From positions 2,046,001-2,110,000 of the forward strand of contig OZ218951.1 in assembly GCA_965112735.1 (NCBI GenBank): a stretch of DNA of 64,000 nucleotides, in the 5' to 3' direction. Positions 1 to 64,000 of this stretch are shown one piece after another. Source of the stretch: Phaeosaccion multiseriatum. Lineage: Eukaryota > Protista > Ochrophyta, other classes. Under the pieces are notes generated by a model. That model worked only from the letters and a program-made list of their open reading frames with translations. It was not told where the DNA came from and made no database searches. Numbering within the stretch: the first letter of the stretch is position 1; each line of letters opens with the position of its first letter. Both the position numbers and the translations under genes were made by a program.

Positions 1-741
1 GGCTCATTGAGTTCGGAGAGCCGCCCACGTGGGAAGGTGCGTCAGTCAGTCAGTCCCAAGTACCTTCTCTTCGCCTCACTTAACTTCATTCACGTTAGTC
101 ACTCAACTCGTCAGTTGGCGCAGTCAGTCACTCTCCTATATGAGTGGCGCAGGGGCAGGGAGGACAGAACAGCTCTTCCTTCTCAATGGGGAATATTCCG
201 GGCGGAACATTCCGGAAGGTTCCTTTCCATTGCAATCTTTCTGTGGTCTGCTGGACACACCATCCGCAGGCAATTTGTTCTCTCATTTGCTTCGCGCAGG
301 CCTCAAGTCTCCTTTCTTCCCTCTTGTCCTGCCTTACATCCTTACCCCAACCTCCTTCTTCCCTCTTGTCATACCTTGGCTCCTGTGTGTGTGTGTGTGT
401 GCGTTTGTTCGTTTGTGGGTGCGTGCGTTTGCTCTTTTTTGGTGGGGTTTGGTTTGTCGGTGGACGACTACACAGGCCTGGAAACCCCACCCCCTGCGGT
501 GGACCCAAACATGCCCGAGGAGGCATGGGCAGACGAGGACTTGCCAGATGGCGGCGATTGGCGAACCAACATGACCATCGAGGGAGAGCTATACTACTGG
601 AATACGAGAACGGGGCAGGCCAGCTGGGTCAAGCCAAGGGAGGAGGGGGAGGGGGGCGGTTTTGTCGGCGTGCCACCACAGCCACAGGATGCGGATGCCG
701 TATCACCAACTGCGCCTGCCGCTGGTGGGGGGGCTTCATGA
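1..741 (+). CDS. WW-domain protein, 3' part (spliced; 5' end probably outside the window)
   Basis: The last exon (about 476-741) reads LPDGGDWRTNMTIEGELYYWNTRTGQASWVKP, matching the WW consensus W-x(9-10)-G-x-x-YY-x-N-x-x-T-x-x-x-W-x-x-P, with stop at 739-741. Upstream there is a GT donor near 37 and microsatellite-containing introns. Confidence 0.75.
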   Translation, partial: GSLSSESRPRGKVRQSVSPKYLLFASLNFIHVSHSTRQLAQSVTLLYEWRRGREDRTALPSQWGIFRAEHSGRFLSIAIFLWSAGHTIRRQFVLSFASRRPQVSFLPSCPALHPYPNLLLPSCHTLAPVCVCVCVCSFVGACVCSFLVGFGLSVDDYTGLETPPPAVDPNMPEEAWADEDLPDGGDWRTNMTIEGELYYWNTRTGQASWVKPREEGEGGGFVGVPPQPQDADAVSPTAPAAGGGAS

Positions 742-1705
742 CAGACTCACTTGTGATGGATCTGTCAGGGAGGCAGGAGGAGGAGGAGGAGGTGCTTCCG
801 AAGTTTTGGAAGTGTGCTACTTACGTACGGATACGTCTGAACGATTCCCACACGTGTGGGGCAGAGTGCGTGGGTGCGCGTGTCAAAATTCCGCAGTAAT
901 GTTACGATGATACATGGAATTTTGTAGAAAATCTCTTCCTGTATCTATTCCCTGCCTCTTGCTGCTTGCCTGCAAGCCTTTTGCCTGCCACCCAAAGAGG
1001 GCAAGCGCCGCATCAGGCCTCTAACAATCCAGATAAATGTAGGCCTCAAACCCGAAAAAACAAAAGCAAAACGAGGCAGCAGCAGCAGCAGCAGCAGCAC
1101 CACCATCATCACCACCGCAGCGAACACTACAATGCTCCCCCTCCGCGTCCTCGTCCTCCTCGTCCTCCTCGTCCTGCTCCTCCTCCTCCTCCCCCCCTCC
1201 CTGTTGCTGCATGGTGGTGTGCGCTTCATCTTCTCGCCTCCCGCGAGAGTCCCCGTTCCCTCCTCCTCCCCCTCCTCCACTTGCCGCAGTCATCCCCTGC
1301 CTGTTCAAACCCTCCTATGAAGGACGCCTGGCAAGGCCTGGTACAATCAAATGCCCATGCCTATGCGCCATGTCGATGCGTGCCCGTATACCTGCCTATG
1401 CGTGGCCAGAGCATTACCATCGCCACCACGATCAAAGCGAGCGAGGAGAGCACCGAAAATGCACTTTCTCGACCCGTCAACGGAAAGGCCTCTCCTGGGG
1501 CCCCGTGGCCTTCGCGCTGTTTGAATGCTTCTTCCTACGAGCAGTCAATCCGCCCTCTTGTCCTGAGCAGTCAATCCGCCCTCTGTCCTCCTGTCCTCCT
1601 GTCCTCCTTGTACTCTTGCCCACTGCTGCTGTTCTCTCATGTCCTGTCTCAGCTCTGCTCCACTCCACTCGGCTCTGGTCTCCCCTCCCCTCGCCCTACC
1701 CTGGC

Positions 1706-4537
1706 CTTAGTTGGGCACCCCCGACCCAAGCGCCGCTGCCCCCATTCTCCAGAACTCCACATGGTCTCTCACATCCTTGACGTCCTTGGTGGCCTCGAGG
1801 AAGTCTCCAATGACCTCCAGCTCGGTGTCGTCCATCTCGTCGATCCAGCTCATGCAGTCGATCGCGTTCTCGGGCTGGGGGGGGGGGGGTGGGAATGAGA
1901 GAGTGAGAGAGTGAGAGAGTGAGACAGTGAGAGAGTGAGATAGGGAGCGCCGAAGCTCAACTTACCCCTCCCTCCCTCCTTCACGGACCCGCAAGCTGAA
2001 ACTCAAAACACCTCATTCTCCTTGACTAACCCATAAGCTGAAACTCAAAAACATGTCCTCATTCTCCTTGACTAACCCATAAGCTGAAACTCAAAACATG
2101 TCCTCATTCTCCTTGACTTACTAACCTGGAACATGTACGCCATAGGGGAGTTGTCAACGATGATGGTATCGTCGAGGTTGCGGTTTCCGCGCAGCATGGT
2201 GAGGTCCTTGACAAAATAGCCCTCATGGAACACGCAGTGCTCGCGGAATAGGCGGTCCGTGATGTAGCCTGGTAGGAGAGGGGAGGGGAGGAGGGGGGAG
2301 AGGAGAGCGGGGTGGGGAGGGAGGGAGGGCAGGATAGGGTGGAGTGAGGAGGAGGAGGAGGAGGAGGAGGAGGAGGAGGAGGAGGAGGAAGAGGAGGAGG
2401 AGGAGGAGGAGGAGGAGGAGGAGGATGAGTGGGCTGCGAGAAAGGAGGGGGGATGTAGCGAAGCGCCACTATACTGGGCTTCGATCTGTTTTTTGTCTGT
2501 CCCGTGAGATTGAAAAGAGCGACTCAGACAGAGCACGTATGGAAGGAAGGAAAGAAGGAAGTAAGCCTTCCAACTTGGAGGAGAGCCGTGTCCTCCTCCT
2601 CCACAGCTCTTCTCTTACCCGCCCTCTGTGCCCGACAGGTTAGGTCCTTACACCTCTGTCTGTCTGAGAGGGAAGGCCCTGACCCTCGACCCTTACTCCC
2701 CGCCCCTTCCTTCTCCACCCAGACATCCGCATGCCCTCCCTCCCTTTCCCTCACGAACTGCCTCTTTCATGTTATCCCCCCCTCTGTCCAACCGACCCAC
2801 ACCCCCCCTTCTTCAGCCAGAGACATCCATGCCCTCCCCCCCTTGCCTCTGCCCCCCCCCCCCTCTATCCACCCACCCCTCCATCCATCTACCCCGCGGG
2901 CGGTCCCTCTCCTGAGTCGAGTCTCTTCTTTCCATCTCATCTCCCCGTTGCCATAGATGAGCATCTCCCTCTCTCTCTCTCCCTCTCTCTCTCCCTCTCG
3001 CGCGCTCTCTCTCTCTCTCTCTCTCCCCCTCTCTCGCTCTGTCCCACTCTGCCCCCCTTTCTCGCTCTTCCTCCTTCCTTCTCTCTCGCGCTCTGTCCCA
3101 CTCACTCACTCACTCACTCACTCACCCACTCACTCACCCATGGGATCAAGCATGTCGAGAAGGGGGTTTGCGTACTGTGGCAAGGACGCTGTGAAGATTA
3201 TCACCTGGTATGATGGGGTGCATGGGTTAATGGATGGATGGAGGGGGGGTGCATGGGTTAATGGATGGATGGAGCGGGGGTGCATGGATTAATGGATAAA
3301 TGAATGTTTGATTGTCGAAGGCGAGGAGCAGGAGCAAGGCACGAGAAGGGGTGCGCAAATAGGAGGAGACAGGGCCGAAGACACACGCTCAACGGCGCAG
3401 CTCCCTCTCCCCCCCCCCCAAGCCGTGCTCTAACCCACCCATCCCCTCACTTCACCTCCTCTCACCTCGTAAATCTTCGACATCCTCCGGAGGAACTCCT
3501 CCGCTCCGGGCCGTTTCAGCACAAACACCTTGTAGTGAGAACTGTCCACCTGTATGTCCAGCGTGTAGTCCGATCGAGGCACCGGTTTGAAGCTCGAATG
3601 CACCAGCGTCTCGTCGAGGTCCAGCACGAGCAGCTTCCTCCCTGAGTGCTTGGCCCGCTGGGGCCCCAGGAGACGGTCAATGTGACCTCCCTCGGGAGGG
3701 TTGTCGTCGGTGTCTCTGGACATGGTTTCATCCGCATCGGAGGCCGACTTCAGGCACGATAGGAAACCAGAGCACCACCCCATCCGCTTTTCTACTGTTG
3801 GAAGGGTGGGTGGGAGGGCGGGTGGGCGGTGGTAGGTTGGAGGAGGGAGAGGGAGGGGAGGGGGGGGCGGGGCGGGGTGGTGAGGAGCAGATTGTGGGGA
3901 GGGGACAAGAGAGAAGAGGGCGATGAGGTGGCACCGGAGGGAAGACGGAGGCAGGCAGACAAACCAGGCAGGCGGATAACCAGACAGACAGGCATGTAGA
4001 CAGGCAGGCAGGCAGGCACACAAGCAGACAGGCAGATGGGCAAGCAGACAGGCATGCAGGCAAACAGTCACAAGAGAGGTACGAGGTGGCAAACCAGCGA
4101 AAGAAAGCATTGATGCGCATACGCCCTGTCTCTGACGCGATCGCTGTCGCTGTCGTACCACTTGGGCGCAAAGGCTTCTCGTCATCAGAGTCGGAGCCCC
4201 CAGCTGGGGGAGGTGGTGTGACCGCGGCTGCTGGCGGCTGGTACCCGGCAGGCGCCTCTGTTTTTTGCTGCACACCGTCCTTATCCGCCTGCTGGATCAG
4301 AGCTTTGAGGTTGTCAGGGATGCGTTGCAAAACGCTGCTGCGGCGCCTCTCCTTGTTGGCGAGCTCTGCCTCAGTGGGTGCCGCTGGCGCTTCGTCCTCT
4401 TGGCCCTCTTCTCCCTCTGCTACTGCTGCTGCTACGGCCGTGTGGTCTACAGCGCCACTGCCGCTGCCGCTCGTCTTCATCGAAGCGGCGAGGGCGGTGG
4501 TGTCGATGCCATCCACGGTCGATCTCCGCCTCTCCAT
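1706..4537 (-). CDS. SCP/CTDSP-type (FCP1-like, NIF domain) HAD protein phosphatase
   Basis: Exons 4537-4123, 3794-3466, 3204-3138, 2268-2126 and 1874-about 1706 join in frame at GT-AG sites. Motifs: LVLDLDETLVHSSF (DxDxT), VFVLKRPGAEEFL, VIIFTASLPQYANPLLDMLD, RLFREHC, YFVKDL, IIVDNSP, PENAI. The 3' end is uncertain and a further exon near 1020-1310 is possible. Confidence 0.92.
1993..2125. repeat. Intronic minisatellite, about 45 bp x3
   Basis: The unit aagctgaaactcaaaacatgtcctcattctccttgactaacccat occurs three times with small indels, next to the intron donor. Confidence 0.9.
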
Positions 4538-5775
4538 AGCTGTTGCGAAGAGAGAAGGGGTGGAGAGAGAGAGAGAGAGGGGGGGGGGGGGGGGATGAAG
4601 GACACTCCTTTCGCTGAGGCTGTGATGATCCGATGCATGACACAAACGAAGAGCAGCACGTTTTCATCGCTTGCCTTCCCCGTAGCCCCCCTCTCCCACG
4701 CAGAGAAAAAACAAAAGACGCCCAAGCGTTTTGCTCTCTGAGCTACTCTACGTGACGGGTCAGACAACGACACCGAACCGTCCCAACGGCCATTCCACAG
4801 CCCTTCCCCACCCACCCACAGACGAGTATCCCCAGCAAGCACCACCGCGTACCTTTTTGCCTGGCCAGCAAAATCGCCTCGGCCATCTCCTCATCCTCTC
4901 CACTCACGATGAAGGACTGACGGGCAAACACCTTGGGCTTTCCCTGATCAGCCTCCTCGGGATAGACCACCGAGCCGGACCGGGTACTGCATTCGTTGGA
5001 GGAGAGGGGGGGGGGCAAGAGAAGCGTGGCCGTGGATAGGGAGTGGAGACGGAATGAGCAACAGTATAGGAAAGGTGTGTCGCCATACGGGCGAATCGAA
5101 TGGTGAGTGAAGGGAGGCCTCCACAGAGGCACCGCCGCCGCAGCAGCACCACCGCTGTGCTGTCTTTCTATCCCATTGGTGGGTGGCGCGGTGCGGTGCG
5201 GATGATGACGAAGGTGACGCTGCTCCTCCTCACTCACCCACCCACGCGCCCCTCCACACCCCCCCATCCAAGAGGAAGATCATGGTCTTATCCCGCAAAG
5301 GAAGCACTTCTACCCCCCCCCCCCAATCCTCCGTCTCCTCTTGAATTTTTTCACTCACGTCTTGGAAGGGGTACCCTCCTCCCCTCCCGTGGCTACCTCT
5401 TCCGGCATGATAGCGAAGCCAATCTTCGCTCAGCCTTTGGAAGTGATAGTTTGTTCTCTGCCCCGGCGTTGCTCCCCTCCTCCTGCTGTCCCCTTCCCTG
5501 CTTGGGAGTCTGCGGAGTCCTGACTGGGAGATTTGCGTCTTTCCTCAAGGCTGTACTTGCGGTAATATGGTAAGCTTTCTATAGAGAAAAAGGGAAGGGG
5601 AGAGGGGGAGAGGAACGGGAATACAAAACGGGCAGGAGCCCCCTGGGACTTTGTGTGAGGGTTGGTGATACAGATCACAGTTCGTGCTTTCGTGCCTTCG
5701 TGCCTTCGTGATCCTTCGTGAAGGGTACAGTAGCAGGGCCGGAACTTGCGGGGTCCAGAGTAGTCGTCCTCAGTC

Positions 5776-6076
5776 TTGGGGATGGCCTCGAAGGCCATGC
5801 CCATGAGTGTGGCGGCGTCGAAGGAAGCGCCCATCCGTCCGAGGCGCGTCTGGAGCTGGTTTACCTGAGTGAAGTACTCGTTCGGATTTGACCGCATATC
5901 CATCTTGCAGGACAGAAGGGCCCACCCTCGCGACCAACATGCGGGCCCTTCTGTCCTCGGAACTTTCCAAATGAGTACTTCACTCAAGTGAACCAGCTCC
6001 AGACGCGCCTCGGACGGATGGGCGCTTCCTTCGACGCCGCCACACTCATGGGCATGGCCTTCGAGGCCATCCCCAA
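5776..6076. mobile_element. Inverted duplication (hairpin) of a Ty1/copia gag-like fragment
   Basis: Arms 5776-5882 and 5970-6076 are reverse complements with 3 differences. Each encodes NEYFTQVNQLQTRLGRMGASFDAATLMGMAFEAIP, which resembles copia gag (UBN2-type region). An inner 15-bp stem pairs 5909-5923 with 5943-5957. Confidence 0.7.
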
Positions 6077-6099
6077 CCCTGAGTAACAACATCTGCAGG

Positions 6100-6410
6100 A
6101 CGGCCTTGAGAGCGGGAGCGGCAGCAGCCCACAGCGAGACCCGCAAGGAGCGGCACTATGCCGGCACCTACGACCGAGAGCGTGTTCGCCTCACCACCTT
6201 CGCCATCGAGACCCACGGACGACTCGGCGCACAGGCGCAATCGCTCCTACACGCACTCGCCGAGCACGTGGTCTCCCGCACGGGCCGCACTGGCTCCTCC
6301 ACCACCAAGGGCCACGTCCCGACCAGACTTCGCCGTCTCGTCAGCTGCAGCCACAAGATGTGGCTCTCGGAGCGAGAGCGCGCCTTCCTGGGTCGGCTCA
6401 ACCGCGGAGC
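6100..6410 (+). mobile_element. Non-LTR retrotransposon (CRE-like) restriction-like endonuclease, C-terminal fragment
   Basis: AAAHSETRKERHY...TFAIETHGRLGAQAQSLLHALA...LRRLVS fits the A..E..K..(K/H)Y...F.(P)..(E)T.G..G..A..L..LA...L..RLS pattern at the end of CRE-clade RLE elements. Confidence 0.6.
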
Positions 6411-6469
6411 TGGTCAGAGCGCAAAGCGGCTGCGGCTGCCTGAAATAGGGGGGAACAGCGCCCCGTCTG

Positions 6470-7388
6470 AACGGAAGAGCCTTCGCCCCATTCCAAGGTG
6501 CTGCCTCTGGAGGACACGATGCTGAAGATCATGGGCGTTGTAGGGAAGGGGCATCACAATTCGTCGCTGGGGTGAACAAGGATTGGAGGAGGCTGAATAG
6601 CGCCGCCCATCCCACTTTGGAGACTTCTCTTCGTCACAGCGTGCTCGGGTCTGACGCGCGCCTCAAATGGGCCGTCGGGCAGGGCTATCCGTTGACCCTT
6701 AGGCTTTCAGAGCTGCAGCCCGGTGGAAAGACTTGAGCACCTGCAAGGCCCTCCATCGCAAAGTGGGGGGGGGGTGACTTACCATGGAAGGGGAGGGGGT
6801 GTGAGTACGCTGCCCAGAATGCCACGCACGGCACGAGTATTCTCAAGTGGCTCCGCTCGGAAAGCCCTAACAAGAGACCGTGCCCCTGGAACGAGTATAC
6901 TTGCACTCAAGCCGCATTGAGAGGGGACGTGGACATGCTCACGTGGCTGCTCTCGGACGAGGCGAACGCTCCTTTCCACTTGATTCTTTGGATAGATGCC
7001 GCTTCAAAGGGACATATCAATGTGCTGCAGGTGCTTCTGAATCACCCCAAGATCAGGTCCGAGCTGGATGTGGCAGATGAACACCGCGGTGTTCGGATGG
7101 GGGGGGCTATTATTGCTGCGTATAGGGGGCACCCGCTGGCTGCATACAAACGCTCGTGAGCTGTGTGATTGGGACAGGGATGTGTGTGCCAATGCGCTCG
7201 AGTATGCAAAGAGCCTCGCCGTGCTCAAGTGGCTGCGATCCGAGAGCGTCATGTGCCCGTGGGACATGCGCGTTTGCCCGGAGGTGCTGCTCAACATGGG
7301 TAGCTGGGATGGGGGGAGGAATGATACGTTCGAGGAGATTAAGCGGTGGGTGCACACCAATGGCCACCCCTGCGACTGCGAAGACTGA
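6470..7388 (+). pseudogene. Frameshifted copy of the F-box-like/ankyrin-like 'HANGHPCxCED' family
   Basis: Fragments in different frames (KVLPLEDTMLKIMGVVGKGHH; RGDVDMLTWLLSDEANAPF; WLHTNARELCDWDRDVCANALEY...KRWVHTNGHPCDCED) are homologous to 16956-17876 and 54881-55948, with several frameshifts and stops. Confidence 0.85.
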
Positions 7389-7559
7389 TTGACTGATCAT
7401 CGTCACTTTTGCTCCTGGCGGCCCACCGGGAGAGCACGGCATGAGGACCAGGCAGCTCGACCACAGCCACTTGAATCCAGCCAGGAGGGCAGTTGGTTTG
7501 GCGAGGGAGGCAGTCAGGGGGGCAGTGCCCGGTAGGTTTGGCGAGGGAGGCAGTGCGGG

Positions 7560-7625
7560 CGGGCTTCTCCTGCATGTGTATCAAAGTGCTTCGACCATGG
7601 TCTCCGAGTCGAGGCACTCTCCACT
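7560..7625 (-). mobile_element. Possible copia RNase H fragment
   Basis: The minus strand reads ESASTRRPWSKHFDTHA, similar to the copia RNase H motif R-x-KHIDI. The match is short. Confidence 0.35.
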
Positions 7626-7635
7626 TGAGCGAGGC

Positions 7636-7900
7636 CGCAGCACAAGGAGGGAGGGAGGGAGGGAGGGTGTTGCGATATCCCCTCGAGGAATGGACGGAGG
7701 CGTACTGGGCGGAGCTTAACGCTATAGAGCAACGCCAGGTATGGGAGGAGGTAGACTATGAGGAGGGTATGAATGTGCTGCAGGCAGTCATGCTCTTCTC
7801 ATAGTCTACCTCCTCCCATACCTGGCGTTGCTCTATAGCGTTAAGCTCCGCCCAGTACGCCTCCGTCCATTCCTCTGCGTACTCTCCCGCTTGTGCTGCG
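7636..7900. mobile_element. Perfect inverted duplication (hairpin) of a Ty1/copia reverse-transcriptase N-terminal fragment
   Basis: 7685-7762 and 7798-7875 are exact 78-bp reverse complements encoding EEWTEAYWAELNAIEQRQVWEEVDYE, matching the copia pattern W..A...E...L.....W..V just before RT. Confidence 0.8.
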
Positions 7901-8590
7901 CGCCGACCACCTTTGTAGAACCAGCTAGCTGTGAAGTGTCGCGACAGCTGTCGTGTTGCGATATCCCCTCTACAGAAACAGTGACAGGCCAAGTAGTGTC
8001 AACTCTTTTATATACCCATGAGAGATACGTCTAAAGAAGTGATGGCTTTGGCGCCACACATGTACCTCGATATTCGATGTCGATATAGTGCTCAGTCACA
8101 TAAGTCGATGTTCATCGTAACAGAGGGAGGGGGGGGGAGGTCCCGCCTTGCTCGAAACTTGGGAGGGAAGCGCACAAACGAGCAAGAGCGAGACATGCAT
8201 GCGTTGCATCTTGGTCAGAGGCACCAGATACGCGAGGGCTGAGGGATTCTGACTGTCCAGGCCGACTCAGAGATTGGGGGCGCGTTGCGTGTTGGTGCTG
8301 CCCCGTCCTGTGTCCTTGCCTTCCGTTGCAGATGCTGAAGCTTGGATAATAATTAACGCTCGATTTGCATATTGCGTGGATCGCCCAAATCGCCCCCCTT
8401 TTTTGGACACTTGTAGCAAAATGACGCTGGGAGATAGCTCTTCGTGTACAGTACCTCTTTGAGATGCCTATCGATCATAGTCTTTCCACTTTTATCGCTT
8501 TTTTCTCTCCATTTTTGTGGGAGGTTAGAGGCCTCTGTAGGCCTCTGAAACTCTTCTCCACCCCCCTCCCCCCCCAATATATATATATAT

Positions 8591-11432
<2,842 letters not shown>

Positions 11433-11838
11433 AGGGCTTGCTTGATGATTGACGATGGCCAGCGGCCAAGTCTCATGCAGCCACGCGTGTGCGTCGGAGC
11501 GCTGACGTCCGATGACCAGCCAAGACCGACACACAGGCCAGTGACCCACGGCAGCAGCCAGGAGAGCGAGGCAGGAGGAGAAAGCATCCACAAGACAGGA
11601 GGAGGAGAGGAGGGGAGAGACGACGACCTTTGTTCCAGAGGGTCTTTTGCACTGAGCTGAGTCAGGAAGGGCCTCGACGGATATGGAAGGGGGGGGGGTC
11701 GTTTACTGCTCGCGTGCTCTGTCGAGGCAGAGGGCACGCTCGACAAGAGTGCGTGAAGGCCTGAACTGAAGCACGGGAGAATGACATGGGAGGGGCACGG
11801 GAAACAGACATAATAGTAGTAGTAGAGGGGTAGAAGGC

Positions 11839-11869
<31 letters not shown>

Positions 11870-12479
11870 AAGAGTAGTAGTAGTAGTAGTAGTAGTAGAA
11901 GTAGCTAAAAGAGAGAAAAGAAGTAACATACAAAACCCACTCAATAGAGAGGACAAAGACAGAGCACCGAACCACCTTGTTGAGAGTGGAGGCATTTGGG
12001 TGCGTGGGAATGTGTCTGTCCCCACCACCGCCCCGCTTCTTCGCAAGATGAAAGCTCGTGTGGGTTGGGTAGAAAATGCGTTCTTCTGTACTTGCATATT
12101 CGTAAGGTCTACATCTTCTATGGTCTCAATCACTTATGTTCTCCTACTGTTCTACTTTCCGAAGGCAGACTTGCCAAAGGGCAGTAAGTGTCCTCAGAAG
12201 GCAGCAAGTGCCCTCCACCCCGACCCGCCCCCCCTCCGTGCAATGCACCCCCTTCCTCCTCTCCTGCACTGTACCGTCGGCTAACCCAAAACAGTCCAAC
12301 GCAGCTATAGACCAAAAATATCTGAGCATAGATTGGTGGGTTTGCATCAACGCCCATGCCCATCAAGCCCTCCCTCCTCTCCATGCTGGTCAGTCAAGGC
12401 CACTACAGAGCGTCATTGACTTATTGACTTGGTCAGTCACGTCAGGCCATGAAATAACTTTAGTCAGCCAGTCAGTCAA

Positions 12480-13721
12480 TCACCCTTGATTGATGAGATG
12501 GCTCATGCGAGCGGCCTTGGCTTCCAGGTAGCGCTCGTTGTGCGGATTGGGCGGCACCAGCATAGGAATGCGCTCCTCCACCTCCACCCCCGTGGCCCGC
12601 ATCCATTCCAGCTTGTACGGGTTGTTGGTCATGAGAGCGACGGACTTGATGCCCATGTCAGCGAGTATGTGACTCACACACCCGTAGCTGCGGGCATCGT
12701 CCGGCAGTCCGAGGGCCCGGTTGGCGTCGACGGTATCCATGCCGCCGTCCTGGAGGTGGTAGGCGGCCACCTTATTGGCGAGGCCAATGCCTCGCCCCTC
12801 CTGCTGGAGATAGATGACCGCGCCCTCGTGTTGCTTAATGTAAGCGAGGGACGCGTCCAGCTGTTCGCGGCAGTCGCACCGGCGGCTCCCCAGCACCTCG
12901 CTCGTTTGACACTGGTCATGAACCCTCAGAGCGACCTTGTGTTTGCCCCGCAAGTCTCCAGACACCATCACCACCGGCTCGTGTGTAGCCCCTGCTGCGC
13001 TCAAATGCCGATACGCACGCAGGCGGAATGAGCCCTTGTCTGTGGGCAAGTCGCACTCACCCACAAAGGTCGTGACCCCCTCCCCGCCTCTGCTGCCTGC
13101 TGTTGCCCGCCCCAGAAGGATGGAGGAAGGGACATGCGGGGTAGCGTCTCCTCTAACGGCGCCGCCCGCGGGGGTGGTGGTGCTACTACCGCTGCCGCTG
13201 CTGCTCTTGCTACCGCTGCCCTTCCGACAGCATGGGCAGCTGGTGGTGCTCAGCATGGCAGACACGCGGTTTCTCTTTCTCTTTCTAGACACACGATTCT
13301 TCGAGGGCGATGGCGGCCCTTCATCACCCCCATCCTCCTCTGCTCCGTCGCTCCACGCTCCCCCCTTCTTGCGCTTGCAAGTGGTGGTGGTGGTTATCGT
13401 CGTGGTAGTTGTTGTTGCCGCCACAGGCTCGCCTTTCTCCTCGTCCGACTGCAAGTCGCCCTTCTTGGCTTCCCCTACCTGCCCCTTGGCCCCCTCTACG
13501 CCCCCCCCCCCCTCCTCTTTCTCCTCCTCCTCTTCCTCCTCACTGCTTTGCCCACCGCTGTCCGAGATAATCCCCAGTCGCGCGTTGTTCGGCAGAGAGA
13601 CGACCCCTCCAAAGAGATGGACCTGCTGCTGCTGCTGCTGCTGCTGCTGCTTGGCCACTGGAGCTGCTACCACCGGCGCCACCTCCTTCGCCCCTGATGG
13701 TCCCTCGACTATCTCCGACAT
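12480..13721 (-). CDS. ribA: GTP cyclohydrolase II (riboflavin biosynthesis) with a low-complexity N-terminal extension
   Basis: Motifs LPTDKGSF, LRVHDQCQTSEVLGSRRCDCREQL (Zn ligands C-x10-C-x-C), YLQQEGRGIGLANKVAAYHLQDGGMDTVDANRALG, LMTNNPYK and NERYLEAKAARMSH. Confidence 0.95.
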   Translation of the reverse strand: MSEIVEGPSGAKEVAPVVAAPVAKQQQQQQQQQVHLFGGVVSLPNNARLGIISDSGGQSSEEEEEEEKEEGGGGVEGAKGQVGEAKKGDLQSDEEKGEPVAATTTTTTITTTTTCKRKKGGAWSDGAEEDGGDEGPPSPSKNRVSRKRKRNRVSAMLSTTSCPCCRKGSGSKSSSGSGSSTTTPAGGAVRGDATPHVPSSILLGRATAGSRGGEGVTTFVGECDLPTDKGSFRLRAYRHLSAAGATHEPVVMVSGDLRGKHKVALRVHDQCQTSEVLGSRRCDCREQLDASLAYIKQHEGAVIYLQQEGRGIGLANKVAAYHLQDGGMDTVDANRALGLPDDARSYGCVSHILADMGIKSVALMTNNPYKLEWMRATGVEVEERIPMLVPPNPHNERYLEAKAARMSHLINQG

Positions 13722-14173
13722 GATTCAATGCTGGACGCTCAATAATGAGGGGGCGTACTTTCCTTTTTTTATGAAACCCTCCGGTCGATCTCTCCCGTCG
13801 GGAGATTGCGTTTCTCGCCGTCGTTGTATATAGCTATGGCTTGTGCCTCTCTGGTTAGCCTAATACTCCCAGCAATCAGAAGTGGTGACGTCAAAAGAGC
13901 TAAGTGCCTGCCTTCACAGAAAGAAATGGGGCACACTCGCACCACTGCCGGCCATGCGCATCATTCCAAAATCGATCCCCTCGAGAGGGAATGTCGACAT
14001 GCGTGTTCCAGTCTGCCTTCTTTAGAGAGAGAGCAAACAAAACGATAGAAGCGCGTACACCCATTGTCCCAGTAGTGCAGAGGTAGAGCAGCAGAAGCTT
14101 CAAGGACGAGGAGAAAAGGAGAGGAGAGATCGGCAGCAGAAGAGACAGACCCGCGAGACTTGCACAAAGAGTC

Positions 14174-15606
14174 ATGGGCCCCACCGCGAGTGGGGTGTTT
14201 ATTGCGGGCCTCGGCGTCGCCCAGGCCTTCGTCGGACCTCTGCCTGTGGCGCTGAGAGCCTCAGGCCCAGCAGGAGTAGCAATTGCGGCGCCGACGCGCT
14301 CCTCAATCTCCATGTCAACCGCGGGCGGCAACAGCGGCAGCCTAGGACGCAGAAGAGCTAGAGCTCACAACCCCTGGTCGCCATTCCACTCTCACATGAC
14401 AAGAATGGCCAAGGACACCGCTGACATCGACCCCGAGGCTGAGGTACGAAGGGGAAGAAGAGCGTTATCATCTCCAACCTCTGAGGGGGGGGCTTGGGCG
14501 GGGCAAAGGGTAAAGGAAGTGTGGTGTGCTGTATTGTCCTCTCCGCCAATCCCCTTACTGCTTTACATTCTCCCCCCTCTCCCAGGAACTGTTCAAGGAA
14601 TTCGACACGGACAACTCGGGCGGGGTGGACGTGGAGGAGCTCAGGGCGGGGCTGGAGCGGGACCTTAGAAAAGAGCTCGTGGATATGTGGGAGAAGAAGA
14701 CAGGGTGAGTGTGTGTGTGCATACGTGTTTGGGGCAGGAGAGAGGAGCAGCGCCGGGAGAGAGATAGATGGTTATCGCTTCCGACTTTCTTGCGTCGCCC
14801 CCTGTCTTTAGCTGTACACCCTCCCCCCTCTTCCGCCGCCATTGCCTCCTATTTAAATCTCTCCTCTCTCCTTCTACCTCACCTTCTTTCAAACACCTAC
14901 ACTACTCGGCAACTCTTTGTGCTGTCCGCGCCCCTTACCCCATTTATATCGCCTTATGCCGTCACCTCGCCTCCGCCCTCGTTTTGCATGCCCTCCTCTG
15001 CTCTACCTCCCGTTCGTGCCTGCTTTAGTCACCACCCCACAGACGAAGAGGTGGAGGCTAAGATCAGCGACATGGGAGGCATCTTGCCTCAGGACAATGT
15101 GGAGGAGCTCTTCGCACTTTATGACAAGGACAAGAATGGTGAGTGCTTGCGCTGCTCGCTCAACAGCAAGGCCGTCGTCTCAAATCTGAAAGCAGAGGGT
15201 TGAACCCGTTGATTGGCAAGCAAGCAACCTAACCAAAGTCAAGCTTTTGAGCTCTTCACCTGTGGGGGGGGGGTAGAGCCCTCTCCAAAGTTCGGAAGAG
15301 TGAGGGACGGACGGTCGGGGCGGCGGGAGGGAGGGGGGGAGGGCTGGAGGGGCAAGGGGCTCCGTTTCATGCCGCCACAGAGGAAAGTTAGCTTGGCGGG
15401 CCCAGTCCTCTCTTCGTAGAGTACGCGGGAGGCCCGATGTGTGTGGGTCGAAGGGTCCCATCTTCCCCGTCCTGTAAGGTTTTAGCTCACCACTAACCTC
15501 TTTCCCCTCCCTCTTTCCCTCTCTCTCTTCCTCTCTCTCTCCCTCTCCCTCCCTCTCTCTCTTCCTCTCTCCCTCTCTCCCTCTCTCTCTCTCTCTGTGT
15601 CTCTCT

Positions 15607-15648
<42 letters not shown>

Positions 15649-15796
15649 CTCTCTCTCTCTCTTCTCTCTATGCTTGCGTGGCCCAGGGGTGCTCACTGTG
15701 GACGAGTTCACACGAAAGGAGGAGCTGCAGAACTACCTCGACATTATCCTGCTCAGGGACGGGTACTTCTCCAGAGACCTTATGAGCTACGGTTAG
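14174..15796 (+). CDS. EF-hand calcium-binding protein, probably plastid-targeted
   Basis: Exons 14174-14443, 14586-14704, 15029-15138 and 15687-15796 join in frame. EF loops are DTDNSGGVDVEEL and DKDKNGVLTVDEF. The N-terminus GVFIAGLGVAQA-FVG is followed by a Ser/Arg-rich transit-like segment. Confidence 0.85.
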
Positions 15797-16955
15797 GAAG
15801 GGAAGGAAGGAATGGAGGCATGCTTTCGAGAAGGGGGGCGGAGCTGAGGGTTCCAGGGAGGGGGGGGGGGCTTAGGAGAAGAGAGGGAAACACACTCACG
15901 GAGGCGCTTCGACAACGGCGCCAACTTGAAATAGTCGACGAGGAGAGAAGGAACAATAGCGAGCGATGAGCTGGGGTGGGGTTATTCGGGTGGGGGAGGG
16001 AGGGGAGGGGCGTGCTCCGTCGTCTCGACGTGTGTGAAAAGGGTATATAGAACTTCGGCGAGTATCAGTGGCCAGGCAGTATTAAAACAAAAAATGAATG
16101 GACAGAAGCGATACAAGTGTAACTAATAGCCCCCTCTAAATGAGGAGAAGGCGGATGTTGGGGCAGTAAGGATTTGCGCTCTCTGTAGTGGCTGGGAGGT
16201 GGGTCTCTCTCTCTCTCCTGAACTAGGCACACTTGATTCATTAGAATGAAGCGGGAGGGAAGGGGAAAAACCTATCACCTCTGCCACACCACACCACACC
16301 ACTCCACACCCTCTATGCACTTTCTTGTCACTGCACCACTAAGCTGCTGTAAGCAACGTATTGTGACTACCTTGTGACTACAGTCCCCGCCACTTCAAAG
16401 CCGTGAACCGAAAGCACGTTGGGTCTTCGGTAGCGGGATGTGCGTGCGTGTGTTATTCCTCCAAGGAAATACCCACTCAGGTCACTCAAGTCGCAGTGTA
16501 CCGCTCTCCTCGGCATCGGGTCCTACAAAATTGGGGCCATCTCCGAAGCCTCGGCCCCAGCCTTCGAGCTTCCTCTTATCGCCCCATATCGTACCCGATT
16601 GATACACTTCCCCGACTACGTCACCACACAGGGATTCCACGCTGACATGGAGACAGATAGCTTGCCCGCAATGTCTCGGCCTGGCTGCTGCCTCTCCATC
16701 TCTCCCCCCCCCCTAGCTGTACAAGCTTGCCTGCCGCCCAAAAACACGTTCCGCGGTTTCATCGAAGACTTTGCTGCCTTTTCCAACGTAATCATACGCC
16801 CCCCTCCCTTCCTCCCTCCCTCCACGCCCCAAAGGCTTCCCATAGACTTCACTGGGCAATGCTCCATGCACCCCACCTCGTCCGTTGACAAGAAGCCCAT
16901 CATCCCCCCCCTGATCAGGACTTGCGCGCAGCTTCTTCTTCCGTCCACACATTCC

Positions 16956-17876
16956 TCAGTCCTCGCAGTGGCAGGGGTGTCCATTCGCGTGCACCCACCG
17001 CTTGATGGTCTGAAAGACCCCATTCCTGCCCCCGTCCCACATCCCCTGGCTTAGCAGCACCTCCGGGCAAACGCGCATGTCCCACGGGCACATGACGCCC
17101 TCGGATCGCAGCCACTTGAGCACGGCGAGGCTCTTTGCATACTCGACCGCATTGGCACACACATCCCTGTCCCAATCGCACAGCTCACGAGCGTTCTTAT
17201 GCAGCCAGCGCAGAGCCCCCAGGCGCCCCCCCATGGCAGCAGGAATAGGGCCCCGCCGCCACTTGCCGCCTTCCACTGCCGCGTCGAGCTCAGGCCTGAC
17301 CCTGGGGTGAGTCAGAAGCATCTCCAGTACATTGATATGTCCCCCCCGCGCAGCCCATGCCCAGATCCCCTCGTCGAACGGAGCCTTCGCCTCCAGCAGC
17401 CACGTGAGCATAGCCACGTTCCCTCTGGACGCCACATCGTGGCAAGTCCCCTCGTTCCATGGGCACGCGCGTTTGTCCGGCAGCTCTTCGGAGCGGAGCC
17501 ACTTGAGAACACTCAGGCCGTGCTTGATATTCTGGGCAGCAGACTGACAGACATCCTCGTTCCAGGCGCAGTTGTGGCGATGGAGGGCTTGGCAAATGCT
17601 CACATCTCCGTATCTCGCCGCCACTCCGAACGTAGCGGCGCTCAGTTTCACATATCCGTGCTTAACGGCCCAGTTGAGGCACTCCACAGACCCGAAGATG
17701 CTATGAGGAACAGATGTTTCCAACGCGGGATGGGCGGTACTGTACAGCCTCCTCCAATCCTTGCTGACTGCTGCCACAAAGATGTGATGCCCCTTCCCCA
17801 CAATGCCCATGGCCTTTAGCATTGGTTCATCCAGAGCCAAGAACATGGAAAGGGGGGAAGGCATCCCCATGGTCAC
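16956..17876 (-). CDS. Intronless F-box-like plus ankyrin-like repeat protein ('HANGHPCxCED' family)
   Basis: 306-aa ORF with N-terminal LALDEPMLKAMGIVGKGHHIFVAAVSKDWRRLY, repeated W(N/D)E..C..AA..G.L..L.WL....CPW units of the algal/giant-virus ankyrin-like type, and C-terminal WVHANGHPCHCED. Confidence 0.85.
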   Translation of the reverse strand: MTMGMPSPLSMFLALDEPMLKAMGIVGKGHHIFVAAVSKDWRRLYSTAHPALETSVPHSIFGSVECLNWAVKHGYVKLSAATFGVAARYGDVSICQALHRHNCAWNEDVCQSAAQNIKHGLSVLKWLRSEELPDKRACPWNEGTCHDVASRGNVAMLTWLLEAKAPFDEGIWAWAARGGHINVLEMLLTHPRVRPELDAAVEGGKWRRGPIPAAMGGRLGALRWLHKNARELCDWDRDVCANAVEYAKSLAVLKWLRSEGVMCPWDMRVCPEVLLSQGMWDGGRNGVFQTIKRWVHANGHPCHCED

Positions 17877-18061
17877 CAGAGAGAGTATAAGAGTATAAGA
17901 GCGGCCAGGGTAAGTGCACGGGGCGGCCCGGCCCGTGTATCAATTGGATATCTCAATTGAAGGGTACCTACAGATGGCGACGGACTCGGACTCGTGTACG
18001 AATACGATGACCATCAAGAGCGGGCATTCCCCCTTTTGCATGCACATTGCATTGCACCACC

Positions 18062-21000
18062 ATGGAGCTGCTAGATGAGGAGGTGGTCGCCTTTATGGAG
18101 AAACACTCTATCCCGCTTACATCCATGCCCCATGCCCTCGCACTCATCCGCAAGGAGCAGACCCAACAAGGCGGGCAGGACAACGCTGAAGGTGGTGGTG
18201 CTGCTGCTGTTGCTGCTCTCCATCATGGGGAAGGCGAGGAGGATGGCCACCAGTGGAGACGCTTTCTCCGAGTCCGGCCGGGACACATTGCCCATCAGCT
18301 CATGCGGCAAATCGAGGAGAAGGAGGGGACGAGCCGCAGCAGTGCTGGAGCAGACAGTGGTTGCAGCCCCACGAGACGAGATGCCCGTGGCTCGAGGGGG
18401 GTGGAGCTCGTTCCGTGGATGAATGGGAGGCCATCATCAGGTGCGTCGTGTCAGCAAAGTATATTCGTCAGGCAACATCCATCCATCCGTCCATCTAACC
18501 TAATACATCGAACCTAATGCAATACATACCCATGGAATAACGTGGAAATGACCGCAGGAGGCACATGGATCAGTGTGCCGCACGCATGGAAGGTGCACGG
18601 CTGGGGACCGCATACGGACGGGAGCGTCTTCGCCATGGACGCCAGCTCGGGCTATGCCGTTCTGGCGCTCGACCCAGGCCCCAGAGACCACGTGCTAGAC
18701 CTATGTTGCTGCCCCGGGGGAAAGATCATCATGATCAAGGACGTTATGGAGCACAAGAGGCAACTCTGGTGGCGGCGGCAGCAGCAGCAGCAGCAGCAAG
18801 AAGAGGAGAAAGGGTATGGGGGGGAGAATGACGACGACGACGACGACGAGGAGGAGGAGGAGGAGGAGGAGGAGGAGGAGGAGGAGGAGGAGGAAGGAAA
18901 GAAGAAGAGGAAGAGCCGTCAGCAGCCGCCCACTCATGGACAAAGAAGAAGGCCAGGGCTCAGGCGGCCTCTCCCTGCTGCTTGGAAGTGGGGCAGCGTG
19001 ACAGGGGTTGACGTGTCGGAGGAGCGACTGAACCTGTGTCGGAAGCTCCTGGCCAAGGCTACGGCGGGGGATGCGTCCGTGTGGGCATCGGCATCGACAG
19101 TGGGACCTACCACCTCGATCGGCGCCGCCGGAGGAGTGGGAATGGGAGGAGGAGGAGGAGGAGGAGAAGGAGGAGGAGGAGGAGGAGGAGGAGGAGGAGG
19201 AGGAGGAGGAGGAGGAGGAGGAGGAGGAAGAGGTGGAGAAGGAGGTGGACGAGGAGGTGTGTGTGTCCAGCAAGGCACGGACAAGAGCTCGAGAGATGTG
19301 TCTCCGAGGGTGCCACCCCTCACGTGCCGTCTTTTTCACGCGGACGGTCAGACCTTTGGGCGTGCAGAGAGGAACGATGAGGCGGAACAAAGACAAGCGC
19401 ATGAGCGGGAAGGACAAGCGACAGATGAAAGTCAAAGTACGGCCGGGCGTGGCAAGGGGCAGCGAGACCCTGGAGGAGGCATGAGAGTATGGAAGGGCGG
19501 TGAACATTCCGTGGGGTGTGAGCCTGGCCGGAGAGAGCGAGAGCGTCTCGTGTACCACTCCGCAGCCACCGACGAAGGAGCCGCTTGGAGAGAAGGGAGG
19601 GAGGCACCACTGGCAGCACGAGGAGGAGCGAAGAAGATGAATAAGAGCGCACGAGAGCGAGAGAAGAAGAGACTGAGGGCTCTCACCGCTGCTGCTGCTG
19701 CTGCTGCTGCTGCTGCGTATCGGAGGGGGAAGAGCAAGACAGGGAAGGAATGTTCAGCTGCTGAAACGGAGGAGGCGACGACGGGGCGAAGAGAGCAAGA
19801 GGGTGTCGTTGGAGCAGCTCAGGAAGGCGAGCTGCCCAGTGTGGTAGGGGACGGAGGGAGTGGCGAGGAGGAGGAGGAGGAGGAGGAGGAGGAGGAGGAG
19901 GAGGAGGAGGAGGAGGAGGAGAAAGGGGGGTATGGAGGCGTCGAGGCATGGCCTGTCGAGTACGATCGCGTGCTGGTGGATGCGGAGTGCACGCACGACG
20001 GCTCCATCCGACACATGGCCAAGGTGCTGGAGCAGTTGGTGATACCGCCGCAGCAGGGGGGGGTAGAGAGGGCTAGGGAGAGGGAGGAGGAGGGGGACGG
20101 GGAGGGGGAGGGGGAGGTGTTGGAGGAGGAGGAGGAGGAGGCAGGAATGCAGCTTCGGAAACCGCTGCCCCATGTGGCTAAAGGCAGGCGCTCCTTCATG
20201 TGCAGCGAGCGAGTGGAGGGCCTGCAGGCCCTGCAGAGGGGCTTGATCAGGTTGGAGGAGGCTTGCTCTACTCTGCTCTGCTCCACTCTGCTCTGCTCTA
20301 CTGTACTATCCTCTCTCTCTACTCTCTCTGCTCTACTCTACTCTGCGCTGCTCTACTCTGCTCTGTGTGTGCTCTGCTCTACTCTACTCTGCTCTTGGCT
20401 CTACTGAGCGGCTCGGCTCTTCCATGGGTAACTGTTAACTGTGGACTGAGGGGTGGGAGCTCAGCTCGGTGCTTGTTGCGGAGCAGAGCATGCCGATGAC
20501 GGTCGTCACCAATCGGGCCCCTACCGCCCACATCCACTCGCTCAACCTCTCCCCTCTCGCTCCCTCACAAATGGCAGGAACGGTTTCTCCCTGCTGAAAG
20601 AGGGCGGTGTGCTTGTGTACAGCACCTGCAGCCTCAGCCCCCTCCAGAACGACGACGTTGTGGAGTGGCTGCTCGACACGTGTCCAGAGGCGCGCCTCCT
20701 TCATGCCAGTGAGGGCAGTGGTGGTGAGGGCAGTGGTGGTGATGGTGAGGAGGAGGAGGGGGAGGAGGACCACAAGGAGGAGAGGGATCACGGTACCATC
20801 CCAGAAACCAATGGCGGCGCCTCTGAAGGCAGGAGTACGAGGGATGGTGGCAACACCAACAACGATAACCACATCAGGAACGAGAAGAAGAAGAACAACG
20901 GGGGTGGAGACGAGAGCGAGGGCTGCAGGGCTGCCACGTGGGGCCATCGGTACCCGGACCAGTCAGCAAGGAGAGCCCCGTTCCGGCCCGGGCGGCTGCT

Positions 21001-21127
21001 GAAGACCGTCCAGTTCTCACCCGACCTCGGTACCAGCGCTCTCTTCGTCGCTAAGCTCACTAAGGCGTCGGTGGAGGGGGGGGGTGTGCAGCCGCAGCCG
21101 CGGGCATATGGGCAGGCAGGGCCGTAG
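18062..21127 (+). CDS. NSUN/RsmB/NOP2-family RNA cytosine-C5 methyltransferase
   Basis: Exons 18062-18440, 18558-20250 and 20578-21127 (more internal introns possible). Motifs: MDASSGYAVLAL, VLDLCCCPGGK (motif I), YDRVLVDAECTHDG (motif IV), LLKEGGVLVYSTCSLSPLQND (motif VI), and LFVAKL at the end. Confidence 0.9.
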
Positions 21128-21667
21128 GAGCAGCAGCAGAGTTGTTGGTATGCTTTTTTTTTATACCCACGTGACGATTCTCTTGTCGCTGAGTACTTTC
21201 CTACGACTCGCTGCAATAATCCCTGCTGCCCTTGCCCAAGCAATGCCTCACTGGTGACACTGGCGCCTTCCCCCGTCCATAGCACCACATGGGCCACCCC
21301 GCTCACAGGGAGAAAAGTGTGGACAAGAGAGACAGAGATAGAGGGAGGGAGAGAGAGCTGAGAGAGAGAGAGAGCTTGGAGAGAGCGAGCGAGAGAGAGA
21401 GAGAGAGCTTGTCCATCGGAGACTGCCGTGCTGCCCCCCGACCTCTTCTCTCTGTCTCTCCCGACTACCCACTCTGCTAGCAGCCCAATCACGGCCTCTC
21501 ACAAAGACTAATTAGTGCATGTCCACCATTCCCCACCCTCCAGGGACTCGACTTGGCCAGCCTCTCTGCAGCCCGTCGCCTCCTCCTCTGACGAGAGCAC
21601 ATCCATCACCATACATTTGTAAACAGACTGCGCCCCTCTTCTTTTTTCACGTCCACGCATTCCTTTC

Positions 21668-22602
21668 TCAGTCCTCGCAGTGGCAGGGGTGGCCGTTGGC
21701 GTGCACCCACTGCTTCATCTCCTGAAAGGCTTTGTTCCGCCCCCCCTTCCACCTATCCGTATTTATCAGCAGCTCAGGGCAGGAGAACTGGTCCCAAGGA
21801 CACATGATGCTCTCGGATCGGAGCAGCTGCAAGGTTTCCAGTCCGTGGCATTGGACAGCCGCGTGACAAACGTCCCTGGTCCAATCGCACAGATCACGGG
21901 CGTTTGCATTCAACCAGCGCAGCGCATCCGACCTAGCCTTTGCCGCTGCCCAATTGGCCCCCCTTCGCCACTTGCTCCATATACCTCCGCCGCTTCCAGC
22001 TCAGGCCTGACCCTAGGGTGATGCAGAAGCATCTCCAGCACTTTGATATGCCCTCCTCGCGCAGCCCACCCCCAAACAAAGTGATCGAATGGGGCGTCCT
22101 CGTCCAGCAGCCACGTGAGCGTTTCCAAGTCCCCTCGTTCTGCAGCAAAAGCGCAAGCTTTCTCGCCCCACGGACACGGTCTTTTGTCAGGCAGGTCCGA
22201 TCGGAGCCACTTGACAATGCTCGGACCTTGCTCGGGATTGCGTACAGCAAGTTCGCACACTCCCTCATCCCATGGACAGCCGTGGTGATGGAGGGCTCTG
22301 CAGATGCGCACATCTCCCCACCCGGCTGCAGCTCTGAATGTCCAAGTGCTTAGCGGAAGGCCTTGCCTGACGGCCCAGTTGAGGCACTCCACAGACCCCA
22401 GCACGCTGTGGTGACGAGCAGATGTTTTCAGCCCGGGATAAGCGGCGGTGTACAGCCTCCTCCAATCCTTGCTCGCCCCAGCGACGAAGACGTGATGCCC
22501 TTCGCCCACACTGGCCAGGACCTTCAGCATTATGTCCTCCAGCGCCAGCACTTTGGCACGCGGCGAAGGCTCCTCCAGCCGCCTGGTGCTCTCCTGGGCC
22601 AT
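21668..22602 (-). pseudogene. 'HANGHPCxCED' ankyrin-like family copy with one frameshift near 21915-21960
   Basis: ORF 22602-21910 is homologous to the 16956 copy, and the C-terminus (NARDLCDWTRDVC...QWVHANGHPCHCED) lies in another frame at 21668-21913. This is either a pseudogene or a sequencing indel. Confidence 0.75.
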
Positions 22603-22950
22603 GGTGAGAGCAAAAGGTGGAAGACAGTATTAAAAAGAGGGGCAGTGGGTGACTGGGGGGGGGGGGGGGATTCGATTTTGCGATTTTGTTGAGTGACAAA
22701 TCGCGACGCTCCAGCACCAACTGCCCCTTCAACTTCCCCGATCTTCAATGTTCATCGCCACGTCAAGATATGCGCAGGGAAGAGCAGAGATAAACATTTG
22801 CAGGCAGGCCTGTGCTGACGAAGGGAGAGCTGTGGCCGAGCAAAGCGACCTCCCCCCCACTATATAGCTGTCGGCACGCTTGTGGACTTGAGAAAGATCT
22901 GAAAGACGCCTTGAGGCCTTGAGGAACTCGCCTTGTCTCCTTCGCCCTTC

Positions 22951-24442
22951 ATGACGGAAGGCTGTGCAGCAGTAGTCTCTCCCGTTGACGGATCCTTGGT
23001 GCTGACCGTCTTCTCAGACTGGTACGGCTTCTCCGCCGCTACTGCCCTCGATACGAACACCTGCGCCGAACAGGAAGATGGTGAAGATACCAGTAGTGGG
23101 AGGAATGCGTTGCCGGGCAAGACGCTGTGGGGCGTGTGCCGAGCGCTGGAGGCCATCACTACACGGCGTGTGATCCTGGATAAGCGCATGCATGAAGACG
23201 TGCTCTTCTCGTTGCTGGCCTCGTGCCGGTCGAAGCGCTTCGTCTTTGTGGGTGTGGTTATTGGTAGCAGCAGCTCGATCGGCGATGACAAGGGGACAGT
23301 GGAAAAGACGAGCGGTGTTGGTACGTGGAAGGAGTCGATCGGGACGATCAACCACGTCTTGCGGCGCCTACCTCCCTTCAAAACGCTCGCTGTGCGGGCA
23401 TGTGACTTCAACCAGGTACGGTCTCTTTCAAACTCCTTCGCACCACCTTAGTAAGTAAAGCAAGCCCCCTTTCCCCTTCTTCAGCTACAATACCCCAGTC
23501 TTGTGTCTCACAGTCTCAACCCGTGTCATCAACTCCCCTCCCCCCGTCACAATAGCCGCTGCGCTTGCCCAAGCACGGAAAGCTGGAGGTGCTTCACTTC
23601 GCCAAATGGGTAAGTCAGCGGCACGTCCAGTACTGAGAGTAGCAGCGGGTATAGAAAACAGCGCAGTGGGCTCACATGATATGTTGATGAGGCGAAGCTG
23701 GCTGAATCATATGACTCGCTGCAGTCGATGCATCACAGTGTGCTTTTGCGTCCCTGCTCTGCCCCATTCCACTAACGCCCCCCTCCTCTCCTCCTCTTCA
23801 ATTTTGCTGGTGTTCGGCGATTCGCCTCGTTTTGGTTGTTTGTGTGTGTGTGTGGCGTATGTGTTTGCGTTCCAACAGTGCCACTTCAACCAAGACATCG
23901 TGCTGCCCCCTGGCCTGAAGGACGTTGTGTTCTCTACATCCTTCAACCGCTCACTGTTGCGAGTAGAGGTTCCTGTGCCGGACGCACTGGCGACCGTCGT
24001 GGAAGACCATAGCGATGAGCCCGACTGCTCTTCCTCCTCCGAAGAGAGAGAGGAGGAGGAGGAGGAGGAGGAGGAGGAGGAGGAGAAGCAAAGTGAGGCG
24101 GCGGCGGGATCGAGGAGTGTCTCTACAGGGAAGAGCGAGGAGGAAGAGGACGGAGCTCACGGGCAGCAAGGCGGGGCTTCCAAAGGAGGAGCAACAGCGG
24201 AAGGACGGGCTGCTGGTGCTGCCGCTCCTGCTGGCCCTGGAGGAGGGGTGGAGAAGGCTGAAGAGGGAGGCGGTGGGGAGGCCCCACAGAGAGTCGTGCT
24301 CCGAGGCGGGCTGCCGTCGAGTCTGCGCAGGATTCACTTCGGTCAGTGGAGGGGAGGGAAGGGAAGTTTGTGTGGAGAGGCACAGAGTTTGGAGCGTATT
24401 TATTTGTATTGTAGAGCCGTAGCAATGGTGCCAATAGTGAAA

Positions 24443-24484
<42 letters not shown>

Positions 24485-25767
24485 ATGTATGCATGCATAT
24501 ATGCATGTATGTATGTCTGTATGTCTGCCTGTCTGTCTATCTGCCTTTCTTTCTCAGCTCGTCCTTCCGCGAGGACTACTGGGACCCACCCCATTCCAAC
24601 CCTCTCAACTCCACCCCACTCCCGCTCCCACTCTTCGTCCATGCCACGCCACCCAAACCCCACACCGGCTCCCTCTCTTTGGCGACAACTGACGACGACA
24701 ACAGGTGACTACTACAACCAAGACACTGAGCTGCCCCCCGCAGTGGTGGACGCTCACTTCGGGATGGCCTTTGACCGCCCAATCGAGCTTCCCTCAGGGC
24801 TGAGGAAGGCCTCGTTCGGCCTCTGTTTCGAACAAGAACTGCACCTTCCCGTGCTGCTCGAGGAATTGCGCCTTGGCCACCGCTACAACAAGTGTGTATG
24901 TGTATGTGTATGTGTATGCGTGTGTATGTGTGTGTGTATGTATATGTGTATGTGTATGTGTGTGCATGTGCCTGTGCCGTGTGTACCTGCGTGTGTTTTG
25001 GTGTCATTTCTTGCGTACTCTATTTATTTGTTTTTAGACAACAATATAGACCGTGTGCAGCCACCCCACTGACTGAAAAAAACCCTACTTCGTCCCTCCC
25101 TCCTGCTCTGTGACACAAATGACACCACAGACCGCTGGCGCTGCCCCCCGGGCTCAAGATTCTCCGGCTCGGACATTCGTACAACCAACCCTTCGCGCGC
25201 TACCGACCAAGGACGGAGCAGGAAGCTGACTTGGTGGACAAGCTTTACCAGCAACAAGAAGAGGCGCAGCAGCGGTTGGTGATACAGCCTCAGTCGCCAT
25301 GCCAATGGTCACAGGAGGAAGATCTTCATGAGTACGTCAGCGGCGACGTCGAGGACAGGCTGGCAGGAGGGCGGGGAGGAGCAAGCGAGGAGCGTGTGCG
25401 CTTCCCTTCAGCAGCCAGTCCCTCAACAACCTCAGGCGGCGGCTCCTCCTCCCCCTCCCCCTCGGTAGCCTCCTCCTTGCTCCCTCGTAAGCTGCCTCCT
25501 CCTTTGCTCTTACCACGCGGGCTGGAGGAGATTTATTTCGGCTTCTCTTTCAACCAGATCGTCGAGCTACCCTCCTCCCTTCGTGTGTGCGTGTTCGGGG
25601 ATCGGTTCAACAGGAACATTGCCCTCCCAAACGGTCTGACAGATGTGGTGTATGGATTCAGTTACGGCAAGGTGATGCGATTGCCGGCCGAGGCGAGGGA
25701 TGTGTGTGAGGAGGAGATTGCGGACGACTTGGTGTGGCGGATGCGGCGGCTGAGGATCAAGTACTGA
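22951..25767 (+). CDS. FNIP-repeat (LRR-like) protein
   Basis: Repeated units FNQDIVLPPGLKDVVFSTSFN, FDRPIELPSGLRKASFG, FNQIVELPSSLRVCVFGDRFNRNIALPNGL and YNQ/YNK fit the FNIP consensus FN.pl....LP.sL..L.fG..FN. About five GT-AG exons: 22951-23415, ~23556-23608, ~23879-24341, ~24705-24891, ~25131-25767. Confidence 0.85.
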
Positions 25768-26471
25768 CGGAGCGGAGGGAGGGAGGGAGGGCGGGAGGAA
25801 GGGAAGGAAGGAGGGAAGGAGGGAGAGGGCGGAGGGGAGGGGAGGGGAGAGGTGGGAGGGGGACGGAGGGGTAAGGGGAGGGAAGAGGATAAGTGAAACT
25901 TCTCAAAAGAGTCTGCTTTTGTCGCTTATACGTTGTTTATTGTTTTTTTTTTGGTATACATATTACTGGTATCGTACAATATACATTTGATTGCATCGCA
26001 CCTTCAGGAGGTTGCATCGCCTTGAGCCTCTCCCTCCCTCCCTCCCTCCCCACTCCCCTCCCTACTGGCTGGCGGGCTACTGTTCATTTGGCCGCACAGT
26101 TAGCTCGGTGGGGGCGTCACTTCGCTCCCTCTGACTGCTGCTTTTAGGGGCACATTTCCCCTTCCGTCCTCGTCCTCCCTCCTCTATCCTCCTCTCCCCC
26201 TCGCTCTCCTTGCCGCTCTCCCTCCCTCCCTCCCTTCCTTCCTTCCTTCTTCTTTGTACATGCGGTAAGGAGAGTCAGACCCTCGCGCTCTCCTCTTCCT
26301 CGCCCTCCTCCCTCGTCTCCGTAGCTCTTCCAGCCAGCTCCTTCACTTCCTCAAACGTCTTCTCTTTTCCCTCCTCCACCCCCTCCACCGTCTGATGCTC
26401 CTCCTCTTCGTCCTCCTCCTCCTTGGCGCTCCTCTCTACTACTACTCCTCCTCCACCACGGCATCGTCCTC

Positions 26472-27019
26472 CTACACCTCCTCCTCCTCCTCCACCTTCT
26501 CCTCTTCCTTGGCAACCCCCTTGGCATCCCCCTCTACCTCCTCCGCCTTCTCCTCCCCCTCACACCCCTCCTCTACATCCTCCTCCTCTACCTCCTCCTC
26601 CCTTTCCTCCCCCCCCCCCTCCTCCTCCTCCTCCTCCTCCTCCTCCTCCTCCTCCTCCTCCTCCTCCTCCTCCTCCTCCTCCTCCTTCTCCACCTCCACC
26701 TCTCTCCCCCCTCTCTGCTCATGCTCATCCTCCCTCTCGTAGAAGACCTTTCGTGTATCGCGGCGTCAGAGCAATGAGATGGGCGGGCAGCGTCAGTTCG
26801 CAGTTAGAGGTATAGAGGCAAGGCAGCAGAGCGGCCAGAAGGCTACCGGACAGGGATTAAAGAAGAGGAGAGAGCGATGTGTACCTCCCTCCGTCCTGCC
26901 TCCCCTCTCACGCGTCTATCCTCTTTTTCTCGCACCCCCGCCCTCCCCCGCCGCACACACACACACGCACGAACACGCACGCACACACACGCACGCACAC
27001 ACACACAAACACACACGCG

Positions 27020-27053
<34 letters not shown>

Positions 27054-27767
27054 AACACACACGCACACGCACGCACGCACACACACGCACGCACACACAC
27101 ACACGCGCGCACACACTCGCATGCTCGGAGACCTTGGGGAAAACATAAAGGAAAAGTTTACGTTTCGGACCACATGATCGTTCTTTCTCACCATGTACGC
27201 TTGGGCCTTCTTGACCTCGTCGGGCCCAACATGCCTCAGCACGGAGTCGCTGTGATACACCCACCCCTTGGCGCCGCGGCAGTAAGCGAAGTAGTGCCCG
27301 CCTCTACCAGAGCCCTACACGTGTGTAACGGCAATCGCAGTGAAACGGTACATTCGTTCGTGGTCACAGACGATGGAAGACACACGTTGTAAGAGAAAAG
27401 AGAGGGGGTGAGGTGAGGTGTGGTGAGGTGAGGTGAGGTGAAGTAAGGTGAGGTGAGGTGAGGTGAGGTGAGGTGAGGTGAGAGACGTGAGTACTGCTTT
27501 GCATTGCATGCACGTTGGCGCGCGAAGGATGAAGCGTGTCTCTCTCTCTCGAGTGTGTGTGTGTGTGTGTGTGTGCGTGTGTGTGTGCCTCACTCACCGA
27601 GTGGACAGTCATGCCGTAGAGGCGGTACCAGCAAGGTGCAGGACAAGCCTCGGAAACCCCTCCCGCTGTATCACCAACTTCCCCTGCTGCTGCTCCTTTC
27701 TCGCAATTGTCATCGTTGTCGCCTCCCGTGCGCTCCTCCCCCACCGACTTGATGACCACCTCCCCCC

Positions 27768-27805
<38 letters not shown>

Positions 27806-29737
27806 ATGTAGGAGCTCAGATCCAATCGAAAAGGGATGGTGACGTGACGGCTCACTTTGGAGCGAGCCTGAGATGGGACAGGCAAGCGAAGGGGAGAGGA
27901 GGAGCGAGGGAAGAGGGAAGAGGTCAGAGTTACAGATAGAGCGAAGGAAGCGGCAGATGCGCAAAAAAGTTACGAGGCGCACCCACACGCACCACCCCCA
28001 CACACGCACACACACGCACCCACGTCCGAACACACACGTAACCACACGTAAGGTACCTGTAGTCTCTTGAGGTGGCACATGAGCATGCTTGGCGTGTCCT
28101 TGATGAGGAGGCGCTTCACTCCGTCCCTCCGAGGGGCTGGCGGCTTCTTCTTAACCCCAGTCTTAGCTGCTGTCTTGCACTCCTCCTTCTCCCCCCCCGC
28201 CTCCTCCTCCGCCTCCTCTTCCTCTGCCTTCTCCTTCCCCTTCTGGACCTCATCTTCAGCAACTCCTTCGCTGCCCTCCTCCCCGTCCTGCTCTATACCC
28301 TGATGATGCTCATGCCACCCGTCTTCCTCATCGGCCTCGTCGGTCGTGCCCTCACTCTCTCCTCCTCCTTCTTCTTTCTCCCCTTCAGCTCTCTCAGGGC
28401 CTCCATCGGTATTCCAACCCTCCTCCTCCTCCTCCTCCTCCTCCTCCTCCTCCTCCTCCTCCTCCTGCAGTGCCTGTAGCTTCTCCCTCTCCAGCACTCT
28501 TGCGCACTCTTCACACGCGTACCCGTTTCCTGTCCTCTCCACGAGAAGCTCCTCGGCCGTGAAAGCGTCAAGGCAGCTGTACAAGTCCAGGCCCCTCGCA
28601 GAGAGCGGCCGGGAGGAGAGGGCAAGAGACGGGGACTCGGAGCGACGCGGAGGGGCCCACAGCCGTTGCCTCTTCTTTCCCCCCGCCCCCCCCCCACCGC
28701 CGCTGCTGCTGCCGCCGTTTCCACGACTCGCACTAGCCTTCCCACTGGTGCCTGCGCTGCTGCGCTTTGCCTCGGTCTGTCTGTCGGTCTCGGCGACTTG
28801 CTGCCCCTGCCTCGCCGCCCCCCTTCCTCTCTCATCCCTGTCCACCGTAAGTCCCTCCAGCGCTGCCTTTGCCCCTGCCTCTGTCTCTGTATCTGCCTCT
28901 GCCTGCTGCGGTGCTTGTTGTTGTGCCATCTCTTCTTCCTCTCCCTCCTTCCCGCTGCTCTCTTCCTCCTCTGCAGCGACCCCCCGTCCCTCCCTTTCCT
29001 CTTCCTCTTCCTCCTGCTCCTCCTCCTCCTCCTCCTCCTGCTCATCATCCACCACCACCGCCTCCCCCTCCTCCTCCTCCCCCTCTCTATCCTGATCCAT
29101 CCCCTCTTCAACAACAGTAATGCCCCCCTGTGTGACCAATTGCTCTCCCTCGGCACCCTGAGGCCCCTCCTGTCTACCTTCTCCCAACTCCTTCAATTCC
29201 GCTTCTTCTTCTCCTTCTTCTTTCTCCACTTCCGCAACCAATCGTAGCCTCCGCAGCTCCTTCTCCTTCTTCCTGTCCATCTTCTGCTTCTTCTTCTCCT
29301 TCTTTTCCAACTTCCTCTCCACCTTCTCCCGCTTCCTTCGCCTCTCCTCTGCCTCCAACGCCGCCTGGACAGCAGGCGAAGCAGCGCTGTTGCCGGTGGG
29401 GATTTCCAGGCTTAGACCTACAAAGTCCTCCACCCTGCAGGAGGAGTGATGGCAGGTGCTACAGGTCACCATTGAGCACAAGGTGCCTCCGAATACCTCC
29501 TTCACAGCTGTTGGTGGTAGGGCCGTTGGTGATACGGCCGTTGGTGAGGCGGCAGTTGGCGACACAGGTGTCACATCCTTATTCACAGGCTTCACAGCCT
29601 CGACAGCCGTGGTTGGTGATACAGCAACTGGTGGTACGGCAGCTACAGGAGCTGCGTGTGCGACTTGCACAGGGGGCGAAGGAGGGGTGGGGGGAGAGGG
29701 AGCGCGCGGAGACACAACAGCCGCGGCTGCATTCCCG

Positions 29738-29772
<35 letters not shown>

Positions 29773-31911
29773 ATCAGCAGGCGGTGAATGCGGCCGAGGT
29801 GGTAGCAGCGCCCCCCCTGCTGCAAGGGCAAGGCCTCCTCCAAGGCCTCCTACAGCAGCAAGGGGCACAGGGGGGGGCGTTGTCGCTGCCCTCGCCAGGG
29901 GTGCTCCATCTGCTGAAACGGAAAGGACCGTCGGAGCCTCGTCCAGCGGTTCTCCATCATCCCCTCCTTCCTGCTCTCCTCCGTCCGGGCCGACGTCTCG
30001 TGTGCTCTGCACGGCGGAAGGGGGAGAGGCGTCCTCTGTCTCTCCCTCCTCCTCCTCTCCCTCCCTTCCATGCTCTGTCTCCTTCGGTCGTGCAGCCTCA
30101 AGCAGGGAGGCCTTCCCTTCTGCCCCGCAAGTAGCCTCCTCCTCCTCCTCCTCCTCCTCCTCCTCCTCCTCCTCCTCCTCCTCCTCCTCCTCCTCCTCCT
30201 CCTCCTCCTCCTCCTGCTTCTCCTCCAGCTGCTGACCATCATCGTCGTCGTCGTCGGCCTCGATCCCCTCTCTATCCGTCTCTCCCTCGCTCGACCCGTT
30301 GGAGGGAATCGGACTGCTGGGGCTTCTTGTACCTTCGGCAAGAGAGCAAGTTGCAGCTGTAGAGCCCTTGCCACAGCCTCTTCCTCCCTCATCGGCCTGT
30401 TCTGCTGCCCTACGAAGTGCTGTTGCAGCTGCATCCTCGACCACCCCCTCCGGTTCCCCTCCTCCATCCTTTCCCATACCCTCCGTACCTGTTGGCCTCT
30501 CGCCCTTGGCACCCTTACCCCCGTCGCCGTCCTCCTTCGATTGCTCGCCCCCCCCCTCGTCGCTCTCCAGTGCCTCCTTTTGATCCTCCTCCTCGCCGCC
30601 GCCCACCCCCTGCTCGTCCCCATGCTCCTCAACACCACCACCGGCATCCTCCTCCTCCTCCCCCTTCTCCTCCTTCTCCTCCTCCCCCTCCTCCTCCTCC
30701 TCCTCCTCCTCCTCCTCCTCCTCCTCCTCCTCCTCCTCCTTCTTCTTCTCCTCCTTCTTCTTCTCCTCCTCCTCCTCCTCCTCCTCCTCCTCCTCCTCCT
30801 CCTCCTCCTCCTCCTCCCTCTCCTTCACCACGGCCTTCCACGCAGCCTCCTCCTCCTCATCCAACGTGCAGCACAAGCACATGAAGAGCTCATGGGCGTC
30901 CTGCTGATGGTGGCCCTTGAACTGCGGCCAGCACCGCTGCACAACCCGAAGCAAGCTCGACGGATTGCACACCGCCGCACCACCTGCCCCTCCTCCTCCT
31001 CCTCCTCCTCCTCCTCCTCCTCCTCCTCCTCCTCATCCAACTCCCTTGGTCTTCCTGCCTTTCTTCTTGAAGGACTCTTGGAAGTGAAGCTCGTCCCTCC
31101 CACCACGACCACCCTTGCCCTTCTTCCCACCCCCCCCACCGCCTCCGCCGCCTCCTATGATGGTGGCGTTGGTGCTACTCGTGGGCCGCATGCTGCGCAG
31201 GCACTGGTGCAGAGCCCGATTGAGGCCACCGCAACCCCCAGCCCCGCCCCCTGAGGAGTAGTCTTGGCCTTTGTAGGCCGGGTCGTTTAGAAGCGCTTCC
31301 TCGTGCTGTTGGAGGGCAACATGGAGTAGCCGTGTCTTGTACAGGCATTGGAGCGTGCTACCGAGGAGAGCAGAGGGAGAGGAGGGGGGAATACATGGCG
31401 CATTGAGGAAAAGGGAGTTGCGGGTGTTATTTAGTAAGGGGGTGGGGAGAAAGTTGGGGCGTACCACAGTTACTTAGGTGATTCCTGTAAGTCAATAAAG
31501 CCCTTCCTCCTCAGGCGTGAGACGCAGCCACAGTGAGCTCCTGATCCTGCCGACCAACCTGTTGAAGAAGCACGTGTTACCGAGGTTAAGCAGTCCGCAC
31601 GACGGGTGTTGGGTCCACTGGCCTGACCAATCGTAAGTCTCCTCGCCCTCCTCTTCCACGACATCGCCATGCTCGGGGGAGGCGAGATGGCTGCTCCTGC
31701 CCTTGCTTTTGCTGGCCACCAGTGCTGAGGCGGTAAGGTGACGGCTGCTCGAGACGGAGTAGGCGCCCCACTTCCGCACCTTCCCCTTGCGGTGAGCCTC
31801 GGCCGCATCTGTGCCTGCTTCTTCCCCCCTCTTCGATTTGTTTCCCTTACTCCGCTGCTCCTCCTTCTGCCGGGCTTTCTTGCGAGCCTTCTTTACTTTA
31901 CCTTTTGTCAT
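26472..31911 (-). CDS. Ubiquitin-specific protease (peptidase C19, USP16/45-like)
   Basis: Cys box [12 protein letters not shown]|[45 protein letters not shown]...[22 protein letters not shown], His box GGHYFAY, WVYHSDS, AQAYM|VFYER (last exon 26747-26472). Confidence 0.93.
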
Positions 31912-32072
31912 CCTTTCTCACACCTCGCCCCCTCTCTCTCTTCCTCTACAAGAGAGAGAGAGAGTGACAGAGAGAGACTAAAGTGCTAGTACTCTACATT
32001 CAGTCGTCGCCTTTTTCACAGATAGCAGGGAAGCCGGGAAGCTTGGAAGCCTGGCTGCTCGGGCTTGTTATC

Positions 32073-34650
32073 ATGGCAGGCCTCTCTGCCTTCCTCGAGG
32101 TGTCGGAAGAGCTGAGGGAAGCCTTTGCTTCAGCGCAGAAGGTGGAAGAGGGGAAGGAGACGGGAGCAGTTCGCTACCTACGAGTTGAGGTGGGGGAAGG
32201 AGACTCGCTGCAGCTCACGGACACGGGGCTGGCTCAGGGAACTCTTCAGGTGAGGGGCATTGAAACTACGGGTGAGGGAGAGAGGCAGTCATTGTACAGA
32301 GAAAGAGAGCCTTGGGGCTCAAGCTGTTCCAAGTCCCCATCAGAACGTTGAAAGTTTAGCGAGCAACGAATCGGGGTGCCTCCCTATAGTGCCTCCGTGC
32401 AGTAGGCCTACCAGCACTCCCACATTGCTGGCACTCCCACACTGCTGGTGAGTTTGCTCTTCCTTTCGCCCCTCCCTCCTTTCCACCCCTTTCCTTTTAT
32501 ACCCTCATTTGGTTCTATCCTTGCCCTTGACTCACCATACTACTCCGGCTCACAGGAAGACTTCGACAGCCTGGCTGCTAGGGTGGCGATGGGTCAGCCT
32601 TGCACCTACCTCTTTCGACTGGCGGAGGAGGCCCACCACAAGTGGCTGCTCCTGGCCTGGGTGCCGGACGACAGCCCGGTGCGCATGAAGATGCTGGCCT
32701 CCTCCTCGCGGCAGGACCTTCGCTCGGCTCTGGGAGTGGGCTACTTTGCCGGAGAGTACTACGCCAACGTCCCAGAGGTGCGTTGCGTTTGCGCTTGGGT
32801 CCCAAACTGTGACGTCGGTCCCGTACGTACCCCACTTCACCCACTTCACCTCACCTCACTTCACCTCACCTCCTCTCACACGCGACGGCACACCCTTGCG
32901 TCCCTCCTACCTCCCTGGCCTTCTGAACCCCCCCCCCCTTCTGCTTCTCAGGACATGAGCTACTCTGCCTACCAGGCCTCGAAGGCCTCTGTGGACACCG
33001 ACGTTCTCCTCAGCGCGTCGGAGGTCGCCAAGAAAGAGATCGATCGCCTGGAGAGAGAGGTAAGAAGGAGGGCGGAACACGAGGGACATGAGAGAGGGAG
33101 AGCGAGAGAGAGGGGTTAGGGGAGGAGGGAGAGAGGGTGAAGGATATGGACGAGGGGGGGCAGGGGGGAAGATGAAGCTGCTCTCAGCCCCCCTCCACAC
33201 TTTCCCCACCCACCACCCCCTGTTAACCCCCCCACCCACCCACCATCCACCCATCCACCCACCCTACCTACCCATTCATTCGCTTATAATACCCACCTCC
33301 CTAGGGGGGTGCTGCCCAGGGCATGTCTGCAGCAGCAATGGGTGTCATGCCCTTCCCTGTCAGCGCCGAGCTGCAGGAGGCCCTGGAGCGGTTCAAGGAG
33401 ATGGCAGGGGATGGGGAGGGCGCTGCAGCGGCACTGTCCATGCAGATGGCAGCAGATGGAGGAGAGACCTTCGACCTGCTGCAGCACCAGTCCGGAGAGG
33501 CAGGGACAGGGGAGGGGGGGGCTCCAGGGGGGCAGGGGTGGGCGGCGGCGGTGTGCCCCGGGGGGCAGGAGGCGCCACTCTTCGCCCTTGTGAGAGGAGG
33601 AGGCAAGGAGAGGTGAGGAGGGGACTGTGAGGAGGAGGAAGGGGGGGAGAGGTTGCCTGTAGGCCTGTATGCCTGTTTGCCTGTATGCCTGTGTATGACC
33701 CATGTTGACCCCTTGTCTCCCTCCCTTCCTTCCCTTATCGCCTTCGATTCTTGCTCTTCCGCTCTCCGCCAACACACACACACACACATGCCACCTGATC
33801 ACACCCCACTCATCGTCTGGCCTCGCTTCTTCACGGACCACGCGCCCGTCTCGACTCCTCACCTACCATCCACCATCGACTATCGACCCACAATATCGAC
33901 CTTCGATATCGACTTATCCGATATCATTCATCGATGTCGACCTTCCTCCAGTCGAACCGTCTTCATCTTCCTGTGTCCGGAGGGCGCCCCCGTCCGCGCA
34001 AAGATGAGTTACTCCAGCGCCAAGGCCAGCGTGTTGGGCACCATACGAGAAGTCGGCATCGATGTCGACTCGACATTGGAGATTAGGGAAGTCGACGAGG
34101 TGAGACAAAGAAGGACAAGCTCTCGAGGGGCCATTGTGAAGTCTCTCGTCTATCTGTCTCTCTGTCTCCGTCTCTTGCTCACTTGCTCTCTGGACTATCT
34201 GTCTCTTTCTTCCCTCTCTTCCTCTCTCTCTCTCTTGCTCTTGTCTGGCTTTCTGTCCTCTGTCCTCTTACCTCTCTCTCTCTCATACACACACACACAC
34301 ATATACTATCCCCATCTTCCTCGAACACACACACGATGCCTTTCTCTCCCTCTCTCCCTTGGCCTGTAGCCTCCTCCGCGGACTCACCCCACCCCCTGCC
34401 TGCCCTGCCCCACTCCACCCCCCCTTCCTCGGACCAGCTGAGCGAGGCTGTGGAGCAATCCCTCGACCCCAAGCTCTCTGCAGGCCCTTCTTCTTCTGGT
34501 GCGGGTGGTGGTGGTGGCAGCAGCGGTGGCCCCTCCTCGGACGGCAGGCTGCTCTCAGCAGCACAGGAGTCGTCATCGACAGCGTCCAAGCCTCGGAGGG
34601 CGGCGAGGGGCAGGGCGAGGCTTACTAAGAAACCCGCCACGGTCAGCTAA
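32073..34650 (+). CDS. Twinfilin (two ADF-H domains)
   Basis: N-terminal VSEELREAF, then PCTYLFRL...WLLLAWVPDDSPVRMKMLASSSR (first ADF-H) and VFIFLCPEGAPVRAKMSYSSAK (second ADF-H), and a basic C-terminal tail KPRRAARGRARL. Multi-exon GT-AG. Confidence 0.88.
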
Positions 34651-36708
34651 TGAGCGGCCCGAAGGGGGGAGCACTTGGCTGGCGCCAACCACACGGTGGG
34701 CGAGATCCAATCAATCAACCAAGCCAACCTACCTACCTGCCTGCCTACCTACCCACCGACATACCTACCTACCTACCTACCTACCTACCTACCTACCTGC
34801 CTACCTACCTACCTACCTACCTACCTACCTACCTACCTACCTACCTACCTACCTACCTACCTACTTACCTTCCTGCCTACCATGGTACTACTTTTGACGA
34901 AGAAGGTTTGGAGCCTTTCTCGCAGAGGAACAGGGGAAAGAGTGTGTGTGGGCAGGGGCGGGGGGAGGGGCGGGGGGAATAGACCTTGGCTTGGAGGGGG
35001 CGGGCAGACAGAAATTGCGCCGCCCTTCGAAACAGGGGGAGAAGCGCGCGACGCTGATCAGACATCACAAGCAGAAGGCAGAGGGGAAGAGGAGAGGGTG
35101 AACCCTTTTTGGGGGCAGAGGGGAAGAGGAGAGGGTGAACCCTTTTTGGGAGCTCTTTCGGAGACTTTCTTTGATTAAAATTAGAATAATCTAAGGGGGG
35201 AAAGTGCGGCGGTTTGGGGGAGAGGGATGGCGATGGCAGCCACGACGGACGCGGCGAGCGAGAATTAAGATTCGTTTGATTTTAAAATCCAACAACAAAA
35301 TAAACTACTGTACATAAGCTGTGTGTTTTGCGGAGGTGTGATAGCTGCGCTGAGAAGACTGCAGCCACGCACAAGTGAGAAAGAAAGAGAGAGCGAGAGA
35401 GTCCTGCGGAACAACGCGAAGGCCCATCCTCAAGGCAAGACCCTCCTCGATGGCCCTCTCGCCGTCATTGCTTTGCGCCTTTCTCTCGTACGCTGAGCCT
35501 GAGCCTCTGTCAATCTCAGTCCGCCCGCCTGTCGCGCTTGTCCCTCTTGATGCTCCTCTTGCTGGCTGCTGGCGTACCTCTTTCGCGGTGCGGGGGAGTA
35601 CGGACAACCTCCCTCACGAGCGATGGCAGTGGATGTGCAGTCTGCGTCACTTCTCGGCCTTCCTTCCCTCCCTTTCCGTCGTTCCTTGGAGACGAGCTAC
35701 ATGAGCCAAGCCACCGGATGGTAGTGGATGTAAGGGGCCTCTCCTGCGCGGACCATGACTCTTCCCGTGAAGCAAGTCAACAAAAGCATCAGCCGCCACC
35801 AGCACGAGTCTCAGGACCAGCAGCAGCAGCAGCAGCAGCTGCAGCTGAGGGAGGAGGAGGGCTCCGCACGAGCGATGGCAGCAAATGCCACCACAGGAGG
35901 AGAAACGTGCGTGTGTGTGTGCCCCGCTTACGTCGGTCGGCCACTCTTGTCGGTGAGGAGGCCCGGCCCCAAGCGCTGCGGCTGCTTGCAATCTACCATC
36001 CATTCGACCGCCGGCCTGATGGCTCGGCCCGCGAGTGAAGCGCAGAGGTGGGGCGGCGGTAGGCGTCTATTGCGAAGCGAAGTGACCTCCGTTCTGGTCC
36101 TCTTCTTTCTGCTGGTCCTCCTGCTGATCCTCTTCGTGGCTGGTCCTCCTGGTCCTCAACCTCTTCCTCCTTCTTGGCCCCTTCTCTTCTTCCTTCCCCT
36201 TGAATTTGGGCCTTCTTCTGCTTGATTCTTTCTCCTTCTCCTTCTCCTGACTCTCTCCCTTTCCCTCCTGCCCCTCCCCCTTGCTTCCCTGCTGCTGCTT
36301 CTGCTGCTATAGGAGCGATGGCCCATGCGAGGCGCCCCCCTCTGGAACTCTGGGCATGAGACCAGCGCCGACTCGCTCAGCGCAGCCACGGCAGCAGCAG
36401 CAGTTGATCATACAGCGGCAGCAGCCTCGATGGAGCGTAGGAGCTGTCCACTTGCTTGTTTCCGAGGTTTTGAAGCTCATTGGCCATTCCATATGCCATG
36501 CCTCGCTCTGCCTCTGTCTGTTACTCGCCGCCTCTGCCAACCACAAGAGCAGACATATCCAACGCAACGACGGCCCAGACGGGCTGGACTGGGAGGAGAG
36601 AGAAGAGGAGGGCCGTGAAGAAACTCGAGCGAAGTAGCTGTAGGAACCCGCAGGCCTGCTCTCCGTGACATCACACCCAGCAGCAGTTGGTGATTTAGCA
36701 ACAGGGGC

Positions 36709-37257
36709 TTAGTAGTCACCGTCCTCCTCATCCTCCTCGTCCTCCCCTTCCTCCTCCTCTCCGTCTTCCTCCTCCCCTTCTCCTCCTCCCACCGCTGCCC
36801 CCGGGGGTCCGACCGTCCTCGCTCCGAAGGCTGAAGGCTGCCCCTTCCCGGGGAATGCGGCTGCTGCCCCCCCTGGAGGCATGGCCGCCATACCGGGCAT
36901 TCCTCCGGGCATTCCTCCGGGCATTCCTCCGGGCATTCCTCCGGGCATTCCTCCGGGCATTCCTCCGGGCATTCCGCCAGGCATTCCGCCAGGCATTCCC
37001 ATGCCGCCTCCCACCCCCGGCAAGCCGGCACCCGGCATACCACCCGCCATTCCTATCCCCCCGGGCCGAGACGCTCCCTCGAGAGGGGATCCCGTCGCTG
37101 GACCGGGTGGAGAAGAGGGGGGAGGAGCTGCCTGGGGGATCCAGCCCTCCTCCTCGTCGTCGTCTTCCTCCTCGTCGTCGTCTTCGTCTCCCTCCAGCAG
37201 AGGTCCCTTAGCCTTCAACGACACCTGTGATAGTGAGAGTGAGCGTGTTTGTGGCAG

Positions 37258-37290
<33 letters not shown>

Positions 37291-38463
37291 CGAAGGCGGG
37301 TATTCGCGTCAGTGGCGTATCGTGTGGCAAGAACAGACTCTACAGTTACACCGACCGTTACATACGTAGTTCCCTCTCCCTCCCTCCCTCCCCTCACCTG
37401 GGCCCTCGCAATTCGGAAGGCGTCATTCAGTCGCGAACCCGACGTGATTGCGTCTTGTCCAAGCTCATCGTTGATCGCATCGAATGTCTGCACCGCCTCC
37501 TTCACCTCCACTCCTTGCTGCTTCATCTTTGCGATGTCATCGTAGATCACTCCGCTTTGAATGTCTTCGTACGTAGAGATGGCTTCGGAGTTGTTGACGC
37601 CGGAGCTGGTGGGGGCGACCCATCCGCCGCCCAGGCTAGCTTTGGAGGCATCTACATTGAAATATAATGATGTGGGCGTTACGTTGGAATATAATGATGT
37701 GGGCGTTGGGATTTGGATGGGCAGGTGGTGGGTGGGTCGGTGGGCGGAAGTAGTTAGAGTCAGGAGGAGGTAGGTAGGTAGGTAGGTAGGGAGGTAGAGA
37801 GGGAGGGACGGGAAAAGGGAGGGAGGGAGGGAAATCGAAAGGATCGACTTGTCCTCTGCGTGCAAGCAGTTACATAGATAGGTGGGTAGGTAGGCATATG
37901 GGCACACACATAGGCCAGCAGGTAGGCAGGTACACAGACAGGCATGTAGGCAGGTATATAGGCAAGCAGCCAGACAGGCCGGCAGACAGGCAGGCAGACA
38001 GGCAGGCAGACAGACAGACCGACAGACAGACTGAGAGACAGACAGGTAGGTAATGCCATGCCTCCTAGGCGAGTTGGTTCTACACCCGAAAGGAAAGCAA
38101 GCGCACTCACTGCTGGCGTCGGAGTCGGAGTCCTCATCGTCACTGCCCAACATGTTCTTGCTGACGTGACTGAGGCCGTCGGATTTCTTGGCTGCCGTGC
38201 GTCGCTCCTCGTCGGCGTCCTGCCACCAAAGACCAGGCAGGAGGGCGGGGGGGGGGGGTGGGGGAGGGGCGGGGACGGGTGAGGGTGAGGAGGGACCACA
38301 CGAATCACTTCCTTCTCTTCGCGCCCATTGAAATACCACTTCAATTACTTCACGCCCGTCATAGAGCCCAACGAGAGAAGCCCCCCCCGCGCTTTGTACG
38401 TCGGGTGAGGGACCTGGACGACTCTCGACGCTCCCATTCTCCTTCTCTCCTCTCGCTCCCATT

Positions 38464-38516
<53 letters not shown>

Positions 38517-38581
38517 TCTCTCTCTCTCCTCTCGCTCCCATTTCATCTCTCTCTCTCTTTCTCTCTCTCTCTTCTCTTTCC

Positions 38582-38648
<67 letters not shown>

Positions 38649-40724
38649 CCGCTCTCTCTCTTTCTCTTTCTCTCTCGCTTTCTCTCTCTTGCCCTCCCCT
38701 CTCTCCCACTCTCTCTCCTCCGCCCCCCCCCCGCTTCCCCGTCTCTCACTCACCTCCTTGATGTCTCGCGTCATTCGCTTCAATGCCGCTCGTCGACAGT
38801 ACATGACCACCTTCGGCGCGTTTGAGAGACAAAACAAAACGGACGAAACACCCCCGAAAGAGTGTGAGCGAGATAAAACCACTGAGCAACAGCAATGAAA
38901 GCATGGCACTTTATTAATAGATAGTAGTATAAGCAACAGAAATGAAGGCCTCAAAGCCAAGAAACATGTACTTGCCCCAACGGCACGTACCTTCTTCCTC
39001 TCGGCCTCGAAGGTGGACTTGAGGTTCCTCCTCTGAATCTCTTGCTGCTTGATCATGAGCTCCGACTTGGCCTCGTGCGTCTCCTTGAGAGAGGCTATGG
39101 TGTGCTGCTGCTTCTCCACCATCTGCTCCAACCGGCTCTTGCCCGCCCGCCACGCGCTGCTCACGATGCTTTGCTCCACCTGAGTAGAGAGAGAGAGAGA
39201 CAGAGTTGTGTGTGTGTGTGTGTGTGTGTGGTTTGTGTGTGTCACTCACCTACTCCCTCCCTCCTTCCCTCCCTCCCTCCCTCCCTCCCTCCCTCCCTCC
39301 CCCTCTCCCTCCCTCCCTCCCTCACTCACTCACTCACTCACTCACTCACTCACTCACTCACTCACTTACTCCCTAACTCCCTCCCTCATTCCCTCCCTCA
39401 TTCCCTCCCTCTCTCCCTCACCCTTGTCCTCCACATTTGATCTGCGGCCTCATCAAGGTCCTGTGCCTTCTTCTCAAACTCCTCTGCCTCGGAGACCCTC
39501 CCCGTCTCACGAAGTCGCTCGGCGTTTTGCCGCAGGCGAATGACCTCTCGAGTGGGCTGTGGGGAAGCGGCACCAGAAACAGGAGCAGTTGGTGATACGG
39601 CAAGCAGCAGTTGGTGATAAAACAATAGTAGCAGGAGTGGTTCTGTACACGTAAGAGGTAGAATAGGTGCCGAGCCCTGCGTGCGTGGATGGACCGACCG
39701 ACCAACATACCTTCCGGGTGTTGTAGGACGCCGTCTTGTTGTGGCGACAGAGGTACCTCTTGGGGCACTGGCAAGAGGTCACTCCGCCGTACGCTCTCTG
39801 CGCCGTCTCTTCGATGAGCGTGTCGTATTGGCCCCTATGCTTATGAAGCATATCGGCCATCTCCTGCAGAGGCGAAGCGGGGGAGGGAGAGAGGAGCGCG
39901 TAGTATGGCATGGTGTGCCGAGGTGTGGTTGGAAATTGGAGGAGAAAGAGGTGTGTAGCAAGTGCAAGAGGAGGGGGGCGTGCGTGCCCTTCTTTCATAG
40001 CAATTGAGCACCTCTAAAGGCGTTGATGATCGGATGTGGATGTTGTCCCCAGCCCCCTCTTGGGGGGGAGGACTTTGGATCAAGATCCTGCCGGGTAGCT
40101 CCCTCACCTTGGCCCACTTTTGACGGTAATTTCTCTCCTCCTGGGCCAGCTTGTTCTCTAAGTTCATCATTCTTCGGCGATGGGACATCTCCAGGCCGCC
40201 CACCTTTTGCTGCAGGATGAACTGCTCCTTTTCCTCCCTCTCTGTCTGCACCTTCGCTCGCTCCGCCTCGATCCACAGCTCCACCTCCCGGGCCTTGTCC
40301 AAGAAGCCCATCCGAGCCATCGCCAGTCGCTCCATCTGAGCGAGCGATCCCCCCAGCAAGAGCAACGATCGATTTCCCCCGTCAGAGAATTGAGTAGGCA
40401 GGAACGCACGAGCACTGACATATGAACCATCACCCCCCTTTAATTCACCATCCTCTACTGTTCACCCACCTGCAGCTCTCGGAGGTCCATGCCCGCCAGA
40501 ATCTCCGCCCGGGTCTTCCTCTTCTTCTTCTCCGCTTTGATCTGCCCCTCCTCCAGCCTGTTCTTGATCACGGTGGTGATGACATAGTTGGGCGTCACCG
40601 TCTTGAGGATCTCCTTCACAGCGTCCGACATGACATCTTTGTTTTTCCTCGCCTTGTTGGGCGTGGGGTCCTTCGACCGCAGCTCCGAGTCCGGAGGCGC
40701 GGGGGCAAAGCTGACGCCGGGCAT
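36709..40724 (-). CDS. Hypothetical coiled-coil protein with a [21 protein letters not shown] motif and a GGMP-repeat acidic tail
   Basis: About nine GT-AG-bounded coding blocks (about 40724-40470, 40356-40108, 39865-39711, 39550-39420, 39180-38990, 38820-38752, 38220-38110, 37650-37398, 37222-36709). No family recognised. Confidence 0.65.
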
Positions 40725-40941
40725 CTTCCCGCCTTGGCTGCCTTGGCTGCTGCTGCTGCCGGCGGTCTGAAGGAAACAAAAAAAAAAAGGTTACAGAAAA
40801 ACACTAAATTCGCGTTCAAATTGGGTGGCCCATCGATTCGATTTAAAATCTCGATTGCCTTTTCGCCCGTCCGATCGCTTTTCTTTCAAATACCTCAGCT
40901 CCCTCCCTCCATAGGCCTGCTGGGGCTGCATGGCCACGACA

Positions 40942-43900
40942 ATGGTGTCGCCACTCGTCCAGATCTCGCTGCTGGCGGTGCTGGTGCTGGTGCTGCTGTG
41001 CAGTGGCCGCGCGTTTCAGCCGCAGCTTTTGATCCAGAAGGCATCCAGCAGCGGTATCAGCAGCAGGGTATTATTAGAGATGAAGGTAGGCGTGAGAGGG
41101 AGGGAGGGACGGAGAGGGGGAGCTGGAAGATTCTTCGAAGGGGTGCGGCGGCTGAGACTGTGCCGCAGGGGCGAAGGTAGGGCGGACAGCAGCTCTGCGT
41201 GTAGTACTGGAGGGGTGGGGGTGGGCGAAAGGTCAGGGCACCGGTATCCTTCCTTCGCTCGGGGCGGGATAGCTGATCTCGGCGGCATTAGGGGCCGCAA
41301 TGGAGGGCGCAGCCGTAGAAGAGGAGGAGCAACAGCAGCAGCAGCCGCTGGGAGCACCACAGCCCTGTGGGGAGGGACTTTCCCCCCCAACGTGCTCGTG
41401 CAGGGAAAGGAGGTGCTGTGGACTCAAGCCGCGCTGGACACGGTGGTCTCGACGGTGTGGCAATATCTGATGAAGCCTGTCTTAATGCTCTGCTGGTGGT
41501 CCATGAGCAGCACGGCCCGGGCACTCTGCCCGAAGCCCATCGAATTTGAGCTCATCTTTCGCCTCGTATGGGCCACGCTGATGGGCAGCATGATAGGATT
41601 AGAGGTAAGAGGAGGCACGAGGAGAAGAAGAAGAAGAAGTCCGGTGATGAAGAGACACCACCCCACCTCCCGATGAATGAAAAGGCGGTTGTGCTGGGGC
41701 GCCATCTTTCTTCGTCCTCCTTCCTCACCATCCTCCTCCTGACCCTTCCTCTCTCCCCCCCTTGCGTCGCCCCTTCCGAGCGCAGAGGAGCAGCGCCCAC
41801 CGCCCCGCTGGAGTGCGAACCATGTGCCTCGTGGCCCTGGGCGCGTGCACTTTCACCGTGGTGTCTCGCTACGGCTTTGAGAAGGCTGATCAGGCTCGAG
41901 TGGCCGCGAACATTGCAAGCGGGGTTGGCTTCATTGGCGCTGGAGTCATCACCACGTCCAAAGCGCTGGGCGATGAGAGGAAGGGCGGGATTCGAGGCAA
42001 CGGGGAAAGGGACGACCTCAACGCTGATGTCAAGGGCCTCACCACAGCCAGGTAGGGTAGAGGCATATGAGTAGGGTAGGGTAGGTTAGAGTAGGTTAAG
42101 TTATAGGTTGGGGTAGGGTAGAGAGAGAGGGGGGGAGAGAGGGTAATGGTACTCAGTATTGGACCTCCTTCGATCTCCGGCCACGCTCATCACTGACTTC
42201 ACTTCACTGGTGTGTCTCTCCATCTCCCTCTCTCCCGCCCTCCCTCCGTCCGTCCGTCCGTCCCTCCCTCCCTCCCTCCCTCCCCCCCGCCAGCGCCATT
42301 TGGATAACCAGCGCACTGGGCATGGCCTCCGGAACGGGGCTTTACTTCGTTGCCTTAGTGGGGGCTCTGCTTACAATGGCGGTGTTGCGCATGGGGCGTG
42401 TGTTGAATCGCGTGAATGAGGGGTTGTACCAGATGGAGGCCAAACTTAACTTCCTCTCTGGGCCGCAGCATCAGAGAAAGGCCAAGGTGCAGGCTGATAA
42501 GAACTTGGCAAAGAAGATGCGTCAGGCTATCAAGGAAAAGGAGGAGAGGGGTCGAGAGAAGGAGGGTAAGAGTAAGGAAAAGGGCAAGAAGAAGGAGGAG
42601 GTGGACAAGAAGGCGGCCAAGGAGAAGAGAGAAGCAGTGGTGGTAAAGAGGGGAGCAGACCAGCTTGCTGCTGCTGCCGCTACTGCCGCTTCTGCCGCTA
42701 CTGCCGCTTCCGTTCTTGCTGCTGAGATGGCGGGGGGCGGCATTCCCCCGAGTTTAAGTAGCATGAAGATCTCTGCGGACACCGTGGGAGCCACAGCCGA
42801 CGTGCTGGAGAGGGGGGCAACCACCGGGTCTTTGTCAAGCGGCAGCAGTCGTAGTAGTAGTAGTAATAGTAGTAGTAGTAGTAGCAGCAGCAGCAGCAGC
42901 AGCAGCAGAAGTATCAGCGGTAGCAGCAGCACGAGTGGCAAGAGCCATAGTAGCAAGACCAAAGTGGTGGCCGTCGCAAAGCAAGCGGCGCCGGAGGCGG
43001 ACAAGAAGCTTTTGAAAGAGAGAGAGACAGACGAGGCGACGGGGGACCTCATCGCTTTTGCTCGCAGCCTAAGCACCATAACCACTGGACAGAGCAGCAG
43101 CAGCAGCGGTAGCATCAGCAGCGGTAGCGGTAGTAGCACCAACACTAGCAGCAGTGCCCGTGACAAGAAAAGCGAGGGCAAGAACACGGTCATCACTAAC
43201 ACCAGCATGGGCTCCACACCAGCAGGGGGCAGTAGCACTGCCAGCGACGCCAAGATGGGAATGAATGGCATGGGGGAGGGCAACAACATTAACGCCGCAG
43301 CAGAAACCAGTCTCGTCGACGACGTGAGTGGCGCTGTGCTCACTCACGCACGCACCCCCGCACGCACCCTAGGGGCCGCTACCATGGGAGCCTCCGTTGG
43401 AGCCACAATGGGGGCGGTGGTGGGGTCAGCAGTGGGCAGAGTGGTTGGAGATTCGACGGTGGGGTCGTCGGTTGGTGCGACAGTTGGTGCGTCGATGGGG
43501 GCTTCTGTGGCGTCGACCGTGGTGGATACAGCAGCAGCAGCAGCACTCGGTGACGAAGCAGCAGCAGCAGCTCTTGGCGACGATCCAGCAGCAGCAGTCG
43601 GTGATACAGCAGCAGCACCGCCTCTTGTGGGAGAAAAGAGGCATGAACGTATGGAAGGGCAGCGGCCCAAGGGAGAGGAAGAGGTGAGCTCTTCTTCTTC
43701 CGATGGTGCCGCTAGTGTTTCTCCTGGGGTGGTCCAGTACTGGGGGGGCACCTCTTTCACTCCCTCTATTGTTGGCGAACCGTCGAGCCATGGCGAGGCG
43801 AAGAGCGATGAGCAGCACGACAGGCCAAAGCTCCAGACGATGACCCCTCCGGAGGCTTCGGATGCAGTAGTTGCAGCAGCAGGAGTTGGTGATATAGCAG

Positions 43901-43977
43901 CATCAGCATCAGCGCCAGTGCCTGAATCAGGAGCAGGAGGAGGAGGAGAAGGAGAAGGGGAGCAAGACAAGCGTTGA
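40942..43977 (+). CDS. MgtC/SapB-family membrane protein with a signal peptide and long low-complexity C-terminal tail
   Basis: Exons 40942-41604, 41786-42051 and 42294-43977 give RLVWATLMGSMIGLE|R...PAGVRTMCLVALGACTFTVVS...DQARVAANIASGVGFIGAGVI...VKGLTTAS|AIWITSALGMASGTG, the MgtC signature. The N-terminus is LLAVLVLVLLCSGRA-FQP. Confidence 0.9.
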
Positions 43978-44621
43978 TGCCACTAGAATAAGCTAGAGGC
44001 ACTGGCGTGAACACGGACACTGGCGGCCTTTGATCACTCATCAAGCCTCTTCGTCTCTCGCTCGCCCGTGCTATCGCCGGTTGATTGGGAAGCAGCTGCT
44101 CTGCCGCTCCTTCCTCCGGGGACACGCAATGAGAAGGCTAAGGCTCAGTAAGGCTCAAAAGGCTCAATGAGAAGGACCAGGAGGAGCACCAGCGGTCAAG
44201 GGAGCACAGCAGCAGCAGGGCAGTGGGTGGTACAGCAGCAGTACCACTTGGATACGCACGTTCGAGGGTTAGGCTCCGAGCTGTGTCTCTCTCTCTCTCT
44301 CTCTCCCACTCACTCTCTCTTATCTCGCTCGCCGTGCTTTGGCCGCACCGAAGAGCCGAGGAGAGAGTCACTTTCTTGACTTTAGTTGAGGTGGGGAGAG
44401 AGGCCGATGTAGCACGCACCGCCCTTGCTTGAGGGTGTGGATGATCGAAAGAGAGAGTCTTTCTTCTTCACAATGGTACTGCACATCGAGGCGACGAGAG
44501 CACCACTTTGATATACTTCTTCCTCTCCTTTCCCTTCAGCCTCTTTCTCTACATAACAAAACGTATCATATGTACAACAACCCTTCTTGCCTGCGGTGCC
44601 ATCCATTGACTGCCATCCGCC

Positions 44622-47600
44622 TCACGCCTTCTTTGCTCTCTTGGCAAAGCCCCCCTCCGGCCGATGCGGCGGGAGCTGACCCTTCCTCTCGCCCCTGCTA
44701 TCGCCCCTGCTATCGCCCCTGCTATCGCCCCTGCTATCGCCCCTGCTATCGCCCCTTCTCACGCCCGCGTTCTCGCCCCTCATCCCGCTCCGCTCCCCTC
44801 CGTCATAGCCCCCCCCCATTGGTCTCGGTCGCCCATGGCGCCTCCCCTCGCCCTTCTCCTTCTCCTTCTCCTCTTCCTCCTCCCTCCTTCTCCTGCTACT
44901 ACCACCGCTACCACCACTGCTGCCGCTACTCCCACCGCTGCTTCTCATTTGCTGCAGCAGAACCCCCCCAGGCCTCTCTCCAGGCCCGCTCCCCTCCCGC
45001 TTTCGCTTGACACCCTCCGTCCTCGGCCCCGGCCTTGCTTGGCCAGTTAGAGGCCTTGCCTGGCCTGAAAGAGGTCGGCGCCTGTCCTGATTCGTCAGCT
45101 GAGAGGATGGCCGCTGCTGCTGCTGCTGCTGCTGCTGCTGCCGCTGCCGCTGCTCTTGTGGCTGCTGTCGCTGCTGTTGTTGCTGCTCTTGTGGCTGCTG
45201 TCTTTGCTGTTGTTGCTGCTCTTGTGGCTGCTGTCGCTGTCGCTGCTGTTGTTGCTGTTGTGGCCGCGGCGAGACCCCACTGCTGGAGGGCATTCCGAGG
45301 GCGATTCTCTTCCTCTTACGGTCAATGTCCAGCACCTGCAGCTCGAGAACCTTGGGTGTGCGTGTGTGTGTGTGTGTGTGTGCGTGTGTGCGTGCAGGTG
45401 TGTGTGCGTGTGTGTATGCGTTGTGTGTGTGTTTGTGTGTGTGCAGGTGTGTGTGTTGTTGTGTGGGGGTGAGGAGATGCAAACGTTCGTTCGGAATCAT
45501 TCGCACAGCCGGGGGGCGTATGAAGCAAGTAGAGGCGAATGAATGAGTTGGGGAGGGAAAAGTCCACTCACTGTCAATACCTACCACTCACCTGTCCGAG
45601 CGCTATTTGAGTCGCGCCTACCCCCCGGGGGAAGTTGCTCTTATGTAACAGCCCATCTTCGGTGATGCCGATGTCACAGAAGGCACCAAATGGCGTGACG
45701 TTTCGAACCGTTCCAGATACAGAGGCGCCGACCTCCAGGTCATCAAAGGAGAGGATGGACTAGTGGATGGTAGTGGATGGGACAGTGAAGGGGGGGGAAG
45801 AGGGGGGGAGGGGAGGGGATAGGGAGGGGAGAGGGGAGGGTCGAGGAGAGGGAGATGGGAGGGGGGCGAGGGGGGGAGGGGAGGGGAGAGGAAAGGGGAG
45901 AAGGGGGTGGGAGGAGGGGGAGAGGAGAGGAGAGGAGAGAAGGGGGAGGAAGAGAGGAGAGGGGAGAGGGGAGAGGATGGTTGAGTGAGTTGAGTGAGAA
46001 GGGGAGGAGGGAGGGGAGAGGATAGGGGGAGAGAGGAGCGGAGGAGAGAGAAGAGGGGAGAGGGTGGTTAGTTGAGGAGGAGAAGGAGAGAGACGAGAGG
46101 AGAGGAGAAGCCTTCCTCCATCGCTCTACACAGCCCTCTGCAACTTCGTAAAGCTCTCTCTCATATGCCTCTGTGTGAAAGGTCGCCACTCGCGGGCCTG
46201 ACAAGTTGCGTCCTGTGCACACAAACACAGTGTGTACACAAACACACCCATTCCCCCTCCTCCCCTCCCCCTCCCCCCTCCTTCCTCCTTGTGACGCTTG
46301 GTGCTTTGTGCCCTGTCTGCTTACATCACGGAAGGTTGGCGGGGGGAGGTCAGAGCGGGGATCCGGGCAGGGCTCCTGGAAAGAGGCGAGAGGTAGAGGT
46401 TTGAGTTAGAGTTAGAGTTTTAGGAACCAGTTCCGCTCTGGCTGCTGTTTAGATAAGCTTTTCTTTCGAGGTCGATGTCTGAAGGAACGGCATGCTGATC
46501 AACAGACAGGCACACACACACGCACGCACGCACACACACACACCTCCATTCCTCCTCGTTGGGCTCTCTCTGCCGCAAGCTCTTGCATGCAAACACACAA
46601 ACATGCACACACATGCACACACCCCCTCCCCCACCCTCCCACCATACCCCCACCCACCCACATACGCACACACACACACACACACGCACCTTGAGAAAGG
46701 TAATCACGTCACGCACCACGCCCCTCTCCACGCCCTCCTCCAAGGCGATGCTCGCCTCGTCCACTGCAGACAGCCTTTGCAGCACGTCCACAGGGAGGGA
46801 TGGCACTGGAGGGGCAGCAGCGGATACGGGAGTTGCGGCCGTTACGGCGGTCGGTGTGGGGAGTTTGAGGTCCTTGAGCGTCAACCCTGCCGCCTGGAGG
46901 GAGGGGAGGGAGGGAGGGAGGGAGAAAGAGGAAGGGAAGGAAGGAGGCAAGACCGTAGCGACGTGAGGAGAGAGTGAGAGCAAGCAGCGAAGGAGGGCCT
47001 CCCGTCCCCTCCCGCCCCCTCCCCCCCCCCTTCCTCTCCCCCCTGTACCACCTTAACAATCTTGTTGGCCAGGCTGTAGCTCTCGGGGTGCACTCTCGTG
47101 TTGTCCAACGGGTTCTTGGCCCCGGCAACGCGCAGAAATCCTGCAGCCTGGTGATAAGACCCGCGCGCGCGTGTGTGTGTGTGCGTGGGTGGGGTGGGGT
47201 GGGGAGTGTCAGATTGCTTGGGTCAAGGCGAATGAAGGTGCGCACAGCTTTGCAAAAGCAGTGAAAACGTCTCGCTGAGCAGCTCTCTTTCTCGCTGTCT
47301 CGATCTCTCTGCTCTCTGTCTCTGTCTCTGTCTCTTTGGAACAAACTCTTCTGTCTCTCCCTCCCTACCCCCCACCCCCCTTCTCTCCCTCACTCCTTAC
47401 GTGCTCACTGCCTTCCCCGACAGATGCTCCATCTCTGAACCGACAGCCATGAGCACGCATATCTGCTGGTATTAGGCGGCCCAATACACAACTGAAACTT
47501 GAACTTGCTCTGCCTGACCTGCTCGAAAGTCTTGGGCCCGATGCCTGACACGGCTTTGATGTCGCTGCGTGAGGTGAAGCCTCCGCTCGCTACCACAGCC

Positions 47601-50600
47601 TCTCGGATCTGATGGAGAGGATGGACAGGGGGGTGTGAGACATCACGGGGGGGCGAGGGAGAGAGAGGGAGAGGGAGGGGGGGGGGACATAGAGAGAGCG
47701 GCAGGGAGAGACACGGAGAGAGACAGGGAGGGAGAGATACGCAATTGAGAGAGCGGACAGGGCTAAGAACTTATCCAGAACGGACCAAAGCAGCATACTC
47801 ATAACACATAATACTAAGTAGTACACACGTAACATGAAGCCCACACAAACACACACACTCACACACACGCACACACACACCTTCTTGGCTCTCGTCTTGT
47901 TGAGGCCCGAGATGTGCTGCAGCAGGTGAGCGCTGGCGGTGTTGACGTCCACTCCGAGCTGGTTGACCACCCCCTGCACCACGTTCGCCAGCTGTGAGGA
48001 GAGCCTCTTCTGCGCCAAGTCGTGTTGGTACATGCCTGAGAGAGAGGGGGGGGGGGCGTAACAGGGAGAGAAAAGTAAGGAGAGGGGGGGGTAACAAGGA
48101 GAGAGAGGTAGGTAGGTAGGGAGGCAGGGAGTAAGGGACGTGGGGACAAGGGGGGGAGAGAGGGAGAGAAAGAGAGAGAGAGAGTAAGAAAGAGAGAGCA
48201 AGAGAGAGGGCAAGTGTGTACACGGCACCCGTGAAGTCCTACGTAAGCTCATAAAGAAGCAGTACGTCACACTACGTACCTAGTCCCAGCGCCTCCGGCT
48301 CCACCTTGACAAGCTCTGCGCAGGGGTCGATGAGGCGCCTCCCAATGGACACGGCCCCGAGCAGAGCACAGTCCACCCCGGGGAACTCGTCCCTCGCCGC
48401 CGGAGAAGTGGAGTACACGCTGGCGCCGGACTCGCTCACCATGGTGAAGCGGACTTTTGGCCCCGAGCCTGAGCCTGGGCCTGAGGAGGGGGAGGAGGAG
48501 GAGGAGGAGGAGGAGGACTGTAGAATGTCCGCGACGAGTTGCATGGTTTGTCGGCTCGCGGTGCCGTTTCCAATGGCTAGGATGTCGACGTTGTGCTTCG
48601 AAATGAGGCTCTCCAGAGATCGCCGAGCCTGGGCAGCCTGTAAGCCCACGCCACGGGAGAGGAAGAGAGAGAGAGAGAGAGATGGAGAAACAGAGAATGC
48701 GTGTGTGTGCGCGCTTGCACAAGCCTCAGACAAGGTCTCTGATCCCCTCTCTCTGTATCTCCCTCTCCTCTCCTCTCCCCTCCCCGACCCCCCTCCGCCT
48801 CTATCCCTCCCAACCCCACCCCCCACCCCTCCACCCCTCCACCCCTACACACCTACACACCTGTGCATCTGACGAGGCGAATGGATAGACAATGCCCATG
48901 TCGAGCACGTCCCCCCTGCTGCCCAGAGCGGCCCACTTGACGCCGTGCCTAAAGCCAGGGTCCAGTGCCAGTACAATGGCCCCACTCACGGGGGGCTGCA
49001 TCAAGGCCCCCTCGAGGTTGCGGGCAAAGACACGCACGGCTTCCGCATCGGCATTATCGTACACATCCTTCATCACCTTTGGGGGGGGGGGGGGGCAGAC
49101 GAGGAGGCGGAGGAGGGAGGTGGAGAAGGAGGAGGAGGAGGAGGAGGAGGAGGAGGATGAGCAAGAGAAGAGGACGACCCGGAGCAGCCAGCGATGGAGG
49201 GAGGGAGGGGGTGACAGAAGGTGTGCGTGTGGGGGGGGTATCAGATGGGATGAAGACTGGACAGATAGAGAATTAAGAAACAAAAATAGCAACAATGGCC
49301 GCCGCCGCCCTCCTTCACCCCCTCTCCCCCCATCTCTCCACAGCCCCGTACCCACCCGCACCCACTCCCACCCCCCACCCCCCCCTCCTCCCCCTTCTGC
49401 TGCCATCCCACCCACACCTCCTTGGTGACGCTGGGCTTGAGAAGGCGCTTCCACCCATCCAGCACTGCCTCCTGCAGGCAAGCCTCCGCTTCCTTGCATC
49501 TCACCCCCCCCCGCAATCCCTCCCCGCACCCCGTCCGTCTCAGCGCTCGAAAGATGAGCGGCAGGATGATTTGCTTCTCTTTCTCCTTGTCCTTGACGGA
49601 GCTCTTTCCCTTGCTGCTGTTGCCATGGCTGCTGCCACCCTGGCTGCTGCTGCTGCTGCTGCTGGCCTCCCCCGTCGGATCCAGGGTCACCTTTAACACG
49701 CCAAGGGCTTCTCCCCTGCGCACCGCGAGTGCTTGGTGGGGCTGCACCCGCGTGAGAGAGCAGGAGAAGCCAAAGTAGTCACGGAACTTTCCCGCCTCCG
49801 CCGCCTCCACCCCCCCCCCCCGCCGCCGCTGCTGCTCCTCCTCCCTTCTTGCCGGAAGCACTGCTGCTGCTGCTACCCTTGGTCTTACTGTTGGCGCTGC
49901 CATCACCTGTCCTGCTCTTGCTGCTACTGCTACTGCTACTGGTGGGAGCCTCTACGCTCTCCAACACGGCTCGCCTTCGCATGAGTCCTCGGACCTCTTC
50001 TCTGACGGGTGCGCTGTGCGCGACTCTCTCTGCGAGGATGTGCATCGCTCCTGCTCGCTTGTGGGGCTCACAGCCGCCGAGGGCTCGGAAGGAGTCCAGC
50101 CTGTTGAGGGGCAGGGTCGGTGTCGATGGATAGATAGAGATGGAGAGAGGAGATAGGGCAGAGGCCGAGCGGTTGAAGATGGGCAAGGAGAGGACGAGAA
50201 CGGGGGGAAGGAAAGGTTGAGAGGGTAGGAAGGTACACGGGGTCGAGAGGAGGAGGACGAAGATGGACTTCGGGGCAGGGAAAGCTCTGAAACTCTGCTC
50301 CTTCCTACTTTGTGCTGCTGCTGCTGCTTCTGGTCTCACGGTTCTCTCCTCCTCCCCCCCTTCCTCCTCTTGTCTTTCTTGTCTTCCGCCTCCTCCTCCG
50401 CCACGAATGGAGCCCTCTGCACCTTCGCCCGTCTCTACAATGCGCCCGGCACACTGCCTTGCTGACTTACTGACTCACCTGTCCGCTCCTCGGCCTGTCC
50501 AAATGGCGTTGGCCAGAGGCTCGAGCCCCGCTGCGATGGCCTCCGAGGCCTTTGTGGAGCGGCTGCTCTTGTACGGCAGGTACAGGTCTTCCACCTACGG

Positions 50601-51972
50601 AGTGTGTTAGCCAATTGTTGTGCGTCAAGCGATGGGATGGCAGTGGATGGGGGAGGAGGTTATAGAAGCTATGTTAGTGAAGAGTCCGGGGCTTGGAGGT
50701 ATGCAGAAGGAAGGCTTTGGGTTAGGAAGAGCATCTAAGGAGTGCACTTGAATTGCCCCGAAAGCTGCTTTGTGTGTTTTCCTCAGCACTTGTGGGCGTT
50801 CCCCTCCCCCCCGGCCTCTTAATTCCCTCCCGCATGGATTGGATCGCCTGCCTGCCTTGAGAAGTGGACCGCTTGCATGTTGCTGTGCATAAAAGAGAAA
50901 TGGACGGACCTTTGCTAGTGTGGTTGCCTGCTCTATTTGCCTACGAAGGCCCCCTCCCTCCTTGTCAAGGTCCTGGGGGGCCTTTTCTTGAATGGTTGAT
51001 AGCACCACGTCCTTGCGAGCTTGGAGTACCTTCGGAGGGGGGTGTGAGGGGAGTGGGTGACAGGTGGAGGGGTGAGAGGGATGAGAATGCATGCGAAGGA
51101 AAGGGGGGAAGGTAGTAAGTATCAGCCGTGGTGGTGTGTGAAGTTGGAGGTCAGGAAGGGGAGAGTTTGAATACACCTGCTTGAATACACCTGTAGCCCG
51201 ATCGGTAGCAACACACGTAGACCCACCTGCCATTTTTGAAGACTTTCCTGAATGGCAAACACATCGGGCACTTCCAAGCCTCCGATGTTGCTCCTCCTGA
51301 TGGGGTGCGCAGTTGTGGGCGGGGAGAGGAGAGGAGGAGAGAGAGAGGACGCGAAAGCGAGGTGGAGAACATCAAAGGGCTGGGAGGCTGTTTGCTGAGC
51401 AGAGTACACAACCCGCAATACGGCCAATCCTCCCTTTGGGATGGACGGGGTTAGATTAAGAAAGGAGGGGTCTGCCGAGACATGATGCCATATGACACTC
51501 TCCCTCCTCCTCCCTTCCCTCCCACCTTCTCTCGCCTCTCACTCACTCACCGGTAGCGGCAGATGAAGGGAACCGTACACGCGTCATCAAGTAGTTTAGC
51601 AACGGCCGTCACGTCGTTTGCGTCCAGCCTCAGCTCTGCGGCCACCTGAGGGGCGAAGCTGCTGCTCATTTTGCTGCTGCTCCTGCCGCCCCTATTTTCC
51701 CCGCCAGCTGCGGGCGTCAAGCGAACACCGCCGTCCGCTCCTTCTCCTGCCCTCTCCCACCCTATCACTCGGCGCCGCTGCTGCTCTGGCCGTGCAGCAG
51801 CGGCTGCTCCAGTCCTGCGGCTGGAAGTGCTCCTCTCTCCCCTCGCTCTCGATAGAATACAGCGAGCCTGGGGCACGAAGGCAGTGCCGCCCGCGCCAAG
51901 TGCCACAGCGCCAAGGCTTAGGAGCGAAGTTGCGAAGAAGCGGCGCTGCGTACTCCTCCTGAGGCCGACCAT
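44622..51972 (-). CDS. Tex/SRBD1-family protein (Tex_N, YqgF-like, HhH and S1 domains), probably organelle-targeted
   Basis: Motifs in order across more than ten exons: [109 protein letters not shown]...[34 protein letters not shown], and S1 [16 protein letters not shown]. The N-terminus has GGTA-FVP. Confidence 0.93.
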
Positions 51973-52459
51973 CCAAGAAAAAAATGAGAAGTTGGCAGTG
52001 GCGGGAGTGCGTGTGTTGGTTGTCTTGCTCACAGATTTTCCAGGGTTCCGCACACGCGCCGGCCGTAATGACGCCAGCCCGAGGAAATGGCGCCCAGCCC
52101 CAGCCTGGTTACTAATTTACACCCAGACCAGCCAACCTCATTGGGCTGATTACTGATTACGGCCGGCGCACACCGTAATCTTGTCCAGGGTCGACAAACA
52201 GCTAGTCAGACCAAGCCGCATAACCGAGGTGACCAGGCCTAGACTTCTCAAGCATAAATTAGCTTAACCGTGCCCTCTGCCCTACGCTGACAATGCACGG
52301 AGCTCTCCCACGCAGTCCTCACCAAACAGCTTGACCAAAGCTTGCACGCCTTGAAGAAGGGCATCGCTCAGTTGCGGCAGTCGGCTACTCTACCACTAGA
52401 TATATAATACTGGAGTACGCCAAAAGAAGAGCGTTTCCAGCAGAACGCCGCGCTGGAAC

Positions 52460-54008
52460 TCACGTAGATGGCGCAGGTGTGGGCGATGCTTGGCTGTTGT
52501 CGATATTAATGAAGACCGAAGTTGATAGAAGCCCGGTCCGCGGTGTGAAGCGCAGGGCCGAGAAGGGAGGAGAAGTGGAGAGAAGAGAGTAGAGTGAGGA
52601 GAAGAAGACTCCGCTTGAGCATGCAGTTCACTTGGGGGCTTACAGTTTGCGGGCGCGGCGGTCGCGATCATCCCCGAAGTCATCTTCATCGCCATCATCC
52701 CCGAAGTCATCTTCTTCGTCTCCGTCCCTGACACGACGCGACGATGGTGTGCAGATGGCGCGCGATGGAGATGGACAGGAGAGGAACGAAGCGCGAGGGG
52801 AGGGGCGGAGAGGAAGGTGTCAAGAAGCAGGCAAGTGTAAAGCCGGGAGAGGAGGGGACGGAGAGAGAAACCCAGGGAGGGACGCAAAGAGGGCGCGAGG
52901 GGGGAACTTACTCCTGCAGCTTGCGGGCGCGGCGGTTGCCAGAGGGCGCAGGTGTGGGCGATGCTTGGCTGTTGTCGATATAAACGAAGACCGAAGTTGA
53001 TAGAAGCCCGGTCCGCGGTGTGAAGCGCAGGGCCGAGAAGAGAGGAGAAGTGGAGAGAAGAGAGTAGAGTGAAGAGGAGAAGACTTCGCTTGAGCATGCA
53101 ATTCACTTGGGGGCTTACAGTTTGCGGGCGCGGCGGTCGCGATCATCCCCGAAGTCATCTTCATCGCCATCATCCCCGAAGTCATCTTCTTCGTCTCCGT
53201 CCCTGACACGACGCGACGGTGTGCAGATGGCGCGCGATGGAGATGGACAGGAGAGGAACGAAGCGCGAGGGGAGGGGCGGAGAGGAAGGTGTCAAGAAGC
53301 AGGCAAGTGTAAAGCCGGGAGACGAGGGGACGGAGAGAGAAACCCAGGGAGGGACGCGAAGAGGGCGCGAGGGGGGAACTTACTCCTGCAGCTTGCGGGC
53401 GCGGCGGTTGCCAGAGGGCGCAGGTGTGGGCGATGCTTGGCTGTTGTCGATATAAACGAAGACCGAAATTGATAGAAGCCCGGTCCGCGGTGTGAAGCGC
53501 AGGGTTGAGAAGGGAGGAGAAGTGGAGAGAAGAGAGTAGAGTGAGGAGGAGAAGACTTCGCTTGAGCATGAAGTTCACTTGGGGGCTTACAGTTTGCGGG
53601 CGCGGCGGTCGCCATTACCCCAGAAGTCATCTTGATCGTCTCCGTCCCTGTTGTTGGCGCAGTTCGTGAGGTCGATGGAGAAGAAACGTCACAGGAGAGG
53701 ACGAAGCGCGAGCCCGGGGAAGTGGAGGCGGCGGAGGCGGATGTCAAGAGAGGAGGAGGTGGAGAGAAGCGCAGGGAGGCGGGCAAAGTGTCGGGGGGTT
53801 GCGAGGCAGAGGAGGGACAGCGGGCCCAAGAGCAGGTGTGGTCGAATGAGGCGACAAGAGCGGGGCAAAAGATTTTTCCCCCTTTGGATGCACATGGAAC
53901 TTACTCCTGCAGTTCGCGGGCCTCGGAGAAGGTGTTAGGGACTCGGGCGGCGCTGGAGAGCACTGCGACAAGGAGCAGGGTGAAGAGAGCGAAGAGAGAG
54001 AGGTTCAT
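52460..54008 (-). CDS. Secreted 158-aa polyprotein precursor: signal peptide followed by RxL|Q-separated acidic and QASPTPAPS peptides
   Basis: Exons 54008-53905, 53647-53591, 53440-53384, 53202-53119, 52968-52912, 52727-52644 and 52493-52460. Every donor is gtaag, every acceptor cag, every intron phase 2, and the total is 477 nt open to TGA. Protein: MNLSLFALFTLLLVAVLSSAARVPNTFSEARELQEDGDDQDDFWGNGDRRARKLQASPTPAPSGNRRARKLQEDGDEEDDFGDDGDEDDFGDDRDRRARKLQASPTPAPSGNRRARKLQEDGDEEDDFGDDGDEDDFGDDRDRRARKLQASPTPAPST. Confidence 0.88.
52470..53650. repeat. Tandem repeat with a 472-475 bp unit, about 2.5 copies (two exons and two introns per unit)
   Basis: Near-identical blocks; equivalent splice sites are 472-475 bp apart. 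Confidence 0.95.
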
Positions 54009-54880
54009 GGTGGGCTTGCGTGGGTTGGGTCCTCTGTGAGATAGCTCCTGTGTTGTTGTTGTGTTGTGAGACACGGGCAACGCTCCCACTCTCTTGGAGC
54101 CCTTTTGGATGATAGTATTCTCGATTGCAAAGGCCGTCCTGCAAAGACCCAAATTTGATGAGCGGGATGAGCACAGAGGCGGGTGGGGTCTTTGCGGCAT
54201 GTACCAGGCTGTGCAGACTGCGAGTGGGCGACTTGTGCCGTCCGCACATAGCTGCGGGGACTACCGCGCACGCGAGATTGGCGAGGAGCGAGGGCTCGCT
54301 CTACAGCACGCCAAGGTAGTCCACTCATCCCAAGGGCTTACTCCTCTTTCGGCCTGAGTGTGTCTTGGTTTTTACGACGCTGGTCATTAAGCGTTAAGGT
54401 GAGCTGCGGAGGAGGGTCTACGGGAAGAAACTGGGAGGGAATCGGATGCTCTTTGCGTTGTTAGCATCATGCCGAAAGGATGCAAGCAGCTTCTCGCGAG
54501 CTAGAAGCGGGAAGGGGCTTGCCGAAGGGCAGCCAGCAGGAGGACGAGGCCCTCAGTTTGGCACAAGTACGGTAGAAGGCCGGACGCAGTAAGACGGACT
54601 TTGCCCCTTGCTCGAACGTCTGAGCTGAAACTGATAGTTAGGCCTATGCCTCTTTAGACACCTTGCGAGTTAACTACTGCTGTGCGCCGCTTCTCCGGTG
54701 AAGGTTTCAAAGCTTGGAGATGAAGCTGCGAAGAAAGAGCGGCCACACCCCCTCTTCCGCGGCTTCTCCTCCCCTCTTTAGAGCCATCCGTGACAACGGC
54801 TGGCAGCCTCCGCCATGCAGCCTCAACCATCCCGTATACTCTCTCAATCGGTGGCGCGGCCCGACGTGCACCGCCGGCCT

Positions 54881-55948
54881 TCAGTCCTCGCAGTCACAGG
54901 GGTGGCCATTGGCGTGCACCCACTGCTTGATGCCCTCAAAGGCCTCATTTCTCCCTCCATCCCACCTGCCTCTGGCGAGCAACCACTCCGGGCACGAGCT
55001 GCTATCCCATGGACACATGACGCTTTCGGACCGCAGCCACTGCAACATTGGTAGGCTTTTGGCGCGCGCGACGGCAATATAACAAACACCCCTGTCCCAA
55101 TCGCAGAGGTCACGAGCATTTGCATGAAGCCAGCACAGCACCTTCAAACTTCCATTCATAGCGGTAAAGAAAGCCGCATCCCGCCACTCGCTGCCTCCTC
55201 CGATCGCCGCAGATTCCAGCTTGGGCCTGACCCTTCGGTGTCTCAGAAGCAAGTCCAGCACATTGATCTGTCCCTCTTGCGCAGCTTCCGTCCCCCTGCA
55301 TTGCCAAACCCCCCAGTCGAAAGGAGCGTTTACCTCATCCGACAACAGCCACGTGAGCATGTCCACGTCCCCTCTCGTTGCAGCTAGAGTGCAAGTCCGC
55401 TCGTCCCACGGACACGGGCTCTTGTCGGGCAGGTCTTCGGAGCGGAGCCACTTGAGGATGCTTAGGCCGTGCTCAGGATTCAAGGCTGCTGCTTCGCACA
55501 CGTCCTCATCCGATACACACCCCATGCGATACAATGCCTGGCAGATACTCAGGTCCCCCCACTTGGCCACAGCACAGAATATTCTGAGACTCAACCGAAG
55601 ACTTGAGTCCAGCCAGCCATCTCTGACGGCCCAGTTGAGACACTCCACAGACTTGAGTACGCTGTGACGAAGAGATGTCACCTGCGAGAGATGAGCGGCG
55701 AAGTAGAGTCTCCGCCACCCCTTGCCCACTGCAGCCACGAAGAAGAAATGCCCCCCCCCCACCATGGCCATGACCTTCAGCATTATTTCCTCAGTCGCAA
55801 GTACTCTAGCTCGGTGTGAGAGCGTCAGGTCCTCGAGGTACGCACAACTCAGAGCAGCAGGGCCAGCGGCAGCGCTAGGTGAAGCTTCGCGTCCATCATC
55901 AGCAGAGAATAGCCTCTTAACGCCGCGCTCCTCGGCCATGAGCAGCAA
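54881..55948 (-). CDS. Intronless F-box-like plus ankyrin-like repeat protein ('HANGHPCxCED' family)
   Basis: Intact ORF (likely ATG at 55939) homologous to 16956-17876 and ending KQWVHANGHPCDCED. Confidence 0.85.
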   Translation of the reverse strand: MLLMAEERGVKRLFSADDGREASPSAAAGPAALSCAYLEDLTLSHRARVLATEEIMLKVMAMVGGGHFFFVAAVGKGWRRLYFAAHLSQVTSLRHSVLKSVECLNWAVRDGWLDSSLRLSLRIFCAVAKWGDLSICQALYRMGCVSDEDVCEAAALNPEHGLSILKWLRSEDLPDKSPCPWDERTCTLAATRGDVDMLTWLLSDEVNAPFDWGVWQCRGTEAAQEGQINVLDLLLRHRRVRPKLESAAIGGGSEWRDAAFFTAMNGSLKVLCWLHANARDLCDWDRGVCYIAVARAKSLPMLQWLRSESVMCPWDSSSCPEWLLARGRWDGGRNEAFEGIKQWVHANGHPCDCED

Positions 55949-56199
55949 GCGCGTTCGCCTCTAGGGCATAAGACTGAGGGCTCGACGGTCGGTTGACCCC
56001 GAATGGATATCCCTCTTTCCCCCCCTCCCTTCGATGGAAAGACTGTGTGCATAGTCCCCCCTCGGGGAAAAAATCTTGCTCCATCCTAGCGCCATCATCA
56101 GAGCGAGGGTACTACCGAAGGAGTGAGCTGTTACGATAGTACCATGGCCAAGAAGAGGGGTAGCTAGCAGTAGTGTGTACGTGAAGGAATACCTGGGGG

Positions 56200-56370
56200 A
56201 GCTTCTGCACAGGGGTTGATAGCGCCCCCTCTGACGCGGAGGAGCCTTCGCCCTGTGCCAACAAGGTGTTGGCGCTAGAGGACACAATACTGAAGGTCCT
56301 GCGCATAGTGGGGAAAGGGCATCACATCTTCGTCGCTGGGGTGAGCGAGGACTGGAGGAGGCTGTACCCG
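56200..56370 (+). pseudogene. 5' fragment of the 'HANGHPCxCED' ankyrin-like family
   Basis: KVLALEDTILKVLRIVGKGHHIFVAGVSEDWRRLY, after which homology stops. Confidence 0.8.
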
Positions 56371-57239
56371 CTTCCTGCAAACTCAAAGCTACCGACTGGC
56401 GCCCGAGCCTCTTGGCAAGGTCAGCTGCCTTCGGGATATTTGGGGGTGTAAAGAGTCATGTTGCTCTCCACATAGGATAGGACTAGACGCATGGACAAGG
56501 AAGTAGCAACCCCAAAGCCAGCCTGGCAGCCAGCCTTGTCTCTATTAGGTTATCTATGGTCCATCCTAAACGACCAATCTGCCGGGAGGTGAGTGAGAAA
56601 CGGGCCACGCACCGTTTCTCATCGTACTGCCTGCGCCTGCAACCCCTGCGAATGCGAGGACTGAGGGCTGGGGGGCGCCGGTGCATGTCGGGCCGCGTCG
56701 CTGCGTGTTCGATGGCATAGTGTGGGGATGGCTCAGGCTGCCGGGACGCTCACGGATGGAAGTAGGCAGCGTACAAAGGAAGAGGATGTTTGTGAGCGAG
56801 GACGGCGGCCACGGGAAGCGGTGCCTGTCAAGCATGCGGCAGCGGTATCTGATGCTCGTCACGGCTTTGGGGGACGTTGCTCTCAGAGGGATAGGCGCCT
56901 TGAACGGGGAGTGTATGAAGGAGGCAGGGGGAGGGGAGAGAGAGAGAAGAAGAGGAATGAGGAAGAACGGGTGGATCTTCAGCCGCAGAGCATCTCCAAG
57001 CTTTGGAGCTTGAAGGAGCTGCACACCGCGGTTCGCTCATCCGAAGCACTCGCGAGGTGCTGCTTTCCGCCCGCCAGGCTGCAAGGCGAGCTTTGCTACC
57101 ACGACGGAACAGGATTTGGGTCACCAGCTAGGCGTAGGATGGACTTGCTGCGGAGGGGGGTTTGCGTTTGGACCTGTGCAGCCCTTCATATTGGAACTGT
57201 GCATAGCCCTGAATATAGCTCAGTATATCGATAGAGACA

Positions 57240-57630
57240 TGGCTGAATGCATCGTGTTCCACAGGCCCGTGCTCCGGCCACACTCGGCCTACTACGTCTT
57301 CTTGAGCCTGACTGATGGCCTTGCCCTCCTGCTGGCTGCCTCTTGGTGGGCTTCCGGAGGAGGTGAAGGGTTGTGAGGCTAGTCGCTCGCGAGGAGTTGC
57401 TTGTATCGATGCGGCGTGGTGCGGAGAACACTCTCCTGCGTGGGAAGAGCTTCGCGATTGTGATCAGAGAGTCGCTCCAACCCTTGGGCCGGTCTGCCAA
57501 TACCCCGAGCCTTTCCTTGCAGCCCCCTCCTTCGTGGCGCAACGTGCTTGATCTCCGAGAGGCACAGCGCTTGGGCCCGAAGGCGAATAGCACTGGCGAG
57601 GAGTGTGCTGCTTATGGATGAACCCCACTA
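57240..57630 (+). pseudogene. Possible degenerate ABC-transporter ATPase fragment
   Basis: IVFHRPVL (Q-loop-like) and RRRIALARSVLLMDEP (post-signature helix and Walker B-like) occur in different frames. No Walker A or LSGG is visible. Confidence 0.3.
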
Positions 57631-57796
57631 CCCATACTCTTCCAGATATTTTCGAAAAGGCTCCGGGACATCGGGACATCGGGAAATTTTTTTAAACGTG
57701 TCCATCTATGCCACCTTTGCTCGCTCCGCTTCTTACACAACCTCCATAACACCGACTTACAGACGCTCAACTGCTCCCAACACCTAAGCAAGCATC

Positions 57797-58262
57797 ATGA
57801 CTCTCCGCGCCATCCTCACGGTCTTCGCCCTGCTCTTCGTGGCAGTCCTCTCCGGCGCCGCCGAAGTTCCTCGCACCCTCGAGGAGAAGGAGGCCCGTAG
57901 CCTGTAAGTTCAACTGCTCCAATCCCATCGCTCGTACTGTGCGCGCCGTTCCTCGGGCTCTCGCGCGCCGACTCTCTGCCCCGATTCCGTGTAGAGCATC
58001 AACTTTCCTAAATTGACCACCTCCCCTCCTTGTCCTTTGCTTCGCCCTCCTTCTCCCGCTCCCCAATGTCTCGGCTGCTGTCCTCCTTCTACGACATTTA
58101 ATCTCACGTCCCGCTTCTCCGTCGCGCTTCACTCCCACCCGGCAACATTCCCTTCTTTCGCCGCTCCGCCGCTTTACTTCCGAAAACAATCCGTTCGCCG
58201 CTCTGCCGCCATCATTCCACGGCTCCGCTCGCGCCTCCCTTCTCGCTCCTCGCACCTCCCTC

Positions 58263-58297
<35 letters not shown>

Positions 58298-58722
58298 TAC
58301 TCACTCTCTCTCACTCTCTCTCCTCTCTCCTCTCTCTCTCCCTCTCTCTCCCTTCCTCCCTCTCTCTCCCTCTCTCCCTGTCTCTCCCTCCCTCGCCCTC
58401 TCCCTCCCTCTCTCTCCCTCTCCCTCCCTGTCTCCCTCTCTCTCCCTCTCCCTCTCCCTCTCCCTGGCCCTTCCGCCTCTCTCCTTTCCTCTCTCTTACT
58501 CCCTCTCTCTGTCGCGTTCTTCATCAACTTCATCGACCGACGACACCACCACACAGCTATGGAAGGGGCTATTATGGCCATGGCTACAAGGGCTACTACG
58601 GTGGCAGGGGCTATGGCTACAAGGGCTACTACGGTGGCAGGGGCTATGGCTACAAGGGCTACTACGGAGGCAGGGGCTACCCCTACTACCGAGGCCACGG
58701 AAAGTATGGAGGATACAAGTAA
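57797..58722 (+). CDS. Secreted 90-aa precursor of a Gly/Tyr-rich cationic peptide
   Basis: Exons 57797-57903 (gtaagt donor) and 58557-58722 (cag acceptor after a long pyrimidine tract), phase 2. Protein: MTLRAILTVFALLFVAVLSGAAEVPRTLEEKEARSL-YGRGYYGHGYKGYYGGRGYGYKGYYGGRGYGYKGYYGGRGYPYYRGHGKYGGYK. The 33-nt repeat encodes GYKGYYGGRGY. Confidence 0.85.
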
Positions 58723-59654
58723 AGTACCACAGGATGACCCAGGATAAGCCGGGTTAGCTACGGAAAGTAGCAAGGAAATATTGCTCTCGGAGCCGAGATG
58801 AGACTAGACATAGACAAGACATGTAAATACAAAATCTAAAGCGCTGCGTACAGGTTCTTTTCCATTATCTAAGCTGAGCTTCGAGGAATATTCTGTTCAG
58901 AGCGGAGAAAGTACAGACGAGAGGCGGCCAAAATTGTGGCGAGTAGAGTATTGCTTATCTCGCTCTCAGACATTCGTTGTGCCTGCTCTGCCCATCTCGG
59001 TGAAGCCCCGCAGGCACGTGGCCGATGCGCACATAGGCGACACTGCTGCACGCACCACCCCGCTCTGCAAGCTTGCAAAGACCAAGTGAGGCCACCTCAT
59101 TTCTCTCTGCCTTCGACCTCAGCGCATTGCTCGGCATGCCTCTCTCTGCTGGAACAGGCGCATTCTCTCATATCCTGCAGGCCGGGATGCCGCTCAGCAC
59201 GCCCCTCCGCACCGCTGCTGCTCGCTCCATAGCGGCGCTTCTTTCGAGCACAGAGATGCGTGAGCGCGCGCCGAATTCCGCGGCGTGCGCTCTCTCTGTC
59301 GCGGCAGCAAATCGAGACCTTTCGCCACACCTCCGTCAAGCCCAAGCAGGGGTATTTCGGCTCCGAGGCGTGGCTTGGGCCAGCCAACATTTCCCTCCGC
59401 TCACCCTTCCACAGCTCGTCGCTCCTCTGGAGATATGGGAGCGCAGCATCGACCAGCCCCATGCCACGCAGCCTGTGAACGCCGCAGCACTGGGTCGTCC
59501 CATTGCGGTTTCATCACCTCTCGATCGCAGCAGCAGGCCGCACACAGGCTCGGGTGCTTACGTGCCTCGTCGGTACTTGTCCCCCCCCCCCACTCAGACA
59601 CATCCTCAGGACGGGTGGTGCAGCGGATCGCTTCTCCCGCTGCAAAAATGGCTG

Positions 59655-59955
59655 CCAGTCCACCTCTTCCTCCGTATTGAAGTAGTGCACCGAGGCCCTA
59701 GCGAAACTGACGTCAGCGAGGCCCCTCCCTGCCGCGTCAAGAACGGTGCTTGTGGGAGCAGACACGGACACGAAGCAAGCCTTGCGGCGAGCGTTTCCGC
59801 GGGGACGCCGCTCATCGTAAAGCTCACCAGCCCTGACATGCGCGGGCCGAGGTCTCTGCAAACGCGAGGCCTCCACCACCCAGTCAGTCTCTCCCGAGGC
59901 TCCACCGCTTCCGCTGCCCGCCTCGCCCCTCCCAACTCATCCAGTGCACAGCCGC
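59655..59955 (-). pseudogene. C-terminal fragment of a class-V PLP aminotransferase / cysteine desulfurase-like enzyme, frameshifted
   Basis: RDLGPRMSGLVSFTMSGVPAETLAARLA / VSVSAPTSTVLDAAGRGLADVSFARASVHYFNTEEEVD matches the SufS/CsdA-type C-terminus (G.VSF...; RAS.hyyNT.EEvD). Confidence 0.7.
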
Positions 59956-59959
59956 GGCG

Positions 59960-60290
59960 ATGCTGGGCCTGGCAGATGCTCACCTCTCCAGTCACGGCTA
60001 GCCCAGGTTGACGGCCCAGTCGAGGCACTCCACAGGCCCGAGCACATTGCGAGTAAGAAACGTGTCCAAGGCGGGATGAGCGGCGTGGCGCTGTACAGCC
60101 TCGTCCAGTCCTTGCTCATCCCAGTGACGAAGCCGTGAAGCTCCTTCCCCACAATGCCGATGACATGCCTCATCGTGTCGTCCAGAGCCAACACGTGGCC
60201 ACAGGGAGAAGGCTCCCCTACGCCAGAGGGGATGCTATCCCCCCCCTGTGCAGAAGAGGCCACTCCTCCGTGTCATTCATGTCCTCCTCC
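59960..60290 (-). pseudogene. 5' fragment of the 'HANGHPCxCED' ankyrin-like family
   Basis: EPSPCGHVLALDDTMRHVIGIVGKELHGFVTGMSKDWTRLYS, then a frameshifted VLGPVECLDWAV. Confidence 0.8.
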
Positions 60291-61457
60291 TCCTCCTCCT
60301 GCTGCTGCTGCTGCTGCTCCTCCTCCTCCTCCTCCTCCTCCTCCTCCTCCTCCTCCTCCTCCTCCGTGTGAGCCCCCTGTGCAGAAGAGGCCGCTCCTCC
60401 GTGTCATTCATGTCCTCCTCCTCCTCCTCCTCCTCCTCCTGCTCCGCTTCCTCTCCAGCCTTGCCTGAAGAAGCTGATGATCATGCTGGCCCAGGCTCGT
60501 AGCATCGTCAACACAAAGGCGAGGCCTATGGTATCGACGCCGGAGCAGGGACACAGAGTGTGTTCGTATTGCCACCGTGGAGCGCTTTTCTTTGCAGCTT
60601 GCTTTTACCCTCAATGGGGCCTCTACTCCTAGCTTGACGAAAAGCGAGCGACCCACGACCTACCCTCGCCCGGCACGGTCCTGTCGACAAGAAGCTTTCC
60701 TCCTATGCTTTCGCTGCTGCAGCAGGCGCTCACTTGTACAGGGGCAGCACCACTCACTCTCATTGACTCAGATTGGATTGGATTACGACTCACACCTCAG
60801 CGCCATTGCCTTGTTGAAGGGCGCGGAGGAGTTAAGAAGGGCAGCACACGGGGGGAGATCTCTATCCCTCTCTCCCTCTCCCTCCCGCTGCCTTTCATGT
60901 ACACATTCCACCCAAGGCATGGGATCTTGCCTCATAGACATGGACCGGCAGTTTGTTGTCTTTGGGGTGTGGAGTGAGAAAAGATTGCGCCGCCATGTTG
61001 GGCTTAGATATTGGAGGGGAGAGCAAAGCACTCAACCCATCAGCGCGAGGCTGCTGCTAATCGTCTTACGAAGGGGCGCGAATCGCCATACAAGGGGGAG
61101 ATGAAGCACTCAAGGAGCACACATGTCGAGGTCGAGACTTCTGAGGGGAAATTAATGCAAATTACGATATCAAATAAATAAAGTTCCTGTCTCTCTGCCT
61201 ATGGTCACACGAAGCTTGTTGATCGAAAGTTGCGAAGCTCGACTGCGCACTTGCCATATAGGGACGGAACTCCCCCCTCCTGGCGATCGGGATCTGTGAA
61301 TCGGATCACCAAACCCAATGCCTTCAGAGGCCTCCAACAACTACTGTACATACAAGGAGGGCCGTGATAGACAGCACAACCGGCGAAGCAGCGAGAGAGC
61401 GCTCTGTAGGCCCCTTATCAGCACTGCTCGTCCCAAGGGCGGGGCCGCTTGCTCACC

Positions 61458-62978
61458 ATGGCGCAGCAGGCGACTTTAACGCCCGAGGTACGGATGTAGC
61501 GCCCTGCCTCCTATAAGATGGTGTTATTTGGAAAAATAGAGCAGAGAGAGGAATCCTTTTTTGCGCTGAGATCACGTGTGACCAGTGAGCAGCTCTCCGT
61601 TGATCACTTTTTGTCCAGTTTATGCGCCTCTCCCCCCTAAACTCGTTTCCCTCATCAACCCCAGGCGCGGCGACTCGGACAGGCTCTGGAAAGAGGAGAT
61701 AGCTTCCTCACTGTGAGAGCGCTGATTGGGAAGCTCATCGCCAAGCACGGCAAAGCGAGTTTGGATCAGCCTATCGATGAAGAGGGCGATTCGTCTGCAC
61801 TCTGGGCTTCAAGACATGGTCGACTGGATTTCGTGGACCTTCTGCTGCGGAAAGGGGCCTCCTTCGGAACCAGAGGCGGGCCCTTTGGAGACACGCCGTT
61901 GATAAGCGCTATCCTGTACGGGCACGATCAGGTGGTGAGGCGGCTGTTGGACATTGGAGCCCCTGTGGACCAAGCGAATGACACAGGAGCTACTCCCCTG
62001 ATGGCAGCCTCAGGAGAGGGGCACTCCACGATGGTGCAGCAGCTGCTCTCGGCGCGTGCTAGTGTCGACTTGGCCGACAAGCAGGGGTTTTCTCCGATTT
62101 GTATGGCCTCTCAGAACGGACATGGCTCTGTGCTAAGGCTCCTCATCTCAGCCCAAGCGGATGTGAACCAAGCAACTAATCGCGGGTGTACTCCGCTTCT
62201 GCAGGCGTCGCTCAATGGGCATGCGGGCACTGTACAGCAGCTCATCAGGGCTCACGCCATTATCGACAAGGCTGACATCGAAGGGCTCACTCCTCTTCAC
62301 GTTGCCTGTCAGGAAGGGCACGACGCCGTGGTGGAGAAGCTTCTCTGTGCGGGAGCACAGGTGGACAAATGTACCAACACCGGCGAATCACCCCTCATGC
62401 TTGCCGCGCAGAATGGGCACGAGGCCGTCGTCGCTCGTCTCATCTCTGCGGGAGCACGTGTGGACAAGGCTGACCCCGAAGGTTTCACTGCTCTTCACTT
62501 TGCCTGTCAGGAAGGGCACGACTCCGTGGTGGAGAAGCTTCTCTCTGCGGGAGCACGTGTGGACAAAGAGGCCAACAATGGCGCAAAACCCCTCATCCTT
62601 GCCGCGTGGGATGGGCACGAGGCCGTCGTCGCTCGTCTCATCTCTGTGGGATCCCCCATGGATGCCTCAAGAGTAGACGACCCTTCCCCGCTGGTTGCCG
62701 CTATCTGCAGTGATCAGCACAGCATTGTGCGGCAGCTCCTCTCGGCCGGTGCTTCGGTGGACAAGGCCTTGGCTGGGGCACAGCGGTGTCAGCTCGGCCT
62801 CGGCATCGAGCAGCGACTTATGGAGGCAGCAGCAGCCTTCTTCCGGTCCCAAACCGCGCTGGACCTCATGCGAAGGACGGATAAGACCTTCGGCAAGGAG
62901 AGCGGAATCCTGCCGCTGGAGAGGCCCGGGCGGGTGCAGAGCGAGACGTGGGAGAGCATGGCGGAGGAGATGAGCTGA
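61458..62978 (+). CDS. Canonical ankyrin-repeat protein (about 10 repeats)
   Basis: Exon 61458-61487 (MAQQATLTPE) splices in frame to 61665-62978. Repeated G.TPL..A...GH..VV..LL..GA.VD units. Confidence 0.9.
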
Positions 62979-63663
62979 GCGAGCAGGAGGGATGCGCGGG
63001 GTGGGGGCGGGTAGGGCAGCGACGACTTTGGCAACGAAAGAGTACCGCTCCAGCTGCTCACTTGCACCAGCCAGCCATGCCGCACATGCGAGTGAGCCTG
63101 TACATCAGGATGCGATGCGAGAGAGAGACTGCCCACGGCACACTGGCTTGGCGTAAGGGCGGTGAAGTGATGGCGATCCTCTGTCGCAGAGAGGAGCGGA
63201 GAATAGGAGGTAGGGGGTCGGGGGGTGAGGGAAGTCACGCAAGTGTAGAGTCAAGTGTGTAGGCTAGGGAAAAGGGAAAGGGGGGATTTTGAGGGGGAGG
63301 GGGAGAGGGAAGGTCAATTCGTTTGAAGGGGGGAGAATGTAGTCCCGATGGACCGAGGCCGAGAGCTTCCTGGGTGGGGCATGCGGGAACAGCAAGTAGT
63401 CGTAGCTTAGAAAAGGTACTGCCCTACTAAACACACAATGGTATACGTGAATGCCAGGTCCTAGGCAGGGGTTGTGCTCGTGTGGAGGCAAAAGCAGGCA
63501 ACGCTCATCTAGCTAGGCGCAGCTGCGCGCGCGGTGATCTGTGAATCGGATCACCAAACCAGACCCAACAAATGCCTTTCAGTTTCGGCGGCGATTGGCC
63601 GTGGCGCTCCAGCGGGCCCGACACGAGCGATCGATTCGACACAGGGTCCTGGCTAGTATCAAC

Positions 63664-63985
63664 TAACTACTTTGTCCGTTGGGGAGGACTGACGAGTCGG
63701 GGAAATACGACGGGGCGGTGAGACGTTACTTTTAGACAACCATAGATGGCACTTTAAGGGGACCGCGAAAATAGAACTGGTTCTACTTTGTCCGATGGGG
63801 AGGACTGACGAGTCGGGGGGAATACGACGGGGCGGTGAGAGTTACTTTTAGACAACCATAGATGGCACTTTAAGGGGGCCGCGAATGTGCTGATGGGGAG
63901 GACTGACGAGTCGGGGGGAATAGAGGGAAGATGGGGCGGTGAGAGTTACTTTTCGACAACCATAGATGGCACTTTAAGACCGCGC
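63664..63985. repeat. Tandem repeat with a 110-117 bp unit, 3 copies
   Basis: The core ggggaggactgacgagtcgggg...ggggcggtgaga(c)gttactttt.gacaaccatagatggcactttaag occurs three times. Confidence 0.92.
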
Positions 63986-64000
63986 TCCTTGGGGCACTTC

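Follow-up and report, generated by a model that had tools for sequence, protein, structure and literature searches.

Predicted genes and their leaders

Two neighbouring genes which begin with similar leaders and continue into unrelated peptides raise the question whether they work as a functional pair or merely have a common origin. Such genes are predicted, from sequence logic alone, in the 64,000 nt stretch of DNA analysed here (the window): one on the minus strand with seven exons (52460–54008) and one on the plus strand with two (57797–58722). Their start codons at 54008 (minus) and 57797 (plus) are divergent and separated by 3,789 nt, in agreement with the roughly 3.8 kb of a preliminary description. 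All introns have canonical GT..AG borders and are in phase 2, the open frame of the minus gene is preserved across its seven exons, and the strand skews match the orientation of both genes. The sequencing runs holding the locus are DNA runs, in which depth is flat and splice joints are absent. The host is an ochrophyte that groups nearest to the brown and yellow-green algae and is not a diatom.

Exon 1 of the minus gene (53905–54008, minus strand; 104 nt) encodes a signal peptide with a predicted cut after S-A-A and a propeptide of 12 residues that closes with A-R-E-L and is followed by Q-E; its donor, in phase 2, is GA/GTAAGTT. Exon 1 of the plus gene (57797–57903, plus strand; 107 nt) encodes a signal peptide, predicted to be cut after G-A-A, and a propeptide of 14 residues with A-R-S-L at its end, followed by the donor CT/GTAAGTT, also in phase 2. 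These lengths and donors had been described correctly before, and the two leader peptides quoted then match the translation exactly. The likeness exceeds that expected between random signal peptides: the BLOSUM62 local score of 68 was equalled in none of 20,000 shuffles, including shuffles of hydrophobic core and tail separately, which preserve the signal-peptide architecture, and the DNA score in none of 5,000 codon shuffles. By blastn the exons are 76% identical over 68 nt (E 6e-12). The first exons of the two genes are truly homologous. Searching the 64-kb window with each leader returned its counterpart and nothing else, and a scan of 128 kb of strand for starts in which an ATG precedes a hydrophobic core, an R-x-L site and a GT donor found these two only.

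The similarity continues in front of the genes. Two collinear blocks were found by blastn, minus -574 to -520 against plus -512 to -457 (80% identity, E 4e-9) and minus -500 to -449 against plus -419 to -368 (E 3e-6), and collinear similarity reaches about 900–1,150 nt upstream of the two leaders. The block of the minus gene (54457–54582, minus strand, -449 to -574) and its homologous partner (57285–57429, plus strand, -368 to -512) both have single-copy depth.

Head-to-head genes with common single-copy upstream blocks, as possible shared cis-elements, would suit the idea that the acidic peptides of the minus gene and the basic Gly/Tyr peptide of the plus gene are co-expressed and co-secreted, to form a complex coacervate for a glue, scale, lorica or mineral-templating matrix. 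We consider this rather improbable. The starts are 3.8 kb apart, with high-copy repeats and an ankyrin ORF of 352 aa in the interval, so the two genes do not form a compact bidirectional unit. Moreover, an old inverted duplication by itself accounts for both the adjacency and the upstream blocks, and functional pairing is not needed to explain them.

The exon array of the minus gene

Behind its leader the minus gene consists of tandemly arrayed exons that each encode one peptide, by turns an acidic D/E/F/G peptide and a Pro/Thr/Ser 11-mer (all on the minus strand). Exon 2 (53591–53647, 57 nt) encodes the short acidic peptide DGDDQDDFWGNGD plus RRARKL and has the donor CT/GTAAGCC; this copy of the 84-nt acidic exon is older and has diverged, the length differing by 27 nt in frame. 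Exon 3 (53384–53440, 57 nt) encodes the 11-mer QASPTPAPSGN plus RRARKL, then Q-E, with the donor GA/GTAAGTT. Exon 4 (53119–53202, 84 nt) holds a 27-nt internal repeat in 2.1 copies and encodes a long acidic peptide, whose net charge would be -15 once trimmed, followed by RRARKL. Exon 5 (52912–52968, 57 nt), identical in sequence to exon 3, and exon 6 (52644–52727, 84 nt) are the second copies of the Pro/Thr/Ser and the long acidic exon. Exon 7 (52460–52493) ends the frame with the shortened peptide QASPTPAPST and a TGA stop. As this stop lies within a donor-like GTGAGTTCC context, a further exon past exon 7 is conceivable.

The RRARKL tail closes the unit of every internal exon (five of five) and supplies A-R-x-L, a site present at all seven junctions where blocks of differing composition meet. 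It had been proposed that the leader routes its cargo through a common secretion and RxL pathway; the homologous leader and the recurring site are in line with this, while cleavage at RxL would follow the diatom analogy.

The array spans 52466–53638 (minus strand) with a 472-bp unit in 2.5 copies of 96% identity, each unit consisting of an acidic exon, a 150-nt intron, a Pro/Thr/Ser exon and a 181–184-nt intron. Since the internal exons (57, 57, 84, 57 and 84 nt) are all multiples of three with phase-2 borders, tandem exon duplication preserves the frame. The suggestion that such symmetric exons permit amplification and swapping of cargo is thus borne out for amplification, and swapping may be surmised from the comparison of the two genes. 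The 3' end of exon 1 with its donor has almost the same sequence as the Pro/Thr/Ser exon has at its end; the array therefore grew from the leader's own RxL/donor junction. Depth over the minus-gene region is several times the baseline and variant contigs span it, pointing to additional paralogous copies in the genome.

The Pro/Thr/Ser exon copies are identical (all 57 nt agree, while the adjacent intron differs at about 8 of 150 nt), whereas the acidic exon varies in length (57 versus 84 nt) and sequence. Many prohormone and pheromone precursors follow the classic polyprotein plan, with several copies of one short peptide bounded by basic sites and set apart by acidic spacers, and the layout of the minus gene resembles them. 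The gene could then be a signalling polyprotein, in which three invariant Pro/Thr/Ser 10–11-mers with a Gln start and a Gly-Asn end are active, RRAR serves as a furin/kexin-type site and the acidic stretches merely separate basic processing sites. We give this little credence: invariance may just mean recent duplication, as about 95% identity is seen in the intervening intron too, and the plus gene is left unaddressed. A dibasic motif is absent from the leader sites AREL and ARSL, which leaves A-R-x-L as the element shared by all sites. The acidic peptides could equally be spacers between the conserved 11-mers.

For either product no relative was found in collections of 5.8 billion and 1.84 billion proteins, Pfam, PDB and the JGI metagenomes; the reading frames are therefore without cross-species conservation as support. 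At 96% identity, in introns as well as exons, the tandem copies have had too little time to diverge for purifying selection to be clearly visible. One may ask whether a recent tandem repeat and a repeat flanked by microsatellite DNA are open simply by chance, or are decaying copies of a family working elsewhere. The lack of homologues, the exclusively DNA runs, the recent copies and a genome rich in microsatellites and short dispersed repeats are compatible with this, as is the minus-gene stop, whose donor-like context suggests a truncated last unit. Such a lack of function appears improbable to us, however, because two independent starts, the only ones in 128 kb of searched strand, combine a signal peptide, A-R-x-L and a phase-matched donor, and because the frame is intact across seven exons. 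Furthermore, in the oldest repeat unit the likeness to the younger units starts at the acceptor of the acidic exon and the intron before it is unalignable, so that similarity is limited to the exon. The GC3 signal of the plus gene, given below, argues in the same direction.

The Gly/Tyr peptide of the plus gene

The intron of the plus gene (57904–58556, plus strand; 653 nt) is mostly CT/CA microsatellite and ends in a pyrimidine tract and CAG. Exon 2 (58557–58722, plus strand), which includes a 33-nt repeat in 3.2 copies, encodes a 54-residue peptide and a TAA stop. The peptide has 41% Gly, 35% Tyr, ten Lys plus Arg, two His and no acidic residues, for a net charge of +10. GC3 of this frame is 0.71, within the 0.65–0.75 of the known genes in the window, the remaining frames giving 0.51 and 0.48; the signal is confined to the Gly/Tyr frame.

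As described earlier, the cargo exons are unrelated; we found no similarity between them. Opposite charge had also been claimed. It holds between the trimmed acidic peptides (net -7 to -15) and the Gly/Tyr peptide, but the minus-gene cargo is not purely polyanionic, as neutral Pro/Thr/Ser 11-mers alternate and the RRARKL tails are basic. The opposite charges favour coacervation, and in the precipitation of silica silacidins do serve as the polyanionic partners of polyamines (PMC4557024). The acidic peptides here, however, are short and without the phosphorylatable serines that make silacidins and the worm protein Pc-3 strong polyanions, half of the minus-gene peptides are the neutral 11-mers, and the Arg/Lys-rich Gly/Tyr peptide could self-associate without a polyanion. 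In addition, neither the host nor the algae with which it groups are known to build silica.

Frog skin peptide and conotoxin genes join a conserved signal/pro exon to hypervariable cargo, and the conserved leader with variable cargo seen here follows that design. The cationic Gly/Tyr peptide might accordingly be an antimicrobial in host defence or allelopathy, its leader a conserved secretory cassette before fast-diversifying cargo and the acidic parts neutralising pro-pieces. Orphan genes without relatives, multicopy in the genome, are consistent with fast evolution, and composition and size match the Gly/Tyr-rich NLP/CNC antimicrobial peptides of C. elegans, whose genes form small, fast-evolving clusters of recent duplicates (PMC2453101). 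We regard this function as unlikely, though worth keeping in mind: no family of antimicrobial peptides shows homology, and the acidic peptides are encoded by a different gene than the cationic one and so are not its pro-piece.

Origin and processing

The two genes are probably, if far from certainly, paralogous genes for small secreted prepropeptides. What can be read from the DNA itself are the homologous 5' modules, the phase-2 GT..AG borders, the seven-exon frame, the amplified exon pair and the A-R-x-L junctions. An old inverted duplication would have copied a 5' module of about 0.9–1.1 kb of upstream DNA plus the signal/propeptide exon ending A-R-x-L, and the module would now front unrelated cargo. 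Signal peptidase would act first, and an endoprotease of the diatom RXL type would then cut after Leu. We know of no identified RXL protease even in diatoms, so cleavage is argued here by analogy only. RRAR within RRARKL may offer an alternative site to a furin/kexin-type enzyme, and the basic tails would next be trimmed, as in silaffin-1A. The expected products are three acidic peptides of 15–24 residues (net -7 to -15), three Pro/Thr/Ser 10–11-mers beginning with Gln, which are pyroglutamate candidates, and one 54-residue Gly/Tyr/Lys/Arg peptide. Judged by composition, we lean towards components of the extracellular matrix or cell covering for both genes; the Gly/Tyr peptide may have a cross-linkable or self-associating structural role, with the acidic peptides as counter-ions or spacers.

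Comparison with known systems

The plus-gene product resembles several proteins in composition only (E 4e-3 or worse; feature score 0.68), with different leaders and taxa. The repeat word of bacterial small secreted GYGY/GGRGY proteins comes very close (GYGYDGYYGGRGY in P0122, GYGYKGYYGGRGY in the plus gene), and by language-model features the nearest are mammalian high-Gly/Tyr keratin-associated matrix proteins of the KRTAP6 type. The C. elegans NLP-29 cluster and CNC peptides are likewise small secreted cationic Gly/Tyr repeats (PMC2453101), but they have no RxL leader, show no homology and belong to a different kingdom.

An R-x-L shortly behind the signal peptide, cut by an aspartyl protease, is also known from apicomplexan PEXEL/TEXEL and from RxLR of oomycetes, which are stramenopiles as is this alga. 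The minus-gene sites RELQE and RKLQE fit the form RxLxE/Q/D, whereas RSLYG of the plus gene does not. Those motifs mark export into host cells, and the repeated internal sites seen here are without counterpart among them.

Like our predicted pair, sandcastle-worm cement (Gly/Tyr/Lys Pc-1 and Pc-2, polyphosphoserine Pc-3) and mussel foot proteins unite a Gly/Tyr/Lys-rich polycation with a separate polyanion. These glues consist of animal proteins, the polyanion being phosphoserine and Tyr being converted to Dopa; there is no homology. Complex coacervation is their proposed mechanism (mentioned in PMC4220933).

The Tyr- or Trp-rich cingulins of the diatom wall matrix and Amphora AC3362 are secreted, aromatic-rich and basic with an RXL leader, as is predicted for the plus product. 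They are long and multi-domain, in contrast to a single 54-residue peptide with 76% Gly plus Tyr, and not homologous. The Tyr/Lys-rich AC3362 had been chosen because its composition resembles that of mussel glue, and turned out to be an insoluble protein of the wall matrix (PMC4220933), which advises caution here, where function is judged from composition alone.

The closest match, in layout only, are the diatom RXL precursors; neither product has homology to the silaffin, silacidin or cingulin families. The acidic peptides here are rich in Asp/Glu/Phe/Gly instead of phosphoserine, Lys clusters for polyamine modification are absent, each peptide has its own micro-exon in a tandem array, the cut is expected at an A-R-x-L that forms part of RRARKL, and the host is not a diatom and has no known link to silica. 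In common with the genes here, silaffin Sil1p and silacidin precursors start with a signal peptide, continue with a short propeptide that has R-x-L at its end, and then carry repeated, highly charged low-complexity peptides, each with a basic R-R-x-L-type tail. In silaffin, silacidin, cingulin and frustulin precursors RXL stands after the signal peptide and at the ends of repeat units, and the RRIL/RRNL tails are absent from the mature peptides and thus removed (PMC4557024, PMC5525289). A further likeness to the gene pair is that silacidin, an acidic repetitive precursor, coexists with cationic partners (PMC4557024, PMC5525289).

Gene models of the divergent pair

The window is eukaryotic, with about 59% G+C and many microsatellites, and holds two predicted secreted-peptide genes in divergent orientation. 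The minus-strand gene (52460–54008, −) starts with an ATG at 54008 and a first exon of 104 nt that ends in GA|GTAAGTT. It is followed by five exons of 57, 57, 84, 57 and 84 nt and by a last one of 34 nt including the stop codon. The acceptors of exons 2–7 are AG, each preceded by a pyrimidine tract, and the donors of the gene are GTAAG. Phase 2 is found at every junction and the frame stays open between the start codon and the TGA at 52460–52462, yielding a predicted product of 158 residues. The minus-strand gene model is supported by this frame, which holds over seven exons, and by the internal exon lengths, all multiples of three. The plus-strand gene (57797–58722, +) is simpler: exon 1 comprises 107 nt from the ATG at 57797 and ends in CT|GTAAGTT. 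It is followed by a 653 nt intron, mainly of CT/CA microsatellite, whose acceptor is the CAG at 58556, and by exon 2 of 166 nt, which ends with a TAA stop at 58722. Its predicted product has 90 residues. The two start codons are divergent with 3,789 nt between them. Orientation, a distance of about 3.8 kb and the phase-2 GTAAGTT donors are exactly as the preliminary description had given them.

Further coding signals come from base composition. In the Gly/Tyr frame of the plus-strand gene GC3 is 0.71. The two alternative frames have values of 0.51 and 0.48, the known genes of the window 0.65–0.75. The segments 52001–54000 and 58001–60000 show strong opposite G/C and A/T skews (+0.23 and −0.26) that fit the orientations of both genes; these skews are due to the C/T-rich sense-strand introns of the two peptide genes. 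Each of these signals for the predicted genes (frame, GC3, skew and repeat pattern) is modest when taken alone. The sequencing reads over the locus are from DNA of one sample, with a flat depth of 60–90x across intergenic DNA, and contain no splice joints. No Rfam match for a non-coding RNA was found in 51000–60000.

The donors at 53905, 53591, 53384, 53119, 52912 and 52644 (−) and at 57903 (+) all read xxG|TAAG in phase 2; hence, an unspliced message would run into a TAA, in frame, directly behind each RxL. The TGA of the minus-strand gene stands in the context GTGAGTTCC, which resembles the other donors of this gene, and therefore one further exon is possible. No extra exon was found down to 51000. 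The next gene downstream begins at 51669 and is marked by an ORF at 51550–51669 (−) that starts with a motif resembling a Tex/Spt6-type N-terminus.

Homology and origin of the leader exons

The first exon of either gene encodes a leader, which consists of a signal peptide and a propeptide ending in A-R-x-L. In the minus-strand product the small residues S-A-A at −3/−1 precede a 12-residue propeptide ending in A-R-E-L, in the plus-strand product G-A-A precedes a 14-residue propeptide ending in A-R-S-L. By heuristic prediction, the signal-peptide core has 14–16 hydrophobic residues in both, with a best 10-residue Kyte-Doolittle mean of 3.1–3.3. Identity between the first exons is 76% in an alignment of 68 nt (E 6e-12) and rises to 85% in a core of 41 nt. 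At the protein level the leaders reach a BLOSUM62 local score of 68, which was not reached in any of 20,000 shuffles, including those in which hydrophobic core and tail were each shuffled on their own, a control under which all signal peptides would resemble one another. The DNA score was likewise reached by none of 5,000 codon shuffles. The preliminary description had regarded the two leaders as homologous, and this holds beyond the likeness of random signal peptides.

Similarity between the two genes continues upstream, with collinear blocks at −574 to −449 versus −512 to −368 (E 4e-9 and 3e-6), followed by one 15-mer and by a block near −850 to −1,150. According to read depth the proximal blocks are single-copy, whereas the distal block is a dispersed repeat located in DNA of 40x to 300x depth. 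The blocks at 54855–54906 and 56639–56697 had been considered as promoter motifs specific for this pair; they were rejected as such since their depth of 40x to 300x identifies them as dispersed repeat. The simplest account of the sequence comparison would be an old inverted duplication that copied the promoter region together with the first exon.

Neither tblastn nor blastn found more members of this family in the window, where each leader matches only the other one. A scan of both strands of the window for an ATG, a hydrophobic core, R-x-L and a GT donor also returned only the two known starts. The 5' part of the minus-strand gene shows a several-fold excess in depth and variant contigs, and both observations fit the existence of nearby paralogues.

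The region between the two genes

An ankyrin-repeat ORF of 352 aa is located between the two peptide genes at 54884–55939 (−), with a 90 nt inverted partial copy 485 nt away at 56278–56367. The segments 54772–54955 and 55324–55507 occur at 6x to 40x depth, and this ORF is therefore a member of a multicopy family. Even higher is the depth of 56428–56795, at about 300x the baseline in four out of four DNA runs, which makes it a dispersed element of very high copy number; it matches nothing in Rfam and occurs only once in the window. Contigs from all four runs join position 54249 to 56234 via 32 other letters and thereby bypass the ankyrin region, the shorter side being 28 nt. This join probably represents an intergenic region that lacks the ankyrin gene, either in a paralogue or in another allele.

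The peptide array of the minus-strand gene

Following the leader, the minus-strand precursor is arranged as an acidic 13–15-mer, a Pro/Thr/Ser 11-mer, an acidic 22–24-mer, a second 11-mer, another acidic 22–24-mer and a 10-mer. The basic tail RRARKL, which contains the A-R-x-L motif, closes all five internal exons. With putative cleavage after the Leu, all peptides freed from the precursor would begin with Gln. When the basic tail is removed in silico, the acidic peptides have a net charge of −7 to −15 (the longest −15 over 24 residues) and contain no Ser; the 11-mers are neutral. This arrangement also fits a signalling polyprotein, as the 11-mers are invariant and set between acidic spacers.

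At the DNA level the array consists of 2.5 copies of a 472 bp unit with 96% identity, and the long acidic exon has an additional internal 27 nt repeat. Exon 1 ends in 26 nt that, together with the donor, almost match the end of the Pro/Thr/Ser exon; the array therefore grew from the RxL/donor junction of the leader itself. The oldest unit of the array becomes similar to the younger ones at the acceptor of the acidic exon, and the preceding intron cannot be aligned. The copies of the Pro/Thr/Ser exon show no difference in 57 nt, versus about 8 differences per 150 nt in the neighbouring intron.

The Gly/Tyr peptide and possible functions

The plus-strand gene encodes a single predicted mature peptide, which is based on a 33 nt repeat and has 76% Gly+Tyr. 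Lys and Arg together account for 10 of its residues and His for 2, whereas acidic residues are absent; its 5 Lys are scattered and form no KxxK clusters. Small secreted bacterial proteins from metagenomes with bacterial-type leaders (P0122–P0128) carry the repeat word GYGYDGYYGGRGY or GGRGYY, almost that of the alga's peptide; this is convergent low complexity and not homology.

For both peptides we lean towards a role as components of a cell covering or matrix. A serious rival is that the Gly/Tyr peptide acts in defence, as an antimicrobial peptide. It resembles the Gly/Tyr antimicrobial peptides of C. elegans, which are clustered and fast-evolving (PMC2453101), and like the NLP/CNC peptides it is small, predicted to be secreted, cationic and built of Gly/Tyr repeats, with 41% Gly and 35% Tyr among its 54 residues and a net charge of +10. 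However, no homologue in the NLP/CNC family was found.

The preliminary description had interpreted 52460–58722 as a candidate polyanion/polycation two-component system. Its sequence observations stand, the interpretation is partly supported overall. That the acidic and the Gly/Tyr peptides form a two-component coacervate of the sandcastle-worm type is a hypothetical reading of low probability. The charges are opposite, +10 over 54 residues versus −15 over 24; the polyanions are short, have no serine to phosphorylate and alternate with neutral peptides. Furthermore, the adjacency of the genes and their common upstream blocks follow from the duplication, and the ankyrin ORF at 54884–55939 and repeats stand between them. 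As a caution, a diatom Tyr/Lys-rich protein that had been picked for its mussel-like composition turned out to be a wall-matrix protein, not a glue (PMC4220933). In its widest form, which we consider improbable, the proposal would be that in a non-diatom ochrophyte a portable phase-2 secretory-cassette exon, which encodes the signal peptide and the A-R-x-L propeptide, launches many unrelated low-complexity peptides, of which here the polyanion array and the Gly/Tyr polycation would assemble extracellularly into a coacervate-derived material. If this were true, RXL processing and charge-paired peptide materials would predate the diatoms and be independent of silica. Apart from function, a polycation with 76% Gly+Tyr and Asp-rich peptides of 15–24 residues are cheap to synthesize and can be tested as materials or antimicrobials.

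Relatives and host

A word-index search of 5.8 billion proteins, in collections that do not include the alga's own proteome, returned no relative of the minus-strand product and only bacterial Gly/Tyr/Arg look-alikes of the plus-strand product. When the 158-aa minus-strand product was compared exhaustively by phmmer with 1.84 billion representatives, the one match was a repeat artefact. Pfam and PDB yielded no significant match for the products, the Atlas search only compositional look-alikes, and a scan of the JGI metagenomes with a degenerate leader DNA pattern and at the protein level no relatives.

The host can be placed by a different gene. An intron-less ORF of 413 aa at 12483–13721 (−) carries, at a Pfam E of 1.5e-55, the domain of GTP cyclohydrolase II and is 64–70% identical to sequences from brown algae, Chrysoparadoxa and Tribonema, with lower values for the other named relatives; in the Atlas it matched bacterial clusters only. 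By this likeness the host is an ochrophyte near the brown and yellow-green algae and not a diatom. The identity of the host, a question raised in the preliminary description, is thereby narrowed to this neighbourhood.

Comparison with diatom RXL precursors

In diatoms, the RXL motif, by definition an R-x-L that follows the signal peptide at a distance of up to about 30 residues (PMC5525289), is a feature of silaffins, silacidins, cingulins and frustulins; its protease is still unknown (PMC4557024, PMC5525289). Outside diatoms, the literature that we found describes the RXL domain only in silicanin homologues of Parmales, the diatom sister group (PMC10328945). Both products of the alga are similar to these precursors: each has a predicted N-terminal ER signal peptide, and AREL and ARSL are located 12 and 14 residues past the predicted cleavage site. 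Moreover, the repeat units of the minus-strand gene each end in RRARKL, comparable to the RRIL/RRNL tails of the Sil1p repeats (PMC4557024). The layout, with a signal peptide, a short propeptide ending in RXL and repeat units with basic RRxL-type tails (which in diatoms are removed later), matches that of the diatom precursors.

Should transcripts and cleavage be confirmed, this precursor layout would no longer be exclusive to silica builders and, in an alga nearest to the brown and yellow-green algae, the RXL protease would be an older, general processing enzyme of ochrophyte secretion. The array with one peptide per exon, all in phase 2, would then be a clear example of a polyprotein built by exon duplication, and the leader module copied ahead of unrelated cargo would show a route to new secreted peptides.

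An export motif of the PEXEL/TEXEL type, which is located shortly behind the signal peptide in parasites that send proteins into a host, was also considered. RELQE of the minus-strand gene fits the pattern RxLxE/Q/D but RSLYG of the plus-strand gene does not, and the host is an ochrophyte of a photosynthetic lineage; this candidate was rejected.

The two products differ from silaffins, silacidins and cingulins in that they show no homology to the described members (5.8 billion and 1.84 billion proteins, Pfam and PDB). Ser-rich (phosphorylated) and Lys-cluster segments are absent from the alga's peptides. Unlike the diatom members, they have no known tie to silica, and their host is nearest to brown algae, Chrysoparadoxa and Tribonema. 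For these reasons we do not class them as silaffin or silacidin, and would, judged by their predicted architecture, file the pair as an RXL-precursor kind in a non-diatom ochrophyte.

Follow-up and report, generated by a model that had tools for sequence, protein, structure and literature searches.

The question raised by this locus is whether a stretch that presents itself as a tandem repeat conceals a spliced gene and, if so, what kind of protein such a gene would encode. In the window (the whole 64-kb stretch of DNA that was analysed), Tandem Repeats Finder placed an unstranded repeat at 52466..53638 with a 472-bp unit, 2.5 copies and 96% matches, in line with the period of about 475 bp that had been predicted. 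A seven-exon gene model was rebuilt by script from the window on the minus strand between 54008 and 52460, and all exon lengths were as predicted. The coding sequence of this model comprises 477 nt, which specify 158 residues and a TGA stop at 52462-52460. Hence the original prediction of seven exons (104, 57, 57, 84, 57, 84 and 34 nt) and six gtaag...cag phase-2 introns giving a 158-aa protein was reproduced exactly.

All parts of the model lie on the minus strand. Exon 1 (53905..54008, 104 nt) begins with the ATG at 54008 in the context CACC-ATG, encodes a signal-peptide-like hydrophobic stretch, a short propeptide and RELQ, and ends in phase 2. It is followed by intron 1 (53648..53904, 257 nt, GTAAGT...CAG), which is homologous to introns 3 and 5, and by exon 2 (53591..53647, 57 nt), which encodes a short acidic unit with a Trp and then RRARKL, the Leu codon being split. 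Beyond intron 2 (53441..53590, 150 nt, GTAAGC...CAG), exon 3 (53384..53440, 57 nt) encodes QASPTPAPSGN and then RRARKLQ. Intron 3 (53203..53383, 181 nt, GTAAGT...CAG) leads to exon 4 (53119..53202, 84 nt), a long acidic unit with an internal 27-nt duplication that is closed by RRARKL, and intron 4 (52969..53118, 150 nt, GTAAGC...CAG) leads to exon 5 (52912..52968, 57 nt), which carries the second QASPTPAPSGN unit with its RRARKLQ. After intron 5 (52728..52911, 184 nt, GTAAGT...CAG), exon 6 (52644..52727, 84 nt) supplies the second long acidic unit and RRARKL, and after intron 6 (52494..52643, 150 nt, GTAAGC...CAG), exon 7 (52460..52493, 34 nt) encodes QASPTPAPST and the TGA stop. Every one of the six introns (257/150/181/150/184/150 nt) has the form GTAAG...CAG and is in phase 2. 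The stop codon of exon 7 overlaps a GTGAGT, which is a possible seventh donor, and no unit-like exon is present downstream of it.

Several observations bear on whether this model describes a real spliced gene or a chance arrangement. GTAAG occurs 40 times on the minus strand of the 64 kb, so that about one occurrence would be expected in the gene span and six were found; moreover, all six minus-strand occurrences within 52300-54150 are donors of the model. Because the repeat unit has been duplicated, these six donors count as only about three independent events, and in the same way the regularity within the repeat was inherited by duplication, which leaves about three independent junction types and not six. 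The coding strand is 71% C+T in the introns and 50% in the exons. Any retained intron would introduce an immediate in-frame TAA, since a phase-2 junction is followed by GTAAG, and the open frame therefore exists solely after splicing. For the calibration of intron signals, the GTP cyclohydrolase domain in the window was sought and found to be a single exon, and an RsmB/NOP2-like gene was traceable in two fragments only.

The junctions themselves are informative with respect to the protein. The acidic and the Pro/Thr/Ser exons have a homologous 3' end coding for RRARK, with the donor at a different place in each type. In the acidic exons, the Leu codon is split as CT|C and the following exon supplies the Gln codon CAA. 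In the Pro/Thr/Ser exons, Leu-Gln is encoded as CTG CAG upstream of the donor. Lys-Leu-Gln is thus rebuilt at two junction types with different codons. That different nucleotides restore the same residues speaks for selection acting on the spliced product at this putative cleavage point, and the pattern is hard to explain otherwise. Taken together, the gene model is probably real.

The repeat also suggests how the gene may have grown. In each of its units, an acidic exon with a downstream intron of 150 nt precedes a Pro/Thr/Ser exon with a downstream intron of about 181 nt, and Tandem Repeats Finder detected the 27-bp internal duplication within each long acidic exon. Furthermore, the end of exon 1 together with intron 1 has its homologous counterpart in the Pro/Thr/Ser exon ends together with introns 3 and 5. 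With phase 2 at every intron and with symmetric units, the duplication, loss or skipping of a unit would keep the frame, and the 472-bp repeat has probably grown by such in-frame duplication. Copies 2 and 3 of the repeat are young, since only 2 positions distinguish intron 3 from intron 5. The 150-nt introns show 7-8 differing positions per pair. Exons 4 and 6 are identical at 84/84 positions, and exons 3 and 5 at 57/57; between exon 2 and exon 4 there are four non-synonymous changes, and the sole difference in exon length is 27 nt, in frame.

Alleles were compared by means of DNA contigs of up to 254 kb from four runs of one sample. Two haplotypes were found, and 19 of the 20 single-base differences between them are intronic, 12 of these falling in the unique intron 1. 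The lone exonic difference, at 53936 in exon 1, changes Asn25 to Asp. In addition, a 1-nt deletion in exon 4 was seen on one low-depth contig. The evidence from copies and alleles is modest and leans towards constraint on the exons.

The predicted protein begins with a hydrophobic core at residues 3-17 followed by small residues (Ser-Ser-Ala) at 18-20, and was judged by rule of thumb to carry a signal peptide. After Ser-Ser-Ala comes a 13-residue stretch that ends in Ala-Arg-Glu-Leu, with RELQ at residues 31-34. A count of the R-x-L-Q sites gave six, one RELQ and five RRARKLQ, which is the number originally put forward. Three acidic units alternate with three QASPTPAPS units, one unit per exon; of the acidic units, the first is the shortest and has a Trp, and the other two are identical to each other. 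The long acidic unit had been described as 22 residues with 15 Asp/Glu, a count that is right but omits the extra Arg-Asp that precedes each spacer. None of the three acidic units contains a Ser, as had been claimed. RRARKL closes every internal unit and Gln is the residue after each Leu, so that the expectation that each predicted product begins with Gln holds at all six sites.

Behind the leader, the protein has a net charge of -17, and its charge blocks are sharply segregated; if it were cut after each Leu, the pieces would carry -3, +4, -11, +4, -11 and 0. A hydrophobic C-terminus is absent from the 158-aa protein, which suggests that there is no membrane or GPI anchor. An aromatic residue after the signal cleavage site is the rule for ochrophyte plastid pre-sequences. 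In this protein, the residue after the likely cleavage site is Ala or Arg and not aromatic, which argues against plastid targeting.

A paralogous gene was found 3.8 kb away on the plus strand (57797-58722). Its leader exon (57797..57903) encodes a signal peptide and a propeptide ending in Glu-Ala-Arg-Ser-Leu, the Leu codon being split by a phase-2 GTAAGT intron, and its second exon (58557..58722), which was read by eye, encodes a 54-aa cationic peptide rich in Gly, Tyr, Lys and Arg, followed by a stop. The two leader exons are 58% identical over 34 aa (reciprocal tblastn E 2e-5) and can be aligned at the DNA level over 59 nt with about 78% identity. Both leaders consist of a signal peptide, Val-Pro-x-Thr and Glu-Ala-Arg-x-Leu and end on a phase-2 GTAAGT intron, and the cargo exons of the two genes are unrelated. 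By their sequences, the two genes qualify as a local leader-sharing precursor family. No upstream motif longer than 18 nt common to both leader genes was found, and the 64-kb window contains no further copies of the leader or of RRxRKL.

Given these features, the reading that we prefer, and to which we give about an even chance, is that this is a lineage-specific nuclear ochrophyte gene for a secreted peptide-cassette precursor, with one cassette per exon, that is cut at its spacers. The product would be a small, fully disordered, secreted pro-protein from which the signal peptide would be removed near Ser-Ser-Ala (residue 20). By analogy with the diatom silica precursors and with oomycete RXLR proteins, the pro-protein may then be cut in the secretory pathway after the Leu of each of the six R-x-L sites. 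The basic remnants might subsequently be trimmed, as in the case of the RRIL/RRNL tails of silaffins. Six products are predicted, all beginning with Gln: three polyanions and three short Pro/Thr/Ser peptides, which would be delivered to the cell surface or the medium. Processing at the spacers is plausible.

Previous work supports the analogy from two sides. In diatoms, the RXL motif of Sil1p follows the signal sequence, the repeats of the frustulin, cingulin and silacidin precursors end in RXL motifs, and a specific endopeptidase has been proposed for RXL, the mature silaffins being found without RRIL/RRNL tails (PMC4557024). In oomycetes, which like the ochrophytes belong to the stramenopiles, RXLR proteins are cut after the Leu before secretion, and RXLR resembles the PEXEL pattern RxLxE/Q/D, with variants such as RXLQ occurring (PMC11754927). 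As in oomycete RXLR and Plasmodium PEXEL proteins, the first R-x-L of the present protein follows the likely signal cleavage site at a distance of 11-13 residues, within a disordered stretch. The PEXEL pattern is matched by RELQE (residues 31-35) and by RKLQE, and RELQE falls within the roughly 40 residues after the signal peptide in which RXLR/PEXEL motifs are by definition located. We favour a cut behind the Leu of all six sites because the RELQE leader site and the site of the paralogue fit the oomycete RXLR rule. Unlike RXLR/PEXEL proteins, the present protein has no effector domain, its remainder being repeats of two short low-complexity units; moreover, the motif recurs five times far from the signal peptide, and the organism is a free-living alga with no known host-delivery context.

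The distance of these sites from the leader also bears on whether any cutting takes place. In oomycetes, RXLR cleavage appears to occur only at sites that follow the signal peptide closely, and five of the six R-x-L sites lie beyond that region, which counts against RXLR-type cutting there. It is conceivable, though unlikely, that the protein is secreted and left uncut, and that it serves the cell covering as a single disordered polyampholyte in which acidic blocks alternate with basic ones and the Pro/Thr/Ser linkers are perhaps glycosylated. The net charge of -17 and the segregated charge blocks would suit such a polymer, as would the position-limited nature of RXLR-type cleavage. Plant arabinogalactan and hydroxyproline-rich peptides are short and secreted, contain Ala/Ser/Thr-Pro dipeptides and often have an N-terminal Gln. 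The predicted Pro/Thr/Ser products resemble arabinogalactan peptides in being short Ala/Ser/Thr-Pro peptides with an N-terminal Gln, and the [Ala/Ser/Thr]-Pro run is of the type that those peptides carry in hydroxylated and glycosylated form, which would fit glycosylated linkers. They differ from arabinogalactan peptides in the absence of a C-terminal GPI-anchor signal and in being present in several copies per precursor. Against an uncut polymer, however, stands the strict placement of a basic R-x-L spacer at the end of each unit, which is the layout of a processed precursor, together with the presence of R-x-L at the leader end of two paralogues with unrelated cargo.

If the precursor is cut, the enzyme need not recognise R-x-L. 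RRAR, which is an R-x-x-R site, is present in all five internal spacers together with Arg-Arg and Arg-Lys pairs, and a furin/kexin-type subtilase might cut after RRAR or the dibasic pairs; in that case, the Pro/Thr/Ser peptides would be the product and the acidic blocks would merely separate them, or the roles would be exchanged. In fungi, such dibasic repeat precursors form a recognised class, and the present protein shares with fungal Kex2-processed repeat proteins and neuropeptide precursors the design of a small secreted precursor with near-identical cores between basic sites (PMC7329392, PMC6339444). Nevertheless, the leader sites (Ala-Arg-Glu-Leu in this protein and Ala-Arg-Ser-Leu in the paralogue) contain just one Arg each, without a dibasic pair. 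The Kex2 class is defined by secreted proteins having at least three repeated cores between Lys-Arg or Arg-Arg sites. Whereas Kex2 and neuropeptide precursors are cut at Lys-Arg or Arg-Arg, only R-x-L is common to all sites, namely the six of this protein and that of the paralogue leader. The furin/kexin account also leaves the conserved Leu-Gln after the basic run without a role. Furthermore, Kex2 and neuropeptide precursors belong to different lineages, and the cores in the present protein are polyanionic or rich in Pro/Thr/Ser. Dibasic cutting is a serious alternative for the five internal sites but is judged unlikely, about as much so as an uncut protein, and the cassette precursor cut after Leu remains the reading that we prefer.

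Searches for expression and for relatives were also performed. The four runs that hold the locus are genomic DNA contigs in which the introns are covered and no exon joints occur, and a search of RNA-Seq libraries with exon 1 and the 5' leader listed no run. The leader, as part of a stop-free 119-aa reference, had no match among 5.8 billion proteins of 65-208 aa. Searched against metagenome contigs, the exon-4 open frame matched 596 patterns, none of which was confirmed. An Atlas feature search of the leader reached a top score of 0.69 and returned generic small secreted pre-pro-peptides only, with no relationship, and Rfam returned nothing in the window. A lack of relatives is weakly established by these searches, which covered the leader and the exon-4 frame. 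A two-sequence leader profile run against 1.84 billion representatives gave as its sole match a 369-aa internally repeated protein, which is unrelated and was rejected.

Such results would be expected if the locus were non-functional, either as a young tandem repeat that keeps splice-like signals by descent from a leader-type exon or as a decaying, unexpressed paralogue. The empty RNA-Seq search, the lack of a homologue with the leader or exon-4 frame, the extent to which the regularity reflects duplication of one unit, and the exon 4 deletion on the low-depth contig all point in that direction. On the other side, a start codon and a signal-peptide-like leader are combined with three independent junction types in compatible phase, the frames are intact in all copies, and the variation in exon length is in frame. 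In addition, the last unit ends in a stop without a spacer. All of these features would be unexpected from neutral decay. Accordingly, a non-functional locus is considered quite improbable.

The identity of the host is relevant to the link with diatom silica. The G+C content of the window is 57-62%. A GTP cyclohydrolase II ORF at 12480-13721 on the minus strand is most similar (64-70% identity) to sequences from brown algae, Chrysoparadoxa and Tribonema. An exact look-up of this ORF gave no record, and the Atlas returned bacterial clusters only. In a maximum-likelihood tree, this sequence is sister to the brown-algal sequences within a group of brown algae, Chrysoparadoxa and Tribonema with a support of 90/86, a value that falls short of what the tool requires for a firm node, and the placement of the lineage rests on this one gene. 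The organism is an ochrophyte, as had been supposed, and not a diatom; the gene places it beside the brown algae, and no link to silica was found.

The original prediction had described the architecture as silacidin-like. With regard to layout this description stood, since the leader, the RxL sites and the alternating units match the design of diatom precursors (PMC4557024); the proposed link to silica is weak in view of the missing Ser, the brown-algal kinship and the lack of detected homology. Like the silacidin precursor of Thalassiosira pseudonana and Sil1p of Cylindrotheca fusiformis, the protein has a signal-peptide-like start with an RXL just behind it, which corresponds to the diatom-type RXL secretory precursor with the signal peptide judged by rule of thumb. 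Like the silacidins, it is a repetitive precursor in which each repeat closes with an RXL, and the peptides predicted from the present sequence are rich in Asp/Glu. Silacidins carry numerous phosphorylated Ser residues, and this phosphorylation is essential for their activity (PMC4557024). The acidic units described here, unlike silacidins, are without Ser, so their charge would not come from phosphorylation. Unlike the diatom precursors, moreover, the protein has a longer spacer (RRARKL), two alternating unit types and a separate exon for each unit; no sequence similarity was detected with the leader and the exon-4 frame, and, whereas silacidins are a component of diatom biosilica, the organism here groups with brown algae by one gene. 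The term "silacidin-like" is thus an analogy of layout, and membership in that group is not supported. It is very improbable that the gene encodes a silacidin-like precursor of peptides that template silica or calcium carbonate: a repeat precursor whose RxL sites would release Asp/Glu-rich peptides speaks for it, but the acidic units are without the Ser on whose phosphorylation silacidins depend, a single gene puts the organism nearest to brown algae, Chrysoparadoxa and Tribonema and not to diatoms, and the leader and exon-4 frame searches detected no sequence similarity.

For the cassette precursor that we prefer, the most likely role would be that of an extracellular-matrix or cell-covering polyanion, which might act as a counter-ion for the cationic peptides of the paralogue. 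The features would suit a Ca-binding peptide or acidic spacers around glycosylated Pro/Thr/Ser peptides just as they would suit a polyanion of the matrix or a counter-ion for the cationic paralogue peptides; a silica-specific factor is probably not encoded. A wider reading, which we regard as improbable, is that R-x-L processing is an older ochrophyte trait and that leader-sharing exon-cassette genes give rise to oppositely charged peptides, polyanions from this gene and Gly/Tyr/Lys/Arg polycations from its neighbour, which would form a coacervate-like adhesive, wall or mineral-templating matrix.

RxL-spaced polyprotein precursors have so far been known from diatom silica proteins. If the present gene is expressed and processed as predicted, such precursors would also occur in an ochrophyte lineage beside the brown algae, which would support a common secretory RxL protease across stramenopiles. 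The gene, with six sites in 138 residues, is a compact candidate substrate for finding such a protease. Secretory repeat precursors are known as a class; what is notable is the design with one peptide per exon and all introns in phase 2, outside diatoms. This arrangement is a clear example of the growth of a peptide repertoire by exon duplication. Finally, the gene is absent from the program-made ORF list, as had been remarked, and genes of this kind are missed entirely by ordinary ORF-based annotation.

A two-exon paralogue of the acidic gene, the seven-exon gene predicted to encode a secreted precursor of acidic and Pro/Thr/Ser units (54008-52460, minus strand), was located at 57797-58722 on the plus strand and consisted of a 107-nt exon, a 653-nt intron and a 166-nt exon. 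The two genes are divergently oriented and lie 3.8 kb apart, with an ankyrin-repeat ORF (54881-55948, minus strand) between them. The paralogue carries a leader of the same type as that of the acidic gene, ending in Arg-Ser-Leu, and the cargo following this leader is a cationic peptide of 54 aa that is rich in Gly, Tyr, Lys and Arg and contains repeated GYGYKGYYGGR-like units. The paralogue intron was also full of long CT/CA microsatellites and CTCTCCCT-type pyrimidine repeats at 58270-58480 (plus strand).

At the 3' end of the acidic gene (52460-52470, minus strand), the terminal exon closes with a stop codon that overlaps a phase-2 GTGAGT, a relic of the donor site of the tandem repeat unit. 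Use of this GTGAGT as a donor would lengthen the protein; a search downstream of it revealed no unit-like exon. In the contigs assembled from genomic DNA runs, two haplotypes were observed at 53690-53935. They diverge by approximately 4.6% within intron 1, where 130 nt contain 6 differences, and are identical in the flanking 5' leader; this pattern suggests that the sample was diploid and highly heterozygous. One base was missing at 53151, inside exon 4, in one low-depth contig of run X3 (depth 13/66). This loss would shift the frame, and it could reflect either a mistake in the assembly or a broken allele present at low frequency.

A stand-alone GTP cyclohydrolase II gene was found at 12480-13721 (minus strand), the product of which falls in a stand-alone paralogue group, distinct from the fused RibBA type in brown algae, Chrysoparadoxa and Tribonema; no domain was detectable in its 220-aa N-terminal extension. 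In the NOP2/RsmB-F-type methyltransferase gene (18542-21124, plus strand), only two separate domain fragments were detectable (profile positions 2-37 and 126-165), and these are broken up by long, coding-like poly-Glu runs; therefore, this gene probably either contains insertions or is heavily split. Long poly-Glu (GAG/GAA) runs were numerous in the open frames of the window (2346, 19146, 26684, 30213, 60364 and others), including a 1000-aa ORF at 27970-30972 (minus strand) with no Pfam domains. A further ankyrin-repeat ORF, with a strong multi-repeat array, was present at 61713-62978 (plus strand).

Follow-up and report, generated by a model that had tools for sequence, protein, structure and literature searches.

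Gene Model of the Gly/Tyr Gene

The window (i.e., the whole stretch of 64,000 nucleotides that was analyzed) is eukaryotic, microsatellite-rich and presents a GC-content of about 59%. It contains a predicted two-exon gene whose second exon encodes a peptide rich in Gly and Tyr (hereafter the Gly/Tyr gene). A paralogous gene lies 3.8 kb away, such that polybasic and polyacidic cargo are found behind a common leader design (Table 1).

Table 1. Coordinates of the Gly/Tyr gene and of reference features, given as positions in the window.
Feature	Position	Strand	Description
Exon 1	57797-57903	+	35 codons plus CT; ATG at 57797; signal peptide and pro-segment ending in RSL
Signal peptide	57797-57862	+	22 aa; basic n-region, hydrophobic core, predicted cut after G-A-A
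Pro-segment	57863-57903	+	14 aa; RTL at 57872-57880; terminal RSL at 57896-57903, last base at 58557
Intron (predicted)	57904-58556	+	653 nt, phase 2, GTAAGT...CAG; splits the Leu codon of RSL
CT microsatellite tract	about 58240-58510		Inside the 653-nt intron
Exon 2	58557-58722	+	Last base of the Leu codon, 54-aa peptide (58558-58719), TAA at 58720-58722
Tandem repeats	58582-58680	+	Three 33-nt units, each encoding GYKGYYGGRGY
Acidic paralogue	52460-54008	-	Seven exons: leader exon and six short phase-2 exons; divergent from the Gly/Tyr gene
Tex-like gene	47000-52050	-	Multi-exon; reference for intron structure
GTP cyclohydrolase II ORF	12480-13721	-	Stand-alone; long low-complexity N-terminus

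The frame of exon 2 (58558-58722) is fixed by a phase-2 donor and a single acceptor candidate. Indeed, pattern searches returned the GTAAGT that follows position 57903 as the sole GT[AG]AG donor from the ATG to position 58560, and the sole [CT]AG of the interval 58400-58600 ends at 58556. The last 150 nt of the intron present a pyrimidine fraction of 0.84 and resemble, as read by eye, most acceptors of the Tex-like gene. The sequence CATCGAC, located before the exon-2 acceptor, recurs in intron 1 of the neighboring paralogue and in one intron of the Tex-like gene. The donor contains an in-frame TAA (57904-57907) right behind the Leu codon of RSL, so an unspliced transcript would encode the leader alone, ending at RSL, and the same would apply to the introns found at the RKL sites of the neighbor.

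The predicted precursor of 90 aa (22-aa signal peptide, 14-aa pro-segment and 54-aa cargo) is well supported, and we infer that the 57903/58557 junction is spliced and that the gene is expressed. Support for the frame comes from the single donor and acceptor candidates, from differences between repeats that are only synonymous (see below) and from the paralogous leader exon carried by the neighbor. The initial annotation had described a two-exon gene with a 54-aa Gly/Tyr product of exon 2, an intron located inside the Leu codon of the gene's own RSL and an ORF track that reads exon 2 in the wrong frames only. Our model agrees with this description: the splice candidates are single and the frame is intact, the predicted junction splits the Leu codon, and the listed ORFs that cover exon 2, 58013-58747 (+) and 58279-58773 (-), are both in other frames. 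As judged from its sequence, the locus is a credible orphan gene without annotation.

The hydropathy of the signal peptide reaches 3.3 over 9 residues and its hydrophobic core is common to the leaders of the Gly/Tyr gene and of the neighbor, which together lend good support to a signal peptide ahead of the cargo, as previously proposed. The cut site was predicted from the (-3,-1) small-residue rule. The pro-segment, which had been described as acidic, is in fact nearly neutral, with four Glu against two Arg and one Lys (net charge of about -1). It holds two RxL motifs, RTL and RSL, and cleavage would be expected after RSL by analogy with diatom precursors. The RTLEE of this pro-segment, as well as RKLQE and RELQE in the paralogue, fit the pattern RxLxE, which resembles the apicomplexan export motif.

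Repeats and Composition of the Predicted Peptide

Translation of exon 2 returned the composition reported initially: 22 Gly, 19 Tyr, 5 Lys, 5 Arg, 2 His, 1 Pro and zero acidic residues (Gly 41%, Tyr 35%, Lys and Arg 19%). The peptide of 54 aa has a mass of 6.2 kDa, a computed pI of 9.8 and a computed charge of +10 at pH 7 and +9 at pH 8.1, and it contains no Ser, Thr, Cys or KxxK. Tyr residues are often found near basic residues: 15 of the 19 have a Lys or Arg no more than two positions away, and six directly adjoin Lys, Arg or His. AlphaFold, run on the peptide with single-sequence input, produced no confident fold (pLDDT 50, pTM 0.12).

The GYKGYYGGRGY repeats that had been noted correspond to the three 33-nt units of Table 1. 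These units differ at two sites, both of which are third positions and synonymous in the Gly/Tyr frame (P about 0.05 for the synonymous test, based on these two sites only), and third codon positions of this frame are C/G-rich. Shadow frames, Thr/Ala-rich on the forward strand and hydrophobic on the reverse strand, were rejected: both repeat differences alter residues in the other forward frames. Elsewhere in the window, there is no stop-free stretch of 54 codons with more than six each of Gly and Tyr.

We compared read-derived contigs with the assembly over 58511-59560, an interval adjacent to the CT tract of the intron. The four runs come from one sample and are genomic-DNA-like, and the contigs of all four extend flat through intergenic DNA with no joint, as genomic DNA behaves. 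These public contigs were identical to the assembly over 58580-59560, the first 23 bases of exon 2 lying outside coverage, and a count of three repeats is consistent with the unitig boundaries and with the 2:1:1 depth of run X3. Since the assembly may itself have been built from these four runs, the comparison guards against assembly error only. We found no RNA run containing exon 2 in public read data.

Homology Searches

Leader and cargo exons were queried separately rather than as the joined 90-aa precursor. The sensitivity of these searches was low: queries were either short or of low complexity, and longer kin fall beyond the length window. The exon-2 peptide matched no family of Pfam and NCBIfam, no PDB entry, nothing in the ESM Atlas and nothing among metagenome and viral contigs. 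The leader exons gave no match in the ESM Atlas or in metagenome contigs, and two repeat proteins recovered by a leader-exon profile search were discarded as spurious. Against a set of 5.8 billion proteins, the exon-2 peptide had no match at E <= 1e-3 and a single one at E <= 10; no mussel protein was among the matches of this low-complexity query.

This single match (P0123, E = 2.5e-3) is a protein of 79 aa encoded on a metagenome contig (L001:244-483) with no Pfam or NCBIfam family. It contains three GYGYDGYYGGR repeats, matching the algal unit at 10 of 11 residues. The two genes differ in that the lipoprotein-like protein presents Asp in place of Lys, a bacterial lipobox-type signal, other synonymous codons, and neither RxL nor intron. 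The likeness between the repeats probably represents convergence. Horizontal transfer from a gene of this kind was judged unlikely, because the synonymous codons and the N-terminus differ. The occurrence of a near-identical repeat in a probably unrelated, bacterial lipoprotein-like protein indicates that composition is a weak guide.

The Acidic Paralogue and the Genomic Context

An exon-by-exon check of the model of the paralogue revealed Asp/Glu-rich units alternating with Pro/Ser/Thr units, with RRARKL closing each; one unit of 27 aa contains 15 acidic residues. The leader exons of the two genes present 47% identity at the protein level and 80% identity at the DNA level over 59 nt. Scanning the window for an ATG, a hydrophobic core and an RxL near a phase-2 donor returned only the Gly/Tyr gene and this neighbor, and the same pattern had zero matches in 30 shuffles, a post hoc test in that the pattern was built from these two genes.

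All introns of the paralogue are in phase 2. Introns 2, 4 and 6 interrupt RKL within its Leu codon, and introns 1, 3 and 5 are located two codons later. The initial annotation had placed the intron of the Gly/Tyr gene inside the Leu codon as in the neighbor; this holds for introns 2, 4 and 6 but not for intron 1, the homologous one, which is two codons past RxL. Since the introns at the site of processing all have the same phase, an exchange of cargo exons would be possible. Within the paralogue, a 472-bp unit present in 2.5 copies duplicates an acidic exon and a Pro/Ser/Thr exon.

It is possible that the acidic peptides serve as polyanion partner of the Gly/Tyr peptide. An ankyrin-like single-exon ORF is located between the two genes (54881-55948), and no convincing shared promoter motif was found, the upstream regions sharing only matches of 7-10 nt; both points count against the function proposed below. 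The sequence ACACAAC is found at 57735 (+) and 54064 (-), respectively 62 and 56 nt ahead of the start codons; it opens a C/A-rich leader, possibly at the transcription start, and occurs seven further times in the window. Rfam returned zero matches over 52000-60200. The GTP cyclohydrolase II is 69-72% identical to proteins of the range of brown algae, Chrysoparadoxa and Tribonema. In the tree, it and the brown-algal copies are sisters; the support of 93/87 is moderate and falls short of what was required for a firm node. On the basis of this one marker gene, the host is probably an ochrophyte close to the brown algae.

Proposed Function of the Gly/Tyr Peptide

We lean, with modest confidence, towards the Gly/Tyr peptide being a structural polycation of a wall, coat or attachment material that is released at the RxL site, condenses with polyanions and is perhaps hardened through its Tyr residues. 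This reading is favored by the frame, the paralogous leader of a neighbor whose introns are all in phase 2, the pI of 9.8 and charge of +10, the proximity of Tyr to Lys and Arg, the lack of a confident fold, the layout of an RXL precursor and the precedent of a Tyr/Lys-rich diatom protein that turned out to belong to the cell wall (PMC4220933). Against it, we found neither an RNA run containing exon 2 nor a homologue with known function, composition is a weak guide, and the peptide, being devoid of Cys, Ser and Thr, offers none of these residues for cross-links or modifications of other kinds. The initial annotation had proposed an adhesive or wall peptide crosslinked through DOPA or dityrosine and compositionally like mussel adhesives: we retain the adhesive or wall class as the most likely one, while the mussel and DOPA part draws on composition and not on homology.

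In the proposed mechanism, the signal peptide would bring the prepropeptide into the endoplasmic reticulum, and an RxL-specific protease of the secretory path would cut after RSL, freeing exactly the product of exon 2. Precursors of diatom wall proteins typically contain a signal peptide and a short domain ending in RXL, and the endopeptidase that removes the RXL is so far known through its products (PMC4557024, PMC5525289). The released cargo would be a disordered polycation of 6.2 kDa with Tyr as stickers, Gly as spacers and Lys and Arg as charges; Tyr stickers and Gly spacers belong to the grammar of condensing extracellular protein materials (PMC12138867). Outside the cell, the peptide would most likely condense with polyanions (wall polysaccharides or the Asp/Glu peptides of the sibling gene) through charge and cation-pi or pi-pi contacts, and oxidative Tyr cross-links (dityrosine or DOPA-quinone) may harden it into part of the matrix of a wall, coat, cyst or attachment structure. 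Vanadium haloperoxidases are implicated in adhesion in brown algae and their sister Schizocladia (10.1101/2024.02.19.579948), with no tie to the Gly/Tyr gene. In this reading, the gene is lineage-specific, and exon 2 is one cargo cassette among others of a gene family whose common leader exon is connected to varying cargo exons through phase-2 introns at the RxL site. The sequence, frame and composition of the peptide, the paralogous leader and the lack of a predicted fold are observations, and its cleavage, partner, cross-linking and location are predictions.

Comparison With Known Systems and Alternative Readings

The layout of the precursor resembles that of the diatom proteins silaffin Sil1p, silacidin, cingulins and silicanin, which present a signal peptide, a short pro-domain ending in RXL and a low-complexity cationic or aromatic cargo, and RXL is also found between the units of polyprotein siblings (PMC4557024, PMC5525289). 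In contrast to these precursors, the algal gene presents no homology, KXXK or phosphorylatable Ser, its cargo is only 54 aa long, its intron is located at the RxL and its host is apparently not a diatom. Cingulins carry KXXK repeats (PMC4557024). The parallel drawn initially with cingulins thus holds for the signal/RXL layout and fails for the peptide itself, which is devoid of KxxK, Ser and Thr; we conclude that it is not a member of the silaffins or cingulins. A role as silica template, with the acidic sibling as the equivalent of silacidin, appears highly improbable. The signal and RXL layout and the cation/anion pair do resemble silaffin/silacidin systems (PMC4557024), but the peptide lacks KXXK, Ser and Thr, the motifs that define silaffin-like proteins (PMC5501833). 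In addition, the GTP cyclohydrolase II of the window groups, weakly, with brown algae. Brown algae are not known to build silica walls, which we counted against this role.

Among animal adhesives, we considered the mussel foot proteins Mfp-3 (5-7 kDa, 20 mol% DOPA) and Mfp-5 (30 mol% DOPA, 17% Lys, 15% Gly) (PMC9783952). The algal peptide resembles them in being small, basic, secreted and rich in Tyr, Gly and Lys, the mussel proteins ranging from 5 to 9 kDa (PMC9783952); it differs by the absence of homology and of Ser, by its higher shares of Gly (41%) and Tyr (35%) and by its exact 11-residue repeats. The sandcastle worm proteins Pc1 and Pc2, which form a coacervate with the polyanion Pc3, contain Tyr and present a pI of 9.7-9.9, against 9.8 for the algal peptide (PMC11277488, PMC9783952), but they are larger (18-21 kDa), their polyanion is based on phosphoserine, whereas that of the alga would be based on Asp/Glu, and there is no homology. 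The peptide is not classed with Mfp-3, Mfp-5 or Pc-1/2, the likeness being compositional only. In the diatom Amphora coffeaeformis, a screen for mussel-like Tyr/Lys composition led to AC3362, a cell-wall matrix protein with no role in adhesion; Dopa was reported absent, and the authors raised Dopa-free coacervation as an alternative (PMC4220933). AC3362, AC714 and AC1077 are, like the algal peptide, stramenopile proteins rich in Tyr, Lys and Gly that were found via mussel-like composition (PMC4220933), whereas AC3362 and AC714 are much longer, exceeding 500 aa, and contain KG repeats. This precedent cuts against a glue, since the same reasoning from composition led there to a wall-matrix protein.

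A glue of the mussel or sandcastle worm type would be a sub-case of the structural reading: tyrosinase would convert Tyr to DOPA and the peptide would coacervate with the acidic sibling peptides, priming the attachment of spores or cells. The size, pI and Tyr share of the peptide are within the range of Mfp-3, Mfp-5 and Pc-1/2 (PMC9783952). In the glue of the sandcastle worm, polybasic proteins are combined with polyacidic ones (PMC11277488), and a polyacidic paralogue is located 3.8 kb from the Gly/Tyr gene. We nevertheless consider this glue unlikely, given the lack of homology to known adhesives, the Amphora candidate that proved not to be an adhesive and the absence of Dopa reported there (PMC4220933), the small number of Tyr that directly adjoin Lys, Arg or His (6/19), and the contrast between a repetitive peptide without Ser and Mfp-3, which has no repeats, or Mfp-5, which has phosphoserine (PMC9783952). 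The fuller version seems quite improbable: an independently evolved two-component glue like those of mussels or tubeworms, in which a DOPA-modified Gly/Tyr polycation and Asp/Glu polyanions would be encoded by interchangeable exon cassettes that share a leader exon, cut free at RxL and hardened by tyrosinase. In the literature that we searched, we found no description of a DOPA-protein adhesive from any stramenopile.

Alternatively, the peptide could be a linear cationic Gly-rich antimicrobial that is kept behind its pro-segment, freed by cleavage and directed at bacterial membranes at the cell surface. Linear Gly-rich antimicrobial peptides such as armadillidin, shepherins and ctenidins are likewise cationic, repetitive and unstructured (PMC5031766), and the algal peptide also agrees with this class in being Gly-rich and Cys-free. 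Among them, the membranolytic and repetitive armadillidin (53 aa, 47% Gly) is near the algal peptide in length and Gly share (PMC5031766). This reading is quite unlikely in our view: the algal peptide is dominated by Tyr, whose share of 35% is very high for the class and would favor self-association, and the leader is shared with polyacidic and Pro/Ser/Thr cargo, for which an antimicrobial role is improbable, such that the family looks structural. Finally, we consider it very unlikely that we are dealing with a silent gene, or with one that follows another splicing pattern, whose Gly/Tyr frame is never translated. The lack of an RNA run containing exon 2 and the two sites behind the synonymous test are consistent with such a gene, but the intact frame, the single splice candidates, the synonymous-only differences, the C/G-rich third positions and the conserved paralogous leader argue against it, and the competing frames present no comparable support.

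Significance

The design of RxL-processed secreted precursors is already known, and the Gly/Tyr peptide is unusual within it. If the gene is expressed and its product cut as predicted, the signal-RxL-cargo design, mostly studied in diatom silica proteins, would extend to an apparently non-diatom ochrophyte, in which the position of the introns at RxL would make cargo exons interchangeable. Little is known about the proteins of algal attachment and wall materials. A natural peptide of 54 aa is easy to synthesize, which makes phase separation, tyrosinase curing, wet adhesion and antimicrobial action directly testable, and it would constitute a compact substrate for tracking down the unidentified RxL protease.

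Other Features of the Window

Several ankyrin-repeat ORFs are single-exon in this intron-rich genome (54881-55948, 16956-17876, 21910-22602 (-) and 61713-62978 (+)), and these are possibly mobile or recently expanded. The region 59500-60250 (-) contains broken-looking frames: one short piece resembles the ankyrin-like ORF 54881-55948, and another resembles, by eye, the end of a class-V aminotransferase, with no Pfam match. At the end of the window (63670-63980), we counted by eye three copies of a unit of roughly 100 nt.
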